This document shows, piece after piece, positions 1 to 64,000 of a stretch of 64,000 nt of DNA. Position numbers and translations under genes: made by a program. The DNA is taken from assembly GCA_003280965.1 (NCBI GenBank), contig QCDI01000011.1:1-64000 (forward strand), given 5' to 3'. Source of the DNA: Prochlorococcus sp. AG-355-B18. Lineage in GTDB: Bacteria; Cyanobacteriota; Cyanobacteriia; PCC-6307; Cyanobiaceae. How positions within the stretch are numbered: position 1 is the first letter of the stretch; the number at the start of each line of letters is the position of its first letter. Below the pieces are notes generated by a model, which saw only the letters and a program-made list of their open reading frames with translations, searched no databases and was not told where the DNA came from.

Positions 1-183
1 GATTTTCTTCTTCATCAAGTTCATTCATTAAAGTGATTTGTTCTTGATTTTCTTTTTCATCTAGTTCATTCATTAAAGTGGTTTGTTCTTGATTTTCTTC
101 TTCATCTAGTTCATTCATTAAAGTCATTTGTTCTTGATTTTCTTCTTCATCTAGTTCATTCATTAAAGTGAATTGTTCTTGAT
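1..183. repeat. 45-bp tandem repeat, at least 4 copies, in frame
   Basis: Unit GATTTTCTTCTTCATCTAGTTCATTCATTAAAGTGATTTGTTCTT starts at 1, 46, 91 and 136 with few substitutions. Confidence 0.95.
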
Positions 184-349
184 CTTCATGCTTATATTCC
201 CTTAAATCTGGGACATGGATAAATAAATCATTTAAAGAATCAATCCCAAATCTATGCACCCACTTAAGAACAATATTTTCTTTAAGTAAAATATTATTTT
301 CTGAAGAGGCTTTTTTAAAAACTTCTATTAGATGATTTTTTAAAAGCAT
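1..349 (-). CDS. Hypothetical protein, truncated by the window edge, with acidic 15-aa repeats
   Basis: Manual translation from ATG at 349: MLLKNHLIEVFKKASSENN...HEDQEQFTLMNELDEEEN..., open to position 1. It starts 9 bp after the permease stop. Confidence 0.75.
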   Translation of the reverse strand, partial: MLLKNHLIEVFKKASSENNILLKENIVLKWVHRFGIDSLNDLFIHVPDLREYKHEDQEQFTLMNELDEEENQEQMTLMNELDEEENQEQTTLMNELDEKENQEQITLMNELDEEEN

Positions 350-358
350 AAATTTTTT

Positions 359-1183
359 TTAATTTAACTTTCTATTTAACAGAGGCCTTATGATAATCAA
401 GGAAAAAACTGTTAAAGAAAATAAAATTGATATACAACTCTTACAAGTTAAATCACCATATGGGGCATGTAAAGCCACCAATTCTAAATTCATAGTTTCT
501 GTGTAAGCAGTCCTAATAGGTTCAATCGCAAAAGTTAATGGATTTAATGAAGCTAACCACCCAAGCCAATTTGGCATGAAAGAGATCGGGGCTAAAGCAG
601 TGCTTGCAAAAAGAAGAGGTAAGTTTATTACAAATATAAGAGCAATTAATTCAATATGTCCGGGCAAAACAAAAGCTAAACATAGACTTATTGATGTCAC
701 AAAAAGAACTAATAGAATTAGTGTTGTAAAAACAATTCCTAAACCATATAAGTTGGGCCATCCATATCCCAAAATGTATGAAACAACCATTATTACAATA
801 CTCTGTATAAAGCTCAGGATAGTTATGTAAAAGAAAGAAGATAAAACTATTGATAATCTACTGGTTAAAGGAGCCACGAGTAATCTATTAAGGAATCCAA
901 ACTCTCTATCAAACATTAATGGAAGACCAGAGTTTAGGGCTCCGCTAAAAGCAGTAAAAACAATAAGTCCCGCTCCTAAAAAATTCCCATAAGAATCAAC
1001 TCCTGGTAAAAAACCTTCAGGAGCTTTAGAGAATAATGCCCCAAACAAAAAAAGCCAAATTATGGGTTGTAATATTCCAGCTAAAAGAGTTGATGGCCTT
1101 CTTTTTAATTGAATAAATAATCTCTTTGTTAAGGCAAATGTTTCTTGATATAAAAAAAATAAATTATATTGTTGTAATTCCAT
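359..1183 (-). CDS. ABC-2 type exporter permease
   Basis: Six hydrophobic segments, DREFG and NPLT motifs, adjacent to an ATPase gene. Confidence 0.9.
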   Translation of the reverse strand: MELQQYNLFFLYQETFALTKRLFIQLKRRPSTLLAGILQPIIWLFLFGALFSKAPEGFLPGVDSYGNFLGAGLIVFTAFSGALNSGLPLMFDREFGFLNRLLVAPLTSRLSIVLSSFFYITILSFIQSIVIMVVSYILGYGWPNLYGLGIVFTTLILLVLFVTSISLCLAFVLPGHIELIALIFVINLPLLFASTALAPISFMPNWLGWLASLNPLTFAIEPIRTAYTETMNLELVALHAPYGDLTCKSCISILFSLTVFSLIIIRPLLNRKLN

Positions 1184-1231
1184 AATTAGCAGTAATTAGT
1201 TTTCATTATAGTTAGTTAACCGAAAGTTTTT

Positions 1232-2248
1232 TTATCGCATTGATTGCTTTGATTCTTTTTTTAGGTCTCTTTTCCCTGCCATAGAAATTTCGGCATCTAA
1301 TAATGTTTTCCCGGTTGCCTGAAGATATACATCATCCAAGCTTGGCTGACTTTGGGTAAGAGAAAAAATTTCAAACTTTGAGAAGGCCAATTCCACTTTG
1401 AGCTTCGTTAGTAAATCTTTTTCCTTATCTGCTACAAAATTTATTGAGAAACCTTGAGCTTCATTTATGATAATCTGACTAATCCCATCTATTGAAGATA
1501 AAATTTTACATATATTTTTTGCTTCTTCCTGATTGCTGAATTCTCTTACTTTCAAGGTTACTCTATCTCCCCCTAATTTATTTTTGAGTTCTGAAGGAGC
1601 CCCTTGTGCTATAACTCTTCCATCATCAATTATCACTAATCTATCTGCCAATTTATCTATTTCATCAAGATAGTGACTGCTTAAAATAATAGTCATTCCA
1701 TTATTTCTCAAATCTTTCAAAAGTTGCCATATAATATTTCTACTTTCAATATCTAAACCAACTGTAGGTTCATCCAATATTAATACTTGGGGTAAATGTA
1801 AAAGTCCAGCTGCCAGATCTATTCTTCTTTTCATTCCCCCTGAATAAGTTCCGCACTTACGATCAATCCAATCATTCATTTCTAATTGATCTATTAATTT
1901 CTTTATCCTTTCAAATTTTTTGTTTTTGTTGATGTGATACAAATCTGATTGAAAATCCAAAAGCTCTCGTCCAGTTAATATTTTATCAAGTGCAATGTCC
2001 TGAGCAACATAACCAATTAATTCTCTAATTTTCCTTGAATTTTTTATCAGATTAATATTATTTATAAAAACTTCTCCACTATCTGGCTCTATTAAAGTAG
2101 CGAGTATTTTTATTAGTGTTGATTTGCCAGCACCATTTGGACCTAGTATTCCGAATAATGTTCCAGCTTCAATTTCCATCGATAAATTTTTTAATGCCTT
2201 GATATCTGAATAAGATTTTGAGAGCCCTTTAACTTTTATATAATTCAT
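1232..2248 (-). CDS. ABC transporter ATP-binding protein (DrrA-like)
   Basis: Walker A GPNGAGKS, signature YSGGM, Walker B LILDEP. Confidence 0.92.
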   Translation of the reverse strand: MNYIKVKGLSKSYSDIKALKNLSMEIEAGTLFGILGPNGAGKSTLIKILATLIEPDSGEVFINNINLIKNSRKIRELIGYVAQDIALDKILTGRELLDFQSDLYHINKNKKFERIKKLIDQLEMNDWIDRKCGTYSGGMKRRIDLAAGLLHLPQVLILDEPTVGLDIESRNIIWQLLKDLRNNGMTIILSSHYLDEIDKLADRLVIIDDGRVIAQGAPSELKNKLGGDRVTLKVREFSNQEEAKNICKILSSIDGISQIIINEAQGFSINFVADKEKDLLTKLKVELAFSKFEIFSLTQSQPSLDDVYLQATGKTLLDAEISMAGKRDLKKESKQSMR

Positions 2249-2287
2249 CAAACTTACTATTTACTTAAAAAACATTTTACATCTAAT

Positions 2288-3289
2288 TTAATTACTAAGC
2301 AGGGATAAAATAGATAAAAATATTTGCATTGTTTGCTGCTCAAATTCTACGGAAAGTTGGGTTCTGGAAATTAATAACAAAAGACAAATACCAAACATAT
2401 AGAGGATAGACCACCTAAAAAGAGACTTTGCTCTTGAAAGATCATCAGGAGATTTCTTTAATTCATTTATTAATTGCAAAAGTCTTCCATTAAATGGCAA
2501 TAACATAATTCCATATAAGAGACCCCCTTCAGGCAAAGCAAAAACTCCCATAATACTCATTAAGACTGTTGCCCATCCATAACGAGAAATCGCTTTAGCA
2601 GTAAAAACAGATCCTTTAACAGAGGGGAGCATAGGAATACCAACAGATGCGTAATCATCCTTCAACAAAATTGCAAGTGCCCAAAAATGAGCTGGAGTCC
2701 ATAACATTACTAAACCAAACAGCCACCAACCACTAAGACCTACATGCCCTGTAGCAGCAGATGCTCCAACTAAAGGTGGTATCGCACCAGCAACTCCTCC
2801 AAAAACAATATTTTTTGTTGTACGAGGTTTCAAGATAACTGTATATAAAATTACGTAGCTAAATAAACCTAGAAGAGTTAATCCTGCAGCCAAATAATTT
2901 ACACCACTTACTAAAAGCATCGAAGCTGCCAAAGTACATGATACAGCAGCTAAAAATACAGTCTCAGATGACAACTTTCCTGCTGGCAAAGCTCTTTTGC
3001 TAGTTCTTGTCATCCTCTTATCCAATTCCATTTCCCACAAGCAATTAAGAGCTCCTGCTGCTGCTGCTGCCAAAGCTCCGCCTCCTAAAGTGCAGATAAG
3101 TTTCGGTGAAGACAATGGCCACTCCTCTGTTAAAGCCATTCCTCCCAAAGTTGTTGCCAGTAAAAGTGGGATTAATCTGGGTTTTGCCACTTCAAGCCAA
3201 GGCGGCAAAGTTAATCTTTTTCTTGAAGGTACAACTTCATCCCTAATTGAAGATTTATAGTTTAAGTTTTCTAAGTTACTACTGTTCAT
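2288..3289 (-). CDS. ctaB: Protoheme IX farnesyltransferase (heme O synthase)
   Basis: [18 protein letters not shown] and [10 protein letters not shown] motifs; next to the cox genes. Confidence 0.95.
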
Positions 3290-4212
3290 GAATTAATACC
3301 AACCATTTGAGAATTTAAGGAGTGGTTTAGACCTTTTTTGGTAAAAGGATTTCTAAAAATTAATGTTGTTAATATCGCAATAAATAAAGAGGCATTAAGT
3401 TGATGGCCGATAATAATAATAGGTTCATTCAAATTTGTTTTAAGACTTAAAACACCTAAAACAATTTGGGAAAACAAGAGAAAGATAAGTGCTGAAAGAT
3501 ATTTCCAATTTTCAGTAAGAAAACTTCTCTTATAGATTGCAGTACAAATAATCAAAAGGATTGAAAAAGTGATTGGAAAAGCAAATAATTTATGAGTATT
3601 TAAAATTAGACATTGTTTATGAAAAGATAAGCAAATATGTGCTGACCAGGTTGATGAAAGCCTTACTCCAATAAAAGATTGAATCAGAGTAAGTAAAAGA
3701 GGAACAAACAATAATAATCTCCACCAAATTAATGGCTCTTCTATTTCGTCATTTTCTAAATTTTGATTTATTGAAATTGTTGTAATGAGAAGGAGAAATG
3801 CTATTAAAAGATGGGCCGTAACAGTATATGAATCAAGCAAGTTTATTACTGTTAATGCTCCAAAAGATCCTTGGACAATAACAAGAAAAAATAGTAATGA
3901 ATAAGTTTTAGGTAACCAATTTGGAACTTCTTTTTTCCATATAATTGAAAGAGCAAATTTAAAAAGAATTAATACTCCAACCAGAAAAGCATCTAGGCGA
4001 TGAAACCATTCTAGAAAAACTCTTAGGTTCATATGACTAAAAGGCAAAAAAGATCCATAACATAATGGCCAATCTGGACAAGCAAGGCCAGCCTCCATGA
4101 CTCTCGTAGCCCCTCCAATTACAATTAGTGCAATAATTGCAAATACACTATGGGTTCCTAATTTTTTAAAAATTGGCAGATATTTTGATTTATATAATTG
4201 GTTATTAATCAA
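3286..4212 (-). CDS. ctaA: Heme A synthase
   Basis: [11 protein letters not shown] and EWFHR motifs. The start is uncertain (TTG at 4212 chosen; the ORF is open to 4260). Confidence 0.9.
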
Positions 4213-4473
4213 ATGGATAAAACCTATTATTTTGCATAATAATTTAGATTCAAAAACCAAACATTAATTAAAAATTAATATGTTAAATTTAAAAAATAAT
4301 TTATTGATTTAATCTTTTTTCCCTGACAATTAACTCTAAAAAGTTATTAATAATACGTCTTTTATTTTTTAAATCTTAAGAAGTTATGAATTTAAATGCT
4401 TTTCTTTTAACAAAGGATGCAGAATTTAAAAAATTGAATATCTTAAAAATATAACTTCAACTTTTGACTTCAA

Positions 4474-5274
4474 TTGTTAAATAAAAACATTTATTTAATA
4501 CTTATTATTTCACTTGTTTTTACTATATCTTTTTGGATTGGATTCAATGTTAATTTGCTACCTGCTGAAGCAAGTATTAATGCGCCAATTTACGATGAAC
4601 TATTTAAAATTCTTTTCATTATAGGTTTAATTATTTTTATAGGAATGACAATAGCAGTTATTTATAGTTTATTTAAGTTTAGGAAAAGAAATGATCAGAT
4701 AGGCGACGGTATAGCTTTAGAGGGAAATTTAAGCCTAGAAATTGTATGGACAATTATCCCTTCAATAATAGTTTTATTAATAGGTTTATATAGTTACAAC
4801 ATTTACGACAGAATGGGAGGAATGAGAGAACTAAATCATAACCACGAAATGATGAGTTCAAATTCTGAAAAAATATGGGCAGGAATTAGTCAAACTTCTG
4901 ATAATCAAGTATCAAATAATTTATCAATTGAAGTTTCGGCTATGCAATTTGCATTTCTATTCAATTATCCCAAAGGTAATTTTATATCTGGAGAATTACA
5001 TGTTCCTGTAGATCAAAAAGTATCCATGAAAATGGAATCTAAAGATGTCATTCATGCTTTTTGGGTACCTGAGTTCAGAATTAAACAGGACATTATTCCT
5101 GGACAACCAACTGTTCTAAATTTTACTCCGACAAAAGTAGGAAAATATCCAATAATTTGTGCAGAATTGTGTGGCCCATATCATGGGGGAATGAGAGCCT
5201 CGATAATTGTTGAAGAAGAATCTGATTACAACGATTGGTTTAACAAAAATAAAAAAACAGAGGTAAATTTATGA
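4474..5274 (+). CDS. coxB: Cytochrome c oxidase subunit II
   Basis: CuA ligands in DVIH...CAELCGPYHGGM. Confidence 0.97.
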   Translation: MLNKNIYLILIISLVFTISFWIGFNVNLLPAEASINAPIYDELFKILFIIGLIIFIGMTIAVIYSLFKFRKRNDQIGDGIALEGNLSLEIVWTIIPSIIVLLIGLYSYNIYDRMGGMRELNHNHEMMSSNSEKIWAGISQTSDNQVSNNLSIEVSAMQFAFLFNYPKGNFISGELHVPVDQKVSMKMESKDVIHAFWVPEFRIKQDIIPGQPTVLNFTPTKVGKYPIICAELCGPYHGGMRASIIVEEESDYNDWFNKNKKTEVNL

Positions 5275-6896
5275 CAATATCAATTGATCCACAAAAAACC
5301 AATAATGAAAGTCTCCAACCTAAAGGCTGGCTTAGATACTTTAGTTTTAGTCTTGATCATAAAGTAATTGGAATACAATATTTGGTTTGCGGTTTTCTTT
5401 TCTATTTAATAGGAGGAACCTTAGCTAGCGCTATAAGAATTGAACTAGCTAGTCCAATGTCTGACTTTATGCCAAGAGATGTATATAACCAAGTTTTAAC
5501 CTTACATGGAACAATAATGATATTCCTTTGGATAGTGCCTGTAGTTAACGGTGCTTTTGGAAATTATTTAATTCCATTTTATGTGGGTGCAAGAGATATG
5601 GCATTCCCAAGATTAAATGCCGTAGCTTTTTGGTTAATTCCACCATCGGGTTTGATGCTGGTAACGAGCTATTTTGTTGAAGGTGCTGCTCAGGCTGGAT
5701 GGACAGCTTATCCACCATTGAGCATAACTACTCCTCAATCGGGACAAATAATTTGGATTCTAAGCGTTCTATTACTTGGAGGCAGTTCTATCTTTGGTGG
5801 AATTAACTTTATCGCCACCATTATCAAATTAAGAAGGCCAGGATTAAAACTCATGCAATTGCCAATGTATTGTTGGGCAATGCTTGGGACGAGTCTACTA
5901 GTTGTTTTATCAACTCCTGTTTTGGCTGGTACTTTAATTCTACTTAGCTTTGATATCATCGCCAATACAGGGTTTTTCAATCCTGTTTTAGGTGGCAATG
6001 TTGTAGTTTATCAGCATTTATTTTGGTTTTATTCTCATCCAGCTGTTTACATTATGGTGCTACCTGCCTTTGGTTTAGTTAGTGAAATACTTCCTGTACA
6101 TGCTAGAAAACCACTTTTTGGATATACAACGATGGTTTTTTCAATAATGGGAATAGTTGTTTTAGGTTTAGTTGTTTGGGCGCATCATATGTTTACTAGT
6201 GGAACCCCTCCTTGGATGAGATTGTTCTTTACTATCGCTACAGCATTTATTGCTGTTCCAACGGGGATAAAATTTTTTAATTGGGTTGCAACATTATGGG
6301 GGGGGAAAATTTCCATTAACAGTGCGATGTTATTCTCTTGTGGATTTATTATCAATTTTGTTTTTGGAGGAATCACAGGAGTTGCTCTGGCCCAGGTTCC
6401 TTTTGATATTCACGTACATGATACTTATTTCGTTGTAGCCCATTTTCATTACATAGTTTATGGCGGTACTGTTTTTATTATTTTCTCATCGATATATCAT
6501 TGGTTCCCCAAAGTAACTGGGAAAATGCTAGGTGAAAAATTGGGAATTTTTCATTTTATAATTACCTTTATTGGATTTAACTTGTGCTTTGCTCCTCAAC
6601 ATTGGCTAGGTTTAAACGGTATGCCAAGAAGAGTTGCAGAATATGATCCTCAATTTCAGCTAGTTAATCAAATTAGTAGTCTAGGGGCTCTCTTGATGGC
6701 AATAAGTACAATCCCTTTTTTAATTAATGTCTTCCTTAGTGTGAGAAACGGTAAAAATTCTGGAGACAACCCTTGGAATGCTCTTACACCTGAATGGTTA
6801 ACATCTTCTCCTCCTCCAGTTGAAAATTGGGAAGGAGAAGCACCATTAGTTGAAGAACCTTATGGTTATGGTAAACAGTTTTCTGAACAAAAATAA
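5271..6896 (+). CDS. coxA: Cytochrome c oxidase subunit I
   Basis: WFYSHPAVY, WAHHMF and HFHY heme/CuB motifs. Confidence 0.98.
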   Translation: MTISIDPQKTNNESLQPKGWLRYFSFSLDHKVIGIQYLVCGFLFYLIGGTLASAIRIELASPMSDFMPRDVYNQVLTLHGTIMIFLWIVPVVNGAFGNYLIPFYVGARDMAFPRLNAVAFWLIPPSGLMLVTSYFVEGAAQAGWTAYPPLSITTPQSGQIIWILSVLLLGGSSIFGGINFIATIIKLRRPGLKLMQLPMYCWAMLGTSLLVVLSTPVLAGTLILLSFDIIANTGFFNPVLGGNVVVYQHLFWFYSHPAVYIMVLPAFGLVSEILPVHARKPLFGYTTMVFSIMGIVVLGLVVWAHHMFTSGTPPWMRLFFTIATAFIAVPTGIKFFNWVATLWGGKISINSAMLFSCGFIINFVFGGITGVALAQVPFDIHVHDTYFVVAHFHYIVYGGTVFIIFSSIYHWFPKVTGKMLGEKLGIFHFIITFIGFNLCFAPQHWLGLNGMPRRVAEYDPQFQLVNQISSLGALLMAISTIPFLINVFLSVRNGKNSGDNPWNALTPEWLTSSPPPVENWEGEAPLVEEPYGYGKQFSEQK

Positions 6897-6902
6897 GAAT
6901 AT

Positions 6903-7505
6903 ATGACAACTCTCGATAGCTCAAAAGAGATTCAAAAAAATAATTCTGAAGATAATGAGAAACATGAAGACTTCAGAATGTTTGGTCTCATAACATTCTT
7001 AATTGCTGATGGAATGACTTTTGCTGGATTCTTCGCTGCTTATCTAACTTATAAAGCTGTAAATCCACTGCCTGATGGCGCTATCTATGAATTAGAGCTC
7101 CCGATACCTACACTAAATACAATTTTATTACTTGTCAGTAGTGCAACTTTCCATAAGGCAGGTAAAGCACTTTTGAAAGATAAAAACTCTGATTCCCAAA
7201 GGTGGTTATTTTTTACTGCTTTTCTTGGAATAATTTTTTTAATCTGTCAATTATTTGAATATTTTCATTTACCTTTTGGATTAACAGATAATTTATTTGC
7301 AAGTACTTTTTATGCTCTCACTGGCTTTCATGGACTACATGTCACTTTAGGCACTTTAATGATTTTAATTATTGCTTGGCAATCGAGAATAAATGGTGGA
7401 AGACTCACTAGTCAAAATATGTTTCCTTTAGAAGCTGTTGAATTATACTGGCATTTTGTAGATGGAATATGGGTAATTTTATTTATTATTTTGTACCTCT
7501 TATGA
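6903..7505 (+). CDS. coxC: Cytochrome c oxidase subunit III
   Basis: TGFHGLHV and YWHFVD motifs. Confidence 0.97.
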   Translation: MTTLDSSKEIQKNNSEDNEKHEDFRMFGLITFLIADGMTFAGFFAAYLTYKAVNPLPDGAIYELELPIPTLNTILLLVSSATFHKAGKALLKDKNSDSQRWLFFTAFLGIIFLICQLFEYFHLPFGLTDNLFASTFYALTGFHGLHVTLGTLMILIIAWQSRINGGRLTSQNMFPLEAVELYWHFVDGIWVILFIILYLL

Positions 7506-7603
7506 GGAAAATAAATTAAAATTATTAAATATATTTTTTATTAATTTATATTGCCACAGAACTCTTTTTTAGTAAGAATATATAATTAGAAATTTGACAG
7601 ATA

Positions 7604-7957
7604 ATGCTAGAAGGAAAAGAACTTCTTGAAAAAGCAAAATTATTAAGTAAAAAATCTGAAGATGAGATAGCAAAAGGATGTGGTTATGTAGGTCCTAGCG
7701 GTAGAGTCTTAAGAAAAAGTTTTTATAGGGCGCTTATCGAAGCCAAGGGTTACAAAATAGGAAATGGTCGTCAGGGAAAAACTGGTAATAGAGCTTCAAG
7801 AGGCCGGCAAGCAGAATTTAAAACTAAGGTTCACGGTAATGGGAACCTATTAATAGGTCATGCATACACCAAGAAATTAGGTCTAGAACCTGGGAAGGAA
7901 TTTAAAATTGATCTAAAAAAAGAATCAAAGGCAATTTATCTGACTCCATTAAATTAG
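7604..7957 (+). CDS. Cyanobacterial AbrB-family transcriptional regulator
   Basis: C-terminal VHGNGNLLIGHAYT...LGLEPG AbrB-like domain. Confidence 0.88.
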   Translation: MLEGKELLEKAKLLSKKSEDEIAKGCGYVGPSGRVLRKSFYRALIEAKGYKIGNGRQGKTGNRASRGRQAEFKTKVHGNGNLLIGHAYTKKLGLEPGKEFKIDLKKESKAIYLTPLN

Positions 7958-7965
7958 AAAAAATA

Positions 7966-8619
7966 TTACCAGCCGTTTTCTTTAAGCCACTCTGAAGAGA
8001 TAGTATTTTTAGAAAAATCTTCTTTATTATTCCTATTAAACAAAAGTAATTTCTCTACATATTTGATTAGTGCATCTGCCTCAAGATTTACGCTATCACC
8101 AACATTTAATTTATTCAGATTTGTGTTATGCCAAGTATGAGGAATTATTGCAATAGTAAATATTTCTCCTTTCTTCTCATATTTTGCAATTGTAAGACTG
8201 ATACCATTTACACAAATACTGCCTTTTTTAACTACATATTTTGAAAAATTAATATTTTTCCACTTGATTGATAAAAGCCAAGATTTCTCTAATTTTTCTA
8301 TATTTTCAACCTTCCCAAGGCCATCAATATGTCCGCTCACAATATGTCCACCAAGACGATCAGATATACGAAGAGCAGGCTCCAAATTGACAATCTGATT
8401 AAGATTAGACTTTAATCCTATAGTTGTTTTTTTTAATGTTTCCTCACTAACATCAACCGTAAATTTATTTTGAAAAATTTCTTTTACTGTTAAACAAATT
8501 CCATCAACAGCTATGCTGTCTCCGATTGCCATATCAAAAAAATTGTCTATAACTTCAATTTCTAATATATTTTTTTTCTGTTTTAGTTTTCCAATTGATT
8601 GGATTATTCCTGTAAACAT
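7966..8619 (-). CDS. ribE: Riboflavin synthase alpha chain
   Basis: N-terminal MFTGII; GICLTV and GGHIVSGHID motifs. Confidence 0.96.
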   Translation of the reverse strand: MFTGIIQSIGKLKQKKNILEIEVIDNFFDMAIGDSIAVDGICLTVKEIFQNKFTVDVSEETLKKTTIGLKSNLNQIVNLEPALRISDRLGGHIVSGHIDGLGKVENIEKLEKSWLLSIKWKNINFSKYVVKKGSICVNGISLTIAKYEKKGEIFTIAIIPHTWHNTNLNKLNVGDSVNLEADALIKYVEKLLLFNRNNKEDFSKNTISSEWLKENGW

Positions 8620-8731
8620 AGATTTAAGAAAAATATTTTTACAAAATTTTGTATTTACTTTAATTTACTTTAAATCATTTTCAATTATAAATAAATTAAA
8701 GAGTATATAAAAAGAAATTGATCATTTTTAG

Positions 8732-9874
8732 ATGATTATTAATTCACAAAAAAGATCATTTGGTAAAGGGGCAAAAGTGAGCTTATTCACATTAGGGACA
8801 ATGCGATCAACTGAAAGTCTCGAAAAAATGTGTAGCGTAATAAAAAATGCATATTACGTAGGAATTAACCATATCGAAACAGCATCTTCTTATGGTGATG
8901 CCGAATCACTTATTGGAAATTCAATAAAAAAACTAGCAAAAGAAGAAAATATAAATGAAAAAAATTGGGTGATTACCACCAAAGTTTTACCAAAAGGTGA
9001 TTTTGAATTTTTAAAAAATAATTTTAAAAATTCTCTTAAAAATTTAAATCGCGAGAAAATTAATAATCTTGCAATTCACGGAGTTAACTTAAAACAACAT
9101 CTTGATTGGGTACTAGCTGGGGAGGGGAAGAAATTCATATCATGGATACTTGAGAAAGAACTAGTTGATCAAGTTGGATTTAGTTCACATGGAAGTTATT
9201 CTCTTATCAAAGAAGCAATTAACAGTGAAGTTTTTAGTTTTTGTAGTCTTCACTTACATTATTTAGATCAATCTAAAATTACTTTGGCAGAGCAGGCTAT
9301 AAAAAAAGGTATGGGAGTTTTAGCAATATCGCCCGCGGATAAAGGCGGAAGATTATATTCTCCAAGTGATATTTTGTTGGAGGCCTCTAAGCCTTTTCAT
9401 CCATTAGAGTTGGCATATAGATTTTTGTTAGCGAAAGGAATTACAACTTTGTCCTTAGGAGCCACAAACAAAAAAGATTTTGAGTTTGCCAATAAACTTA
9501 GAAACTCTTGCGAGAGACTTTCAACTCCTGAAAAAAACGCCCTTAATAAAATTGAGGAGCTAGCTAATAAAAGATTAGACTCAACTAAATGTGAGCAATG
9601 CAGAAGTTGTCTACCATGCCCAAATCAAATACCTATTCCAGAAATACTTCGTTTGAGGAACATATCTATTGGTTATGGCCAATTAGAATTTTCAAAAGAA
9701 AGATACAACTTAATAGGCAAAGCTGGACACTGGTGGGAAGAAAAAAATTCCTCTTTTTGTGAAGAGTGTAATGAATGTATTCCTAAATGTCCTAGTAAAT
9801 TAGATATACCAAATTTATTAAAGGAAACTCATAACTTATTAATTGAAAATCCTACAAAAAGATTATGGGGATAA
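8732..9874 (+). CDS. Aldo/keto reductase with C-terminal 4Fe-4S dicluster domain
   Basis: LGTMR, ETASSYG, CEQCRSCLPCP and CEECNECIPKCP. Confidence 0.88.
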   Translation: MIINSQKRSFGKGAKVSLFTLGTMRSTESLEKMCSVIKNAYYVGINHIETASSYGDAESLIGNSIKKLAKEENINEKNWVITTKVLPKGDFEFLKNNFKNSLKNLNREKINNLAIHGVNLKQHLDWVLAGEGKKFISWILEKELVDQVGFSSHGSYSLIKEAINSEVFSFCSLHLHYLDQSKITLAEQAIKKGMGVLAISPADKGGRLYSPSDILLEASKPFHPLELAYRFLLAKGITTLSLGATNKKDFEFANKLRNSCERLSTPEKNALNKIEELANKRLDSTKCEQCRSCLPCPNQIPIPEILRLRNISIGYGQLEFSKERYNLIGKAGHWWEEKNSSFCEECNECIPKCPSKLDIPNLLKETHNLLIENPTKRLWG

Positions 9875-10861
9875 GGACTCATTCCAGATATTTTTAAGAT
9901 TAATTTTTTGTTCATTTGTTAAGACAGGTAAAGACCAACTATTTTCCCAACATTTCTTAGAAGGTCCTAAGATGGGGAGCATTTCAGTTTTATATTTACT
10001 TTGCAAATAATCACTATTGAATGGAAGATACCAACCCTGGCTTACTAATTTATCTACTATTGATTTATTTTCTAAAGATTTAATCCATTTCATTAATATT
10101 GCATTATTTAGATTTGATCGACTAAGTAGAAAATGCCACATCAAAGGAACGCCTTGGCTAGGGAAAACTAAAGAAAGCCTTGGATCTATTTTTAAATATT
10201 TTGAACAAAGACTATAAGGAACTATTGCGACAATAGCATCAGAATTAATCAACCAATTGAGCATATTTTTATCATCAAATAACATAGCTTGGCTTTTGAG
10301 TTTTTTTAAAGAATTAGATGAATTAATTTTTTGAGCAATTGACAATATTATTCTGGGACTTTGAGGAAAAATAATTTTCCCAGTTAATTTTTCAGAAAGA
10401 AGAAAATCCCAAGATGTTCTTGCTGAAGTTATTAAGTCTTTATTATTTTTAATGATGATTGTATAGGGTACTACGCCAATAGGAAATAATTTACTTCTTT
10501 GATTTTCATTAAAACTTCCCAAAAAATCTATCGATCTCTTATCCAAATTTTCGAACAGTGCATATTCATTTATTTTTTCAAATTCTGAAAAATCTATACT
10601 AGAAATCCATCCATCATTTATTAAAGTAAAATCAGAATTCAAAATTGTGCTTCTATTTTTTTGTAGCTGAATATTTTCAAAATTAATTTTTTCCTGCTTC
10701 CAATCTTTTGGAATCGTATCTTTAAAAGATTCTGGATAAAAAGAATTTTGTAATGCAATTTTTACTTTATTAGGTAGATTACTGCAAGAGTTTAAGAAAA
10801 ATAAAAGCGAAAGCTTACCACAATTTAAAAATTCTCTTCTGGTTGCAAATTTAGAAAACAT
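9863..10861 (-). CDS. Putative solute-binding lipoprotein (PotD-like)
   Basis: TRREFL twin-Arg signal, LNSC lipobox, SWDFLL and FPSQGVPLMW resembling PotD-type proteins. Confidence 0.6.
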   Translation of the reverse strand: MFSKFATRREFLNCGKLSLLFFLNSCSNLPNKVKIALQNSFYPESFKDTIPKDWKQEKINFENIQLQKNRSTILNSDFTLINDGWISSIDFSEFEKINEYALFENLDKRSIDFLGSFNENQRSKLFPIGVVPYTIIIKNNKDLITSARTSWDFLLSEKLTGKIIFPQSPRIILSIAQKINSSNSLKKLKSQAMLFDDKNMLNWLINSDAIVAIVPYSLCSKYLKIDPRLSLVFPSQGVPLMWHFLLSRSNLNNAILMKWIKSLENKSIVDKLVSQGWYLPFNSDYLQSKYKTEMLPILGPSKKCWENSWSLPVLTNEQKINLKNIWNESLSP

Positions 10862-12019
10862 TCAGCAATCCTTCTCTAAAGAAATTTGACCTAGGTCCTT
10901 CATCATTTCCAGATTTTGTTGACACAATGAAACTATTTCTTCATTTTTAAATCCATCTAAGAAAGCAAGCAATGATATTCCACCAGCACCTACACCTTCT
11001 TTTACATGACCTAATTCATAATCCTTCAATTCTTTGTATTTTGAAGATTTAAAATTTAAAGGACTGGCTAAACCTAATAATTTGACATCATATTTTTCAT
11101 TAATTAGATTTACTAAATCATTTAGAGAATTATCTTTCACAAGCCACCCAGTTGTCGCAATAAAAACATCTTCAATAAATTCATCTTTATGTTTTTCACC
11201 TAAAAATTCTAATACAAGCAAAATGACTGCTAACATCTGACTTCCACCGGACAATATCACAGGTTGTTTTGCTAACCTAGCGCCAATTAATAAACCCATT
11301 GAGAAAGCTTGAAAAGGATCTCCGACTGCTGCGACGACATCAAAAGAGTCAAAATCATTCTTGAGATTTGCATTTAAAAGTCCCTTTTGAACTACTTTTC
11401 TTCTGAGATCTCTTGGAGCTTTAAATAAACTACTCCCTACTAAATTAGACACTCGCAAACCAAAAGCTTCCATTACAGCTTGAGCAGTTGTGGTGCCACC
11501 TGGCACAGATTCAGAAATTAAGATAGGTTGTTTTGAGGATTTTCCTATTTCAAGACCTCTTTTATAGAGATTTACAACTCTATCTCTGGGCATAGATTTA
11601 CCAGTACTAAGACAATTTGATGGTCCCAAATCCCTATCTTCTACAATCAAATGATTAAAATGAGGCTTCACTTCTATTCCCAAAGAAACAATAACTGGAT
11701 AAACATTTAGAAGCTTTGAACAAACATGACTTATTAGGGCCGGGGTTACTCCTGCATTGAGGGGAGGCAATTTATATTTATGATCTTTAGAAGCACCCAT
11801 AAGCAAAAATTCGGCGTCAGCGAGGGCAGTTATTCTCCTTGACTTTGCATTCAAACCGGCAGCGGAAATTCCTGGAATTTGAGATGTATTAGTGCCTGCT
11901 ATTACAAGAAAAATTTTGAAATTATTTATATTATTTTTGAGTATATCTATCTTTTTAAGTTTCGTTTTTTTATTGGATTCATTTCCAAAAAAATTTATCC
12001 CTAACTCTTTACTATACAT
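10862..12019 (-). CDS. cobT: Nicotinate mononucleotide-dependent phosphoribosyltransferase CobT (cyanobacterial/archaeal type)
   Basis: IPGISAAG, ESVPGGTTTA and VKEGVGAGG motifs. Confidence 0.88.
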   Translation of the reverse strand: MYSKELGINFFGNESNKKTKLKKIDILKNNINNFKIFLVIAGTNTSQIPGISAAGLNAKSRRITALADAEFLLMGASKDHKYKLPPLNAGVTPALISHVCSKLLNVYPVIVSLGIEVKPHFNHLIVEDRDLGPSNCLSTGKSMPRDRVVNLYKRGLEIGKSSKQPILISESVPGGTTTAQAVMEAFGLRVSNLVGSSLFKAPRDLRRKVVQKGLLNANLKNDFDSFDVVAAVGDPFQAFSMGLLIGARLAKQPVILSGGSQMLAVILLVLEFLGEKHKDEFIEDVFIATTGWLVKDNSLNDLVNLINEKYDVKLLGLASPLNFKSSKYKELKDYELGHVKEGVGAGGISLLAFLDGFKNEEIVSLCQQNLEMMKDLGQISLEKDC

Positions 12020-12031
12020 TCTTATTTATTT

Positions 12032-12670
12032 TCAATTATTTAAATCAACTAAGCTATTTATTAATCTTGGAGGATCAGGAATAGTTAATTTAAATCTTGG
12101 GAAAAGAGAGTAGGCAACTATGTGTACCGTTAAAACATAAACGATTTCTTGGAAAATTATTAAAAAAATTGCACCTAATTGAATACTTAAAATTGATGGA
12201 GAAAAAGGTAAATTTAATAATCCAATAAACTTTTCTATCAGACCATAACTTGCTCTAGTAATTAACACCCAAAGATTATCTCCAACCAATGTGGATAATG
12301 CTATTACTCGTAGAAAGAAACCTAGGGTTCCAATAATGACTCCAATGGTTAAACTTAATCTCCAACTCTTTTCTTTAAACCAACACCAGCCTAACCAAAA
12401 AGCCAAGATCCCATAAGGGAATAAAAACAAGGTACCTCTAACAGGGCCCATAATTATAAATAAAAGTAGAAATTGTATCAGGAGTCCTTCCAATGCAGTT
12501 TTAGTTCCTCTTCTCAACTGTAAGAGGATTATTGGGAGGGGTAAAATCAACCTTAATAAAGCTCCCCCAATTGGTAAATAATACAAGGCAACCCATAATA
12601 AAGCCGATAAAGATGCGAGATACGAGGTCTCTACAATATTTAATGCTTCAGTTTTTGTTGTTATTTTCAT
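12032..12670 (-). CDS. DUF2232-like membrane protein
   Basis: Multi-pass membrane protein with VETSYLAS and MGPVRG. Confidence 0.7.
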   Translation of the reverse strand: MKITTKTEALNIVETSYLASLSALLWVALYYLPIGGALLRLILPLPIILLQLRRGTKTALEGLLIQFLLLFIIMGPVRGTLFLFPYGILAFWLGWCWFKEKSWRLSLTIGVIIGTLGFFLRVIALSTLVGDNLWVLITRASYGLIEKFIGLLNLPFSPSILSIQLGAIFLIIFQEIVYVLTVHIVAYSLFPRFKLTIPDPPRLINSLVDLNN

Positions 12671-12689
12671 TTTTATTAAATATTTTCAA

Positions 12690-13418
12690 TCAATTTTTAT
12701 TCATAGTTTTATTTTTTGAGTCTAAGATACGTTCAATCTTTTCTATTTCAAAATTTACCTCAGAATTACTCAATATGGAACTCAACTCTTCAGTGGGATC
12801 TTTTGGATCTACATCTTTTAAAATGAATATTATTTTGTAAGATTGAAGCTCAATTTTTCTTTTTTTTGAAAGATTCTTAATTTTTTTATTTTTTTTATCA
12901 TCAAATTTTTTGTTTTCTTTTTCTAAATTTATATCTTTTTTATTTTCTGGAACATTTTTTGGCTTCACTACTTTTTTAATTTTTTTATTTTTTTTATTTT
13001 TTTTATCATCAAATTTTTTGTTTTCTTTTTCTAAATTTATATCTTTTTTATTTTCTGGAACATTTTTTGGCTTCACTACTTTTTTAATTTTTTTATTTTT
13101 TTTATTTTTTTTATCATCAAATTTTTTGTTTTCTTTTTCTAAATTTATATCTTTTTTATTTTCTGGAACATTTTTTGGCTTCACTACTTTTTTAATTTTT
13201 TTATTTTTTTTATTTTTTTTATCATCAAATTTTTTGTTTTCTTTTTCTAAATTTATATCTTTTTTATTTAATAAGTTATTTTGTAAATCTTCATTTTTGC
13301 TTGTTTTTTCTAAATCATTAAAACTACTTTCAAGAAAATTTCCAATCCTCCCTCCAGAGCATGATTGCAAGAAAATTAAAAAAATTAATAAAAAAAATTC
13401 TTTTTTTTTTAAAATCAT
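12690..13418 (-). CDS. Hypothetical lipoprotein with Lys-rich 36-aa repeats
   Basis: Hydrophobic signal ending LQSC; repeated KKDINLEKENKKFDDKKNKKNKKIKKVVKPKNVPEN; non-repetitive C-terminal YKIIFILKDVDPKDP domain. Confidence 0.75.
   Translation of the reverse strand: MILKKKEFFLLIFLIFLQSCSGGRIGNFLESSFNDLEKTSKNEDLQNNLLNKKDINLEKENKKFDDKKNKKNKKIKKVVKPKNVPENKKDINLEKENKKFDDKKNKKNKKIKKVVKPKNVPENKKDINLEKENKKFDDKKNKKNKKIKKVVKPKNVPENKKDINLEKENKKFDDKKNKKIKNLSKKRKIELQSYKIIFILKDVDPKDPTEELSSILSNSEVNFEIEKIERILDSKNKTMNKN
12881..13269. repeat. 108-bp tandem repeat, ~3.6 copies
   Basis: TTCTAAATTTATATC recurs at 12921, 13029, 13137 and 13245; the copies appear identical. Confidence 0.95.
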
Positions 13419-13425
13419 ATTTTTT

Positions 13426-16032
13426 CTAACTTTTCTTTTTCCTTGTAGTTTTTTTATTACTAATCTTTGTTTTTTTTAAAATTGTGCCTTTTTTATCTTT
13501 TAGTTTTTCTTCTAAAAGAGATACTGCTTCATCTATGGTAAATTTTTCTATGTCAGTATCTTTGGCAATCGAAACATTAGTTTTGCCACATTTTAAATAG
13601 ACACCATATCTTCCATTTAATATTTGAATTTTTTCTTTAAATTCTTTCGGTTTACCAAAGTCTTTAAGTACCTCTTGACCACCTCTACCCATTTTTGGCA
13701 TCGCAAGAATTTCTAATGCTCGTTTTATATCAACAGTAAAAACATCATCCTCTTTCTTTAAGGATCTATTTTCAGATTCAGATTCATTTTTAATCCATTT
13801 GATGTAAGGGCCAAATCTTCCTCTATCAGCTTCAACAACTCCTCCTTCAGGATGAACTCCTAACAATCTAGGTAAACTTAAAAGTACAAGCGCCTCATCT
13901 AGAGTTAGATCATCAGTTTTCAACTCTTTGGGCAATGAAGCTCTTCTTGGTTTAGCTTTATCTTGATCATTATTTCCCAATTGTACGTAAGGTCCATAAG
14001 GGCCAAATCTTAAAAAGACTTTTTCCCCAGTTTTCGGGTCAGTTCCAAGATCTGATGGGCCACTTAAAATTTGATCAACTTGCTCTATATCTAAATCTCC
14101 AGGAGTAATATCCATTGGAAGATTACCTTTAGCCTGAATTTCATTACCAGATTCATCAATTTTTGTACCCTCTAGCCAAGGTCCGTTAGAGCCTATTCTG
14201 ACTACGCAAGGAAGGTCTTCGAAATCAACTTGTCTATAAGCTTTACCATCAATATCACCCTCTGTTTTCTGAACTTTTACCTCCAAACCATTTTTACCTT
14301 TATAGAAAGTTTCTAGGTATGGTAGCCACTCAAGATTACCAGAAGATATTTCATCCAATGAAGATTCCATTTTTGCAGTAAAAGTAGTATCAACCAAATC
14401 AGGAAAATGTTCTTCTAATAGTGCAGTAACAGCAAAAGCTGTAAACGTTGGAGCCAAAGTATTGGAAGATATATTCGCATAACCTCTATCAACTATGGTC
14501 CCAATAATACTGGCATAGGTGGAAGGTCTCCCAATTCCTTCTTTTTCAAGAACTTTAACTAATGCAGCCTCTGTATATCTTGCAGGAGGTTTAGTTTCAT
14601 GAAAAGTAGATTCCTTATTAGTAACTTCAAGACATGTTCCAGTTGTTAAGTTTGGGAGAATAATTTCTTGTTGTTCAAGGGATGAACTTGGGTCATCACT
14701 TCCCTCGACATAAGCTCTGAAGAATCCTGCGAAATCAATACTTTTCCCGCTCGATTTAAATAATCCATCCCCTACGCTAATTTCAGCATTAATCATTGTT
14801 AACCTAGCTTCCGCCATTTGACTAGCTACAGTTCTTTTCCAAATTAAATCGTAAAGTGATAAGTCTCTACCAGTTAGATTAGTTTCCTTTGGCGTTTTAA
14901 ATACCTCACCTGCCGGCCTAATAGCTTCGTGTGCTTCTTGAGCATTTCTTGCAGTTGAATTAAATTGTCTTGGTGAGTTAGATAAATATTCTTTTCCATA
15001 CATAGAACTGACACATTCTCTAGCAGCTCTTGTAGCTTGTTCGGAGAGATGAACTGAATCAGTTCTCATATATGTTATGAAACCTCTCTCATATAGACCT
15101 TGCGCACATCTCATAGTTTCTCTTGCAGACAAACGAAGCTTCCTATTTGCTTCTTGTTGTAATGTGCTAGTTGTAAATGGAGGAACTGGCTTACGGGTGG
15201 ATGGCTTTTTTTCGATTTTTGAGACTAACCAATCCTCTGAGGAAAAAGTCTTCAATAAATCATTTACTTGTTCTTCTCCAATTATTAAAGATTTGTTTCC
15301 TTGTTTTAATTTACCGGTTTGTTCGTCGAAATCGGAACCATTAGAAATTCTTTGTCCGTTTAAACTGAATAATTTAGTTTCGAAAGTAATATTATCTTTT
15401 ACTAGGGAAGCTTTAATCCCCCAGTAACTAGCTTTTTTAAAGGATCTTCTTTCTCTCTCTCGCCTAACAAGAAGTCTTACAGAAACTGATTGGACACGAC
15501 CAGCAGATAGTCGAGGAGCTACCTTCTTCCAAAGTAAAGGAGATAATTCATATCCAAAAAGCCTGTCCAAGATTCTTCTTGTTTCTTGAGCCTGAACAAG
15601 TTCCATATCAATTTCTCTTGTTTGGTCTAAAGCTTTATTAATTGCCTTTTTTGTGATTTCATGAAAAACCATTCTCTTAGTTGGTATTTTAGGCTTAAGT
15701 ATTTGCAAGAGATGCCAGCTAATACTCTCTCCCTCTCTATCTTCATCAGTTGCCAATAATAGCTGGTTCGCACCTTTCAATGCATCTTTTAACTCTTTAA
15801 CAACCTTTTTCTTATCTTTTGGAACTATATAAAGTGGTTCAAAATCTTCTGTTGTATTAACTCCTATCCTTGACCATTTTTCCTTTTTAACCGCAGCAGG
15901 TATTTCAGCAGCTCCTTTTGGAAGATCTCTTACATGTCCCATTGAAGCGAGAACTTCATAATTAGGAGGCAAAAACTTTCTTATAGTTTTTGCTTTGGTG
16001 GGACTTTCAACAATAACAAGTGTGTGATCCAA
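13426..16032 (-). CDS. topA: DNA topoisomerase I
   Basis: VIVESPTKAK, ATDEDREGE, SAGRVQS and ITYMRTD motifs. Confidence 0.98.
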   Translation of the reverse strand: MDHTLVIVESPTKAKTIRKFLPPNYEVLASMGHVRDLPKGAAEIPAAVKKEKWSRIGVNTTEDFEPLYIVPKDKKKVVKELKDALKGANQLLLATDEDREGESISWHLLQILKPKIPTKRMVFHEITKKAINKALDQTREIDMELVQAQETRRILDRLFGYELSPLLWKKVAPRLSAGRVQSVSVRLLVRRERERRSFKKASYWGIKASLVKDNITFETKLFSLNGQRISNGSDFDEQTGKLKQGNKSLIIGEEQVNDLLKTFSSEDWLVSKIEKKPSTRKPVPPFTTSTLQQEANRKLRLSARETMRCAQGLYERGFITYMRTDSVHLSEQATRAARECVSSMYGKEYLSNSPRQFNSTARNAQEAHEAIRPAGEVFKTPKETNLTGRDLSLYDLIWKRTVASQMAEARLTMINAEISVGDGLFKSSGKSIDFAGFFRAYVEGSDDPSSSLEQQEIILPNLTTGTCLEVTNKESTFHETKPPARYTEAALVKVLEKEGIGRPSTYASIIGTIVDRGYANISSNTLAPTFTAFAVTALLEEHFPDLVDTTFTAKMESSLDEISSGNLEWLPYLETFYKGKNGLEVKVQKTEGDIDGKAYRQVDFEDLPCVVRIGSNGPWLEGTKIDESGNEIQAKGNLPMDITPGDLDIEQVDQILSGPSDLGTDPKTGEKVFLRFGPYGPYVQLGNNDQDKAKPRRASLPKELKTDDLTLDEALVLLSLPRLLGVHPEGGVVEADRGRFGPYIKWIKNESESENRSLKKEDDVFTVDIKRALEILAMPKMGRGGQEVLKDFGKPKEFKEKIQILNGRYGVYLKCGKTNVSIAKDTDIEKFTIDEAVSLLEEKLKDKKGTILKKTKISNKKTTRKKKS

Positions 16033-16207
16033 GGTTTATTTCAAAAATTGGTGTTTTTGTTCTGTTAGGGCATATTATGATTATTTGAAGCTTTTTCAAG
16101 TATTTTCTTCTGAAAATTTCAAAAATCATACCCACAAATTATAATCAAGTTAAGATTAACTCTTAGACCCTTACAATCAAACATCTAATTTAATCCATTT
16201 TAATAAA

Positions 16208-17728
16208 GTGCCCAACGAAATCTTTACAATTAATTTAAATGCTCAAGCCATTATTCCAGAGGCTTTTATTTTATTAGGTATTGTTGGAACACTTCTTGTA
16301 GATTTAGCTGGAGAAAAAACTGCATCAAAATGGGCACCAATAATTTCCTATTTATCAATTGGCAGCTCTCTCGTTAGTTTGGCATTGCAATGGAGTAATC
16401 CTGTAGAAAGCGCATTCCTTGGGTCTTTTAATTCAGATAATTTAGCAATCGCATTTAGAGCAATAATTTCTTTATCAACCTTAATATCTTTACTTATAAG
16501 TTGGCGGTATACAGAACAAAGTGGTAGCCCAATTGGCGAGTTTGCTGCGATAGTTCTTTCGGCCACCCTTGGAGCAATGCTTTTGTGTGGATCTACTGAC
16601 CTTATTAGTGTATTTATATCTCTGGAAACTTTATCTGTAGCAAGTTACTTACTTTCTGGTTACCTCAAGAGAGATCCAAGAAGTTCAGAAGCGGCCTTAA
16701 AATACCTCCTTGTTGGATCAGCTGCTGCTGCGGTCTATTTGTATGGATCCTCTTTTCTTTATGGATTAAGTGGTTCAACAAACTTAACGACCATAGGTTT
16801 AGAAATTATCAATAAGCCATCCTTTATTACTTCACTAGCTCTTGTATTTGTCTTATCAACAGTTGCCTTTAAAATTGCTGCTGTTCCCTTTCATCAATGG
16901 ACTCCTGATGTATATGAGGGTTCACCTACACCTGTAGTAGCTTTTTTATCTGTTGGTTCAAAAACAGCGGGCTTTGCATTTGCAATAAGAATATTAAGCA
17001 CAACTTTCTCTTCTTTTGACGAAGAATGGAAACTTTTATTTACTATTTTGGCAATATTGAGCATGGCTCTAGGAAATGTTGTAGCTCTAGCTCAAACCTC
17101 CATGAAAAGGATGCTAGCTTACAGTTCTATTGGACAAGCAGGATTTGTAATGATTGGAATAGTATCTGGCACACAAGATGGTTTATCAGCTGCTGTTTTA
17201 TATTTGGCTGCATATTTGTTTATGAATTTGGGTGCATTTTCTTGTGTAATACTTTTCTCACTAAGAACTGGTTCCGACAGAATTCTTGATTACTCAGGAC
17301 TTTACCAAAAAGATCCTCTCATTACATTAGGCTTAAGCCTTTGTCTTCTATCTCTTGGAGGGTTACCTCCAATGTTGGGATTTTTTGGAAAGATATACTT
17401 GTTCTTTGCAGGTTGGGCAAATCATCAATATCTACTAGTAATTGTTGGATTAGTAACTTCAGTTATATCTATTTATTACTACATTTCAGTGATAAAAATG
17501 ATGGTAGTTAAAGAACCACAGGAAGCTTCTGAAATAGTCAAATCATATCCAGAAATTAATTGGGGAATTGTAGGATTACCTCCCTTGAGAATTGCACTTT
17601 ATACTTGCGTGGCGGTAACTGCTCTTGGAGGAATCCTATCTAATCCTCTTTTTAAATTAGCCAATACAGCAGTTTCAGAAACTCCTTTCTTACAAGATAT
17701 TATTGCTACAGCAAACAATATTTCCTAG
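16208..17728 (+). CDS. ndhB: NAD(P)H-quinone oxidoreductase subunit 2
   Basis: [20 protein letters not shown] and KRMLAYSSI motifs. Confidence 0.96.
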
Positions 17729-17744
17729 AAGAATTCTTCAATAA

Positions 17745-18431
17745 ATGTCTAAGAAAGTTGCAAGTTTAGAAAATATATCTAAAACATATGGGAAAGAGGA
17801 TTTAACTGTCAAAGCCTTAGACAGCATAAATTTAGAAATTTATAAAGGTGATTATTTAGCTGTAATGGGGGCAAGTGGCTCAGGTAAAAGTACAGCTATG
17901 AATATTATTGGATGTTTAGATAGACCATCTGAAGGTATTTATAAATTAAATGGTATTCCTGTTGAGAATTTATCTGATGATGAGCTCGCGGAAATACGTA
18001 ACCAAAAATTAGGCTTCGTTTTTCAACAATTTCATCTTCTTTCAGACGCAACTGCACTTGAAAACGTAACTTTGCCCATGATTTATGCTGGTATTGGGCC
18101 TGAGCAAAGATTAGAGCGAGGTAAGAATGCCTTAAAAAAAGTTGGTCTTTCAGAAAGGATGAATAATCGCCCAAACCAATTATCAGGGGGTCAACAACAA
18201 CGAGTTGCTATTGCGAGGGCTATTATCAACAACCCTGCAATTTTGTTGGCCGACGAACCTACTGGAGCACTAGATTCAAAAACCACTGAAGATGTATTAG
18301 ATCTTTTTGACAAACTGCATGAATCTGGAATAACTATAGTTTTAGTTACGCATGAAGATGAAGTTGCAAATCGGGCAAAAAAAATAGCTAAATTTAAGGA
18401 TGGAAGAATAGTTGAATTAAAAGTTAATTAA
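17745..18431 (+). CDS. ABC ATP-binding protein (LolD/MacB-type)
   Basis: GASGSGKS, LSGGQQQRV, LADEPTGALD. Confidence 0.9.
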   Translation: MSKKVASLENISKTYGKEDLTVKALDSINLEIYKGDYLAVMGASGSGKSTAMNIIGCLDRPSEGIYKLNGIPVENLSDDELAEIRNQKLGFVFQQFHLLSDATALENVTLPMIYAGIGPEQRLERGKNALKKVGLSERMNNRPNQLSGGQQQRVAIARAIINNPAILLADEPTGALDSKTTEDVLDLFDKLHESGITIVLVTHEDEVANRAKKIAKFKDGRIVELKVN

Positions 18432-18433
18432 AT

Positions 18434-19183
18434 TCAAGACCTCCTAATTACCTTCACTTGAGTTTCATTTTCAATTCTTAAATTCCCATTCGAATCAATA
18501 TCTTTAATTTTCCATGTATGAGGACAATAACCACTAGGTAAAAAACTTTTAGTAAGAAACTTATTTGCAGATTTAATTACATATTCTTTCTTCTTATTAC
18601 ATTCAATTGAATCATTAAAAGCTTTAAGAACTTTGGCTGTCCAATAATGTTGATTAATATTCTTAGTTTGAAGTACTTTTGATAATGAAATACCTTCTGA
18701 TGGAGTGTAATTTAAAACATTCATGCCAATTCCTACTCTTACGTAGATAATTTCTTTTCCTCTTGTAATAACCCTTGGCAAAAATCCAATCAACTTTTTT
18801 GAACCAAGAAAAATATCATTTGGCCATTTCAAACAAACATTTATATTCTCTTGTCTAAGCATTTCACATAACTTAATACCTAAAGACAAATTAAAAATTT
18901 GACATTCAAATTCTTTTGAAAATATTGGGTAAGCTGCACTTAACCAAATCCCGCCTTTTGGTGAAATCCAAGTTTTTGAGTTTTGGCCAACTCCTGAGAA
19001 CTGTTCTCTTGCGATTATAGCTACAGGCTTATTTTTTTTTATTTCACAATATTCAAAAAAGTTTGTTAGCTCATTTTCGGTACTTTTACATTTTATTTTG
19101 TAATGAAGTGTCCAGGTTGGATATTGACCCTGAATTTTTTTTAAATAAAAAACTGTCTTAGCTGCAGGTCCAATAACTTTCAC
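18434..19183 (-). CDS. birA: Biotin-protein ligase
   Basis: STEN, W.SPKGG and LKWPND motifs. Confidence 0.88.
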   Translation of the reverse strand: MKVIGPAAKTVFYLKKIQGQYPTWTLHYKIKCKSTENELTNFFEYCEIKKNKPVAIIAREQFSGVGQNSKTWISPKGGIWLSAAYPIFSKEFECQIFNLSLGIKLCEMLRQENINVCLKWPNDIFLGSKKLIGFLPRVITRGKEIIYVRVGIGMNVLNYTPSEGISLSKVLQTKNINQHYWTAKVLKAFNDSIECNKKKEYVIKSANKFLTKSFLPSGYCPHTWKIKDIDSNGNLRIENETQVKVIRRS

Positions 19184-19258
19184 AAATTTTTTATTAAAAC
19201 AACGAGCATCTTTTTAAAGATTAGATTAACTTTAGTCTTAATAAGTAAATTTTACAAA

Positions 19259-19744
19259 TTGGACAAAAAGTATTTGCCAATAGTGAATAGAAGGAATCCA
19301 CATCCATTAAAAAATTGTCTTGATAATTTCAAAAAATCATGCGGAGACCTAGATAAACTCTCTAAAATCAACGAAAACTGGAAGAACTTAATCGGATTAG
19401 AACTATTTCAAGAATGTCAACCATTAAATATTGAAAAAAAAATACTTACTATTGCAGTAAATCATCCACAGTGGCGCCAAGCTTTAATCTATAACAAGCA
19501 TAAATTAAAAGAGAGAATAGAGAAAATTGGAATAACTTTAAATGAAATAAAAATAATACAAAATTATGAAATTAAAAATAAAAATATCAAAGCTACTAAT
19601 GCAAAGATAGTTTGGGCAAAGCATCCAAGCAGAATCAGTCAAAATAATATGTGCATTTGTGCTATTTGTAATTCCCCTACTCCTGAGGGAGAAATCAAAA
19701 GATGGGGAAAGTGTTCTTTTTGTTGGAGAAAAATAAAAAACTAA
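19259..19744 (+). CDS. DUF721/DciA-like Zn-ribbon protein
   Basis: LTIAVNHPQWRQ; C-terminal CAIC...CSFC. Confidence 0.7.
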   Translation: MDKKYLPIVNRRNPHPLKNCLDNFKKSCGDLDKLSKINENWKNLIGLELFQECQPLNIEKKILTIAVNHPQWRQALIYNKHKLKERIEKIGITLNEIKIIQNYEIKNKNIKATNAKIVWAKHPSRISQNNMCICAICNSPTPEGEIKRWGKCSFCWRKIKN

Positions 19745-19749
19745 ATTCT

Positions 19750-20451
19750 TTATTTAACTAAAATTAGTATTCCCATTTGCCCCCCCAAAATAGTCCTATA
19801 TTCAGCTTTTTTAAATCCAACTTCCTTAGCAATATTTATAAGCTCATTTTTCTTTGGAAAATTACTAATACTTTTTTCAATATATGCGTACTCTGGACCT
19901 AAATTAAAAAGCCGCGAAATCGTTACTACAATTAATCTCAAATAAATTTTCTGAAAAATATTGGATAAAGAATTTCTTGTTGAGTGATTAAAATCCAAAA
20001 ATCCTGCCCTTCCCTTATCCTTCAAAAGATCAAAAACTTTTTTTATTCCTTCTTCAACATTATTTAAGTTTCTAAGTCCATATGACATGCAAATCCCATC
20101 AAAATTTTTTGAATAATCATTAATTTCTAGTACATCTTTAATTTCCCACTTAATAAATTTATTTTTTTTAAGCTCTGATTTTTTTTTTGCAATATTTAAG
20201 ATATCCACTGCACTGTCAATCCCAGTAATTGAACCCCCTGGACTAACTCTTTCAGAAATTAAGAATGCTAAATCTCCAGTTCCACAGCATAAATCAGCCC
20301 AATCTTCGCCATTTAAAGGTTCTAATAAATTAACTAATTTCCTTTTCCATAATCTGTGCAGCCCAAAACTTAATAGATTATTTAAAAAGTCATATTTATA
20401 AGAAATTTTATTAAATATATTTTTGACTTCGATAGTTTTTGTGAATTTCAT
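19750..20451 (-). CDS. menG: UbiE/MenG-family C-methyltransferase
   Basis: YDFLNNLLSFGLHRLW, DLCCGTGD and YGLRN motifs. Confidence 0.85.
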   Translation of the reverse strand: MKFTKTIEVKNIFNKISYKYDFLNNLLSFGLHRLWKRKLVNLLEPLNGEDWADLCCGTGDLAFLISERVSPGGSITGIDSAVDILNIAKKKSELKKNKFIKWEIKDVLEINDYSKNFDGICMSYGLRNLNNVEEGIKKVFDLLKDKGRAGFLDFNHSTRNSLSNIFQKIYLRLIVVTISRLFNLGPEYAYIEKSISNFPKKNELINIAKEVGFKKAEYRTILGGQMGILILVK

Positions 20452-20496
20452 TTTTAAATTTTTAAACTTATTTTTTTTTGGTATTAAATTAAATTT

Positions 20497-21267
20497 TTAT
20501 TCATATGGTCTAATTGGAAGATTTTTTTCGAGAAGGAAAGTTTTTATTTCTTGTAGAGTAAGTTTCTTATCATGAAGTAATGATGCCAAAAGTGCGGCAG
20601 ATGCCCTACCTTCATTGAAAACATCATAGATATCTTCTAAACAACCTGCCCCTCCGGAAGCAATTACTGGGATATCAACAATATTTGCAACAGATTCTGT
20701 CAAATTTAAATCATATCCATTCTGTGTTCCATCACCATCCATTGAAGTAAGCAAAATTTCCCCTGCGCCTAACTCCTCAACTTTCTTTGCCCAACTTAAT
20801 ACATCTATACCAGTATTTTCTCTCCCTCCTTTCACATATACCTCCCATTCATCAGTCTTATCAACTTTTCTTCGAGCATCAATTGCTATAACGATGCATT
20901 GATTACCAAATTCTCTAGAACTTTCAGAAATTAAATCTGGATTTTTAACAGCAGAAGAATTCAAACTCACTTTATCTGCTCCTGCTCTTAAAAGATCATT
21001 GATAGAAGAAACAGAATCTATTCCTCCACCTACTGTAAAAGGAATTTTTACTGATTTTGCTGTCCTAGAAACAAGGTCAACTAATGTATTCCTATTCTCC
21101 ACGGTTGCTCTAATATCTAAAAATACCAATTCATCTGCGCCTTCATCAGAGTACCTACAAGCCAATTCAACAGGATCTCCTGAGTCTCTCAAGTTAACAA
21201 AATTTACACCTTTAACCACTCTGCCATTGGCGACATCTAAACAAGGAATTAAACGAAGAGCTACCAT
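20497..21267 (-). CDS. hisF: Imidazole glycerol phosphate synthase cyclase subunit
   Basis: [17 protein letters not shown] and [10 protein letters not shown]. Confidence 0.97.
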
Positions 21268-21326
21268 TTTAGTAAAAATTGTCCAAATGCTGTTAATCTT
21301 GCATAATAGCTTCCATTTTACCTCTT

Positions 21327-21551
21327 ATGGCTGAAACAAAATTATTACCCAAAATCGGTAGTAAAATTAAAATTAACATTAACAAAGTAAAAGATAGACT
21401 ACCAGCTAAATTAATTAATCAAATATCCTCTAATCCGAAAGCCATAATAACAGGCTATAAAATGACTGACGGCAGGAGTATTGGCATCACCGCAAAATTT
21501 CAGAATGGTGAGCAAAATTGGTTTTTCCCAGAAGAAATTGAGAAAGGTTAA
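21327..21551 (+). CDS. petP: DUF2862 / cytochrome b6f-associated PetP-like protein
   Basis: VKDRLP...GYKMTDG..IG...WFF pattern; upstream of chlG. Confidence 0.6.
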   Translation: MAETKLLPKIGSKIKININKVKDRLPAKLINQISSNPKAIITGYKMTDGRSIGITAKFQNGEQNWFFPEEIEKG

Positions 21552-21559
21552 AGAGTAAA

Positions 21560-22507
21560 GTGAATGATCCAAAACAACTATTAGGAATTAAGGGTGCCTC
21601 TGAAACATCAAGCATATGGAAACTCCGTATACAGTTAATGAAACCCATAACGTGGATCCCTTTAATATGGGGGGTTATTTGTGGAGCAGCTGCGAGTGGG
21701 AATTTTGAATGGACATTTAGTAATGTTCTAGCTTCATTAGCATGTATGTTGATGAGTGGACCACTTCTGGCTGGTTATACCCAAACCATTAATGATTTTT
21801 TTGATAAAGAAATTGATGCAATTAATGAACCAAATAGACCAATTCCTTCTGGCAAAATTTCAATAAAAGATGTGAAAATACAAATCTGGGTATTACTTAT
21901 AGCGGGTTTGATAGTTGCTTTTCTATTAGATTTATATGCTAAGCACAGCTTCCCCTCCGTCTTACTTTTGGCATTAGGAGGTTCCTTTATTAGTTATATA
22001 TATTCTGCTCCACCACTCAAATTAAAACAGAATGGTTGGCTTGGAAATTATGCATTAGGAGCATCTTATATAGCTTTACCTTGGTGGGCAGGACAAGCCT
22101 TGTTTGGGAAATTAACTATCGTGACGGCGATACTAACACTTGCTTATAGCCTCTCAGGACTTGGAATTGCTGTTATTAATGATTTCAAAAGTGTTGAAGG
22201 GGACTCAAAGCTAGGCTTAAATTCTCTACCAGTAGTATTTGGAATTAAAAATGCAAGCAGAATAAGTGCAGGACTGATTGACATTTTTCAATTAGCCATG
22301 GTTGTAGTATTAGTCATTATTGGTCAACATTTAGCCTCAGTAATTTTGGTTTTATTGGTAATACCACAAATTACATTTCAAGATATGTGGTTACTAAGAG
22401 ATCCTCTAAAGTTTGATGTCAAATATCAAGCAAGTGCCCAACCATTCCTTATAACTGGAATGTTAGTTACAGCTTTAGCGATAGGACATAGTTTTTTAGT
22501 TGCTTAA
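21560..22507 (+). CDS. chlG: Chlorophyll synthase
   Basis: LMKPITWIPLIWG, DAINEPNRPIPSG and NDFKSVEGD. Confidence 0.97.
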   Translation: MNDPKQLLGIKGASETSSIWKLRIQLMKPITWIPLIWGVICGAAASGNFEWTFSNVLASLACMLMSGPLLAGYTQTINDFFDKEIDAINEPNRPIPSGKISIKDVKIQIWVLLIAGLIVAFLLDLYAKHSFPSVLLLALGGSFISYIYSAPPLKLKQNGWLGNYALGASYIALPWWAGQALFGKLTIVTAILTLAYSLSGLGIAVINDFKSVEGDSKLGLNSLPVVFGIKNASRISAGLIDIFQLAMVVVLVIIGQHLASVILVLLVIPQITFQDMWLLRDPLKFDVKYQASAQPFLITGMLVTALAIGHSFLVA

Positions 22508-24278
22508 GGTGCAAAAGATTAAATTCAAATCTTTTGTTTTAATAATTCCAATATTAATTTTTTCTGGAATATCTTTTTATTTTTTTAGTCTAATATTTAG
22601 TACGTTAAAATTTGAAGAGTCTAAAAATAAAAAGTTTCGGGAAACCAAATATTCTTATGTAATATCATCTTCCGATAATAAGATACTAAGCAAATTAAGC
22701 CGCAAATTTGAAATAGATAATAGTTATCATAAAATTCCATTTTTTCTTAAACATTCTTTTATATCTTCTGAGGATAAAAGATTTTATAAACATAATGGAA
22801 TAGATGTAAAAAGTATTTCTCGCGCCATTATTCAAAATCTTAGAAGTGGTTATGTTAAAGAGGGAGGAAGTACGATTACACAACAAGTTGCTAGATTACT
22901 TTTTCTAAATAATGATTTAAGTTTTCAAAGAAAAATCAAAGAAATTTTTATATCACTCATGCTTGAATTTAGATATAACAAAAATCAAATTTTAAAATTA
23001 TATTTAAATAATATTTATCTAGGATCAGGAGCATATGGGGTAAACGAGGCTGCACAAGTTTATTTTGGAAAATTTATAGAAGAATTGACATTATCAGAGA
23101 TCGCATTAATTGCAGGATTAGCTCCAGCTCCATCAATTTATTCACCTTATCAAAATTTAGAACTAGCTATTAAAAATAGAAATAAAGTTCTTGAATCAAT
23201 GTATGTTGATGGATATATTTCTCTTACAAATAAGAATAAGGCTATTAAAGAAAAAATAAAGTTAAATTATCAAACAACTGATAATTTTTTAGATGATAAA
23301 TTACTAATAAACTTTATTCTTCAGGAAACAGATAAAAAAATTGGAAGTAAAAATGATTATAAGTTTTTAAGAATTAAATCTTCTATAAACAAAGATTGGC
23401 AAGAAAAAGGTCAAAAAATATCAAGATACGCAGGGCCTAAAGAACTTGAATTTGGCCTATTATCTATCGAATCAAACACAGGACTAATCAGGACAATGAT
23501 AACCAGTAAAAATCCATCAATTAATGAATACAATAGAGTGATTTCATCTGTAAGACCTTTAGGTTCTACTTTTAAAATAATCCCTTATGCTGCTGCATTA
23601 ATAGAAGGAATAAAATTAAGCGATAAATTTGAAGACTTACCAATATGCTGGGAAAGTTATTGCCCAAAAAATTTTTCAGAAGACTATAGAGGTTCAATAT
23701 CTTTGATTGAATCATTTAAAAGTTCATCAAATATCGTTCCTATATCAATAACAAAAAAAATCGGCTTAAAAAATATTATTAATTTGGCGAATTCATTTGG
23801 ATTAGGTTACAAGCAAGAGTTTGAGGAATTCCCATCATTAGCTATTGGCGCCTACGGAGATAATCTTTTAAACATCACAAATGCATATTCTGCAATAAAC
23901 AATAATGGGAAGATTCAAAGTCCTGAAATCATAGAAAAAATAGAATCATTAAATAAAAAACCTATTTGGGAAAACAAATATATTTCCAAGAAAATATTAG
24001 ATTTAAAAATAAACAAGAAAATAAATAAACTTCTTGAAAAATCTGTTAAAGAAGGCACTTCAAAAGCAGCCTCTATAAAAGGAAAGAAAATTTATGGGAA
24101 AACAGGAACATCTGATGGAAATAAAGATCTCTGGTTTATTGGTTCCATTGATAAACTTACAACAGGGATCTGGATAGGTTACGACGATAACAAGGAATCT
24201 GAATTATCTAGTGGGAATGCAGCTTATTTATGGAAGAAGTTCATATCTGAAATTTATAAAATTCCAATTAAAAAATAA
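22500..24278 (+). CDS. Class A penicillin-binding protein
   Basis: Transglycosylase EDKRF and GGSTITQQ; transpeptidase STFK, SSN and KTGT. Confidence 0.93.
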   Translation: MLKVQKIKFKSFVLIIPILIFSGISFYFFSLIFSTLKFEESKNKKFRETKYSYVISSSDNKILSKLSRKFEIDNSYHKIPFFLKHSFISSEDKRFYKHNGIDVKSISRAIIQNLRSGYVKEGGSTITQQVARLLFLNNDLSFQRKIKEIFISLMLEFRYNKNQILKLYLNNIYLGSGAYGVNEAAQVYFGKFIEELTLSEIALIAGLAPAPSIYSPYQNLELAIKNRNKVLESMYVDGYISLTNKNKAIKEKIKLNYQTTDNFLDDKLLINFILQETDKKIGSKNDYKFLRIKSSINKDWQEKGQKISRYAGPKELEFGLLSIESNTGLIRTMITSKNPSINEYNRVISSVRPLGSTFKIIPYAAALIEGIKLSDKFEDLPICWESYCPKNFSEDYRGSISLIESFKSSSNIVPISITKKIGLKNIINLANSFGLGYKQEFEEFPSLAIGAYGDNLLNITNAYSAINNNGKIQSPEIIEKIESLNKKPIWENKYISKKILDLKINKKINKLLEKSVKEGTSKAASIKGKKIYGKTGTSDGNKDLWFIGSIDKLTTGIWIGYDDNKESELSSGNAAYLWKKFISEIYKIPIKK

Positions 24279-24287
24279 ATTATATTT

Positions 24288-25604
24288 TTAAGATTTATAA
24301 GAAATTATTGCAGAATAAAATCCATCACCAGGATAATCCAAGCTAGGTAAAATTTGCTTTTGGCTAACCAATTTTAAAGTTTTGTTTTTTTCAATAAATC
24401 GTTCAATTAATAGATTATTTTCATCGGGACAAATAGTACAAGTTGAATAAACTAAAGTACCATCTTTTTTCAAAAGAGGGAAAATACTCTCCAAAAGTTT
24501 TTCCTGTAATAAAGTTAAAGATTTTATTTTTTCTTTACTTAAAGACCATCTAGAATCTGGATTCCTGGAGAGAGTTCCAATGCCTGAACATGGAGCATCT
24601 AATAAAATCTTATCAAAATAAGATATAAACTTAGGATTTAATTCAATCAAACTCGTAGCGTCAGCCTTAAGGATATTAACAGATTTCAAATTTAACCTTT
24701 CTAAATTTGATTGCAGTATTTTTAATCTTTTTGCTGATCTATCTACGGCAATGATTTCAGCACTATCATTTGTTAATTCTGCAAGGTGGGTAGACTTACT
24801 TCCTGGCGCTGCACAAGCATCTAAAATCTTTTCACCTTCTTTTGGATTTAAGAGAGGTGCAATCCACTGAGAAGATCTATCTTGAATTGTCCAAAGTCCA
24901 TCACTATATCCTGGTAAATTTTTTATAGATCTTGGGTTAGATTTTAAAGTAATTCCATTATGTAAATCTTTAATAATTTCAGCATCAATTTTATTTTCAT
25001 GAAGTACTTTCAAAAAGTTATTTAAATTAGTTTTTAATTGGTTAATTCTCAAATCAATTGATGGTTTTTTATTAAATGCCTTAATGATATTTTCACCCTC
25101 GCTATTGCCGACCCACTTATAAAGATCATTCACAAGCCATAATGGAAATGATTCAAGATATGAAATTCTTTCTTTTCTATCAGAAGATAATTCCGGAAAG
25201 ATTTTTTGTTCTAATTTTCTTGATGCATTTCTCAATATCGCATTTACAGTTCCCGCTAAACCATTTAAATCTGTTTTTTTAGCTACTTCTACAGTGGTAG
25301 AAATAGCAGCAGGAAACGGGATTTTGTCCATTTTCAATAGTTGATACAAACCTATATGTAGAAGCCATCTTAACTTTGGAGGCTGCATTTTATGAGTAAT
25401 TTTTGATGTATGATCAGTCCATAGATCAAGAAATTTTCTATACCTTATGCATCCAAAAGATAATTCCGTAATAAAAGCTATATCAAGAGGATTAAATTGA
25501 TAATTTTTTAAAACCTTTTCAAGAGCATGATCAGAAAAATTACCAGAACTAACTTTTAATAAAATTTCCCAAGCTGCCTTTCTTTGTAAATATCCTATGC
25601 TCAA
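24288..25604 (-). CDS. rsmB: 16S rRNA m5C967 methyltransferase (Sun)
   Basis: NusB-like N-terminus; DACAAPGSK, DAPCSG and YSTCT. Confidence 0.94.
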   Translation of the reverse strand: MSIGYLQRKAAWEILLKVSSGNFSDHALEKVLKNYQFNPLDIAFITELSFGCIRYRKFLDLWTDHTSKITHKMQPPKLRWLLHIGLYQLLKMDKIPFPAAISTTVEVAKKTDLNGLAGTVNAILRNASRKLEQKIFPELSSDRKERISYLESFPLWLVNDLYKWVGNSEGENIIKAFNKKPSIDLRINQLKTNLNNFLKVLHENKIDAEIIKDLHNGITLKSNPRSIKNLPGYSDGLWTIQDRSSQWIAPLLNPKEGEKILDACAAPGSKSTHLAELTNDSAEIIAVDRSAKRLKILQSNLERLNLKSVNILKADATSLIELNPKFISYFDKILLDAPCSGIGTLSRNPDSRWSLSKEKIKSLTLLQEKLLESIFPLLKKDGTLVYSTCTICPDENNLLIERFIEKNKTLKLVSQKQILPSLDYPGDGFYSAIISYKS

Positions 25605-26102
25605 AATATAATTAATTTTTTAAAGATAACTTTAATATACAAAAAATTCAAACATTTAAACTACTTTTTTAATTGCAGAATTAAACCAAATAAAACCTAA
25701 GATAGAAATAAGTGAAAGATTAAATCCTAAAAAAAGAAAGACATTTAAAGAATGGATTCTTTCCCGAAAAATATTTTTTTCTCTTTTTGATACTTCATTA
25801 TTAAAATAAAAACTTGTTCAGGATTTCAAACGGCAACCAATATTAATAGATCCTGCATCAAGCATTCTGCCTAATTTAATTGCTATGGATTCCTCCAATC
25901 TAGTGAAATTAGATTGATGGGTAGTTATCCAATCTAATTAAGAAAAAGTAATAATTCCTGTAAAATTACTTTTTAAAAAAAGTATTCCAATTTCCATTAG
26001 ATAAATCTAATTTTTTCTAACTTAACATCCGTACTTAATATTTCTTCATAACATAATATTCTTTTAATTTTTTAAAGACAACTGTAGGTTATTACTCTTA
26101 AT

Positions 26103-27593
26103 TTATTGAATATCTCTTAAAAATTTATCGGCCGTTTTTAAGTGATTATTTAATTTTTCCTCTGACATTTTATCGAGATTTCTCGTTAACATTGCCAGAC
26201 GATATTGCTTTCTAAAAAAGCTTTCATTATCTTTAATAAATTTCCAGAATAAGCCATCCCATATTTCACACCATGGGCCACTTTTAAAATTAGACATTTT
26301 TTTTACATAATTAGAGCTTGATATATATGGCTTTGTTGAAAAGATACCACCATCACTAAACTGGCTCATTCCGTAAACATTTGGGACCATAACCCAATCA
26401 TAGGAATCAATAAACATTTCCATAAACCATTTATAAACTTGGTTGGGGTGAATTCTACATAAAAGCATAAAGTTGCCAACAATCATTAGCCGCTCAATAT
26501 GATGACAATAACCAAATTTAATAATATTTTTTATAACAACGTCTACTGGTTCAATTCCTGTATTTCCTTGATAAAAAGATTTTGGAATTGGCTTATCTTC
26601 AAAATTCCAAAAATTACTATTTCGCATCTTTGTTCCGTACTTTTTATAGACGAGGCAAATAAATTCTCTCCATCCAATAATTTGACGAACAAAACCCTCT
26701 AAAGAGTTAATAGGAACATTATTATTTTTTGCAAAAATTAATGCTTTATTTACTACTACATCTGGGGTTAATAAGCCGCTATTTAAAAGAGGAGAAAGTA
26801 AACTGTGCCATAAAAAAGAATTTTCTTTAGAAATAGCATCCTCATAATCTCCAAATAAGAAAAATCTACGTTTGAAAAAATCATTTAACCATTCATCTGC
26901 CTCTTCAAAATTAGTTGGATATAAAAAGTTATTACTTTCTCCAATAAACTCAATATCAAAATTGGCAAATGACCTTTCTGCATTAACTACAAATTTATTT
27001 TTTTGTAATTTAGGTGTATCAGGAATATTTATTTTTTTTGGTAATTTTTTTCTGTTCATTTCATCGAAACTCCATTTGCCACCTTCAGGTGTATCATCAG
27101 GATTAACTAATATCTTTTGACTCTTTCTTTGATTCTCATAAAATCTTCCCATAAGTGGTTTTTTTGTATTTGATGCAAATAAATCTTTTAAATCTTCACT
27201 GCTCATAAACATAGGAGAAGGCAAAATATTTAAAGCTAAATTATTACTTTCAACAAAATTATTTACCCTCTTCATTATTAAAAAATCATGAGGGTCAATG
27301 AGATTTATTTTCTGATATTTATTTTTAATAAATTCCGATAAGTAATCAACTGTAGAAACATTATTCTTGTTTTCGATATATAAAACTTTAAAGCCAGATC
27401 TTTCTAAATAATTTTTATAAGCGAGCATAGATGCTCTATGAAAAACTAACTTATTTTTATGGTTAATTAATTTATGAAAATTATCATTTCCAAAAAATAA
27501 TGAGTCTTCCAAAATCAAAATTTCACAATTTATTTTTAATATTGGGCTTTCTCTAAAGAGTTGATTCGGGAAAATAATTGATACTTGTTTCAT
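26103..27593 (-). CDS. Cryptochrome/photolyase family protein, prokaryotic (6-4) photolyase type
   Basis: [37 protein letters not shown] and TKPY motifs. Confidence 0.9.
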
Positions 27594-27721
27594 CTTTGCG
27601 ACTTCCTGTTACTGCATCTTTTTGAACAGTAGATAACTTCATCCCAACAGTTTCTCCATTTTTTTCGCCACTCAAAAGGCCTATTGCAAACAGGACAGGT
27701 TTTAGTAGAAATATTTTTCAA
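27590..27721 (-). CDS. DUF2256-family small Cys protein (43 aa), not in the ORF track
   Basis: TTG start; [43 protein letters not shown]; stop overlaps the photolyase ATG (ATGA). Confidence 0.88.
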
Positions 27722-27724
27722 AAT

Positions 27725-27961
27725 TTATAATTTTCTTTTATGAGTAGATTTAAATCTAGTTGAATCTTTAAGCGCCATATGTTTTGTATTTCTTCCCGAA
27801 ACTCTCTTTCTCCAGACTTTGAAAGATTTGGGTTTAAGATTTTGACGCATAATTTTTATCGCATCTTTCTCTTTTAAACCAAATTGATACCCGATAGCTT
27901 CAAAGGGTGTTCTATCTTCCCAACACATTTCTATTATTCTATCTACATCAATACTTTCCAT
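27725..27961 (-). CDS. TIGR03643 (DUF2805) family protein
   Basis: RIIEMCWEDRTPFEAI...SFKVWRKRV.GR.TKH. Confidence 0.88.
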   Translation of the reverse strand: MESIDVDRIIEMCWEDRTPFEAIGYQFGLKEKDAIKIMRQNLKPKSFKVWRKRVSGRNTKHMALKDSTRFKSTHKRKL

Positions 27962-27963
27962 AT

Positions 27964-28368
27964 TTATTGTTCACATTGTGAGGTACAAAGTTTTTCAATA
28001 TCGGTTCTACCTGTAATTTGAAGTCTATATTTTGCCCAATATCTGTAAAGTAGTCTCAATAATGGAGATAAGAGCTTGATCTTCAAGGGATAATAAACCC
28101 AACCTAAACCAATTAATTCATAAGAATATGCAAGTACATCTAGTCCCCTAATAATTTCACCATTTTCCATAATCCCATGCAGGTTTGACATAGCTTCAGA
28201 ATATGAGATGTCATTAAAAAGACTTTGATCATAATCCTTACTATTAATATCTATAAATGAAATTTGATTTAAGTTATCTCTTTTTTTTAGAAAATTTGTT
28301 TCTCTCAAACAAAGAGGACAACCACCATCGAATAAAAAAGTTAATTTATTTTTCATATTTTTATTCAA
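27964..28368 (-). CDS. DUF393 / DCC thiol-disulfide oxidoreductase
   Basis: FDGGCPLC motif. Confidence 0.88.
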   Translation of the reverse strand: MNKNMKNKLTFLFDGGCPLCLRETNFLKKRDNLNQISFIDINSKDYDQSLFNDISYSEAMSNLHGIMENGEIIRGLDVLAYSYELIGLGWVYYPLKIKLLSPLLRLLYRYWAKYRLQITGRTDIEKLCTSQCEQ

Positions 28369-28487
28369 ATATAGAAATTAAAAAACTTTTTTGTGGAATA
28401 AAAATTTTTTTTTAGAGTACAAGCTTTATAAAGCCTTAATAATTGCCAGTTCTAATTTGGTGAAATTATATTATCTTATAAATTAAT

Positions 28488-28519
28488 AAGCCATTGATTA
28501 AGGGATACATCAATGGTTT
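28488..28519 (-). terminator. Hairpin, probable terminator of the 28534-28737 gene
   Basis: AAGCCATTGAT-N10-ATCAATGGTTT, ending 14 bp past the stop codon. Confidence 0.55.
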
Positions 28520-28533
28520 TAAAATATTTATTA

Positions 28534-28737
28534 TCAGTCATCTAGAAGATGAACTCCTTCTCCTACGTCAGGAGTAAATTTACAATATTTTTCAAAAATA
28601 AGTCCAACACTTCTCATTTTTTCTCCTAATTCATCGATAAATTTATTCCATTCTTCCGATTCACGCTCAGGTAGATCCCACCCTTGTTTTTCTACCATAC
28701 TTGTTATTACTGTATAGTCCCATTCAATGTATGCCAT
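28534..28737 (-). CDS. Hypothetical protein (67 aa)
   Basis: ATG-started ORF in intergenic space with protein-like composition, followed by a hairpin. Confidence 0.6.
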   Translation of the reverse strand: MAYIEWDYTVITSMVEKQGWDLPERESEEWNKFIDELGEKMRSVGLIFEKYCKFTPDVGEGVHLLDD

Positions 28738-28832
28738 TAAGTTAATTCAAACTACCACATATTATAAACCAAGAGATTTAATAGGTAATCCATATTTTTT
28801 GAATATAATTTAAAAGTGTGAAAAAATTATAA

Positions 28833-29504
28833 ATGTCAATTTTGCCAAGAAGATTTGAACGAATCAAAAGTGTTTTAGATTGCAGAATGAAAAACTTGAC
28901 TGTTTTAGTTGAGGATGTCAATAAACCACATAATTTATCTGCGATATTAAGGACATGTGATGCAGCAGGAGTTTTCGAAGCAAATTTTATTAGCAAAACG
29001 AATGCAGTTAAGACTTTTAATAGTACTGCTCAAGGAAGTCAAAAATGGGTAAAACTGAATAATCATGAAAACACTATCAAGGCGATATCTGATTTAAAGA
29101 ATAAGGGTTTTAAATTATATGGAACGACTCTTAATAGTGAATCAGTAGATTATAGGAATTTTGATTATTCTCAAAATACATGTTTTGTTTTAGGAGCAGA
29201 AAAATGGGGACTAAGTAATGAACTTATATCAATGGTTGATCAATCAATTTTTATACCTATGAGAGGTATGGTTCAATCTCTGAATGTTTCAGTTGCTGCT
29301 TCCATATTATTATTTGAAGCTATTCGCCAAAGAAAAAATAAAGGTATATTGCCCTCTAATGGAGAAGGGTTAAATATAGATGAATATCAAAAAACACTTT
29401 TTGAATGGTGTTACCCAGAATTAGCTTCGGTGTATAAAAAATCAAGCAAAGAATATCCAAAGTTGAATGATCAAGGTGAATTTGATCCTATTAAAGAAAA
29501 CTAA
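28833..29504 (+). CDS. trmH: tRNA (guanosine-18 2'-O)-methyltransferase
   Basis: KPHNLSAILRTCDA, GAEKWG and MVQSLNVSVA SPOUT motifs. Confidence 0.93.
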   Translation: MSILPRRFERIKSVLDCRMKNLTVLVEDVNKPHNLSAILRTCDAAGVFEANFISKTNAVKTFNSTAQGSQKWVKLNNHENTIKAISDLKNKGFKLYGTTLNSESVDYRNFDYSQNTCFVLGAEKWGLSNELISMVDQSIFIPMRGMVQSLNVSVAASILLFEAIRQRKNKGILPSNGEGLNIDEYQKTLFEWCYPELASVYKKSSKEYPKLNDQGEFDPIKEN

Positions 29505-29509
29505 ATTTA

Positions 29510-30352
29510 TTAAGACTTTTGACTATCAAAAATTTCTTCTAGATCCTCTCCTATAAAAGAAAGACCTAAAACTAAAAAAAACATTGCCAAACCTGGAAAC
29601 AAAGCTGTCCACCATATACCTGTAGGCAAAGCGGCAAGAGCAAGATTTAAATCACTTCCCCACTCTGGGACATCTGCAGGAACACCAAGACCTAAAAATC
29701 CTAAACTTCCTAATACCAAGACAGCATCAGCTGCATTCAAGGTAAGCAGAATAGGCAAAGGTGTTATTACATTTGGGAGAATATATTTAAAAATAATTTT
29801 CTTAACATCAGCACCTGAAACTTGAGCTGCCTCTACATAAGTTTCAGTTTTGACCAAAATTGTCTGATTTCTAATTAATCTGAAATATTGAGGAGAGTAA
29901 ACAATACACAATGCTAAAGCAGCGTTGAGGATGCCCTTACCTAATACAAAAGCTACAACTACTGAAAGCAAAATTACAGGTATTGAAAAAATAGTATCCA
30001 TTATTAGTGACAAGCATTTATCAAAAAAACCTCCAAAATAACCACTTAATAATCCCAATGGCAAACCCAAAGTTAATGAAAAAAGAATAGCCAAGAAAAC
30101 AACCTCTATAGCTAAGGAAGATCCTTGCAAAGTTCTTAAGCAAACATCTCTGCCTAATCTATCTGTGCCACAGAAATGCTTGATCGAAGGAGGGGAAAAG
30201 ATATCATTGCTTAACATTGAAAATGAATAACCAAAATAATTATTAATCTCTAGAAATTTCATAATTACAGCAACAAGAAGATAAAAAAGTACAATTAAAA
30301 ATCCAGCTTTTCTGATATTTTCGCCGACACGATTAGATGAATTAATATCCAA
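29510..30352 (-). CDS. Peptide/nickel ABC permease (DppC-like)
   Basis: GTDRLGRD, EAA loop (YVEAAQVSGA) and PEWG. Confidence 0.88.
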   Translation of the reverse strand: MDINSSNRVGENIRKAGFLIVLFYLLVAVIMKFLEINNYFGYSFSMLSNDIFSPPSIKHFCGTDRLGRDVCLRTLQGSSLAIEVVFLAILFSLTLGLPLGLLSGYFGGFFDKCLSLIMDTIFSIPVILLSVVVAFVLGKGILNAALALCIVYSPQYFRLIRNQTILVKTETYVEAAQVSGADVKKIIFKYILPNVITPLPILLTLNAADAVLVLGSLGFLGLGVPADVPEWGSDLNLALAALPTGIWWTALFPGLAMFFLVLGLSFIGEDLEEIFDSQKS

Positions 30353-30430
30353 AATCTTTTTTTACAGATATGACTGAAATATACCCGATTCTTTGAAAAA
30401 GAATAGCTATTGATTTTAAATTTGTAAATA

Positions 30431-32239
30431 TTACTGATTTAATTTCAGGACTGCCATAAAAGCTTCTTGGGGAACTTCAACTTTACCCATTGCTTTCATC
30501 CTCTTTTTACCTTTGGCTTGTTTCTTTAAAAGTTTCTTTTTCCTAGAAATATCTCCTCCATAACATTTAGATAAGACATCTTTTCGCAAAGCACTTATAC
30601 TTTCGCTTGCAATAATTCTGCTACCAATTGATGCTTGAATAGGTATTTTAAATTGTTGTTTTGGAATAAGCTCTTTTAATTTTTCAACTAAACTTCTGCC
30701 AATTCCATAAGCCTTATCTTTATGAACAATAGAGGTTAATGGATCTGCTCTTTCTGAATTTATTAGTACATCTAATCTAACAAGGTCATTCTTCCTATAG
30801 CCAATTAAGTGATATTCCATTGATGCATAACCTTGAGTCCTACTTTTCATTTGATCAAAGAAATCTGTAACTACTTCTGCTAAAGGAATTTCATAAATTA
30901 AAGTAACTCGATCTGTTGTTATATATTTCATATCTATAAATACTCCCCTTCTTTCCTGACATAAACCCATTAATGTTCCATTAAATTCATTGGGAGCATA
31001 AATTTCCATTTTCACATAAGGCTCTTCTATTGATTCTCTAAGTTGTGGATCAGGAATTGTTGAAGGATTATCAATAAAGATATGTTCCTGCTGATTTAAA
31101 TTAACCTTATAGATAACTGATGGTGCCGTTACAATTAAATCCAAGTCATATTCTCTTTCTAATCTTTCTTGAACAATCTCCATATGAAGAAGTCCTAAGA
31201 ATCCGCACCTAAATCCGAAGCCCATTGCGCTACTGGTTTCGGGCTCGTATTTTAAAGCTGCATCAGATAATTGTAATTTTTCAAGAGATACTCTTAAATC
31301 TGGGAATTGATCAGCATCAGTTGGGAATAAGCCACAAAAAACCATAGGATTTGCTGTCTTATAACCAGGCAAAGGATCATCTGCAGGGGAATTTAAAAGA
31401 GTAATCGTATCTCCCACTCTCGCATCAGCAACTGATTTTATAGAGGCAGCTAAATAACCAACTTCTCCTGCATGTAATTCATCAACTTGTTGCTGATCAG
31501 GAGCCATTATTCCTATCTCATCCAGTTCATAATTTTTTTTACTCGCCATTAATAATATCTTTTCTCTCTTATTAAGAGACCCAGATATGACTCTGAAGTA
31601 AACAATAACTCCTCTGTAAGGATCATAATAAGAATCAAAAATGAGTGCCTTTGTAGGTAGTTTAATTTCATCTTGAGGAGGGGGAACTCTTCTTACGATT
31701 GCTTCCAAAATATCTTTAATACCAACTCCAGTTTTTGCTGAACAATTTATTGCATTAGATGTATCAAGTCCAATAATTTCCTCTATTTCTTGTTTTATTT
31801 TTTCAGCATCAGCACCTGGTAAATCAACTTTATTTAAAACAGGAATTATTTCAAGATTATTTTCTAAGGCAAGATAAACATTAGCTAAGGTTTGGGCTTC
31901 TACTCCTTGACTTGCATCAACAACGAGTAAAGCACCTTCACAAGCTTGAAGAGATCTACTTACCTCATAAGAGAAATCAACATGTCCTGGTGTATCAATT
32001 AAATTCAAAACATATTCTTGAGAATCGTCAGCTTTATATTTCATCCTAGCGGCCTGTAGCTTGATCGTAATTCCTCTTTCTCTTTCAAGATCCATACTGT
32101 CCAAAAATTGTTCTTGCATATCCCTTTGCTGCACAGTTCCAGTATCTTGTAGCAACCTATCGGCAAGGGTAGATTTACCATGGTCAATATGAGCGATTAT
32201 GCAGAAATTTCTAATTTTTGAAACCGATATATCAGTCAT
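30431..32239 (-). CDS. lepA: Elongation factor 4
   Basis: [14 protein letters not shown] and [10 protein letters not shown]. Confidence 0.98.
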
Positions 32240-32294
32240 ATAGAAATAAAAATTCTCCTCTTATTACATCTTGATTAATATTAGCTAATTAGAA

Positions 32295-33791
32295 TTATGG
32301 ATGGAAACCAAAAATGGAATTATTTCTTTTTTTGATGTCTTTTATGAAGGTAGTGTTTTTTTCATAGGCTGTTCGTTCTGGATAAATTAAGTCATTTATT
32401 TTTTTCTTAAGATTATGCTTGTCGTTTAAAAATAAGACTGATTTTTCTAGAACCTCAACCATAATTGAAACCGCAGTACTTGCTCCGGGAGATGCTCCTA
32501 ACAAAGCAGATAATGATCCATCAGATGAATTCACAATCTCAGTTCCAAATTTCAAAGAACCACCGCCTTCAGTTTTTTTAATTATTTGGACTCTTTGACC
32601 AGCATTCTTTAAATACCAATCAGAGGGATTAGCTGAAGGCATCATATTCTTTAAATTCTCAACTCTTGATTTATGGTTCTTTAGTGATTGTGATATTAGG
32701 TAATTAATTAAATCGTTGTTCTTGAAACCAACGTCTAACATAGAAAAAATATTATTTTTTTTAATTGAACTAAATAAGTCAAAGTATGAGCTTTGCCTTA
32801 AAAATTTTGTTGTAAATCCAGCAAAAGGTCCATATAAAAGAAGTTTTTTATTATCAATCCATCTGGTATCTAAATGAGGCACAGACATAGGTGGCGACCC
32901 AATATCAGCCTTGCCATAAACTTTTGAGTTATGTTTTTCTGTTAGATCTTTTTCCTCGCAAATAAGCCATTTCCCACTCACAGGAAATCCACCATAACTT
33001 TTTGCTTCTGGAATTTTCGATTTTTGCAAATAATTAATTGTTTTTCCACCAGCACCAAGAAAAACATAACCAGTTCTAATTGAAGTTTTCATCCCTTCTG
33101 AACTAATTTCTAGTTCCCATTTCTTTTTATCAATTTTCTTTAAATCTACTAATTCTGTTTTGTACCTAATTTCAACATTATTGTTTAAAGAAACTAATGA
33201 CAAATACTCTTTAGTTAAAGCCTCAAAATTAATATCTGTTCCTCTACATATCCTGGTAGCAGCAATTTTAGTCAATGGATTTCTATCTTTTGTTATTAAA
33301 GGAGCCCATGATGAGATTTCATCAAAAGATGTAGAAAATTCCATATCAATAAATTCAGGATTTTCGGTCATTTTCTGAAATCTTTTTTGTAAAAAAGAAA
33401 TATTATCCTGACCAGACACAAAGCTTATATGAGGAATAAATTTTAGAAACTTATTAATATCAATTTTCCCTGCTTCATACAATGAGGCCCATAAAGACAT
33501 GGATGTTTCAAAAGAACGATTTATTGAGAGCGCTTTATCAATTTTTATATTTCCTTTTTCATCTAAAGGGGTATAGTTTAATTCGCAATTAGCCGCATGT
33601 CCTGTACCTGCATTATTAATAGCGCCAGTACTTTCACTTCCTGGAGCATTTAATTTTTCTATAATAAGTAACTTTAAATTTGGTAAAACTTCAGAAATTA
33701 GGAGGGCTAAAGTACTACTCATTATCCCTGCTCCTACTAAGACTGCATCAAAGTAGCTATTGTCATTAGTAGGATTTTTAGATGAAGTCAC
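32295..33791 (-). CDS. mqo: Malate:quinone oxidoreductase
   Basis: [26 protein letters not shown] and LLGASPGAS. Confidence 0.95.
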
Positions 33792-33861
33792 AACAGAAAA
33801 TTATCTTTTTTGCAATTAATCAGATTTCTTTCTAGGCTTATTATAAAGTTAATCCAAAATT

Positions 33862-34107
33862 ATGAGTACTGAAACACTCTCGCTGACAAACGAAAATGTA
33901 GAAAAAGTCCTTGACGAGCTAAGACCTTTTTTAATTTCTGATGGAGGTAATGTAGAGATTGCAGAAATAGATGGTCCAATTGTCAAAGTCAGACTTCAAG
34001 GAGCATGTGGAAGTTGCCCAAGTAGCACTATGACTCTAAAAATGGGCATTGAAAGAAAGTTAAAAGAAATGATTCCTGAAATAAGCGAAGTTGTCCAGGT
34101 TTTATAA
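33862..34107 (+). CDS. nfuA: NifU/NfuA Fe-S scaffold
   Basis: RP..ISDGG and [11 protein letters not shown]. Confidence 0.9.
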
Positions 34108-34131
34108 AAAATTTTTTTACTGAAATATATA

Positions 34132-34389
34132 TTATTTAGTTTTTAATTCCTTCAACAAAGATGATTCCATATCAAGGCAATCAATTGGAAGTCCTTGACC
34201 AATAGCGATTAAAAGAGGTGCAAGAATTCCTAAAGTAAAAACTAAATTTGATTGGCTTACTTCATATTTACTCAAAGTAAAAGTTATCAAATAAATAATT
34301 GAAAAATACGCATGTAGTGAAAAAAATTCTTTTGGCTTTAACACTGGCCACCTTAAAGTATTTCCCAAGAAATATAAAAAACCTGTCAT
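34132..34389 (-). CDS. Small hypothetical membrane protein
   Basis: ATG-started ORF with two hydrophobic segments, in intergenic space. Confidence 0.65.
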   Translation of the reverse strand: MTGFLYFLGNTLRWPVLKPKEFFSLHAYFSIIYLITFTLSKYEVSQSNLVFTLGILAPLLIAIGQGLPIDCLDMESSLLKELKTK

Positions 34390-34539
34390 AAATAAATAGT
34401 TACATGAAGATTAAACCAAATATAAACATAAACCTTTTTAGAGACTATTTAAAAAAAAATTTACCTAAGATAATAATTAAAAAAACATTAAATCTTCGTT
34501 TCTATTTGTAAAAGCTAGACATCCCTAGAATAATACGCT

Positions 34540-34565
34540 TATAATTATTTTGTAGCATTTGCTAC
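34540..34565 (+). promoter_or_regulatory. -10 box (TATAAT 34540-34545) and NtcA box GTA-N8-TAC (34552-34565) over the predicted TSS
   Basis: TATAAT-TATTTT-GTAGCATTTGCTAC is an exact GTAN8TAC match and near-palindromic. Confidence 0.75.
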
Positions 34566-34569
34566 TTTT

Positions 34570-34626
34570 CGTTCACCCTCAATTGAGGGCGCAGTTCGAG
34601 TCATACCATGGAACGGGGGATGGCCG
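34570..34626 (+). ncRNA. Glutamine-II (Downstream-peptide) riboswitch
   Basis: CGTTCA-CCCTC/AATT/GAGGG-CGCAGTTCGAG...CCATGGAACGGGG; CGTTC/GAACG closing stem; immediately 5' of a DUF4278 ORF. Confidence 0.88.
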
Positions 34627-34643
34627 TGTTGTCACATCGAAAC

Positions 34644-34817
34644 ATGACTACTTTAACTTACAGAGGTAAAAACTACGTTCAAAACAAAGAAGCTGCTAAA
34701 AAGCAACTTGTTGAACTTACCTACAGAAGAAACGTATACACCAACAGAATGGATGACGCTTCTTCAAGTAATGAAAAAGCAGAATTAAATTACAGAGGTG
34801 TTAATTACACTAAATAA
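34644..34817 (+). CDS. DUF4278-family small protein (57 aa)
   Basis: MTTLTYRGKNY...LTYRRNVY...LNYRGVNYTK. The ATG at 34644 is preferred to 34608, which lies inside the riboswitch. Confidence 0.85.
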   Translation: MTTLTYRGKNYVQNKEAAKKQLVELTYRRNVYTNRMDDASSSNEKAELNYRGVNYTK

Positions 34818-34833
34818 TTTAATTAAACAAATT

Positions 34834-34862
34834 AAAAGCCCCTTTCTCAGGGGCTTTTTTTT
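34834..34862 (+). terminator. Rho-independent terminator
   Basis: AAAAGCCCCT-TTCTC-AGGGGC followed by T8. Confidence 0.9.
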
Positions 34863-34893
34863 GGCTATATTTATCAATAGTCCTTTAAAAAAT

Positions 34894-35688
34894 ATGTCTG
34901 AAAGTTGCTGTAATACAAACACATCTAAAAAAGCATCTAATCAAATCGATCATAAAGATGCGATTCAAGAAAGATATGGTTCAGCCGCACTAGAAAAAGA
35001 AAGTTGTCTTTGTACACCAGTTGGGTTTAATCCGATTTTACTTGAAGCAATTCCTAAAGAGGTTATAGAAAGAGACTATGGATGTGGTGATCCAACAAAA
35101 TATGTTCAAAAAAATGATATAGTCTTAGATCTTGGAAGTGGTAGCGGCAAAAATGCCTTTATTTGTGCCCAAATTGTTGGAAAAGAAGGGAAAGTTATTG
35201 GAGTGGATCAGAATCCTGACATGCTTTGTTTATCAAGATCAGCCTCTAAAGAATTCACAAAAAATATAGGTTTTAACAATACAGAATTTCTTGAAGGATC
35301 AATTGAAAAACTTGATGAATTAGATAAAGATTTAAATCCATTAGTCGCCGACAAATCAGTTGATATCATTTTGAGTAATTGCGTTTTAAACTTGGTAAGT
35401 CCAGAATCTAGAAATAACCTTCTAAGAAATATAAAAAGAGTTTTAAACAATAACGGAAGGATTGCAATTAGCGATATTGTCTCTAACAAAAAGGTTCCTT
35501 TAAGATTGCAAAATGATCATGATCTATGGACAGGATGTATTAGTGGAGCATGGTATGAACCAGACTTTATAAGTGACTTTAAAGAACTAGGATTTAAAAA
35601 TTTAGAATTTGCAGAAAGGAGTGATGAACCTTGGAAAGTAATTGAGGATATTGAATTTAGAACAGTAACTTTAGTAGGCAATATTTAG
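34894..35688 (+). CDS. SAM-dependent methyltransferase, arsenite methyltransferase (ArsM)-like
   Basis: YGCGDP, LDLGSGSG, SNCVLNL and GCISGA Cys motifs. Start moved to the ATG at 34894, after the terminator. Confidence 0.8.
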   Translation: MSESCCNTNTSKKASNQIDHKDAIQERYGSAALEKESCLCTPVGFNPILLEAIPKEVIERDYGCGDPTKYVQKNDIVLDLGSGSGKNAFICAQIVGKEGKVIGVDQNPDMLCLSRSASKEFTKNIGFNNTEFLEGSIEKLDELDKDLNPLVADKSVDIILSNCVLNLVSPESRNNLLRNIKRVLNNNGRIAISDIVSNKKVPLRLQNDHDLWTGCISGAWYEPDFISDFKELGFKNLEFAERSDEPWKVIEDIEFRTVTLVGNI

Positions 35689-35725
35689 AAAATTCAAGAA
35701 TTTAAAAATATAATTTAAATTTTCC

Positions 35726-36901
35726 ATGATAAATAATTTAAGAGACCAAATACCCGCATTAAAAAATAAGTATTATTTCAACTATGGAGGTCAAGGACCA
35801 TTACCAAAATCTTCTCTAGAAGCAATAGTCAAAACTTGGGAAATTATCCAAGATTTAGGACCATTTACCAATGATATGTGGCCTTTTATTTACAAAGAAA
35901 TATTGACCACCAAAAGAATAATTGCGCAAAAGTTAGGTGTCAATTCAAAGAATGTAGCTTTAACCGAGAATATCTCTTCTGGTATGATTTTGCCTTTTTG
36001 GGGAATAAAGGTAGAAGAGGGAGAAGAGTTGTTAATAAGTGACTGTGAACATCCTGGAGTAGTTGCTGCAAGTCGAGAATTTTGCAGAAGAAATAAATTA
36101 ATATTGAAAATTTTGCCAATCCAAAAAATTAAAAATCTAAACGACGAAAATTTAATTTTAGAGATTTTAAAAAATATCAATAGTAAGACTAAGATCCTAA
36201 TTATTTCTCATATTTTGTGGAACTTTGGATATAAAATCCCCTTAAAACAAATTTCCATCGAATTAAAAAATAATCGAGAAAACTCTTATTTACTTGTTGA
36301 TGGTGCTCAAACCTTTGGGCACATAAAAATTGAAGAAGAGGTTTTTTATTCTGATTTATATTCAATAACTTCCCATAAGTGGGCATGTGGACCAGAAGGT
36401 CTTGGAGCAATTTATGTCTCAGATAGATTTATTCATGAAACAGATCCAACAATAATTGGTTGGAAATCATTAAAAAAAGAACAAGGAATCTATGAGCCTT
36501 CAGATAATCTTTTTCATGATGATGCAAGGAAGTTTGAAGTAGCTACCTCTTGTATTCCTTTACTTGCAGGGCTGCGTAATTCTTTAGATCTTTTAGATAA
36601 AGACTGCAATGAAAAAGAAAAGAGAAAAAATATAAAAAGATTAAGTGAGAAACTTTGGGATGAATTAAATCAATTAAAAGAAATTGAATTAGTTTTAGAA
36701 AAAAAATACTTAAATGGGATTGTTAGTTTTAATGTTGAAAATATCAAGGATAAGGAAAAATTCGTAAGGAAACTTGGAGAAAAAAAAATTTGGATTAGAG
36801 TTTTAGAAGATCCAAAATGGTTTAGAGCATGCATACATCAAATGACAACAGAAGCAGAGCTGGATTTACTTTCTAAAGAAATAAAAAAAATATTGACTTA
36901 A
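35726..36901 (+). CDS. Class V PLP enzyme, L-cyst(e)ine lyase (C-DES-like)
   Basis: YFNYGGQGPLP, DGAQ and SHKWACGPEG. Confidence 0.85.
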   Translation: MINNLRDQIPALKNKYYFNYGGQGPLPKSSLEAIVKTWEIIQDLGPFTNDMWPFIYKEILTTKRIIAQKLGVNSKNVALTENISSGMILPFWGIKVEEGEELLISDCEHPGVVAASREFCRRNKLILKILPIQKIKNLNDENLILEILKNINSKTKILIISHILWNFGYKIPLKQISIELKNNRENSYLLVDGAQTFGHIKIEEEVFYSDLYSITSHKWACGPEGLGAIYVSDRFIHETDPTIIGWKSLKKEQGIYEPSDNLFHDDARKFEVATSCIPLLAGLRNSLDLLDKDCNEKEKRKNIKRLSEKLWDELNQLKEIELVLEKKYLNGIVSFNVENIKDKEKFVRKLGEKKIWIRVLEDPKWFRACIHQMTTEAELDLLSKEIKKILT

Positions 36902-36931
36902 AGATCAATTGATATAAAGATAAAATTTATT

Positions 36932-37636
36932 TTACCAAGGTATCTCAGAGCTGTCCCATGCAATAAATTTTCCAGTAGATACAGGAGTTTGATTTTTAAT
37001 AATATTGATTAAAAATTGGGATGATTTTTCTTTACTGAATAATTTATGCTCTGGCACAAATTTATGAAAAGGTCTAGATAAATCAGTATCTACTGTGCCT
37101 GGATGAAGTAATGTAATAGTAGCCTTTGGGAAACGTCTAGCCCACTCAATACTTAAAGATTTAAAAAACTGATTTTGTGCTGATTTTGCAGCTCTATATG
37201 AATACCATCCTCCAGTTTGATTATCTCCAATGCTTCCTACTCTTGCACTTATACTTGCAAAATTAAAATTAATATCTTTTGGTATAAATTCTTCAATAGT
37301 TTTAGCTAACAAAATAGGAGAAAAGGCATTTATTGAAAAACTTTCCATCATATTTTTTTTATCAAGATGTTGTAATCTTTTTTCTGGTTGAAGAGAATCA
37401 CTATGTAGTCTCCCTGTAGCGTTAATAACTAGTCTTAAATTTGAAGGATGATTTGATATTTTATTTTTCAACTGCAACAGGGATTGAGAATCCTCTATGT
37501 CTAATGACCAAAAAGAATTAAATTCACTTTTTCTTCCACACAAAACAACATCTAAATCTTTTTCACTTTCATTCAGATCTTTAGCTAGTTGTGTTCCAAT
37601 TCCACCTGCGCCTACAACTAAGGCTAAGCCTTTCAT
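36932..37636 (-). CDS. Short-chain dehydrogenase, CsgA/C-factor-like
   Basis: GAGGIG, SARVGSIGDN..GGWYSYRAAK and HPGTVDT. Confidence 0.88.
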   Translation of the reverse strand: MKGLALVVGAGGIGTQLAKDLNESEKDLDVVLCGRKSEFNSFWSLDIEDSQSLLQLKNKISNHPSNLRLVINATGRLHSDSLQPEKRLQHLDKKNMMESFSINAFSPILLAKTIEEFIPKDINFNFASISARVGSIGDNQTGGWYSYRAAKSAQNQFFKSLSIEWARRFPKATITLLHPGTVDTDLSRPFHKFVPEHKLFSKEKSSQFLINIIKNQTPVSTGKFIAWDSSEIPW

Positions 37637-37716
37637 TTTATTTAAAATAACTTCACTGATTCTAAGAAACTTTTCTTGTGATTTGTGTAAAGATCTTTCT
37701 TATTTGATTAGGAAAT

Positions 37717-39252
37717 TTATTGTGATTTACTTTTTTCTTTTAATAATTTATAAGCTATTTTTCTATCATCAAAATTAATAACCTTATCATTGAGAATTTG
37801 GTAGTCTTCATGTCCTTTTCCTGCAATTAAAACAATATCTTCTTTATTAGCAAATTGAATAGATTCATTTATTGCTTGAAATCTATCAATCTCAATTGTT
37901 ATATTTTCTCTTTTTTTTATACCCATCAAAATATCATTTACTATCTTTTGGGGTTCTTCTGATCTTGGATTATCTGAAGTTATAAAAAGTTGATCAGAAA
38001 ACTCTTCAGCTATTGATCCCATTAAAGGCCTTTTACTACGGTCTCGATCTCCACCACAACCAAAAACAGTTATGAGTTTCCCTTCACAAAGTTTCTTAAT
38101 TGATTGCAAAACTTTTTTTAATCCATCAGGAGTGTGGGCATAATCAACAATTACGGTTGGAAGAGATCTTAAAACGACATCTTCATCAATTTGTATTTTC
38201 TCCATTCTCCCGGGAGCACCAGGGAAATATTGTATTAACTTTGATAGATCTTTTAAAGAAAAATTAAGTTTATACAAAATTGTTATTGCTTGAATCGAAT
38301 TCATTAAATTAAATTCACCGACAAGTGGAACAAAAAGTTGAATTTTTTCCCTAGGTGTATGAAAAATACAGGTGGACCCACTTTCAGTAAATTTTTTATC
38401 TGTTACGAAAAAAAAATCATCATTTTCAAATTCACTTTCAGTAATCTTTGTAGAGACTAATGAAGATCTTTTTTCAAGATCAGATGATAATTTAGATATC
38501 CAATGGTCATCATTATTTAATACACAAATTCCATCTTTTTCATTCAAGTAAGGTGAGAAAAATAATTTTCTTTTTGTTTGAAAATATGATTCCATATCTG
38601 AGTGATAATCAAGATGATCTTGAGTTAAATTAGTAAAAATAGCCGCCTCAAATTCGCATCCTGATATCCTGTTTTGAGCAATAGAATGAGAACTTACCTC
38701 TAATATCGCGAATTCAGATTCTGCTTCAACAGCAGCATTTAATTTCTTTTGAAGTTTATCGGCGAAATCAGTTGTATGAGAAGCCACTTCAGAGAAGCCA
38801 GGCCATCTATTGAACAAAGTACCAAATAATGCAGTCTTTTTCCCTAATTTTTTTAAAAGATATTCCAATAAAAAAGTAATTGTAGTTTTCCCATTTGTAC
38901 CCGTAACACCAATAAGTTTAAGTTTTCTTGAAGGCCTATTCCAAAACTCAGCGACTATTTGACCAAAAATATAATCTAAATTATCCTCTATAACCAAAAT
39001 CCTTTCTCGATCAATAGATCCAATTTTCTCTTTTGCAGCAGACCCAATAATGGCAGCCTCTGCGCCATTTTCAATTGCCTCAATACAATATTTTCCTCCA
39101 TCAACATTTAAACCAGGCATACCTAAAAATAAAGTTCCTTTTTGTACTTCTTTTGAGTTAAATGAGATATTATTGATTTCATGATCGATTAAATCTGATG
39201 AAGGAATAATTCCTACCAAATCTAAAAGTTTATGTAATTTTATAGATCTCAT
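37717..39252 (-). CDS. murE: UDP-MurNAc-dipeptide:meso-DAP ligase
   Basis: GVTGTNGKTT, DYAHTPD, GCGGDRD and DNPR. Confidence 0.96.
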   Translation of the reverse strand: MRSIKLHKLLDLVGIIPSSDLIDHEINNISFNSKEVQKGTLFLGMPGLNVDGGKYCIEAIENGAEAAIIGSAAKEKIGSIDRERILVIEDNLDYIFGQIVAEFWNRPSRKLKLIGVTGTNGKTTITFLLEYLLKKLGKKTALFGTLFNRWPGFSEVASHTTDFADKLQKKLNAAVEAESEFAILEVSSHSIAQNRISGCEFEAAIFTNLTQDHLDYHSDMESYFQTKRKLFFSPYLNEKDGICVLNNDDHWISKLSSDLEKRSSLVSTKITESEFENDDFFFVTDKKFTESGSTCIFHTPREKIQLFVPLVGEFNLMNSIQAITILYKLNFSLKDLSKLIQYFPGAPGRMEKIQIDEDVVLRSLPTVIVDYAHTPDGLKKVLQSIKKLCEGKLITVFGCGGDRDRSKRPLMGSIAEEFSDQLFITSDNPRSEEPQKIVNDILMGIKKRENITIEIDRFQAINESIQFANKEDIVLIAGKGHEDYQILNDKVINFDDRKIAYKLLKEKSKSQ

Positions 39253-39261
39253 ATAAAAAAA

Positions 39262-39564
39262 TTATTTCTCCAGAATGGTACTAATATTTTTTTGAAACCA
39301 ATTCTTTAATTGATCATCTTTTAATCTTGGAGAAATGCGAGGCAATTCTATAATCTCCTCGGACCTATTTCCTTCAACAGCAATAACAGGTACTTCATGA
39401 TCATATTTTTTATATTTATCTTTATATAAATCGACCCTATCAATATCAATTTCTTTAAGATCCTCTAGATTAGGGAATAACTCATTAAGATTTATTTTTG
39501 CAAGTTTGTTTTTTAATGAATCACAAAGGCAACATCCCTGCCTAACAAAAATAAATATTTTCAT
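39262..39564 (-). CDS. Glutaredoxin-like protein (DUF836)
   Basis: RQGCCLC and EVPV. Confidence 0.8.
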   Translation of the reverse strand: MKIFIFVRQGCCLCDSLKNKLAKINLNELFPNLEDLKEIDIDRVDLYKDKYKKYDHEVPVIAVEGNRSEEIIELPRISPRLKDDQLKNWFQKNISTILEK

Positions 39565-39568
39565 TCAT

Positions 39569-39805
39569 TTAGTCAGGCACAGGGTCACATCCACAGGGAG
39601 TTAAAGGATGACATCTGCTTAATCTTCTTAAAGTTAACCACCCTCCCTTCCAAGGACCATGTCTATTAATTGCCTCATATCCATAAGAGCTGCAACTTGG
39701 AATAAATCTGCATCTTGGTCCAAAAAAAGGAGAAAACCACTTTTGATAAAACGAGATCATAAAAAGAAGTATAGAAGTAATTGATTTATTAATAGTATTG
39801 AACAC
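39569..39805 (-). CDS. yidD: Membrane protein insertion efficiency factor
   Basis: CRFIPSCS and RLSRCHP. Confidence 0.93.
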   Translation of the reverse strand: MFNTINKSITSILLFMISFYQKWFSPFFGPRCRFIPSCSSYGYEAINRHGPWKGGWLTLRRLSRCHPLTPCGCDPVPD

Positions 39806-39900
39806 TTTAATGATGTAAAATGGTAATTCCTGTAGTAATTAGTTTAATTGAATTTAATCAATTATCCAATTTATTGCAAATTTCTATTTAATTTTAAATT

Positions 39901-40509
39901 ATGTCAAGATACCGCGGCCCCAGATTAAGGGTTACGCGTCGCTTGGGAGAACTACCAGGTCTCACCAGGAAAGCTTCAAAGAAGTCTAATCCTCCAGGTC
40001 AGCACGGCCAAGCCCGTCGCAAGCGATCAGAATATGCAATTCGTCTAGAAGAAAAGCAGAAACTAAGGTTTAATTATGGAGTTTCTGAAAAACAACTAGT
40101 ACGTTATGTAAAAAAAGCTAGAGCTCAAGAAGGATCTACAGGAACTAACCTACTAAGACTTTTAGAAAACAGACTTGATAATGTTTGTTTTAGATTAGGT
40201 TTTGGAGGTACCATTCCAGGCTCAAGACAATTAGTAAATCATGGCCATGTAACCGTTAATGGAAAGGTTCTTGATATTGCTGGTTATCAATGCAAATCAG
40301 GCGATGTAATCGGTATTAAAGAAAACAAAGCAAGCAAAAAACTTGTAGAAGGTAATATAGAATTCCCTGGTTTAGCAAATGTCCCACCTCATCTTGATTT
40401 AGACAAACCTAAATTAACGGGAAAAATAAATGGAAAATGCGATAGAGAGTGGGTGGCTCTTGAAATAAACGAACTACTAGTTGTTGAATATTATTCAAGA
40501 AAAGTCTAA
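39901..40509 (+). CDS. rpsD: 30S ribosomal protein S4
   Basis: [16 protein letters not shown] and LVVEYYSR. Confidence 0.99.
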
Positions 40510-40528
40510 TACAACTTTTCTTTGGATT

Positions 40529-40563
40529 ATTAAATCTCTCTTTTAAAAAATGAGAGATTTAAT
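40529..40563 (+). terminator. Hairpin after rpsD, probable terminator
   Basis: ATTAAATCTCTC-N11-GAGAGATTTAAT, a 12-bp stem followed by T-rich sequence. Confidence 0.6.
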
Positions 40564-40584
40564 TTAATTCTTATTTTTAAAATA

Positions 40585-41748
40585 ATGGGAAATAAGGAAA
40601 ATAATATAAAAAAGCCAGGTTTTAAGACCCTATCAATTCACCATGGGGAAACATATGCAGAAGAAACTGGATGCGTTATGCCTCCTATTTTTTCTACATC
40701 TACTTTCAAACATGGAAATAAAGATAATTTCGACTACACCAGATCAGGCAATCCAAACTTTAGAATTTTAGAAAACATACTTAAATCAATAGAAGATTCT
40801 AAATACTGTACAGTTTTTGGATCTGGAATTAGCGCGGTAACTGCAATTTCATCAACACTAAAATCAGGTGACAAGATACTCTGCGAGTCAAATCTCTATG
40901 GTTGTACAGTGAGGATGTTCGAAAAAGTTTTCAAGAAATTTGGACTAGAAGTTTTATACACAGATTTTACAAACGAAAATAATATTAAAAAAATTTCAAA
41001 CTTTGAGCCAACCTTGATATGGCTCGAAAGTCCAACTAATCCACTTTTGAAGGTACTTGATATTAAGGCGATTTGTGATGAGGCGAATAAACTACAAATT
41101 CCAGTAGTTGTGGACAACACCTTTTCTACGGCACTTATTCAAAAACCATTAGACCTTGGTGCAACACTCTCACTCGTAAGCACAACAAAATTCATTAATG
41201 GACATAGTGATGCACTTGGTGGAGCAGTACTTACAAATAATGAGGTATGGAATAGTAAGATGCTTTTCTCTCAAAAAGCTCTAGGACTTCAACCATCTCC
41301 TTTTGATAGTTGGCTCATTACGAGAGGAGTAAAAACTCTTCCTTTAAGAATCGAACAACAAACGCAAAGTGCAAAATTAGTTTCTGAAGAATTAGAGAAT
41401 CATAAAATAATTAGTAAAGTGATTTATCCTTTTAATCAAAAACATCCGCAATTTAATTTAGCAAAATCGCAAATGAGATCTGGAGGTTCGATGATCACCA
41501 TAAAATTAAATCTTAAAAAAGAGGATACTTTTAAATTTTGCAAATCTCTCAAATATTTCTCGCTTGCAGAAAGCCTTGGAGGAGTTGAAAGTTTAATTTG
41601 TCACCCCGCAACAATGACTCATGCTTCTGTTGATGATGAAACAAAAAATCTTTTAGGTATAGATGATGCTCTTGTCAGATTATCGATTGGATGTGAAGAA
41701 ACAAACGATTTAATCTCAGATATATTATTTGCTTTAAATAAATTCTGA
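40585..41748 (+). CDS. Cystathionine gamma-synthase / beta- or gamma-lyase family
   Basis: YTRSGNP, ESPTNP, STTKFINGHSD and AESLGGVESL. Confidence 0.9.
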   Translation: MGNKENNIKKPGFKTLSIHHGETYAEETGCVMPPIFSTSTFKHGNKDNFDYTRSGNPNFRILENILKSIEDSKYCTVFGSGISAVTAISSTLKSGDKILCESNLYGCTVRMFEKVFKKFGLEVLYTDFTNENNIKKISNFEPTLIWLESPTNPLLKVLDIKAICDEANKLQIPVVVDNTFSTALIQKPLDLGATLSLVSTTKFINGHSDALGGAVLTNNEVWNSKMLFSQKALGLQPSPFDSWLITRGVKTLPLRIEQQTQSAKLVSEELENHKIISKVIYPFNQKHPQFNLAKSQMRSGGSMITIKLNLKKEDTFKFCKSLKYFSLAESLGGVESLICHPATMTHASVDDETKNLLGIDDALVRLSIGCEETNDLISDILFALNKF

Positions 41749-41751
41749 AAA

Positions 41752-43221
41752 TTGAGAGATTTACTTAAAAACCCTATATGGAAAAATTTAGAGTTGGGAT
41801 ATTCAATTCCTGATAGTATTCATGCTGTTTCTGTAGCATTACCAACTTGGAATGATGTAATAAATTACGAGGAAAAAAATCAAGAATGCATGAATTTATT
41901 GAAGTCCATTTACCCAAGATTCGGGCTAAACCCCATAGTGAAAAGATTATGTGAAAAAGTAAAAAAGGAAAATTACTACAACAATAAAAGTATCTGGCCA
42001 TATCAGAATGAAAGTATAGCTTTTAAAGCCAAAAAATACATTGATAGAAATACTTCTGAACAATTTTCATCAATAGAAAAAAAGGATAATTTAACTTTCT
42101 TAATAACTGAAAAAGAAGGAAGTATTTATGCAAAATCTTTTTGGCAACATACTGGTCTTGGTATATCTTCAAGGGCTGCTGCTATAGAACTAGGTCTTGA
42201 AGATTACCCTCCAAAATCTTACGTAAATGAATGTTCTCAAAAAATAAAAAATAGAATTTCCAAATCTACAAAAATTAACTCTAATGATATTCACTTAACT
42301 TCATCTGGAATGTCTGCATTGCATACATCATTAGAAATCATATATAAATTATTTCCAGCTAAACCAACACTCCAAATTGGTTTCCCATATGTAGATGTAC
42401 TTAAATTACCAATGAATATCTTTCATGGAGCCAAGTTAATTACAGAAGAAAATTGCGAGGACATTGAATTAGAAATCAAAAAAATGTATCCATCAGCATT
42501 AATTATTGAACTACCTAGTAATCCAATGCTCAAATGTGTAAACATTAAAAGAATTTCAAAAATAGCAAAAAAATTAAATATTCCCATAATTGTTGACGAT
42601 ACAATTGGTTCAAACTTAAATATAAATTCCTTAGAACATGCAGATATAGTTTTTACTTCACTTACAAAAATTTTTTCGGGTAGTGGTGATATTCTTGCGG
42701 GATCATTAATATTAAATCCAAAAAGCAAATGGATTGATCAATTTAGAAATGCATTAAACGAGATTAATCTTCCAACACTTTCCGATGGAGATACAGTTTA
42801 TCTAGAGAAAGTTAGTAGAGATGTAAATCAAAGAGTTTTTGAACAAAATAAAGCATGTTTAGAATTAAAAAAAAGATTAGAGACACATAGCGAGATTAAA
42901 AATATTTTCCATCCTGAAAATTGTCCAAATTTTAATTCTTTACTTACTTCTGATGGAGGATACGGCTGCTTATTATCGTTTGAATTAAATGGAGGATTGA
43001 ACAAAGCTAAAAAATTTTATGATTCTCTACAAGTATCAAAAGGACCTAGTTTGGGTACAAAATTTACTCTAGTTTGTCCTTACGTTTTACTAGCTCATTA
43101 TGACGAATTGGATTGGGCTGAAAGTTTTGGTATACCTTCGCACCTTATTAGAGTATCAGTTGGATTAGAAGACAAAGATAAATTATGGAAAAGCTTTTCT
43201 GAAGCACTAAATAATTTCTAA
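41752..43221 (+). CDS. PLP-dependent transsulfuration enzyme (long cystathionine gamma-synthase-like type)
   Basis: HAVSVALPTW, YPRF, SLTKIFSG and GPSLGT. Confidence 0.82.
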   Translation: MRDLLKNPIWKNLELGYSIPDSIHAVSVALPTWNDVINYEEKNQECMNLLKSIYPRFGLNPIVKRLCEKVKKENYYNNKSIWPYQNESIAFKAKKYIDRNTSEQFSSIEKKDNLTFLITEKEGSIYAKSFWQHTGLGISSRAAAIELGLEDYPPKSYVNECSQKIKNRISKSTKINSNDIHLTSSGMSALHTSLEIIYKLFPAKPTLQIGFPYVDVLKLPMNIFHGAKLITEENCEDIELEIKKMYPSALIIELPSNPMLKCVNIKRISKIAKKLNIPIIVDDTIGSNLNINSLEHADIVFTSLTKIFSGSGDILAGSLILNPKSKWIDQFRNALNEINLPTLSDGDTVYLEKVSRDVNQRVFEQNKACLELKKRLETHSEIKNIFHPENCPNFNSLLTSDGGYGCLLSFELNGGLNKAKKFYDSLQVSKGPSLGTKFTLVCPYVLLAHYDELDWAESFGIPSHLIRVSVGLEDKDKLWKSFSEALNNF

Positions 43222-43305
43222 ATTCCTAGTATTTACCGTATAGAAACTTATATACTCTTTTTCTGAATAATAGTTAGTATTAATATATATTTTCTCAATG
43301 TATAA

Positions 43306-44292
43306 ATGGCAAAAATTTATGAGGACAACAGTTTTGCTATTGGAAACACTCCTTTAGTAAAATTAAAATCAGTTACTAAAAACGCGAAAGCTACAGTACT
43401 TGCAAAAATTGAAGGTAGAAACCCTGCTTATAGTGTCAAATGTAGGATTGGCGCAAACATGATCTGGGATGCAGAGAAAAGTGGGAAGCTTACAAAAGAC
43501 AAAACTATTGTTGAGCCTACTTCTGGGAATACAGGAATTGCTTTAGCTTTTACTGCTTCAGCAAGAGGTTATAAACTAATCCTTACAATGCCAGAATCCA
43601 TGTCAATTGAAAGAAGAAGGGTTATGGCAGTATTGGGGGCTGAAATTGTTTTAACAGAGGCATCTAAAGGAATGCCTGGAGCAATAGCTAAGGCTAAGGA
43701 AATTGCAGAAAGTAATCCTTCTCAATATTTCATGCCAGGTCAATTTGATAATCCTGCAAACCCTGAAATTCATTTCAAAACTACTGGACCAGAAATCTGG
43801 GATGATTGCGATGGTGAAATTGATGTTTTAGTTGCAGGGGTTGGAACTGGTGGCACAATTACAGGAGTTTCAAGGTACATTAAGCAAGAGAAGGGCAAAA
43901 GTATTACTTCTGTAGCTGTAGAACCCTCACATAGCCCTGTTATTACACAGACAATGAATGGAGAAGAGGTTAAATCTGGACCACATAAAATTCAAGGAAT
44001 TGGAGCAGGATTTATTCCTAAGAACCTTGACTTGTCTATTATTGATAAGGTTGAACAAGTAACAAATGACGAGTCAATCGAGATGGCTCTTAGATTAGCA
44101 AAAGAAGAAGGTCTATTAGTCGGAATATCTTGTGGAGCTGCTGCTGCAGCTGCAGTCAGATTAGCTGAACAAGATGAATATGCGGGGAAAACCATTGTGG
44201 TTGTTCTACCTGATTTAGCAGAGAGATATTTATCATCAATTATGTTTACTGAAGTTCCAAGCGGAATCATTCAAGAACCAGTCAAAGCCTAA
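43306..44292 (+). CDS. cysK: Cysteine synthase A
   Basis: [15 protein letters not shown] and HKIQGIG. Confidence 0.96.
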
Positions 44293-44294
44293 AT

Positions 44295-45419
44295 CTATTT
44301 TTTCTCCAGTAATGAATCTGGTGAAATATACATTGCATCGCCATAAGAGAAAAATCTAAATTTTTCTTCTATGGCTTTTTTATACAAATCTAATAATCTT
44401 TCTCTACCAATCATTGCACTTACTAATAGTAATAATGAACTTTTAGGAAGATGAAAATTAGTCAATAATCCATCAACTACCTTAAATTTATAACCTGGCT
44501 TAATTACTAAGTCCACGTATTTCGCTATTGGAATGAAGTCATTAATTTCGTGAGAATAACAACTTTCAAGAGCTCTTACGCTAGTAGTCCCTATAGCAAT
44601 TATTCTTCTATCTGTTTTCTTTATTCTTTTTATTTCCTCCACTACTTCCTTATTAACACTTACCCATTCTTTATGAAGTTTTAAGTTACTTAAATCTTCT
44701 TGATCAATTGGTTTGAATGTTCCATAACCCACGTGCAAAGTTATCGGTAAAATTATTACTCCTTTTTTTTTTAGATTGGAAATAAGACTTTTACTTAAGT
44801 GTAAACCAGCAGTTGGCGCGGCAACTGCCCCTGGATTAGTTGCATACTCAGTTTGATAACTGTTCTCATGAAAAGATTCTTCTTCGGAATTTTTTATATA
44901 GGGAGGGAGCGGTATTTCCCCGTATTTATCAAGAAGGGTATTTATTGATTTGAGATCAGTTATGTTTTCCGGAAACTTGATAAATCTCCCTCCAGTTTCT
45001 TCATCAACCCCATCAACTATCAAATTAATATTTTGTCCAGTAGGTGATTTTAATTTTAATTTTTTATTTATTTTTAACTTTTTCGCTGGCTTTGCCAAAC
45101 ATAACCAAACACATTCATGGGATCTTTCTAGAACTAATAATTCGACCAATGTTCTATTTTCTAATTCAACCTTTAACCTTGCCTTCATTACTTTAGTATT
45201 ATTGACAATCACAAGATCCCCTTCTCTAAATTCATCTAAAATATTCTTGGTAAATTTATTAGTAGAGTAATTTTCTTCTAAATTACTATCTCTAACTATC
45301 ATCAATCTTGATTCATGCCTTATTGCAGAGGGTTTGCTAGCAATTAATGAAGAATCAAGAAAGTAATCATATGCCTCTAGCTTATGATCTATCTCTTCAT
45401 TATTAATTTGAGAAATCAA
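44295..45419 (-). CDS. queA: SAM:tRNA ribosyltransferase-isomerase
   Basis: PLPPYI, AAPTAGLH, TNFHLP and FFSYGD. Confidence 0.97.
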   Translation of the reverse strand: MISQINNEEIDHKLEAYDYFLDSSLIASKPSAIRHESRLMIVRDSNLEENYSTNKFTKNILDEFREGDLVIVNNTKVMKARLKVELENRTLVELLVLERSHECVWLCLAKPAKKLKINKKLKLKSPTGQNINLIVDGVDEETGGRFIKFPENITDLKSINTLLDKYGEIPLPPYIKNSEEESFHENSYQTEYATNPGAVAAPTAGLHLSKSLISNLKKKGVIILPITLHVGYGTFKPIDQEDLSNLKLHKEWVSVNKEVVEEIKRIKKTDRRIIAIGTTSVRALESCYSHEINDFIPIAKYVDLVIKPGYKFKVVDGLLTNFHLPKSSLLLLVSAMIGRERLLDLYKKAIEEKFRFFSYGDAMYISPDSLLEKK

Positions 45420-45425
45420 TTAAAT

Positions 45426-46793
45426 CTAAGAGACAAGTGACTCAGGCTCATTTTCAATGAGGGAAGCTAAGTCTTTTAAGAATGAAGCACCATCAGCACC
45501 ATATATCACTCTATGATCAGCTGTAAGATTTACTTGCATTATTTTTTTTACAGAAATTGAACCATCATTATTAGCAACAACTGTTGGTTTCGATGATGCT
45601 ATCGCTAAAATAGCGCCAGTACCTGGGGGTAGTATTGCGTCAAATCTATCAACCCCAAACATACCAAGGTTAGATAAAGTAAAGGTTCCCGTTGAGTATT
45701 CATCAGGTTCTAATTGTTTTGATCTTGATCTTTTTACAAGATCTTTCCATTCCCTAGATAATTCAAATAAATCAGTATTGCATGGTTCTTTTAATACTGG
45801 AGTTATTAATCCGCCATCTTCCATCGCAACAGCAACAGCAATATTTATATTTTCTGGATAAGAAATTCCATTTTCTGAAAAACTAGAATTAACTTGAGGA
45901 TGTTTCTTTAGTATCTTTGCAACTGCCTTTACTAGTAAAGCAGTCATAGTAACTCCATTCTGTTTTACCTTTTTGTAAAAATTATCTAATTTATCTGTGT
46001 TAATTGAGTATCCCACCCTAAAACATGGAACATCTAAACTAGATTCCATATTTTTATTAACTGCTTTTTGAAGAGTATTAAATTGAACCGTTTCCCCAGG
46101 ATTACCAAAACTGTTTCCTGATTTTTCAGGTTTGCTTTCAACTTGCAAATTTGCACCGGTAATACTAGCAGGAGAACCACCCTCTCCTATCCATGGTATA
46201 GAGACAGGTTGGCCATTTGCTTTTAAAATATCATCGGCTTGAATTCTTCCGTGAGGTCCAGATCCATGTACCTTTGCTAAGTCAACCCCCATTTGAGAGG
46301 CAAGTTTTTTAGCTCTTGGAGACGCAATTACCCTTGAAGAAATATTACTTGTAGCAGCACTAATTTGGTCACTATTAAAGGAGGGGGCTATCTTTTCACT
46401 CTTTAAGACAACTTTTTTTTCTTCTTTTTCAACAATTTCATTACGGGCCTCTAGTTTTTCTTCGGTTTTATTGCTTACCAATTCAAGTTGATCCGAACTA
46501 GAAACTTCGAGCTGACTACCTTTATTTTGTTCTTGAACAGAAGCTATCTCATCCTCATTTTCTACAATGAGGCCAATAGTTTCTCCTACAGGTGCAGTGC
46601 TGCCGGCAGGCATTAAAACTGCTGCAAGATATCCATCTTGAAAAGATTCAACATCCATATCTGCCTTGTCAGATTCAACAACCAAGACAGATTCGCCTCT
46701 TTCAACCTTATCTCCCGGATTTTTCAACCATTCCACAATCTTGCCCTCCGTCATAGTAGAACTTAAGGCAGGCATGAATATTTCGTGAGACAT
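45426..46793 (-). CDS. pdhC: Pyruvate dehydrogenase E2 (dihydrolipoamide acetyltransferase)
   Basis: Lipoyl motif ESDKADM, E3-binding ASPRA and DHRVIYG. Confidence 0.96.
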   Translation of the reverse strand: MSHEIFMPALSSTMTEGKIVEWLKNPGDKVERGESVLVVESDKADMDVESFQDGYLAAVLMPAGSTAPVGETIGLIVENEDEIASVQEQNKGSQLEVSSSDQLELVSNKTEEKLEARNEIVEKEEKKVVLKSEKIAPSFNSDQISAATSNISSRVIASPRAKKLASQMGVDLAKVHGSGPHGRIQADDILKANGQPVSIPWIGEGGSPASITGANLQVESKPEKSGNSFGNPGETVQFNTLQKAVNKNMESSLDVPCFRVGYSINTDKLDNFYKKVKQNGVTMTALLVKAVAKILKKHPQVNSSFSENGISYPENINIAVAVAMEDGGLITPVLKEPCNTDLFELSREWKDLVKRSRSKQLEPDEYSTGTFTLSNLGMFGVDRFDAILPPGTGAILAIASSKPTVVANNDGSISVKKIMQVNLTADHRVIYGADGASFLKDLASLIENEPESLVS

Positions 46794-47010
46794 AAGAAAA
46801 TTGTTATTGCATAAGTTTTAAGGGATTTTTACCAAACTTTCAAAAGTTTTTATGATTAAGAACCCTTTTAACTCTTGATCTAATTATACGAAATCATGTT
46901 CACAGTGGGAACTCTTAAAACTTAAGAAAGTAATAATTTAGATCGATTAGAATTTAAACTTTTCGCAATTAAGATTAATTATTTTTATCAAAAATACTAA
47001 ATGTTTTTAT

Positions 47011-47454
47011 TTAATTATTATCTATCGATTGAATAACTCCATCTTTAACAGTAATTGAGACTTGCATTTTTTCAATAAGATTGTCGCCCACAGAGACATC
47101 ACAGAAACTATCCACTTGTCCTTGATCAACAATTTCGTCCATTTTTAATTCGCGAACTTGACTCTGTTGTTGAATTAGATTTCTTTTTTGTTCTTCAATT
47201 TCATTTCGTTTTGCTGCAACTTGTTGTTGCACCTGACTGACCTGTTCTTGAACTCTTGGATCTAAAGGATTAACAGACTGGGATCTAATATTGTTTACTA
47301 TTTGCTGCCCCTCTTGTTCAAGTTGAGATAATTGCTGGTCAATGTTTGAAATTGCTTTGCTTAATTCTTTTTCAGCATCCTCCTTCCAAGTTGGCGTAAC
47401 AATAGCCTTAATGGCTATGGAGCGTTTTATAGATATTGAGTTTTTTGATTCCAT
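47011..47454 (-). CDS. YlqD-family protein
   Basis: IKRSIAIKAIVTP N-terminus, Gln-rich coiled coil, QGQVDSF..V.VGDN. Confidence 0.8.
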   Translation of the reverse strand: MESKNSISIKRSIAIKAIVTPTWKEDAEKELSKAISNIDQQLSQLEQEGQQIVNNIRSQSVNPLDPRVQEQVSQVQQQVAAKRNEIEEQKRNLIQQQSQVRELKMDEIVDQGQVDSFCDVSVGDNLIEKMQVSITVKDGVIQSIDNN

Positions 47455-47492
47455 AAAAAATAAAATTACCTTCTAAATATAGATTGAACAAA

Positions 47493-49436
47493 TTAAATTT
47501 TCTTACTAAATTTGTTTTCATACATATTTTCTATTTGTGATGAATACTTTTTTTCTATTTCCTTTCTTTTTTGTTTAAGAGTTTGTGTTAATAACCCATT
47601 TTCTAAAGTAAAAGCATCTACAAAATAACAATCTAATATTTGTTCTTCTGATCTTGCTCCTAATCTACCTTTAAGCAAATTATTTATTTGCGTTTTAAAA
47701 AATGTACCAATATTCTTATTCAGATTTAATAATGATAGGTCTTCTTCCAAGAACTTATTTTTTACCATTTCTATATTAGGCACGACTAGGGCTGTTAAAC
47801 ATTTCTTATCTTGTCCCACTAATTGAACCTGATTAATAAATTCAGAACTAAGAATTTCGGTCTCTAAAGGATTTGGTTCTATATTTTCACCACTTGATAG
47901 CACTATTGTATCCTTGGCCCTTCCTGTTATAAAAAGAGAACCATTTGGTATTAGAAAACCTAAATCACCAGTATCAAACCAACCATCTTTAGATAAAACA
48001 TCTTTTGTAGCTAATTCATTATTAAGATAACCTTTCATTACTTGTGGTCCCTTTACAAGAATTTTTCCGACTTCTCTGAACTTCAGAATCTTTGTTTTAT
48101 CATCATTTACTATTTTGATTTCTGTAAATGCTAAAGGCTGACCAGATGACCCTCTTACATTTAATTCTCTTTTCCTACAAGTTAATACTGGACTAGTTTC
48201 TGTAAGTCCGTAACCCACCAAAACATCCACACCTAGAGATTCAAAAAAAAGGTCTACATGTTCTGGCAGTGCGCCTCCCCCGTTAATAGGAAATTTCAGT
48301 TTTTCTCCGCATAATTGTCTAAGAATACTGGGCCATAAAAAAATAGTCGACAATTTATGTAGAGGGTATCGGCAAATAATCGAAACCAGTAAGGGGATTT
48401 TTGATTTAAAAGTTATTTGATTGATATCTAAATTTCTTATTTTTCTTAAACTTCTCTTATAAACTGAACTATTACTTATCAAAAACTTAATAAGTTTTTG
48501 CTTCTTGGAGGGCATTTTTTTCAACGCTTGAAAAAAACCATCATGTATTGCCTCCCATAGTCTTGGTACAGTTGCCATTACAACAGGTTTTATTTGTGTA
48601 ATATCATCTTTGAGAAATTTTGGAATTGTATAGTATTGAGAACAACCACATGAAAAAAAGAAGTATTCAGCACTCCTCTCATAAGAATGCCAGATAGGCA
48701 AAACGCTTAATACAGAAGTTCCAGGTTCTGGATCAGCAATATAGGCTAAATTAATTACTTGATGCAAAAAATTTGCATGCGTCAAGGGTACACCTTTAGG
48801 TTTTCCTGTTGTACCAGAGGTGTAAAGAATAGTAGCAACATCATCAATTTTTGGTTTAAATTTTTCAATGACATTATTTTTTGAATTTTCTTGTTCTTGT
48901 GCACTTATAAATTGATTCCAACTTATTAAACTTTCAAATCGTTCATCTTCTAAATTAATTATAAATTTCAATCTTTCTTTTAATTCTTTTTTATTATTCA
49001 ACTTTAGCCAAATTTCCTTAGACTGAACTACTAATCCTACCGAATTAGAATGCTCAATAATATATTCTAATTCTACGGAAGGAGAATTAATTCCTCTCAC
49101 TGCATTTATAGCTCCTAAACGCATTAATCCTTGATCGACTGCTAGCCATCTTGGAGAATTTTCAGATATTACAGTAACTACATCTCCTTTTTCTAACCCA
49201 TATTTTTTAAACGATAAAGAGACTTTTGTTATCAAATCAGCCAACTCAGAATAAGAGAATTTTTCACTGTATTTCCCTCTTAAATCGCAGACAGCTAAAG
49301 TTTCACCACATTTAAATTTTAAATTTTCCCAAATTTGATCTATATGATTAAGGTTCTCAATAAAAGCTCTATCTTTAGCAAATTTATCCTTTTTAAAAAG
49401 AGGCTTGGCTGAAGGCCAATACGCTTTATCCATCAT
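47493..49436 (-). CDS. aas: Long-chain acyl-ACP/CoA synthetase
   Basis: YTSGTTGKPKG, GYGLTETSP and TGDLG motifs. Confidence 0.85.
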   Translation of the reverse strand: MMDKAYWPSAKPLFKKDKFAKDRAFIENLNHIDQIWENLKFKCGETLAVCDLRGKYSEKFSYSELADLITKVSLSFKKYGLEKGDVVTVISENSPRWLAVDQGLMRLGAINAVRGINSPSVELEYIIEHSNSVGLVVQSKEIWLKLNNKKELKERLKFIINLEDERFESLISWNQFISAQEQENSKNNVIEKFKPKIDDVATILYTSGTTGKPKGVPLTHANFLHQVINLAYIADPEPGTSVLSVLPIWHSYERSAEYFFFSCGCSQYYTIPKFLKDDITQIKPVVMATVPRLWEAIHDGFFQALKKMPSKKQKLIKFLISNSSVYKRSLRKIRNLDINQITFKSKIPLLVSIICRYPLHKLSTIFLWPSILRQLCGEKLKFPINGGGALPEHVDLFFESLGVDVLVGYGLTETSPVLTCRKRELNVRGSSGQPLAFTEIKIVNDDKTKILKFREVGKILVKGPQVMKGYLNNELATKDVLSKDGWFDTGDLGFLIPNGSLFITGRAKDTIVLSSGENIEPNPLETEILSSEFINQVQLVGQDKKCLTALVVPNIEMVKNKFLEEDLSLLNLNKNIGTFFKTQINNLLKGRLGARSEEQILDCYFVDAFTLENGLLTQTLKQKRKEIEKKYSSQIENMYENKFSKKI

Positions 49437-49463
49437 ATTAAATTAATTTTGAAATTTTAATTT

Positions 49464-50114
49464 CTATTTTGATACAAAATCAAAATTAAATTCTTCCTGA
49501 ATGATTTTTTTAACAATTCTCTTGACTTCTTGAATATTAAAATTTTTATTGTAATCAATCATATTTGTCATAAGACAATTCTCTATTCCGCAAGGAACAA
49601 TTTTATTAAAGTTTTCTAATTCGCAGTCAATATTGATTGAAAATCCATTTATTGTAATCCATCTTTTACACCCAATTCCAATTGAAGCAATTTTCTTATT
49701 TCCTTTCCATACACCTGTAAAGCCTTTTCTAGTGTGACAATCTATATTAAAATTTCGAAGAATTTTTATAATAATTGCTTCAATTTTTCTTAAATACCAA
49801 TTTAAATCCTTATTAAAATTTTTCAAATCTAAAACCAAGTAAGTTACTAATTGTCCAGGCATATGACAAGTAACCTCACCACCCCTATCAATCTTAAAAA
49901 CATCATATTTATCATCATTAAGAGAAAATAGTAAATTATCATAGTTAGATCCTCTGCCCAACGTATAACAGAGTTGATGCTCCCCTATCCAAATAAAATC
50001 AGGTTTAGAATTATTTAAAATCAATGCCTCCTGATATTCTTTTTGTAATTTATAAACATCATTGAAAAAAGTAATTTTATCAGGTTGTTTAATTATTGCT
50101 GTTCTATTAGACAT
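49464..50114 (-). CDS. lipB: Octanoyltransferase
   Basis: [18 protein letters not shown] and IVPCG. Confidence 0.95.
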
Positions 50115-50158
50115 ATTTAAGTAGATTTAGAAAGTAAGTAAATATTTTTTGATTTGTT

Positions 50159-50743
50159 ATGAAAATTTTAATCCATGGAAGGAATCTTGAACTCACTGGA
50201 GCATTAAAAGAATATACTGAGGCAAAGATAGAAAAAGCGACGCATCACTATAAAGATATCGTTAAAGAAGCCGACATACACCTTTCAATAGAAAAGAACC
50301 CAAGAGTCTCGTTCCAAACAGCAGAAGTTACCATTTTTGCAAATGGTACTATCATTAGAGCTGAAGAAAAAACTGAAAATCTATACTCAAGCATTGATTT
50401 AGTTTCAAATAAACTTTGTAGAAAATTACGTAAATACAAAGAAAGAAGCAATAAAACAATTCATAATAATCAATTTAAAAATAAAGAGTCTTTACTTATT
50501 GAAAGTATGGAAGCAAAATATTTAGATAAAGAATTTCTTAAAAAAGGAATGGAAGCAAGTCTACCTGAGCCATCTATAAAAAATAAATACTTCGAAATGA
50601 ATCCAATTTCATCAGAAGAAGCAAGAAAACAATTAGACCTAATTGATCATGATTTTTATGTTTTTCGAAACAAGAAAAATAATGAACTTCAAGTTATATA
50701 CAAGAGGAATCATGGAGGTTACGGACTGATTCAATCAAAATAA
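50159..50743 (+). CDS. hpf: Ribosome hibernation promoting factor (LrtA)
   Basis: LYSSID...LRKYKE plus C-terminal IDHDFYVF/YKRNHGGYGLI. Confidence 0.93.
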   Translation: MKILIHGRNLELTGALKEYTEAKIEKATHHYKDIVKEADIHLSIEKNPRVSFQTAEVTIFANGTIIRAEEKTENLYSSIDLVSNKLCRKLRKYKERSNKTIHNNQFKNKESLLIESMEAKYLDKEFLKKGMEASLPEPSIKNKYFEMNPISSEEARKQLDLIDHDFYVFRNKKNNELQVIYKRNHGGYGLIQSK

Positions 50744-50749
50744 CTTTAA

Positions 50750-51409
50750 ATGCCCAATATTGAATATGAATTAAACGAGAAAATTCATGCAATTATTATC
50801 AACCCCTATCTAACCTGGGAGGAGTTCAGTGCGAATTGTGATTTAATAAAAAAATATAATATTAAGAATATTTCTACTTCATTGAATTATCTAGCTGATT
50901 TTAAAAATAGTTTAATTAATTACAGCGCAAGCATAAACGCACTAATTTCTTACCCTTTAGCAGATTTACCAATTTCGTTTATTGAAGAACTAGTTTGTTT
51001 TGCAAAAGATAAAGGTGCAAACGGTATTGAATATATCCCAAATTTTATCAATTTATACAAAAGAAATTTAGAAACTTTCGCTGCTGAAATTGAGCAAGTT
51101 AAGCTATCTGGATTACCAGTTTCAATAATAATAAATAAATCAAAACTTCAGGAAGAGGTTTTACATAATGCGATAGAAATATCTTTGGAATTAGGAATAA
51201 AAAATTTTCAATTCGGAGACGGGTTTGGGCCTACTATTACATCTAATGATGTAGCCGAAATACTAAAAATAATAGGCTCAGAGAATCAAATCAAAGTTGT
51301 AGGGGGTATAAAAAAACTGAAACAAGTTATTGATTTGTTTGAAATGGGAATTAGTTGCGTGGGAACTTCTAATTTTTATGAGATTTTTCAAGAAGTAAAA
51401 GTTATTTAA
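50750..51409 (+). CDS. Deoxyribose-phosphate aldolase-like protein (degenerate)
   Basis: ISYPL, GANGIE, IKVVGGI and VGTS echo DeoC motifs, and the position between hpf and recO fits; the KTSTG motif is absent. Confidence 0.65.
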   Translation: MPNIEYELNEKIHAIIINPYLTWEEFSANCDLIKKYNIKNISTSLNYLADFKNSLINYSASINALISYPLADLPISFIEELVCFAKDKGANGIEYIPNFINLYKRNLETFAAEIEQVKLSGLPVSIIINKSKLQEEVLHNAIEISLELGIKNFQFGDGFGPTITSNDVAEILKIIGSENQIKVVGGIKKLKQVIDLFEMGISCVGTSNFYEIFQEVKVI

Positions 51410-52195
51410 ATGTCTGGTTCTGGTGAGTGCAGACTTGAAGGTCTTTGTATTAAAGCTTCTCCATTAGGCGAGAATGATAGATTAATAACTATTCTTACCG
51501 ATGAGCAAGGAATTGTTAGATTAGCAGTCCCTGGGGCTAGGCGGCCAAAAAGTAGTCTTGCCGCAGCTACTCCTTTAACATATTTAAGTCTTCAGATTTT
51601 TGGCAAAAGAAATCTTAAATCTGTACGTCAAATTAAAATATTAAAAAGCTATTCTGGTCTAGGTAAAAATATTGAATGTCTTGCAGCCGCACAAGCAATA
51701 ACTGAATTAACATTTTTATTAGTAGGTAATAATGACAAGCAACAAAACTATTTATCTTGTGTTCTTGCACATCTAGATAGGATTTATTTATATGAAGAAT
51801 CTAAAGAAGAGGATATTAAAATGCTCTCAATGAGTATTCAATCTTTAATCCATCTATTAGCTATTGGTGGTATTAATTTACCAATTCATCATTGCTGTAA
51901 AACGGGAGAACCGATAATTCCACCTTTAGGAAATTGGGAATGGAGTTGTTATTTTTTGCCAAATGAAGGGTTTTCATCCATAGAAGATCCTCAAAGTAAT
52001 CTAAAAATAAATGCATCTGAAGTTGCTTTATTACAGAGACTCCTTTTCCCTGAATTGCCAATCAAATCTAATGGGGAGTTATTAGGACCTAAAAAAGTTT
52101 GGCTTAAAATATTATTTATTATTGAAACTTGGATTGCTAATCAACTAGAGAAAGATCTATCTTCACTAAAAATGTTGAGAGAAATTTATAGTTAG
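51410..52195 (+). CDS. recO: DNA repair protein RecO
   Basis: GENDRLITILT.EQG and GARRPKS. Confidence 0.9.
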   Translation: MSGSGECRLEGLCIKASPLGENDRLITILTDEQGIVRLAVPGARRPKSSLAAATPLTYLSLQIFGKRNLKSVRQIKILKSYSGLGKNIECLAAAQAITELTFLLVGNNDKQQNYLSCVLAHLDRIYLYEESKEEDIKMLSMSIQSLIHLLAIGGINLPIHHCCKTGEPIIPPLGNWEWSCYFLPNEGFSSIEDPQSNLKINASEVALLQRLLFPELPIKSNGELLGPKKVWLKILFIIETWIANQLEKDLSSLKMLREIYS

Positions 52196-52280
52196 AATTT
52201 TTATTAACCTTCAATAAATTTTAAAATTATGATCTTGGGGACTCGAACTGTTAACTTAATAAATAGTTAATTGAATTAAT

Positions 52281-53447
52281 GTGGTTCATATTGCCTGGTT
52301 AGGTAAAAAATCTCCTTTTTGTGGAAATGTAACCTATGGTAATTCAACTACCGAGGAATTAAAAAAAAGGGGGCATAAAATTAGTTTTATTCATTTCGAC
52401 AATCCTTCTAGTTCAAATTCATCAAAACCATTATTTCTGGCAAATGATCCTGATGTAAGTCTCCCATATTTAATTAAGTCGCAAGTTTATACAATACCCT
52501 CCCCTAGAGCAGAAAAAGAGCTAAGGCTATCATTGGAAAGATTAAAACCTGATATAGTACATGCGAGCCTAACTTTATCTCCATTAGATTTTAGACTTCC
52601 AGATCTTTGCAATGAAATTAATATTCCACTTATAGGAACATTTCACCCACCATTTGATGCAAAAAATAGAAATTTAACTGCGAGCACTCAACAATTAACA
52701 TATCAACTTTACGCACCATCTCTAGCAAAGTTTGATAGGGTAATAACCTTTTCTCAGCCTCAAAAAAATGTTCTTGAGAAATTAGGAGTGCCTAAAGAAA
52801 AACTAATAATAATTCCAAACGGCGTTGATGAAAATATTTGGCGACCTTTTTGCGGAAAAAATAAAAAACATGATCAGGTAAAAAATAAACTTGGAAATGA
52901 AAGAATCTTCTTATACATGGGAAGGATTGCCAATGAAAAAAATATTGAGGCACTTTTACGGTCTTGGCGCCAAACAAAAAACAATAATTGTAAATTAGTT
53001 ATTGTTGGAGATGGACCAATGAAGCCAACACTTGAAAATAGTTTTTCAAATCTTAGTAATGAGAAATTAATTTGGTGGGGTGCCGAATTAGATTTAGAAA
53101 CTAGGGTAGCGATAATGCAAATTGCAGAAGTATTTTTTTTACCAAGCTTAGTAGAAGGTTTGTCATTATCACTTTTAGAGGCAATGTCTACTGGTACTGC
53201 ATGTGTAGCCACAGATGCCGGAGCTGATGGTGAAGTATTAGATAATGGAGCAGGAATTGTAATTTCGACTGATAATGTAGCTGCACAACTAAAAACTATA
53301 ATCCCAATTATGGTTGAACACCCATCATTTACAAAAGATCTTGGGCAAAAAGCTAGAGATCGAGTACTTGAAAGGTATACAATTACTAAAAATATAAATT
53401 CACTAGAGGAAGTTTATGTGGACTTAAAAGCTAATTACAGAAACTAA
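52281..53447 (+). CDS. GT4 glycosyltransferase
   Basis: IPNGVD, GRIANEKN and EGLSLSLLEAM. Confidence 0.9.
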   Translation: MVHIAWLGKKSPFCGNVTYGNSTTEELKKRGHKISFIHFDNPSSSNSSKPLFLANDPDVSLPYLIKSQVYTIPSPRAEKELRLSLERLKPDIVHASLTLSPLDFRLPDLCNEINIPLIGTFHPPFDAKNRNLTASTQQLTYQLYAPSLAKFDRVITFSQPQKNVLEKLGVPKEKLIIIPNGVDENIWRPFCGKNKKHDQVKNKLGNERIFLYMGRIANEKNIEALLRSWRQTKNNNCKLVIVGDGPMKPTLENSFSNLSNEKLIWWGAELDLETRVAIMQIAEVFFLPSLVEGLSLSLLEAMSTGTACVATDAGADGEVLDNGAGIVISTDNVAAQLKTIIPIMVEHPSFTKDLGQKARDRVLERYTITKNINSLEEVYVDLKANYRN

Positions 53448-54256
53448 TTAAATTCTTTACTTCGGTTACTCGCTGAAACTATTGATTCAATTAAAGCTGA
53501 TCTTACACTTTTTTTTTCTAAAACTCTCAAAGCAGAAATAGTTGTTCCCCCTGGAGAAGTTACTAAATTTTTAAGCTCGGAAGGTGTTAGTTGATTTTCT
53601 TTTATTAAACTAATAGTTCCTAGTATCATCTCCATAATAAGTTCTTCTGAAAGTATCTTTGGTAATCCGCCACTCAACCCTCCATCACTTAATGCTTCTA
53701 TAATTAAAGCAATAATTGCAGGACCTGATGATGTCAAAGCTAAAAATATATCGAGGTAATCTTCAGTAAATTCGTAAATCTTACTTGTATTTTCAAATAA
53801 TTTTTTTGTGATTTGTTTCTGATCTTTTGTAAGATTTTCACCCCAAGCAATTCCTGTTAAACCCTTTCCAACTGTTATTGGAATATTTGTAACAACTCTC
53901 ACACATTTATGGTTAGGAAATTTTTGAGTAAGTCTATTTATTGAAACACCAGCAAGAATTGAAACTAACAAATTGTCCTTATTTGATATGTTACCGGCCT
54001 CACTTATATTTTTAAGATGCTGAGGTTTTACAGAGAGAAGTTTAACTTGACAATCCCAAATTATTTTTGAATCTTTAGAACTTGACTTATAGGCATTTAT
54101 ATTATGTTTATAATTTTTTTTTATATTTTCTAGACTTTTTTCAGAATTTACAACACAAAAAACGTTCTCTGGCTGAATTAAATTTTTATCTAATAGAGGA
54201 GTTATTATAGCTTTTGCAATATTTCCAAAACCAATAATCGCAATTTTGTCAGTCAC
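53444..54256 (-). CDS. proC: Pyrroline-5-carboxylate reductase
   Basis: IGFGNI, VKPQ, SGPA and VTSPGGTT. Confidence 0.95.
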   Translation of the reverse strand: MTDKIAIIGFGNIAKAIITPLLDKNLIQPENVFCVVNSEKSLENIKKNYKHNINAYKSSSKDSKIIWDCQVKLLSVKPQHLKNISEAGNISNKDNLLVSILAGVSINRLTQKFPNHKCVRVVTNIPITVGKGLTGIAWGENLTKDQKQITKKLFENTSKIYEFTEDYLDIFLALTSSGPAIIALIIEALSDGGLSGGLPKILSEELIMEMILGTISLIKENQLTPSELKNLVTSPGGTTISALRVLEKKSVRSALIESIVSASNRSKEFN

Positions 54257-54263
54257 AGATTAA

Positions 54264-54830
54264 TCATGAATAAGCACTTAATTTAGAATTTCCCCATGCA
54301 GGTTCGGGAGCAGTGTTATTTTCAAAATTATATTGTGGTGTGTTTTTAGTAGGCACATTTGAAGGAGAAGCTTCTTCAGGTGAAGAACTAGTTACATTTA
54401 CACAACTTGGAGCAAAAAGGAAAATACTTTCACCCACTCTTTCTTGATGTCCATCAATTGCATATGTTCCACCAGCAATAAAATCAACCGCTCTTTGAGC
54501 TTGATCAGGATCCATCATAGTTAAATTAAGAATTACAGTTTTCCTCTCTCTTAATGCTTGAATAGCTTGAGGCATCTCATCGAAACTTCTCGGTTCCATT
54601 AAGCTTACTTCTGAGGATGAATTAGAGATCCCAGGCATTCCAACAACTTTAGATGATCTATTATTATTCATAAATTCGAAAGGATTTGAATTTGCAAGAG
54701 CATTTGAATTTCTTTGATTTTGTTTGAAATCATTTAATTCATCCTCTGATGGATAATCCAACTCATCAAAATCATCATCGAGATACTCATCCCCTGCAAC
54801 AACTGCCTTTAATTTAGAAATAAGTGACAC
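54264..54830 (-). CDS. sepF: Cell division protein SepF
   Basis: EPRSF...[16 protein letters not shown]. Confidence 0.95.
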
Positions 54831-54979
54831 CTTTTAAATCCTCATAAAATAATTACTAAGGTTTAAGAACCTTAAGTAATAGATTCATTTTTTAAATGAA
54901 AAAACTACCTATACCTAGATAACGTTACTTGTTCTTTACTGCAAGTTTATAGATAAGATTTTTATAAATAAATAAATTA

Positions 54980-55615
54980 TTAGGATCTATCTCCAAAAAT
55001 TAATGAGCCTAATCTTAACCAGGTTGATCCAGAATCAATAGCCTCCTCCCAATCCCCTGACATACCCATTGAACAATCTGAAAGTTGAAGTGAATCAGCT
55101 AGAGAACGACATTTTTTAAACAATTCTGAATTTTCATTGGAGCTAAGTCCTCTAGGATTAATAGTCATCAAACCCTTTAATGTAATGTTTTTCAATTCTT
55201 GTATTTCACTCCACTTGGATATTAAAAGATCAGGCTCAAAACCCCCTTTAGAAGGGTCATCACTTAACTTAACCTGCAACATTATATATGGATTTTTCTT
55301 CTCTTCATATGAAATTCTAGAAATCTTTTGCAACTTTTCAAATGAATCTACTGAGTGAATGTATTTAAAATTTTGAACAATCTTTCTTATTTTATTACTT
55401 TGTATTCTTCCAATAAAGTGCCATTTTATTTGTTTAAGATCTTTTAATATCAATTGCTTCTCAAAAGCCTCTTGATACTTACTCTCACCAAAATCATTCT
55501 GACCTAAATTATGAATAGTCTTGATTTCTTGACTTTTAAAACCTTTACTTACAGCAAGTATATTTACATTTGATGGGATTTGAGTTTTTATTTTTAAATA
55601 ATTTGAAGGGTTCAC
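54980..55615 (-). CDS. pipY: PLP homeostasis protein YggS/PipY
   Basis: LAVSK, WHFIGRIQSNK and SMGMSGD. Confidence 0.93.
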   Translation of the reverse strand: MNPSNYLKIKTQIPSNVNILAVSKGFKSQEIKTIHNLGQNDFGESKYQEAFEKQLILKDLKQIKWHFIGRIQSNKIRKIVQNFKYIHSVDSFEKLQKISRISYEEKKNPYIMLQVKLSDDPSKGGFEPDLLISKWSEIQELKNITLKGLMTINPRGLSSNENSELFKKCRSLADSLQLSDCSMGMSGDWEEAIDSGSTWLRLGSLIFGDRS

Positions 55616-55618
55616 CTT

Positions 55619-55885
55619 TTACAAAAAAGTTTGTGTGAATAAATTCTCCCATTTCGGAAGATCTTCAGATGCTTTTCGTCTAGCTCTTTGAAGACTCAAT
55701 TCGGCCTGATTTCGGGCATCAAGATAAGGTATAACTTCAAAAAAAACTTCTCTCTGCCTGATTTCTACCAAAAAAAACATTTTTTGTGCATATAAAGTCG
55801 CATAAATATCTCTCCCATCATTTCCAGGAGAGACTTGGTACAACATTCCAAATGTTGGATGGTTTAAATAACGCTCGGAACTCAA
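55619..55885 (-). CDS. pipX: PII-interacting protein X
   Basis: YLNHPTFGMLY and TLYAQKMFF. Confidence 0.95.
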   Translation of the reverse strand: MSSERYLNHPTFGMLYQVSPGNDGRDIYATLYAQKMFFLVEIRQREVFFEVIPYLDARNQAELSLQRARRKASEDLPKWENLFTQTFL

Positions 55886-55903
55886 ACTTAAATATTGTGT
55901 TAT

Positions 55904-56818
55904 TTATAATGCACCATACAGTTTTCTCAGAAAAATTGCTATGCAAATAAAACATATCGATAATGTATTAACAATTACATTTAGAGATTTGGAGGGATAA
56001 ATGGTTCTGAATCTATTAGTTTTTATAATAATTTTTTTCTTAGAGAATAATGATTCTGCGCCTTGGTCAATTCTCAGAAATATATTTTGAAATAATCTTT
56101 CTACCAAAGTTAATAAGACATCAAATGATTTCTTTAATCCTAAATTTCGAAAATTTATTGATCTTACTGACACTGATTTAATTATATTTTGCAATTCTTC
56201 CTGCACTAATGGAATAAAACGCAACGCAATTAATAACTGAAAAAGCCACTTATTAAGTGGCAATCCAATTTTTCTTAATGGGGAAAGAAACCAACTTATC
56301 GCCCATACAATATCTTCTTGTAATGTAGTTAATAGCATCAAATTAACACTATGAATAACAGTAAATATCAAGGTGGAAGTTTTTATTCCTAATTGAAAGG
56401 CATTTCTTGATAAGTTGAAGGGACCAAAATTTATAAACCATATCTTCTGTGAAGGAATTTGCAAAATGTTCCATTCCTTATGGTTTTCAACTACCACATG
56501 TAATTCTTTGGGATTTCTTAAATAGCTATCTAGAGATTGAATATCAGAAGATGCAAGCATTGATAAACATCCAATTAACAATGATAAGCATAAGAGAATA
56601 AACATTGAACGCCACCATACTCTTGATGGCAATAAACTTATAAAAGTAACCAATAGTAAACAACCAACTAAACTCAATCTCCATATAGGGCCTGCCCATA
56701 TTGGAGTGATTAGAAATATCATTACCATGATTATTTTTAATCTACTATCTATAATTCTTAGCCAACTTCTATTACCGGAAACGTATTGCCCAACAGAAAA
56801 TTTGGTAAGTATATTCAT
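55904..56818 (-). CDS. ECF transporter T component (CbiQ/EcfT family)
   Basis: DSRLK and ALRFIPLVQEE motifs; hydrophobic. Confidence 0.82.
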   Translation of the reverse strand: MNILTKFSVGQYVSGNRSWLRIIDSRLKIIMVMIFLITPIWAGPIWRLSLVGCLLLVTFISLLPSRVWWRSMFILLCLSLLIGCLSMLASSDIQSLDSYLRNPKELHVVVENHKEWNILQIPSQKIWFINFGPFNLSRNAFQLGIKTSTLIFTVIHSVNLMLLTTLQEDIVWAISWFLSPLRKIGLPLNKWLFQLLIALRFIPLVQEELQNIIKSVSVRSINFRNLGLKKSFDVLLTLVERLFQNIFLRIDQGAESLFSKKKIIIKTNRFRTIYPSKSLNVIVNTLSICFICIAIFLRKLYGAL

Positions 56819-58191
56819 TAATCTTTTTGTATTAACTCAATATTTTCCTTTTCGACTTCTTTATTTAATGCTCTTTGCTGTTTACCCCTCCACAATAAAA
56901 TTAGAGGTGTGCCTTCAAACCCTAAATTTAATCTAATTTGTTTTTCAATATATCTTCTATAAGTTATTCCAAATAATTTTGGGTCGTTTACAAAAAGAGT
57001 AAAAGTGGGAGGTTTATTCTTTACTTGAGTACCGTAATAAAGCCTACCTTGCTTGCCGCTTCTTTTCGTTGGAGGACTCTTCCAACTAATAGATTCTTTT
57101 AGCACTTCATTCACAACGGATGTTGTAACTCTTCTTCTATGTTGATTTACAGCATTAAGAGCATGCTCAAAAATATTCTCAACTCTTTGCCCCGTTAGGG
57201 CAGATATAAAAATCATTTTTGACCAATGTAAAAAATAAAGTTTAGATCTAAGTTCTTTTTCTACTTGATAAATTGTAGAACTATTTTTTTCTACAAGATC
57301 CCATTTATTAACAACAATTATACAAGCTCTTCCTTGTTCCTCTATTCTCCCTGCCAACTTCTGGTCTTGATCAGTTACTCCATCTATAGCATCTATAACT
57401 AAGACACATACATCACTTCTATCAATAGATTTAAAAGCTCTATTAATACCAAAGAATTCTGTACCATATTTAACATTCTTCTTTCTTCTAATCCCAGCAG
57501 TATCAACAATTTTCCATTGAATATCATCTTTTTTAAAAAGCATATCAATTGAATCAGTTGTAGTTCCACTAATATCACTAACTATTGCTCTTTTTTCTCC
57601 TGAGATTGAATTTAACAAACTAGATTTACCAACATTTGGCCTGCCAATAATCGACATCATTATCTTTTCCTCCTCATCCTGAATATTATTTTCGGGAAGT
57701 TCATCAATAACGAGATCTAAAAGATCGCCAGTACCTGAACCATGAATAGCGGAAACAGGGTAAGGTTCGCCTAATCCTAATTTCCAGAACTCAGAGGCTA
57801 AAGAGATTCCCAGAGTAGTAGATTCACATTTATTAACAGCAACAATTGTTTTACAGCTTGAGTTCCTTAACCATTTTGCTATTGATAAATCACCATCAGT
57901 AACTCCTTGATTCCCATCTACCACAAGTAAAGCGATTGAAGCCTCTTCTAGGGCTAAATAAACTTGTGTCCGTATCTCGGGTAAAAATTCACTATCATCA
58001 TCAAAAACTAACCCTCCAGTGTCAACTATTTGGAATTCCTTACCACCCCATGAAGCATTTTGATAAGTTCTATCTCTTGTAACACCAGGCTTATCAAATA
58101 CTATTGCATCATTACTCTCGCAAAGACGATTTACCAAGGTAGATTTACCAACATTAGGTCTCCCGATTATTGCTATTTTTGGAAGAATCAA
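56818..58191 (-). CDS. der: Ribosome biogenesis GTPase Der
   Basis: Two GRPNVGKS G-domains. Confidence 0.97.
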
Positions 58192-58265
58192 TTCTTCTCT
58201 CCAAAGAAAATATTGTCTATAACAACTATACCTTTAATAGAATCATTTACCTTACCAAAAAAAAT

Positions 58266-58751
58266 TTATTTGATTTCTGGATCTCCAAAATGTCCTTTTG
58301 CTGGATTAAGAGGTGGTGAACTAAGACTTGGCGTTAATCCATTATCTTTTGATAAACAATCATTTTCAATCGCCCAATAAATCAACCAATTTACTGCAGT
58401 CGCCCTTCTAGTTCTTCTTGGATAGAGTTCATTAATCTTATAACCTTTAAAATTAAGAAAATTTTTCAATCCCTGTTTATAGTCTTTTGGAATTGATCGA
58501 GTCAAATGTACTGAAGCTGGTCGCTCTGAAATGATTTGAGGAGCTTTTTCAAATTTTCCTGACCAATAAGAAGGAGTTAATGCGCTAGAAACCCAATTAT
58601 TTAAAGTTGTTTCTCTAGTATAAAAAAGTCTTTCCCAAACCAATTCACAAACAAAAACATCACTAACCCTATCCTCTAGAACAAGAAATAATAGATCCTT
58701 ACATATTGGCCATGTAAATTGATTATCAACTAATTTTTCTTTTTTATGCAT
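58266..58751 (-). CDS. DUF1823-family protein
   Basis: LVWERL, RPASVHLTRSIP and PRRTRRATAVNWL. Confidence 0.75.
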   Translation of the reverse strand: MHKKEKLVDNQFTWPICKDLLFLVLEDRVSDVFVCELVWERLFYTRETTLNNWVSSALTPSYWSGKFEKAPQIISERPASVHLTRSIPKDYKQGLKNFLNFKGYKINELYPRRTRRATAVNWLIYWAIENDCLSKDNGLTPSLSSPPLNPAKGHFGDPEIK

Positions 58752-59506
58752 TAATCGAACCTTATCAAAATCAAAGAAAAATAAGGCATAAATTCCTTTT
58801 TATATTGAGATGCGTATTGAATAATTTGATCAGGCATGCCAACACTTAAAGCTATTAATGATGTATTGATGATATCCTCTTTTTTTAAAATTTCCCTGAC
58901 TAAATTCCATCTTTTGCCAACTTTCATAATGGCCAATACCGTTTTATTTGCCTTACTTTCCCTAATTAGGGTTGTTAATTCATATTCTGAAGATGGGCAT
59001 TCTTTGATGATTAATGTCTCGCCTTTTTTTAACAGATCAAAATCATTCAAAGCTGCTGCTGCTGAAATAGAGGAAATGCCAGGTATGGTTTTGGTAATAA
59101 TTTCAGCATGGTTATTTTTTATTAACCTCAAAATATTAGAAGAACTTGCAAATATTGAGGTATCTCCTAGACAAAGTAAAACAACTGATTCACCATTTTT
59201 TATAAATTTCACAATTTTTTCTACTGCGTTAGACCATATTTCATCAGGATCAAAATCCTTCTTAGCCATTGGAAAGATGATAGGTACATTTTTTTTAAAT
59301 TTGGTGTATTTCTTGACTATTTCTGCAGCAAAACTCTTTTTATTATCATCTGATATTGGAAAAACTATAACTTTCGCTTTTTTTATTGCCTCCACAGCAG
59401 CAATTGTTAAAAGCGATGGATCTCCAGGGCCTACACCAACAATGGTGAATGTTGGTAAATCAGTTTTATATCGATTAAGTAAACTTAAGAACTTGTTTAT
59501 TATCAT
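58751..59506 (-). CDS. cobI: Precorrin-2 C20-methyltransferase
   Basis: GVGPGDPSLLT, LGD, IPGISS and PYFSL. Confidence 0.9.
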   Translation of the reverse strand: MIINKFLSLLNRYKTDLPTFTIVGVGPGDPSLLTIAAVEAIKKAKVIVFPISDDNKKSFAAEIVKKYTKFKKNVPIIFPMAKKDFDPDEIWSNAVEKIVKFIKNGESVVLLCLGDTSIFASSSNILRLIKNNHAEIITKTIPGISSISAAAALNDFDLLKKGETLIIKECPSSEYELTTLIRESKANKTVLAIMKVGKRWNLVREILKKEDIINTSLIALSVGMPDQIIQYASQYKKEFMPYFSLILIRFD

Positions 59507-59522
59507 TTTTATTTTATTAACT

Positions 59523-60131
59523 TTAGCTATGTACTCTTGGCATCACAAAAGTTTCAGCTAGTATGGCTGACTCAATTTCAGACAATTCCTCTAACCTTTT
59601 ATAAGTTTGATTTTTAGAGAATTTAGTTTGTGCTAGTTTCCAGTAAACTCCAAAATGTCTTGCCTCACTCTCAAGCAGAGACTCATAGAGAGATTTAAAC
59701 GATTTATCTTCAGAATTCAGCGCAAGCAAGCTTAATCTTTCATGACTTCTTGCTTCAATAAGTCCTGCTATTAAGAAACTATCAAGCATTCTATTGGGCT
59801 CTTCCTTTCTTATATTCTTGGACAATTCAGCTCCATATGGAGGCGGTTTTAAGGACTCAAGAGAATGTCCAAGATCCTTTAAAAAATAAAGTATTTTTTC
59901 AAAATGCTCTAATTCCTCTCTCGCTATTGGACTAAGAACTTCTGCCAGATTTGGTTCTGATGGATATCTAAACATCAATTGAATAGCTACTCCTGCTGCT
60001 TTTCTTTCACAATGAGCATGGTCAATAAGAATATCTATTGGATTAGATAATGCAAGTTCGATCCACTTATCTGAGGTGAATGAGGATAAATATTTAATAT
60101 GAGAAGTGGGCCTTTTAAAATCGACTAGCAT
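59523..60131 (-). CDS. miaE: tRNA-(ms2io6A37) hydroxylase
   Basis: DHAHCERKAA, EELEHF, IEARSHER and SEARH di-iron motifs. Confidence 0.92.
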   Translation of the reverse strand: MLVDFKRPTSHIKYLSSFTSDKWIELALSNPIDILIDHAHCERKAAGVAIQLMFRYPSEPNLAEVLSPIAREELEHFEKILYFLKDLGHSLESLKPPPYGAELSKNIRKEEPNRMLDSFLIAGLIEARSHERLSLLALNSEDKSFKSLYESLLESEARHFGVYWKLAQTKFSKNQTYKRLEELSEIESAILAETFVMPRVHS

Positions 60132-60578
60132 TTAATCTTTATTACTTAAATATCCAATGATTCCTTCAAGAGCTAAGGTATAACTTGATATGCCGAATCC
60201 ACTAATAATTCCAATAGCTTTATCTGTAAGAAAAGATTCTTTACGAAAATCTTCTCTATTGAAAATATTTGAAATATGCAACTCTACAAACGGAACTTTT
60301 GATCCAATTAAAGCATCACGAATAGAAATCGAGGTATGAGTAAAAGCGCCAGCATTTATAAGAATTCCTTGGATACTTTTTACAGACTCCTGAATTTTAT
60401 CTACTATTTCTCCTTCATGATTACTTTGGAAACATTCAAGATTAATATTTTTTTCTTTAGCAACTTTAGTTAAATCTTTTTCTATATCACTCAATGTTTT
60501 ATTACCATATATTTCAGGTTCTCTAGTGCCCAAAAGATTTAGATTTGGTCCATTTATCAATAAAATATTCATCATCAA
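60132..60578 (-). CDS. aroQ: Type II 3-dehydroquinate dehydratase
   Basis: [19 protein letters not shown] and ELHISN. Confidence 0.96.
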
Positions 60579-60675
60579 TAAAGTCTTTTTCTTTACAAAT
60601 GCTATCTATAAAGAAACAAAAAAACCAAAACAATTTCACACAAAGTGTCCATTAACTGATAAGTTCAAATAGTGG

Positions 60676-60757
60676 GGGTCGGTGCCCGAGTGGTTAAAGG
60701 GGGCGGACTGTAAATCCGCTGGCTCTGCCTACGTTGGTTCAAATCCAACCCGGCCCA
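60676..60757 (+). tRNA. tRNA-Tyr(GTA)
   Basis: Acceptor GGGTCGG/CCGGCCC, anticodon arm GCGGA-CTGTAAA-TCCGC, long variable arm, T-loop TTCAAAT. Confidence 0.97.
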
Positions 60758-60766
60758 CTTTAAATT

Positions 60767-60838
<72 letters not shown>

Positions 60839-60946
60839 TACCCAAAAGCCGAACTTCATTTAGGGAGTGGTTAATCTCTTTAATCCTTTGATATGAATTT
60901 ACTTCTGATCTTTCAGAAGCAAAATAGTGCGATAACTAGTGCATTA

Positions 60947-60991
60947 TTGACAATTAATCTAAAATAAGGGGCAATTAGCTCCCTTTTTATG
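60947..60991 (+). repeat. Promoter/leader repeat element, copy 1
   Basis: TTGACAATTAATCTAAAATAAGGGGCAATTAGCTCCCTTTTTATG; the final ATG is the start at 60989. Confidence 0.93.
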
Positions 60992-61978
60992 AAGAGATTT
61001 TTAATTCCTTTATTAGCTGCTCTTGCAATTCCAACTACCGTTAATGCAAATGTAGATCCCAAAATCACCGAGATTTGCATGAAAGCAACTGATTTCAAAG
61101 GTTGTGTGGAAAGTATGTCTGGTCAGCAGAATAATAATGTATCAATTAAATCAGGATATGACGAAGCTCTAATAGCTTTTGAAAAGGGAGATTCTTTAAA
61201 AGCAATTAAATCAATAAATTCTTATATTAAAAAGAATCCTAATTCTAAAGAAGGATATTTATTAAGAGCATTTATTAATACGTATGATTTATCAGAGTTT
61301 GATAAAGCCTTAGAAGATGTAGATAAAGCGATTGAGATAGATCAAAGTTATGCAATTGCTTACGCTTTAAAAGCAGATATTTTTTATTTTGATATTGGAG
61401 GCAGTGCATCTCAAACTAAAAAGATGCTAAATAAGGCTTTTGAAATTTCTCCTGATAATCCCTTCGTAAACTTTGTTAAAGGAGATTTCTATTACGATGA
61501 TTCTTTTGTTCTTCTTGATAAAGATAAAAAAGAATTGGCTATTAAATCCGCTGAAAAAGCATTGATCCATTTTGAAAAAGTAGTTGAAAATTATAAAAAT
61601 AATAAGGATTTGATAATTAAAAGAATTTATCCTCTTGGGATTACTTACGCTGCCACAGCCAGATTGGGTGAAGCAAAATTTGAACTTTATTTCATGTATA
61701 AGGACATTAAGGATAGAAAAACTGCCAAAACATATTTAGAAGAAGCCCTATCTCACTACACAAATGCTATTTCAATGGCTCCGTCACAAGAAAAGGCTGA
61801 AGAAATTGAGTTAGATAGAGATTTTGATTTAATAACTCCGGCAGATTTATATACTGAAAGAGGTAATATTTATAGTTGGATGAATAATAAGGTAAGGAAG
61901 GCCTGCAGTGATTGGAAGGTTGCCAAAGGATATGGAGATAAAGATGCACAGAAGAACTACAGAGAATTTAGATGTTGA
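60989..61978 (+). CDS. Secreted TPR-like repeat protein
   Basis: Signal peptide MKRFLIPLLAALAIPTTVNA; helical repeats such as YLLRA...KALEDVDKAIEID and LYTERG...ACSDW. Confidence 0.8.
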   Translation: MKRFLIPLLAALAIPTTVNANVDPKITEICMKATDFKGCVESMSGQQNNNVSIKSGYDEALIAFEKGDSLKAIKSINSYIKKNPNSKEGYLLRAFINTYDLSEFDKALEDVDKAIEIDQSYAIAYALKADIFYFDIGGSASQTKKMLNKAFEISPDNPFVNFVKGDFYYDDSFVLLDKDKKELAIKSAEKALIHFEKVVENYKNNKDLIIKRIYPLGITYAATARLGEAKFELYFMYKDIKDRKTAKTYLEEALSHYTNAISMAPSQEKAEEIELDRDFDLITPADLYTERGNIYSWMNNKVRKACSDWKVAKGYGDKDAQKNYREFRC

Positions 61979-61996
61979 ATTAATTAACAAAAATAA

Positions 61997-62023
61997 TTGA
62001 AATGCTTACTACCTGGACCGCTT
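61997..62023 (+). repeat. Degenerate MKRLLL signal-peptide stub
   Basis: TTGAAATGCTTACTACCTGGACCGCTT is 23/27 identical to 62495-62521. Confidence 0.8.
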
Positions 62024-62033
62024 TAGTTAGTAA

Positions 62034-62078
62034 TTGACAGTCGATCTACAATAAGGGTAATTAGCTCCTTTTTTTATG
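62034..62078 (+). repeat. Promoter/leader repeat element, copy 2
   Basis: TTGACAGTCGATCTACAATAAGGGTAATTAGCTCCTTTTTTTATG; the final ATG is the start at 62076. Confidence 0.93.
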
Positions 62079-62498
62079 GGAAATTATACAAATACCATTA
62101 ATTGGTTATTTGGTAGAGCTAGAGATTTTTTTGGTCCTGAACCAGGCACCTTAGTACCATTAAATATTTTGGCGGCTTTTTTTGCTCATGAACACTCCGA
62201 TGCTTCAATGAGGATATTGCATGGATATACTTCAATTGGATTAATAATTGGGATTTTTAGTACATTCAGTATTCTTGTGAATATTCGTTCAAAATTAAAG
62301 AGGATACGCGTTTTTGTTCCTCTTCTCATAATAAATATATGGGCATTTTATACAAATACATGGGTAGCCATAAATGGTATGGGGATCCCGTATGGGAAAC
62401 AATTCCATATATTTTTAGCAGTTTTAATAATATTTAATTATTCTATTTTTCGTAAATATACCAATTTAAAAGAAACTAGTGACCTAATAATTAAATGA
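62076..62498 (+). CDS. Hypothetical membrane protein (~3 TM)
   Basis: 140-aa ORF with three hydrophobic segments, starting at the repeat element's ATG. Confidence 0.7.
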   Translation: MGNYTNTINWLFGRARDFFGPEPGTLVPLNILAAFFAHEHSDASMRILHGYTSIGLIIGIFSTFSILVNIRSKLKRIRVFVPLLIINIWAFYTNTWVAINGMGIPYGKQFHIFLAVLIIFNYSIFRKYTNLKETSDLIIK

Positions 62499-62527
62499 AA
62501 CGCTTACTACTTGCACCGCTTGATTAA
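62495..62527 (+). pseudogene. MKRLLLAPLD* signal-peptide stub
   Basis: ATG overlaps the upstream TGA; its TAA overlaps the next ATG at 62527. Confidence 0.65.
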
Positions 62528-62784
62528 TGGCTAAGCCTCACTGGTTGATTAATTCTAAAAGAACAGAAGTGAAAAGATTTATAAAAAATGATAAGAGCAT
62601 TGAGGGAGTCTTCGAGTATATGTTTGTAGATACCGGAAAAATAGTTGGCGTATTTGGTATAGAACCACCCGTAATGACAACAACTGTCTCTCTAGATATA
62701 GATTTAGCGAGAGAAATTTATGAAAGATTACTTTCTCAGGGTTGAAGGAAAACTGAAGAAGTTTGCAAAAAAAAAGAGGGGTAA
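62527..62784 (+). pseudogene. DUF1651-like protein with a premature TGA near the C-terminus
   Basis: WLINSKRTEVKRF...AREIYERLLSQG*RKTEEV; the TGA at 62743 sits where GWRK is expected. Confidence 0.6.
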
Positions 62785-62803
62785 AGCTGCACCAAAGCCC
62801 CTC
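62767..62803 (-). terminator. Rho-independent terminator on the minus strand
   Basis: Minus strand reads GAGGGGC-N14-ACCCCTC-T9. Confidence 0.7.
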
Positions 62804-62846
62804 AAATAAAAGCACTGCGTAAACATAGTATTAACCTTTTGACTGA

Positions 62847-62892
62847 TTGACAGTTGATCTAAAATAAGGGGCAATTAGCTCCTTTTTTTATG
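62847..62892 (+). repeat. Promoter/leader repeat element, copy 3
   Basis: TTGACAGTTGATCTAAAATAAGGGGCAATTAGCTCCTTTTTTTATG; the final ATG is the start at 62890. Confidence 0.93.
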
Positions 62893-63333
62893 AGAAAAAA
62901 AATTCTTTATATATTCACAGTCTTAACTTTTTTATTAAACATATCAAACCAACCAACCTTTGCAGGACCATTTTCAGATGAGATGGCCAAATGTTTGGTG
63001 TCATCGACTAATGATAGAGATATAACTAAATTGGTAAAATAGATTTTTAGAGTTTATGGAGATCATCCAGAAGTTTCCTACATGGTTGATTTATCAGATA
63101 GAGAAAAAAAAGTTATTGATAAAGATGTTGCAGATTTAGTTACACGATTATTATCTGAAGATTGTTTAGATGAATCTAAAAAGGCTCAAAAATATGAGGG
63201 GGACATTGTTTTTTTTAATGCTTTTAAAATTTTAGGTCAAACAGCTGCACAAGGTTTTAATGGAAATCCTGAAGTAACAAGATCCATGAATAAATTTTCT
63301 GAGTTTCTTAATAATGAAAAATTAGATTTTTAA
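62890..63333 (+). pseudogene. Secreted hypothetical protein with one in-frame TAG
   Basis: MRKKILYIFTVLTFLLNISNQPTFAGPFSDEMAKCLVSST...KLVK*IFRVYGDHPEVSY continues in frame into the track ORF 63082-63333; TAG at 63040. Confidence 0.8.
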
Positions 63334-63366
63334 AGTAAACAAATTGTGAGGACAAATAGTCTACAA

Positions 63367-63507
63367 ATGAAACGATTATTACCTATTCTTGGAATATTTT
63401 TAATGACAACTGGTCTAGTCTCAAAGGAAGTGAGAGGAGATGAAGTATTGCAAAATATGTATGAAAATCTTACAACCGATTTATATGAAAAGACTTCAGG
63501 GAACTAA
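63367..63507 (+). pseudogene. Truncated signal-peptide ORF (46 aa, MKRLLPILGIFL...)
   Basis: Manual translation; its 3' end overlaps the integrase fragment in another frame. Confidence 0.55.
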
Positions 63508-63712
63508 TATTACTTGCTATTCATTCAGGCATTATTATGCCCTTCGTTGTCATTTAAAACTGATTGATTCTGGTAGTGCATCTTTAAGTATGGGACATTC
63601 AATAGAAGCTCATCATAGAAATTATCCATATTCAAAAGAATCCACAACAACTAATGCTTTTAAACTTGCAAGAGAGAGAGGATTGTTGCTTGAAAAAAAT
63701 TTCAATTTTTAA
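63485..63712 (+). pseudogene. Tyrosine recombinase/integrase C-terminal remnant
   Basis: YSFRHYYA...SMGHS...HHRNY matches the box II pattern with the catalytic Tyr; the N-terminal domains are absent. Confidence 0.8.
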
Positions 63713-63807
63713 CTAACATAAAGCGATTGGGTTTAAATTTAAAATATTGTTAATATGAAACAAAGTTTAACCCAATAAAATGTGACAACTCCACATATAG
63801 TTGCCGC

Positions 63808-63996
63808 AAATCAATCACCAAACTTTTTAAAGAAAAACCAAGTGTCTCTGGTATAGCAGTCCCTGGAATGCCTCTTGGTTCGCCTGGAATGGAAATAAAT
63901 TCTCACGACTCGCATTCTCATGATTATGAGAAATATAATGTACTTTCATTTAGCAAAAATGGCAAAATAAAAAAATTTGATGAAATCTCTCCTTAA
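63808..63996 (+). pseudogene. C-terminal fragment of a DUF411 metal-binding protein
   Basis: KSITKLFKEKPSVSGIAVPGMPLGSPGMEINSHDSHSHD...SP*; no ATG between the in-frame TAA at 63751 and the motif. Confidence 0.75.
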
Positions 63997-64000
63997 TACA

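What the first reader, a model, noticed from the sequence alone, without database searches (positions are those of the whole stretch)
60947..63390. Candidate integron-like cassette array: [leader element]-[cargo ORF]-[MKRLL stub] x3
Seen: each element-started ORF is closely followed by a related signal-peptide start: TTGAAATGCTTACTACCTGGACCGCTT (61997), ATGAAACGCTTACTACTTGCACCGCTT (62495, overlapping the stop) and ATGAAACGATTATTACCT (63367). The first cargo itself begins MKRFLIPLL. All three cargos are secreted or membrane proteins. Inference: new ORFs insert at the element/ATGAAACG junction and push the previous gene start downstream, or cargo is swapped by recombination between the two conserved flanks. 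Either would shuffle cell-envelope proteins without attC hairpins, and I know of no described mechanism. No intact recombinase is in the window and the sample is only three units.
Basis: inference. Interest (0 to 1): 0.8.

Follow-up and report, generated by a model that had tools for sequence, protein, structure and literature searches.

The report
Gene-swapping joints in Prochlorococcus islands
Two short DNA repeats, a gene-start leader and the opening codons of a secretion signal, are the joints at which single accessory genes are inserted, removed and swapped in the variable regions of the ocean cyanobacterium Prochlorococcus, like an integron but with no integron enzyme found.

Summary
The repeats are real, and the units move. 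The window's end is the start of the tRNA-Thr island of a Prochlorococcus-type genome. Two joints recur genus-wide. E is a ~43-nt leader (16-bp core, -10-like box, hairpin, T-run, ATG). S is the DNA start of an MKRLLL signal peptide. Each of the three window cargos occurs in other genomes as an E-to-S module with other neighbours. Neighbour switches map inside the cores. Ten empty/filled allele pairs were found, all E×E or S×S (86). Arrays sit behind tRNA-targeting, tycheposon-type integrases, E first in 34 of 37; the window holds a remnant of one. It is not an integron: no IntI, no attC fold. The closest analogue is phage PeSL shuffling, and E is probably the repeat PRE1 (recalled, unverified). 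The enzyme is unknown. I favour short-homology recombination. But E's core has 5-7-5 inverted-repeat geometry and matches the tRNA-Asn anticodon arm at 14 of 15 bases, so a dedicated tyrosine-recombinase site remains a live possibility.

The parts
60676..60758 (+). tRNA-Tyr(gta), last core gene before the island
60766..60839 (+). tRNA-Thr(ggt), island seed and target of one tycheposon-type integrase family
   Evidence: integrase c84 next to it in 5 relatives; listed as an island tRNA in bioRxiv 2020.12.28.424599
60861..60945 (+). Spacer left by a decayed tRNA-Thr element; the same spacer plus E1 is followed by two other cargos in L021 and L029
   Evidence: L029 keeps residues 1-89 of the c84 integrase upstream
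60946..60988 (+). E1 leader: variant 16-bp core (3 mismatches), TAAAAT box, hairpin, T-run
60989..61978 (+). Cargo 1: 329 aa, MKRFLIPLL signal-like start, TPR repeats; found as an E-to-S module in G119, G156, G224 (88-92%)
61997..62032 (+). S1 stub plus spacer, forming an S-E composite joint with E2 (S-to-E distance 36 nt; 36-38 nt in 47 of 50 composites)
62033..62075 (+). E2 leader, consensus core ATTGACAGTCGATCTA
62076..62498 (+). Cargo 2: 140 aa, no Pfam family; E-to-S module in 6 other genomes (88-99.5%), with other neighbours
62495..62520 (+). S2 stub (MKRLLLAPLD*), overlapping the stop of cargo 2
62527..62745 (+). DUF1651 gene, cut short by TGA where homologues have TGG; a native gene of the integrase elements
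62776..62803 (+). GC hairpin region; a closely similar sequence follows the last S of the array at G000 C1:101601 and, in part, in L153
62846..62889 (+). E3 leader, terminator-like hairpin at 62866-62884
62890..63333 (+). Cargo 3: signal-peptide protein, broken by TAG at 63040-63042; E-to-S module in L202/L203; the intact homologue resembles hypothetical proteins whose few recorded members are mostly Pseudomonadota (atlas score 0.98)
63367..63507 (+). S3: MKRLLP start of a 46-codon frame
63464..63679 (+). C-terminal remnant of a tRNA-Pro-type tyrosine integrase (residues 343-413, 67% identity)

Best explanation
A two-joint gene-cassette system in Prochlorococcus islands. SHOWN: E and S are repeated at gene junctions in one orientation. 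Neighbouring DNA is exchanged inside their 16-22-bp cores. Like recombines with like (E×E, S×S), which adds, removes or swaps gene-sized modules of the forms E-ORF-E, S-ORF-S and, through S-E composite joints, E-ORF-S. Arrays are loaded behind the stop codon of tRNA-targeting (tycheposon-type or 'cryptic') integrases, usually E first and S last. The window is a decayed piece of such arrays. INFERRED: E is an expression head. Its hairpin and T-run end the upstream transcript, and its -10 box starts a new one inside the hairpin, giving a leader of about 20 nt. S is a translationally coupled signal-peptide start that sends fused ORFs to the envelope. Selection for these functions keeps the repeats alike, and ordinary short-homology recombination (RecA-dependent, or slippage/annealing) uses them as crossover points, as with phage PeSLs. 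The integrases act as vehicles that move whole arrays between islands and cells through their own tRNA att sites; on this reading they do not cut E or S. How an unrelated ORF is first fitted between E and S is unexplained; illegitimate joins kept by selection are my guess.
For: Modules: each window cargo recurs with E before it and S after it but with other neighbours. Exchange: of upstream flanks seen at least twice, 40 of 51 (E) and 27 of 31 (S) are joined to more than one downstream flank. For the same ORF end, the downstream DNA differs in 170 of 319 pairs with E/S, against 582 of 5612 without (per family 0.70, n=32, against 0.22, n=232). Bases -8..-1 follow the upstream gene (0.85-0.99) and bases 17-35 follow the cargo (0.69-0.99). 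22 empty/filled rows reduce to 10 events after dropping one self-match and merging repeats: 7 E×E and 3 S×S. 327 of 363 adjacent joints are co-oriented. Integrases: 37 of 76 distinct proteins have a site behind them, 32 of the 37 within -21..+23 nt of the stop; the first site is E in 34 of 37 and the last is S in 17 of 23 complete arrays. Their own att fragments are tRNA-Pro, -Ser, -Thr or -Met. Expression signals: TAnnnT in 120 of 132 independent leaders, and a terminator-like hairpin in 64 of 132 against 0-1 in downstream or shuffled controls and 10 on the reverse strand. S starts 33 unrelated protein families. An ORF ends within -8..+5 nt of S in 85 of 113 flanks, against 254 of 1368 genome ORFs. 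For homology rather than one fixed cut: position 16 follows the upstream partner in 7 of 38 informative sites; the window's mutated E1 core carries three different cargos; a spacer variant carries three cargos; S crossovers are spread out (only 8 sites). recA is present.
Against: A core of 16 bp is enough even between leaders with unrelated hairpins, and most crossovers fall inside it (position 16 follows the cargo in 30 of 38). That is short for RecA (general knowledge). The left arm of E is conserved across independent upstream genes, which homology alone does not require. One cargo sits behind 13 different upstream flanks, a high turnover. No transcription start was shown: TTGACA is not at -35 spacing, and the -10 box is present in only 2 of 9 leaders of genus g33. 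No clean replacement of cargo between the same two outer flanks was found (0 cases). Genomes are related, so counts overstate independence. Integrases were found with two queries that themselves have E behind them, which biases.
Confidence: 0.55

Rival explanations
1. E is the core site of a tyrosine recombinase of the tycheposon clade: either the sedentary core-genome integrase (G000 C2:132175) or element integrases with relaxed specificity. It derives from, or mimics, the tRNA-Asn anticodon arm. E-ORF cassettes excise as circles and integrate at E sites, making an integron-like system with an unrelated enzyme and site. S is shuffled passively.
For: E reads AT(C/T)GA-TTGACAG-TCGAT: inverted arms around a 7-bp spacer. 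Across 144 independent upstream flanks, -1 is G in 47% and -2 is T in 72%; 29 match ATCG at 3 or more of 4 places, against a control mean of 5.3 (max 12). The consensus matches the reverse complement of this genome's tRNA-Asn anticodon arm at 14 of 15 bases (14 of 17; best of 300 shuffles and of 300 palindromic controls was 13). In genus g33 the tRNA arm differs and 7 of 10 E sites start with the matching TCGG, though several share one upstream gene. The att fragments of the neighbouring tRNA-Pro integrases begin at the anticodon arm (39 distinct flanks at tRNA position 29), and E lies in the same antisense orientation as those fragments. Anticodon-loop crossover is a known class (PMC4383910). 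The core integrase is in 61 of 61 family genomes and groups with tycheposon integrases (bioRxiv 2020.12.28.424599).
Against: No integrase starts right behind an E as if E were its att site (483 E copies examined). The 3' part of tRNA-Asn from the anticodon loop on was single-copy in all 107 of 121 genomes with a match; this genome's Asn element is P4-like with a short 3' duplication. The Asn-type spacer occurs in only 4 non-tRNA sites, fewer than another variant (10). The core integrase is family-wide, while exact E was found only in g1 (38 of 38), g33 (5 of 6) and 1 of 106 others. About a fifth of crossovers lie beyond the core and mutated cores still swap. The tRNA match was noticed after the fact. 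A dimeric regulator's operator would give similar symmetry. S has no symmetry and no tRNA match.
Confidence: 0.3
2. The repeats are passive. E is the shared operator/promoter of an island regulon and S a much-copied signal peptide. New neighbours arise only by element accretion followed by deletion between direct repeats; nothing is inserted at E or S.
For: Deletion between co-oriented repeats explains every empty allele, since direction cannot be read from a pair. Many E-led genes belong to a few small families (DUF3764, DUF3303, DUF3804). E has a second symmetry (7-1-7) next to the -10 box. S also starts genes in viral contigs of 41-52% GC without E.
Against: Near-identical cargos appear behind many unrelated upstream genes and in different islands: cargo 2 at 99.5% identity has new neighbours on both sides. 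Intact elements with the same integrase and the same native right-hand genes hold different E...S loads. No regulator was identified; the CGRE1 motif differs (PMC6191309).
Confidence: 0.12
3. A true integron or CALIN: E or the S-E joint is an attC site used by an IntI integrase.
For: Sites follow stop codons closely, arrays are co-oriented and lie next to a tyrosine recombinase.
Against: No match to the integron integrase model TIGR02249 in the genome; the four integrases tested match no integron-integrase model above cut-off. No attC-like bottom-strand fold (z above -1 for the S-E joint, E1, E2 and S2; E3 folds only its short hairpin). The integrase points into the array instead of away from it, and each E cassette brings its own start signals.
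Confidence: 0.02

Closest known systems
PeSL (promoter-early stem-loop) cassettes of T4-type phages RB49/phi1 (PMC2839356; abstract, first part and passages read)
   Same: A repeated intergenic module running from an upstream stop codon to the next ATG, with promoter-like and stem-loop parts, in hypervariable regions. Genes of unknown function are gained, lost and swapped by crossover between copies. No dedicated recombinase was identified.
   Different: PeSLs are ~100 bp with -35, -10 and a Shine-Dalgarno sequence, in a phage with its own recombination system; mini-circles were shown. Here the host is a cellular chromosome, the shared core is 16 bp, there is no -35 at standard spacing, a second coding joint (S) exists, arrays sit behind integrases, and circles are not shown.
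PRE1, 'Prochlorococcus repeat element 1' (recalled from Coleman et al. 2006; paper not held)
   Same: As recalled: a ~48-nt repeat, about 9-13 copies per genome, almost all in islands, suggested to mediate rearrangement. E is 43-48 nt, island-bound, with 0-13 exact cores per genome.
   Different: Sequence identity could not be checked. I recall no partner repeat, mapped crossovers, empty/filled alleles, integrase link or tRNA likeness, and the searches listed found none.
Tycheposons and 'cryptic' integrative elements of Prochlorococcus (bioRxiv 10.1101/2020.12.28.424599; parts 2-3 of 6 and passages read)
   Same: Inward-facing tyrosine integrases specific for island tRNAs (Pro, Ser, Thr, Met), with optional replication genes and cargo. 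The arrays studied here are cargo of such elements.
   Different: In the parts read, cargo turnover is ascribed to element gain, imprecise excision and recombination; gene-by-gene exchange at internal repeats is not described there (a text search found 'integron' 0 times and 'repeat' twice). Supplements were not seen.
Integrons (IntI, attI, attC) (general knowledge)
   Same: Co-oriented single-gene cassettes with a site close behind each stop codon, next to a tyrosine recombinase; empty and filled alleles.
   Different: No IntI, no attC fold, two non-interchangeable site types, cassette-borne start signals, integrase co-oriented with the array.

Membership tests
Integron | IntI integron integrase | tested here: not met
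   TIGR02249: 0 matches in G000, 99% complete; no integron-integrase model above cut-off for four integrases
Integron | attC sites folding into a long bottom-strand hairpin with extrahelical bases | tested here: not met
   S-E joint z 1.44/0.34; only a 7-bp hairpin in E
Integron | Co-oriented single-gene cassettes with empty/filled alleles | tested here: met
   327 of 363 co-oriented; 10 events
Integron | Circular cassette intermediates | tested here: inconclusive
   S-to-E joints with short sides only, tables cut; they cannot be told from chromosomal composites
PeSL cassette | Repeated intergenic module between an upstream stop and the next start, in hypervariable regions | tested here: met
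PeSL cassette | Sigma70 promoter with -35 and -10 boxes | tested here: not met
   No E in the promoter scan; TAnnnT box alone in 120 of 132
PeSL cassette | Stem-loop with terminator form | tested here: met
   64 of 132 against 0-1 in downstream and shuffled controls; form only, activity untested
PeSL cassette | Crossovers within the module shuffle flanked ORFs | tested here: met
PeSL cassette | Promoter/terminator activity and mini-circles shown experimentally | not testable with these tools
   Needs reporter assays and inverse PCR
Tycheposon / cryptic element (host of the arrays) | tRNA-specific tyrosine integrase next to a full or partial island tRNA, facing inward | tested here: met
   Met in G000 C1, C2 and relatives; in the window only a remnant
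Tycheposon / cryptic element (host of the arrays) | Replication or excision hallmark genes | tested here: inconclusive
   AAA_25 and VapE-like genes around the G000 C1 element; none in the window region
PRE1 | ~48-nt repeat, about ten copies, in islands (recalled) | tested here: met
   the description itself is recalled
PRE1 | Sequence identical to the published element | not testable with these tools
   Papers not held; the term gave only unrelated papers
Tyrosine-recombinase core site, anticodon-loop type | Inverted arms around a 7-bp spacer | tested here: met
   Right arm invariant, left arm degenerate but enriched
Tyrosine-recombinase core site, anticodon-loop type | Crossovers confined to the spacer | tested here: inconclusive
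   Most lie in positions 1-15; about a fifth lie beyond
Tyrosine-recombinase core site, anticodon-loop type | A cognate integrase with this site as att | tested here: not met
   None among the loci held
CGRE1 (GntR PMM1637 operator) | 21-22-nt motif flanked by GTTA/GTTG upstream of yfr2 | tested here: not met
   PMC6191309 passages; E differs in length and sequence

The most novel reading that the evidence does not exclude
Prochlorococcus has an integron analogue built from tycheposon parts. A tRNA-Asn-anticodon-like att core (E), fused to a promoter/terminator head, is recombined site-specifically by the domesticated core tyrosine integrase or by element integrases. With the second, non-interchangeable joint S, this gives natural cassette exchange that fills the cargo bay of mobile elements gene by gene and fuses new ORFs to a ready-made signal peptide.
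Probability: 0.28. Interest if true: 0.92.

Novelty: new variant of a known kind. Interest (0 to 1): 0.7.

Why it matters
How Prochlorococcus islands gain and lose single genes is an open question. [quoted passage not shown] Two defined joints with mapped crossovers make gene-level turnover directly testable by inverse PCR, reporter assays and a short list of candidate enzymes. They also let island and tycheposon cargo be cut into natural modules for pangenome and metagenome work. If E is a recombinase site, it would name a substrate for a tyrosine integrase found in all 61 family genomes searched, and would be a second route to an integron-like system.

Tried and rejected
CGRE1/GntR operator: motif differs. 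Rfam: nothing beyond the tRNAs at gathering level. Canonical -35/-10 promoter: E not found by the scan. attC: no fold. E×S recombination: E and S align at 9 of 16 bases by eye, but no hybrid site was found. A TTGACAG upstream of the tRNA-Ser integrases looked like a half-site; their att is tRNA-Ser, so I dropped it. The empty locus beside them was fetched but not analysed further. S against tRNAs: no better than shuffles. An ideal Asn/Asp-type arm in viral contigs: 0 hits. E in viral contigs: 1 hit (a contig end behind an integrase tail) and 3 hits, two of them 55%-GC contigs that look unrelated. Annotated phages: only 42-59-nt matches at E 6e-3, taken as chance. Reads (contigs of 4 runs): no long-sided joint that skips or circularises a cargo among the rows shown (30 rows of table 5c and 311 loose ends not shown). 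Depth is higher at E, S and the E1 spacer than in the cargos, but it is not a copy number. RNA-run contigs cover cargos 1 and 2 and DUF1651 but almost none of cargo 3, which shows neither expression nor silence. Transcription starts: motif not found in supplements of PMC5607370 (12 of 22 files searched), PMC5069720 or PMC2518516. Sixty relatives at tRNA-Thr: none carries the window's three cargos there. Cargo replacement between identical outer flanks: 0 cases. Atlas for cargo 2: best score 0.88, a lead only. Literature searches for prior description; none returned a paper on these repeats; subscription journals and bioRxiv supplements are not covered. Not used: protein homologue searches, structure prediction, metagenome scan.
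Full report
Setting. The window is G000:C11:1-64000, from a 1.58-Mb genome of about 31% GC. The finding begins about 100 nt after tRNA-Tyr and tRNA-Thr(ggt). Thr(ggt) is one of the island tRNAs targeted by integrative elements (bioRxiv 10.1101/2020.12.28.424599, passages). What follows this tRNA differs widely among 60 relatives, and none has the window's three cargos there.

Observation. Three leaders (E: 60946, 62033, 62846) and three signal-peptide starts (S: 61997, 62495, 63367) are present, and no shuffle of 100 gives three of either. Both repeats are dispersed: 25 E and 23 S hits at two mismatches in this genome (shuffled motifs 1.2 and 0.36), clustered in island-like regions. Of 23 hits to the E core with its left arm, one is the tRNA-Asn gene and only one lies inside an ORF of 80 aa or more. 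An exact core is in 38 of 38 genus genomes, 5 of 6 of genus g33 and 1 of 106 others (22 of 23 and 1 of 227 with a stricter pattern). The single outsider is a full leader in a 55%-GC region, which suggests transfer. S at one mismatch is in 11 of 11 genus genomes, in five other small-genome genera and in 0 of 122 others.

Anatomy. E is a 16-bp core, then TAnnnT (120 of 132 independent leaders, chosen without regard to those positions), a GC stem with a T-run (64 of 132; 0-1 in downstream and shuffled controls, 10 on the reverse strand) and a start codon most often 43-45 nt from the core's first base (57 of 132). In g33 the hairpin is kept (6 of 9) but the box is not (2 of 9). S reads MKRLLL with a CGC arginine codon used for 2% of arginines genome-wide. 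Of 191 S copies, 124 are stubs of 30 codons or fewer; 59 start long ORFs that fall into 33 unrelated families once the first 24 residues are removed. An upstream ORF ends within -8..+5 nt of S in 85 of 113 independent flanks, against 254 of 1368 ordinary starts. S and E form a composite 36-38 nt apart in 47 of 50 cases.

The units move. A search with the array found each cargo as a separate block ending at the repeats. Cargo 1 lies between E and S in three genomes, cargo 2 in six (one at 99.5% with new neighbours on both sides) and cargo 3 in two. The window's own E1, with its spacer and variant core, heads two other genes in L021 and L029. S follows 34 of 92 E-led ORFs (25 of 41 families) but only 65 of 2272 other ORFs (39 of 890); the background includes core genes. 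For ORFs with the same 3' end, the next DNA differs in 170 of 319 pairs when E or S follows in both, against 582 of 5612 when neither does. Over 354 E and 191 S copies, 40 of 51 and 27 of 31 repeated upstream flanks have more than one downstream partner; bases before the core follow the upstream gene and bases 17-35 follow the cargo. In 50 E sites with both partners known, position 16 follows the cargo in 30, the upstream partner in 7 and neither in 1; a few of the 50 rows are reverse-strand artefacts of the palindrome. Twenty-two empty/filled rows reduce to ten events (one self-match dropped, repeats merged): seven E×E and three S×S. One empty partner is the S at C11:64684, just outside the window. 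No E/S hybrid exists among the loci held, and no clean replacement between identical outer flanks was found. Related genomes are not independent, so these counts show pattern, not rates.

Recombinases. The genome has four PF00589 matches and two further related frames. Two integrases end directly on an E that heads an array. In relatives, E lies at the stop in 23 of 30 loci of one family, many near-identical. Nearly identical integrases occur with and without a load (L103 against L102 at 98%; L131, L130, L129 and L128 show none, S, S-E and E). Of 76 distinct integrases, 37 have sites behind them, E first in 34 and S last in 17 of 23 complete arrays; 39 have none (the queries bias this). In other small-genome genera a similar integrase tail is followed by different S genes. 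These integrases have their own tRNA att fragments (Pro, Ser, Thr, Met) and fit tycheposons or the 'cryptic' elements of the preprint (parts 2-3 of 6 read; supplements not seen). No IntI was found and no attC fold.

The tRNA likeness. The E consensus equals the reverse complement of the tRNA-Asn(gtt) anticodon arm at 14 of 15 bases, differing in the anticodon; 600 control words reached at most 13 of 17 against 14. Its left arm, although inherited with the upstream gene, is enriched for the complement of the right arm (29 of 144 against 5.3). In g33 both the tRNA arm and the E left arm carry the alternative base (7 of 10 sites, not independent). The att fragments of the tRNA-Pro integrases start at the anticodon arm, a known crossover class (PMC4383910, passages). 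Against it: no integrase uses E as att among 483 copies; the Asn gene has no loop-type duplicate in 107 genomes; the Asn spacer is no commoner than other variants (4 against 10); the family-wide core integrase (61 of 61) has a much wider range than E; and the test was after the fact.

Mechanism. Shown: like-with-like exchange inside two short joints, modular cargo, and loading behind element integrases. Inferred: E ends one transcript and starts the next, S couples translation and adds an export signal, and selection for these keeps the copies alike enough for short-homology recombination (0.55). The scatter of crossovers, swapping at mutated cores and the plain, asymmetric S favour this. A dedicated tyrosine recombinase acting on E is the main rival (0.3); passive repeats with deletion only get 0.12, an integron 0.02. 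The first capture of an unrelated ORF with its start at E and its stop at S is not explained by any of them.

Known systems. It works like PeSL shuffling in T4-type phages (PMC2839356; abstract, first part and passages) but fails the -35/-10 feature and adds a second, coding joint. E is probably PRE1; that name and description are recalled and the papers were not held. Searches found no paper on E, S or their pairing; most subscription journals are outside the library. Two earlier unchecked notes on this genome reached the PeSL and PRE1 comparisons; they are not independent support. Verdict: a real, genus-wide cassette-shuffling arrangement; a new variant of a known kind; interest 0.7, or 0.92 if E proves to be a recombinase site (probability about 0.28).

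Noticed in passing
window 1-225: 45-nt tandem repeat, about 4 copies at 93-94% identity, at the contig start, probably coding on the minus strand.
   Followed up: no
window 12756-13377: 108-nt (54-nt subunit) tandem repeat, A/T-rich, probably a lysine-rich coding repeat.
   Followed up: no
G000 C7:42888-56000: Element at tRNA-Asn with a P4-like integrase at the far end, a resolvase, a short 3' tRNA duplication and repeated arm-like 8-mers at both ends.
   Followed up: partly
G000 C2:132175-133344 (L069): Core tyrosine recombinase beside a probable ferrochelatase gene (name by resemblance, recalled); present in 61 of 61 family genomes; target unknown.
   Followed up: partly
G000 C1:97189-106766 (L062): Complete-looking tRNA-Pro element with AAA_25 and VapE-like genes and an E-E-S-S array behind its integrase.
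   Followed up: partly
L350, L352, L354, L355, L358, L359, L361, L362, L365: Viral contigs of 41-43% GC have a 165-172 aa gene family (one copy cut short) starting with the exact S 17-mer, without E; a possible phage source of S.
   Followed up: no
L382 (G398:C1:314186): A full leader of the low-GC type in a 55%-GC region of another genus, behind what looks like the tail of a DUF3303 gene: likely cross-genus transfer.
   Followed up: no
L367, L373, L374, L377, L379: In other small-genome genera a similar integrase tail is followed by S and different signal-peptide genes, with no E.
   Followed up: partly
L371, L372: Clusters of near-identical 60-85 aa ORFs starting MSEEELNQE or MNNTELTLD in genus g33 islands.
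   Followed up: no
G027:C2:36723, G202:C1:451121, G180:C1:661120, G018:C1:332460: The same two-mismatch E-like 15-mer recurs once in four of five genomes; it was not among the hits in G000.
   Followed up: partly

Follow-up and report, generated by a model that had tools for sequence, protein, structure and literature searches.

A 45–48 nt repeat as a candidate cassette joint in the genomic islands of Prochlorococcus

Introduction

Integrons consist of the integrase IntI, an attI site and cassettes bearing attC sites, with cassettes that lack promoters of their own and are transcribed from a single one near attI; attC itself is a single imperfect palindrome with RYYYAAC and GTTRRRY boxes. In Prochlorococcus, a repeat of about 48 nt, PRE1 (Prochlorococcus repeat element 1), is said to have been described by Coleman et al. 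in 2006 (Science 311:1768), reportedly at about ten per high-light genome and chiefly within islands, and we know of no function assigned to it. The PeSLs of the T4-type phages RB49 and phi1 place a promoter, a stem-loop terminator and a start codon before ORFans in variable regions, and according to Arbiol et al. (2010; PMC2839356) recombination between copies shuffles the cassettes, with circles shown; they are phage-borne, about 100 bp long, with -35/-10 boxes and a Shine-Dalgarno sequence, and with crossovers at scattered places. The tycheposon preprint (Hackl et al., bioRxiv 10.1101/2020.12.28.424599) lists tRNA-Thr(GGT) as one of seven target tRNAs, holds that most island material arose when imprecise excision took flanking DNA along, and assigns only 3.6% of island DNA to active elements.

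The element described here works like a PeSL or an integron joint, yet belongs to neither class. It resembles PeSLs in its stem-loop terminator (in silico), in preceding ORFans in variable regions, and in marking strain differences, but it is chromosomal, half the size, and exchanged inside a 16-bp invariant core. It also differs in having no standard -35/-10 pair (TAnnnT alone is conserved) and no Shine-Dalgarno sequence, and in being absent from T4-type phage records, apart from three viral contigs of uncertain integrity. As in integrons, the cassettes are tandem, co-oriented (143 of 151 neighbouring copies), mostly of one gene, variable in order, and often beside a tyrosine recombinase; in contrast, there is no IntI, each cassette brings its own predicted -10-like box, and the integrases, which stand 5' of the array, are many and different, or missing. 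The consensus lacks the attC boxes and its computed DNA folds show two small separate hairpins, and identity with attC is rejected. The array studied sits at a tycheposon target tRNA, and the integrase-like and excisionase-like pair found at the same junction in two related loci is missing from it; its gene-by-gene joints would be a finer layer inside tycheposon cargo. The element is probably PRE1, which it resembles in length (45–48 nt), copy number (7–25 per genome) and clustering in islands. Its function is apparently undescribed, although the sequence has probably been named: literature searches by topic and sequence found, among the listings, no paper describing it, a term search of partial texts of PMC2518516, PMC5069720 and PMC5607370 found no such motif, and the main text of the tycheposon preprint (10.1101/2020.12.28.424599) mentions neither PRE1, a promoter nor an integron.

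Organization of the tRNA-Thr island

The window is the whole 64,000-nt stretch analysed, from Prochlorococcus sp. AG-355-B18 (contig QCDI01000011.1, positions 1 to 64,000). Near its right end, three copies of the element (repeat family D11) lie on the same strand at 60947-60991, 62034-62078 and 62847-62892, each terminating in the ATG of an ORF, as a preliminary description of this DNA had reported; copy 2 differs from copies 1 and 3 by a one-base gap. Across the genome the 19-nt core gives 20 matches at two or fewer mismatches, against 0, 0 and 0 in three local shuffles, and 26 at three mismatches, against 2, 0 and 0. The roughly 25 element copies of AG-355-B18 are grouped near tRNA-Pro(TGG), tRNA-Met, tRNA-Ser(TGA) and tRNA-Thr(GGT), plus small contigs, and two lie on the same contig just past the window end. 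The island is arranged as follows.

60767..60838, + strand: tRNA-Thr(GGT), the island anchor; similarity to most relatives ends at or just past its 3' end
60839..60946, + strand: left flank of the array; both ends are common to loci L191 and L192
60947..60991, + strand: element copy 1; core 60947-60961 (three variant bases), -10-like box 60960-60965, hairpin 60966-60984, T-run, ATG
60989..61978, + strand: cassette gene 1, a 329-aa TPR protein with an MKR-type signal-peptide-like start
61997..62033, + strand: worn second joint motif (MKRLLL-type gene start), immediately 5' of copy 2
62034..62078, + strand: element copy 2; consensus core, TACAAT 62047-62052, weakened hairpin, T-run, ATG
62076..62498, + strand: cassette gene 2, a 140-aa hydrophobic protein with no Pfam or NCBIfam match
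62495..62527, + strand: second joint motif; relic of 10 codons from an MKRLLL-type start that overlaps the gene 2 stop
62527..62745, + strand: DUF1651 gene, 72 aa, with no element at its head
62847..62892, + strand: element copy 3; core, TAAAAT 62860-62865, hairpin 62866-62884, T-run, ATG
62890..63333, + strand: cassette gene 3, a 147-codon frame split by an in-frame stop at 63040-63042
63518..63679, + strand: relic of the C-terminal end of an L180-type tyrosine integrase (translation compared by eye)

The three downstream proteins are mutually unrelated (best cross E 2.3), so that the genes are non-homologous, as first described, and not paralogues. In a correction of that description, gene 3 is interrupted by its in-frame stop.

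In L191 and L192 about 2.2 kb follow position 60855 that are absent from the window. This module comprises a 453-aa integrase-like ORF (so called from its position and a C-terminal motif; it has no Pfam match), a 62-aa ORF and an 84-aa excisionase-like ORF, and the window island looks like a tycheposon-type element from which this module has been lost. A 46-nt piece of the tRNA-Thr 3' end lies on another contig (C16 2096-2141) and is a possible far attachment site.

Structure of the repeat

The element has a fixed order. The invariant core, (A)TTGACAGTCGATCTA, comes first; the TAnnnT box follows, then a hairpin resembling a terminator, its T-run, and the ATG. Its 5' edge is sharp, with a single A (0.94) preceding TTGACAGTCGATC and, to the left of that A, no more than a weak TGA/CGA/TAA bias. 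The repeat is as originally reported, with amendments: the genus consensus at core position 9 is C, not T, and the hairpin and T-run had been overlooked. The core is near-palindromic and lies at a fixed distance from the -10-like box. When only the first 13 bases were constrained, 228 copies had T at position 14 in 221, A at position 15 in 221 and T at position 19 in 210, with 16–18 variable, a pattern that supports a putative -10 box. In the window copies TA(A/C)AAT ends 23, 23 and 24 nt 5' of the ATG, TTGACA is 7 nt from that box, and no standard -35/-10 pair at 16–18 nt spacing occurs inside any of the three, in line with the preliminary description.

There are two distinct hairpins, type A in 315 and type B in 177 of 668 copies (176 are classed as other), with a T-run after each of the two types, and the stem pairs are each retained in 75–91% of distinct variants. 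In computed folds the copy 3 hairpin reaches -11.7 kcal/mol (z -3.24) and that of copy 2 is weak (z -0.25); an RNA begun in the hairpin loop has no stable fold (-1.2 kcal/mol). Matches anchored on the hairpin retain the core at one mismatch or fewer in 281 of 319 cases.

An ORF of at least 40 aa starts 12–38 nt past the box in 366 of the 668 copies, at 22–25 nt in 297 of these, and by the ORF rule used the other 302 have no ORF of 40 aa. Among 244 downstream families, 142 have an ORF at the head, 40 a convergent ORF ending near the hairpin, and 82 neither; the median cassette ORF is 94 aa. Two copies (C11 66883 and C1 96668) are followed by the same conserved stretch with no ATG, behind several upstream flanks, possibly a non-coding cassette or a long leader. 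Transcription starting 6–7 nt after the box would begin in the hairpin loop and give a predicted leader of 16–18 nt, a length that fits a MED4 start-site table (PMC5607370, Table S8): in the first of its 12 parts, 51 rows lie upstream of genes and 21 of these fall at 14–20 nt.

Genomic distribution

A search across Prochlorococcus matched 150 of 151 genus genomes and no control, with 7–25 copies of 45–48 nt per genome, clustered in islands. At least 138 collection loci carry the element, 132 from Prochlorococcus and six from Synechococcaceae single cells. An exact pattern was found in 10 of 11 genus genomes and one of 189 others, and none of 24 homologues of a cassette gene outside the genus had the element, which suggested restriction to one genus; this was overturned by a looser pattern that matched 12 genomes of 1.4–2.0 Mb from eight further genera (among 115), with one control match. 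From their size and base content we infer that these 12 are low-light Prochlorococcus.

Outside the genus the element comprises an 11-bp core (11–13 bp) and a hairpin, mostly with no -10 box. A GC stem and T-run follow 18 of 28 exact 11-mer copies, TAnnnT is in place in one of those 18, and several copies face convergent genes. In one form the core is a 16/18 palindrome with CG at its centre; in five other family genomes the palindromic form occurs at control level only. Flanks are swapped there as well: a single upstream flank leads into four different downstream sequences, and a ClpS-domain gene stands behind two different flanks. Because the related genera have core and hairpin with no -10 box, the core and terminator appear to be the older part, conserved across nine genera (the core) while the remainder diverged, and the promoter looks like a later addition. 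The element had been proposed as a portable expression module; the -10-like box is supported as a pattern and travels with the gene.

Two side observations concern other genera. In L417 (about 5186-6402), from a 2.3-Mb GC-richer genome, the one outside the genus that the exact pattern matched, a full copy joins a Prochlorococcus-type cassette tail to a 389-aa gene. In L642 and L662, from two further genera, a core-like word with no hairpin lies about 47 nt before a phosphoribulokinase-like (prk) gene, named from a reading of its N-terminus.

Three viral contigs carry full copies, two of them beside T4-like genes, and the other 24 of 28 viral stretches are without the rest of the element. Two longer patterns gave one and zero matches, and no phage record covers 80% of the element. 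Since the longer patterns match so rarely and the viral stretches are partial, the viral joins may be chimeras, and a phage origin is not supported. Element arrays adjoin T4-like uvsX/helicase genes or phoH at L026 1-2100, L030 500-600 and L014 41-59, by phage capture or as chimeras.

Combinatorial flanks and cargo

The 668 copies, de-duplicated on identical flanks, fall into 236 upstream and 244 downstream families in 509 combinations; the loci were picked mostly because they hold the element, and the pair counts are not independent. Of multi-member upstream families, 84 of 89 meet two or more downstream families, and the reverse holds for 83 of 89. Strain breakpoints are enriched at the element: among 2212 mapped in 66 long stretches of island, 219 fall inside the 0.87% of sequence around copies, an 11-fold enrichment. 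Of 76 genes headed by the element, 62 have a breakpoint at their front; of 508 other genes in the islands, 107 do. The element's proposed part as a recombination anchor is supported by these comparisons.

The window copies behave alike. The same left flank and copy 1 lead into different sequence in L066, L191 and L192, and cassette 1 stands behind other upstream flanks in L309, L312 and L501. Cassette 2 (62027-62517) recurs at 99% identity in L259 between different flanks; a relative of cassette 3 (82%, 62839-63382) has another upstream flank in L103, and the flank of copy 3 (62769-62886) leads to other DNA in L163 and L304. Elsewhere one pair of cassettes is found in either order, and 31 of 142 families are linked in a cycle that single-linkage clustering could inflate; together, the two orders and the cycle argue that deletion alone is insufficient. 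The element abuts stop codons, 142 of 568 copies lying within -4 to 14 nt of one, and some copies keep a constant upstream flank.

The cargo comprises 338 ORFs in 98 families, 61 of them singletons, and 25 of 60 scanned representatives (95 listed) have a Pfam match, including pilin-like, Mrr nuclease, sigma-factor-like, YadA-like, DUF3764, DUF3804 and DUF3303 proteins. A fixed joint carrying 98 protein families is a concrete, testable route to gene-by-gene island mosaics, and primers placed in the core would give access to the pool of cassettes in seawater. Sigma-70 domains, pilin-like N-methyl motifs, an Mrr-type nuclease and YadA-like repeats occur in genes headed by the element at L318 82-1161, L511 2944-3780, L303 319-1981, L099 2549-3487 and L500 3823-4947. 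Four metatranscriptome runs contain contigs with alternative joins at copies, contigs that reveal neither starts nor transcription.

Position of the exchange

Exchange had been placed at the ATG, which the flanking comparisons do not support. Just upstream of the core (positions -11 to -1), pairs sharing an upstream family are 0.84–0.99 identical, against 0.31–0.49 in unrelated pairs. Agreement in hairpin type is 0.79 between copies that share a downstream family, 0.39 between those that share an upstream family, 0.38 for unrelated and 0.89 for vertical pairs. Rare alleles at positions 16–19 are shared 51 times within downstream families (permutation mean 30.1, maximum 42) and 23 times within upstream families (permutation mean 19.7), and rare core variants are shared across the exchange at chance level only (7 of 52 and 10 of 80). 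By these comparisons the exchange sits in positions 0–15, the 16-bp core, with no finer placing, and since the -10 bases and the hairpin travel with the downstream gene, most exchanges fall in the 5' core. The triplet and rare-allele tests resolve no single cut position within it. The picture is not entirely clean: the variant core of copy 1 stays with its upstream flank.

Breaks at the T-run and ATG form a second, smaller class, with 34 breakpoints starting at positions 35–49. Among type-A copies, which share 45 bp of identity, hairpin variants still track the gene (0.21 against 0.07, background 0.05), more biased than plain homology would predict, although the triplet test gave about 0.5 inside same-type hairpins. 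Head-to-head fusions of two copies occur in L124 270-325 and L103 2501-2588, where the joins lie in the hairpin loop and at the ATG. None of 13 candidate inversions is joined at the core.

Proposed recombination between short repeats

The comparisons above establish the repeat, its anatomy, its combinatorial flanks and the position of exchange. To account for them we favour, with confidence about evenly balanced, a PeSL-like standard cassette joint in Prochlorococcus islands that is shuffled by short-homology recombination. A cassette would be the stretch from one core to the next. Recombination would likely take place between short identical copies, inside the 16-bp core; a crossover between two cores would delete or circularise the cassette, and a second would insert it at any other core, including one in another island or tycheposon. 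The near-invariance of the core may reflect binding by a protein or a restriction of exchange to matching copies. Within the genus, transcription would begin in the hairpin loop, and the new RNA, lacking the 5' arm, would escape the terminator that halts upstream read-through. The element thus likely gives each swapped gene its own predicted transcription stop and start signals, which suggests, in the genus, a compact insulator in which one hairpin would halt read-through and hold the next start site.

A second joint motif behaves much as the element does. It is the start of an MKRLLL-type signal-peptide gene, set flush against stop codons, and occurs at 62495-62527, 61997-62033 and 63367-63400 in the window and at C1 101181 and 101601 and C18 1914-3671 in the genome. 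It holds 82 of 2212 breakpoints in 0.31% of the sequence, an approximately 12-fold enrichment like that of the element; a breakpoint lies at the front of 20 of 26 of its genes, and a relic of it stands 35–42 nt upstream of 85 of the 668 element copies. That this non-palindromic motif, which has no symmetry, recombines is an argument for ready recombination between short repeats in the islands.

Short homology is favoured by this equally enriched motif, by the fusions at the loop and ATG, by the class of breaks at positions 35–49, and by the genome's enzyme content: it has no match to IntI (TIGR02249; the genome is 99% complete) or to a Y1 (HUH) transposase (PF01797), and XerD was not found, although three resolvase-family genes are present. 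The lack of a Y1 transposase also led us to reject REP or IS200-IS605 ends. Against short homology, RecA needs a minimum of about 23–27 bp in E. coli, for which a core of 16 bp (11–13 bp in other genera) is short. The conservation of the core across nine genera while the rest diverged, the weak hairpin of copy 2 and the 302 of 668 copies with no ORF also count against this explanation.

Associated integrases

The core may instead be the site of a specific recombinase, in an integron-like cassette system of new build. We regard this, the main rival, as possible but doubtful, and give it that much weight since the exchange zone is short, invariant and old. Candidate enzymes are the tycheposon tyrosine integrases, a 389-aa tyrosine recombinase on contig C2 and a small serine recombinase. 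Confinement of exchange to positions 0–15, with rare core variants crossing it at chance only, is what a specific site would give, and a family with no standard hairpin still has six upstream flanks in six copies. In this genome two different tyrosine integrase genes are each followed by a copy, at 3 and 7 nt past their stops; with three integrase or integrase-like queries, and clusters chosen by protein, the core was within 15 nt of the integrase stop at 40 of 88 loci and in 10 of 26 clusters, two loci being left out for incomplete frames. The core also outlasts the loss of the -10 T and the hairpin, as behind a 468-aa integrase in L404 and L408-L414, and the 11-bp core of eight other genera has one palindromic form and swapped flanks.

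Other results oppose a specific recombinase. Each of the three queries matched only 31–53 of 251 genus genomes, so that no single enzyme tracks an element present in 150 of 151, and 16 of the 26 clusters are without the core, for which reason a dedicated integrase is rejected; the core is also absent from all 28 integrase loci that were scored in other genera, one locus there lacking a complete frame. No single cut position and no inverting join at the core were seen, and the second motif recombines with no symmetry. That no enzyme tracks the element and that the second motif behaves alike decided our choice of short homology. A dif or pdif site, in which XerC and XerD arms flank a 6-bp spacer for the host's XerCD, was considered and rejected: one arm resembles a XerD arm, but the crossover would then fall in the hairpin, contrary to the mapped exchange, and the genome has no XerD. 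Tentatively, Prochlorococcus may have its own integron-like system, with an ancient palindromic attachment core extending from small-genome low-light to high-light lineages and cut by a tycheposon or core-genome recombinase; if true, hundreds of self-expressing, self-insulated one-gene cassettes would be shuffled between islands, elements and cells.

Regulatory and mobile-element alternatives

A shared promoter or operator (a regulon box plus terminator) with no role in exchange, at which breakpoints pile up as deletions trim spacers to the first functional base, would fit the near-palindromic core and its fixed spacing to the -10-like box, the core's retention in hairpin-anchored matches (281 of 319), the core-like word before prk in two other genera, and the constant upstream flank at some copies. 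We find it improbable: one upstream flank and core lead to different genes, in 84 of 89 families and at window copy 1, cassette orders are reversed, and 17 of 18 hairpin-bearing copies outside the genus have no -10 box, several facing convergent genes. Least probable of all, and given very little credence, is a reading in which the element inserts itself between stop and start codons, either as a MITE- or REP-like mobile unit that is non-autonomous or as a promoter of phage origin, as its abutting stops, its position behind many unrelated integrases and the three viral contigs with full copies might suggest, but neither terminal inverted repeats nor target duplications are evident in the alignments, there is no Y1 transposase and no phage record covering 80% of it, 24 of 28 viral stretches are partial, and the longer patterns gave one and zero matches. 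Taken with these weighings, the interpretation in the preliminary description is partly supported, and short-homology shuffling of cassette joints is the reading we retain.

Other features of the window

Searches of the window for known RNA families found tRNAs only, and one cobalamin riboswitch lies elsewhere, among 11 related loci. Tandem repeats of 108 nt and 45 nt occupy window positions 12756-13377 and 1-225, and are probably coding low-complexity sequence.
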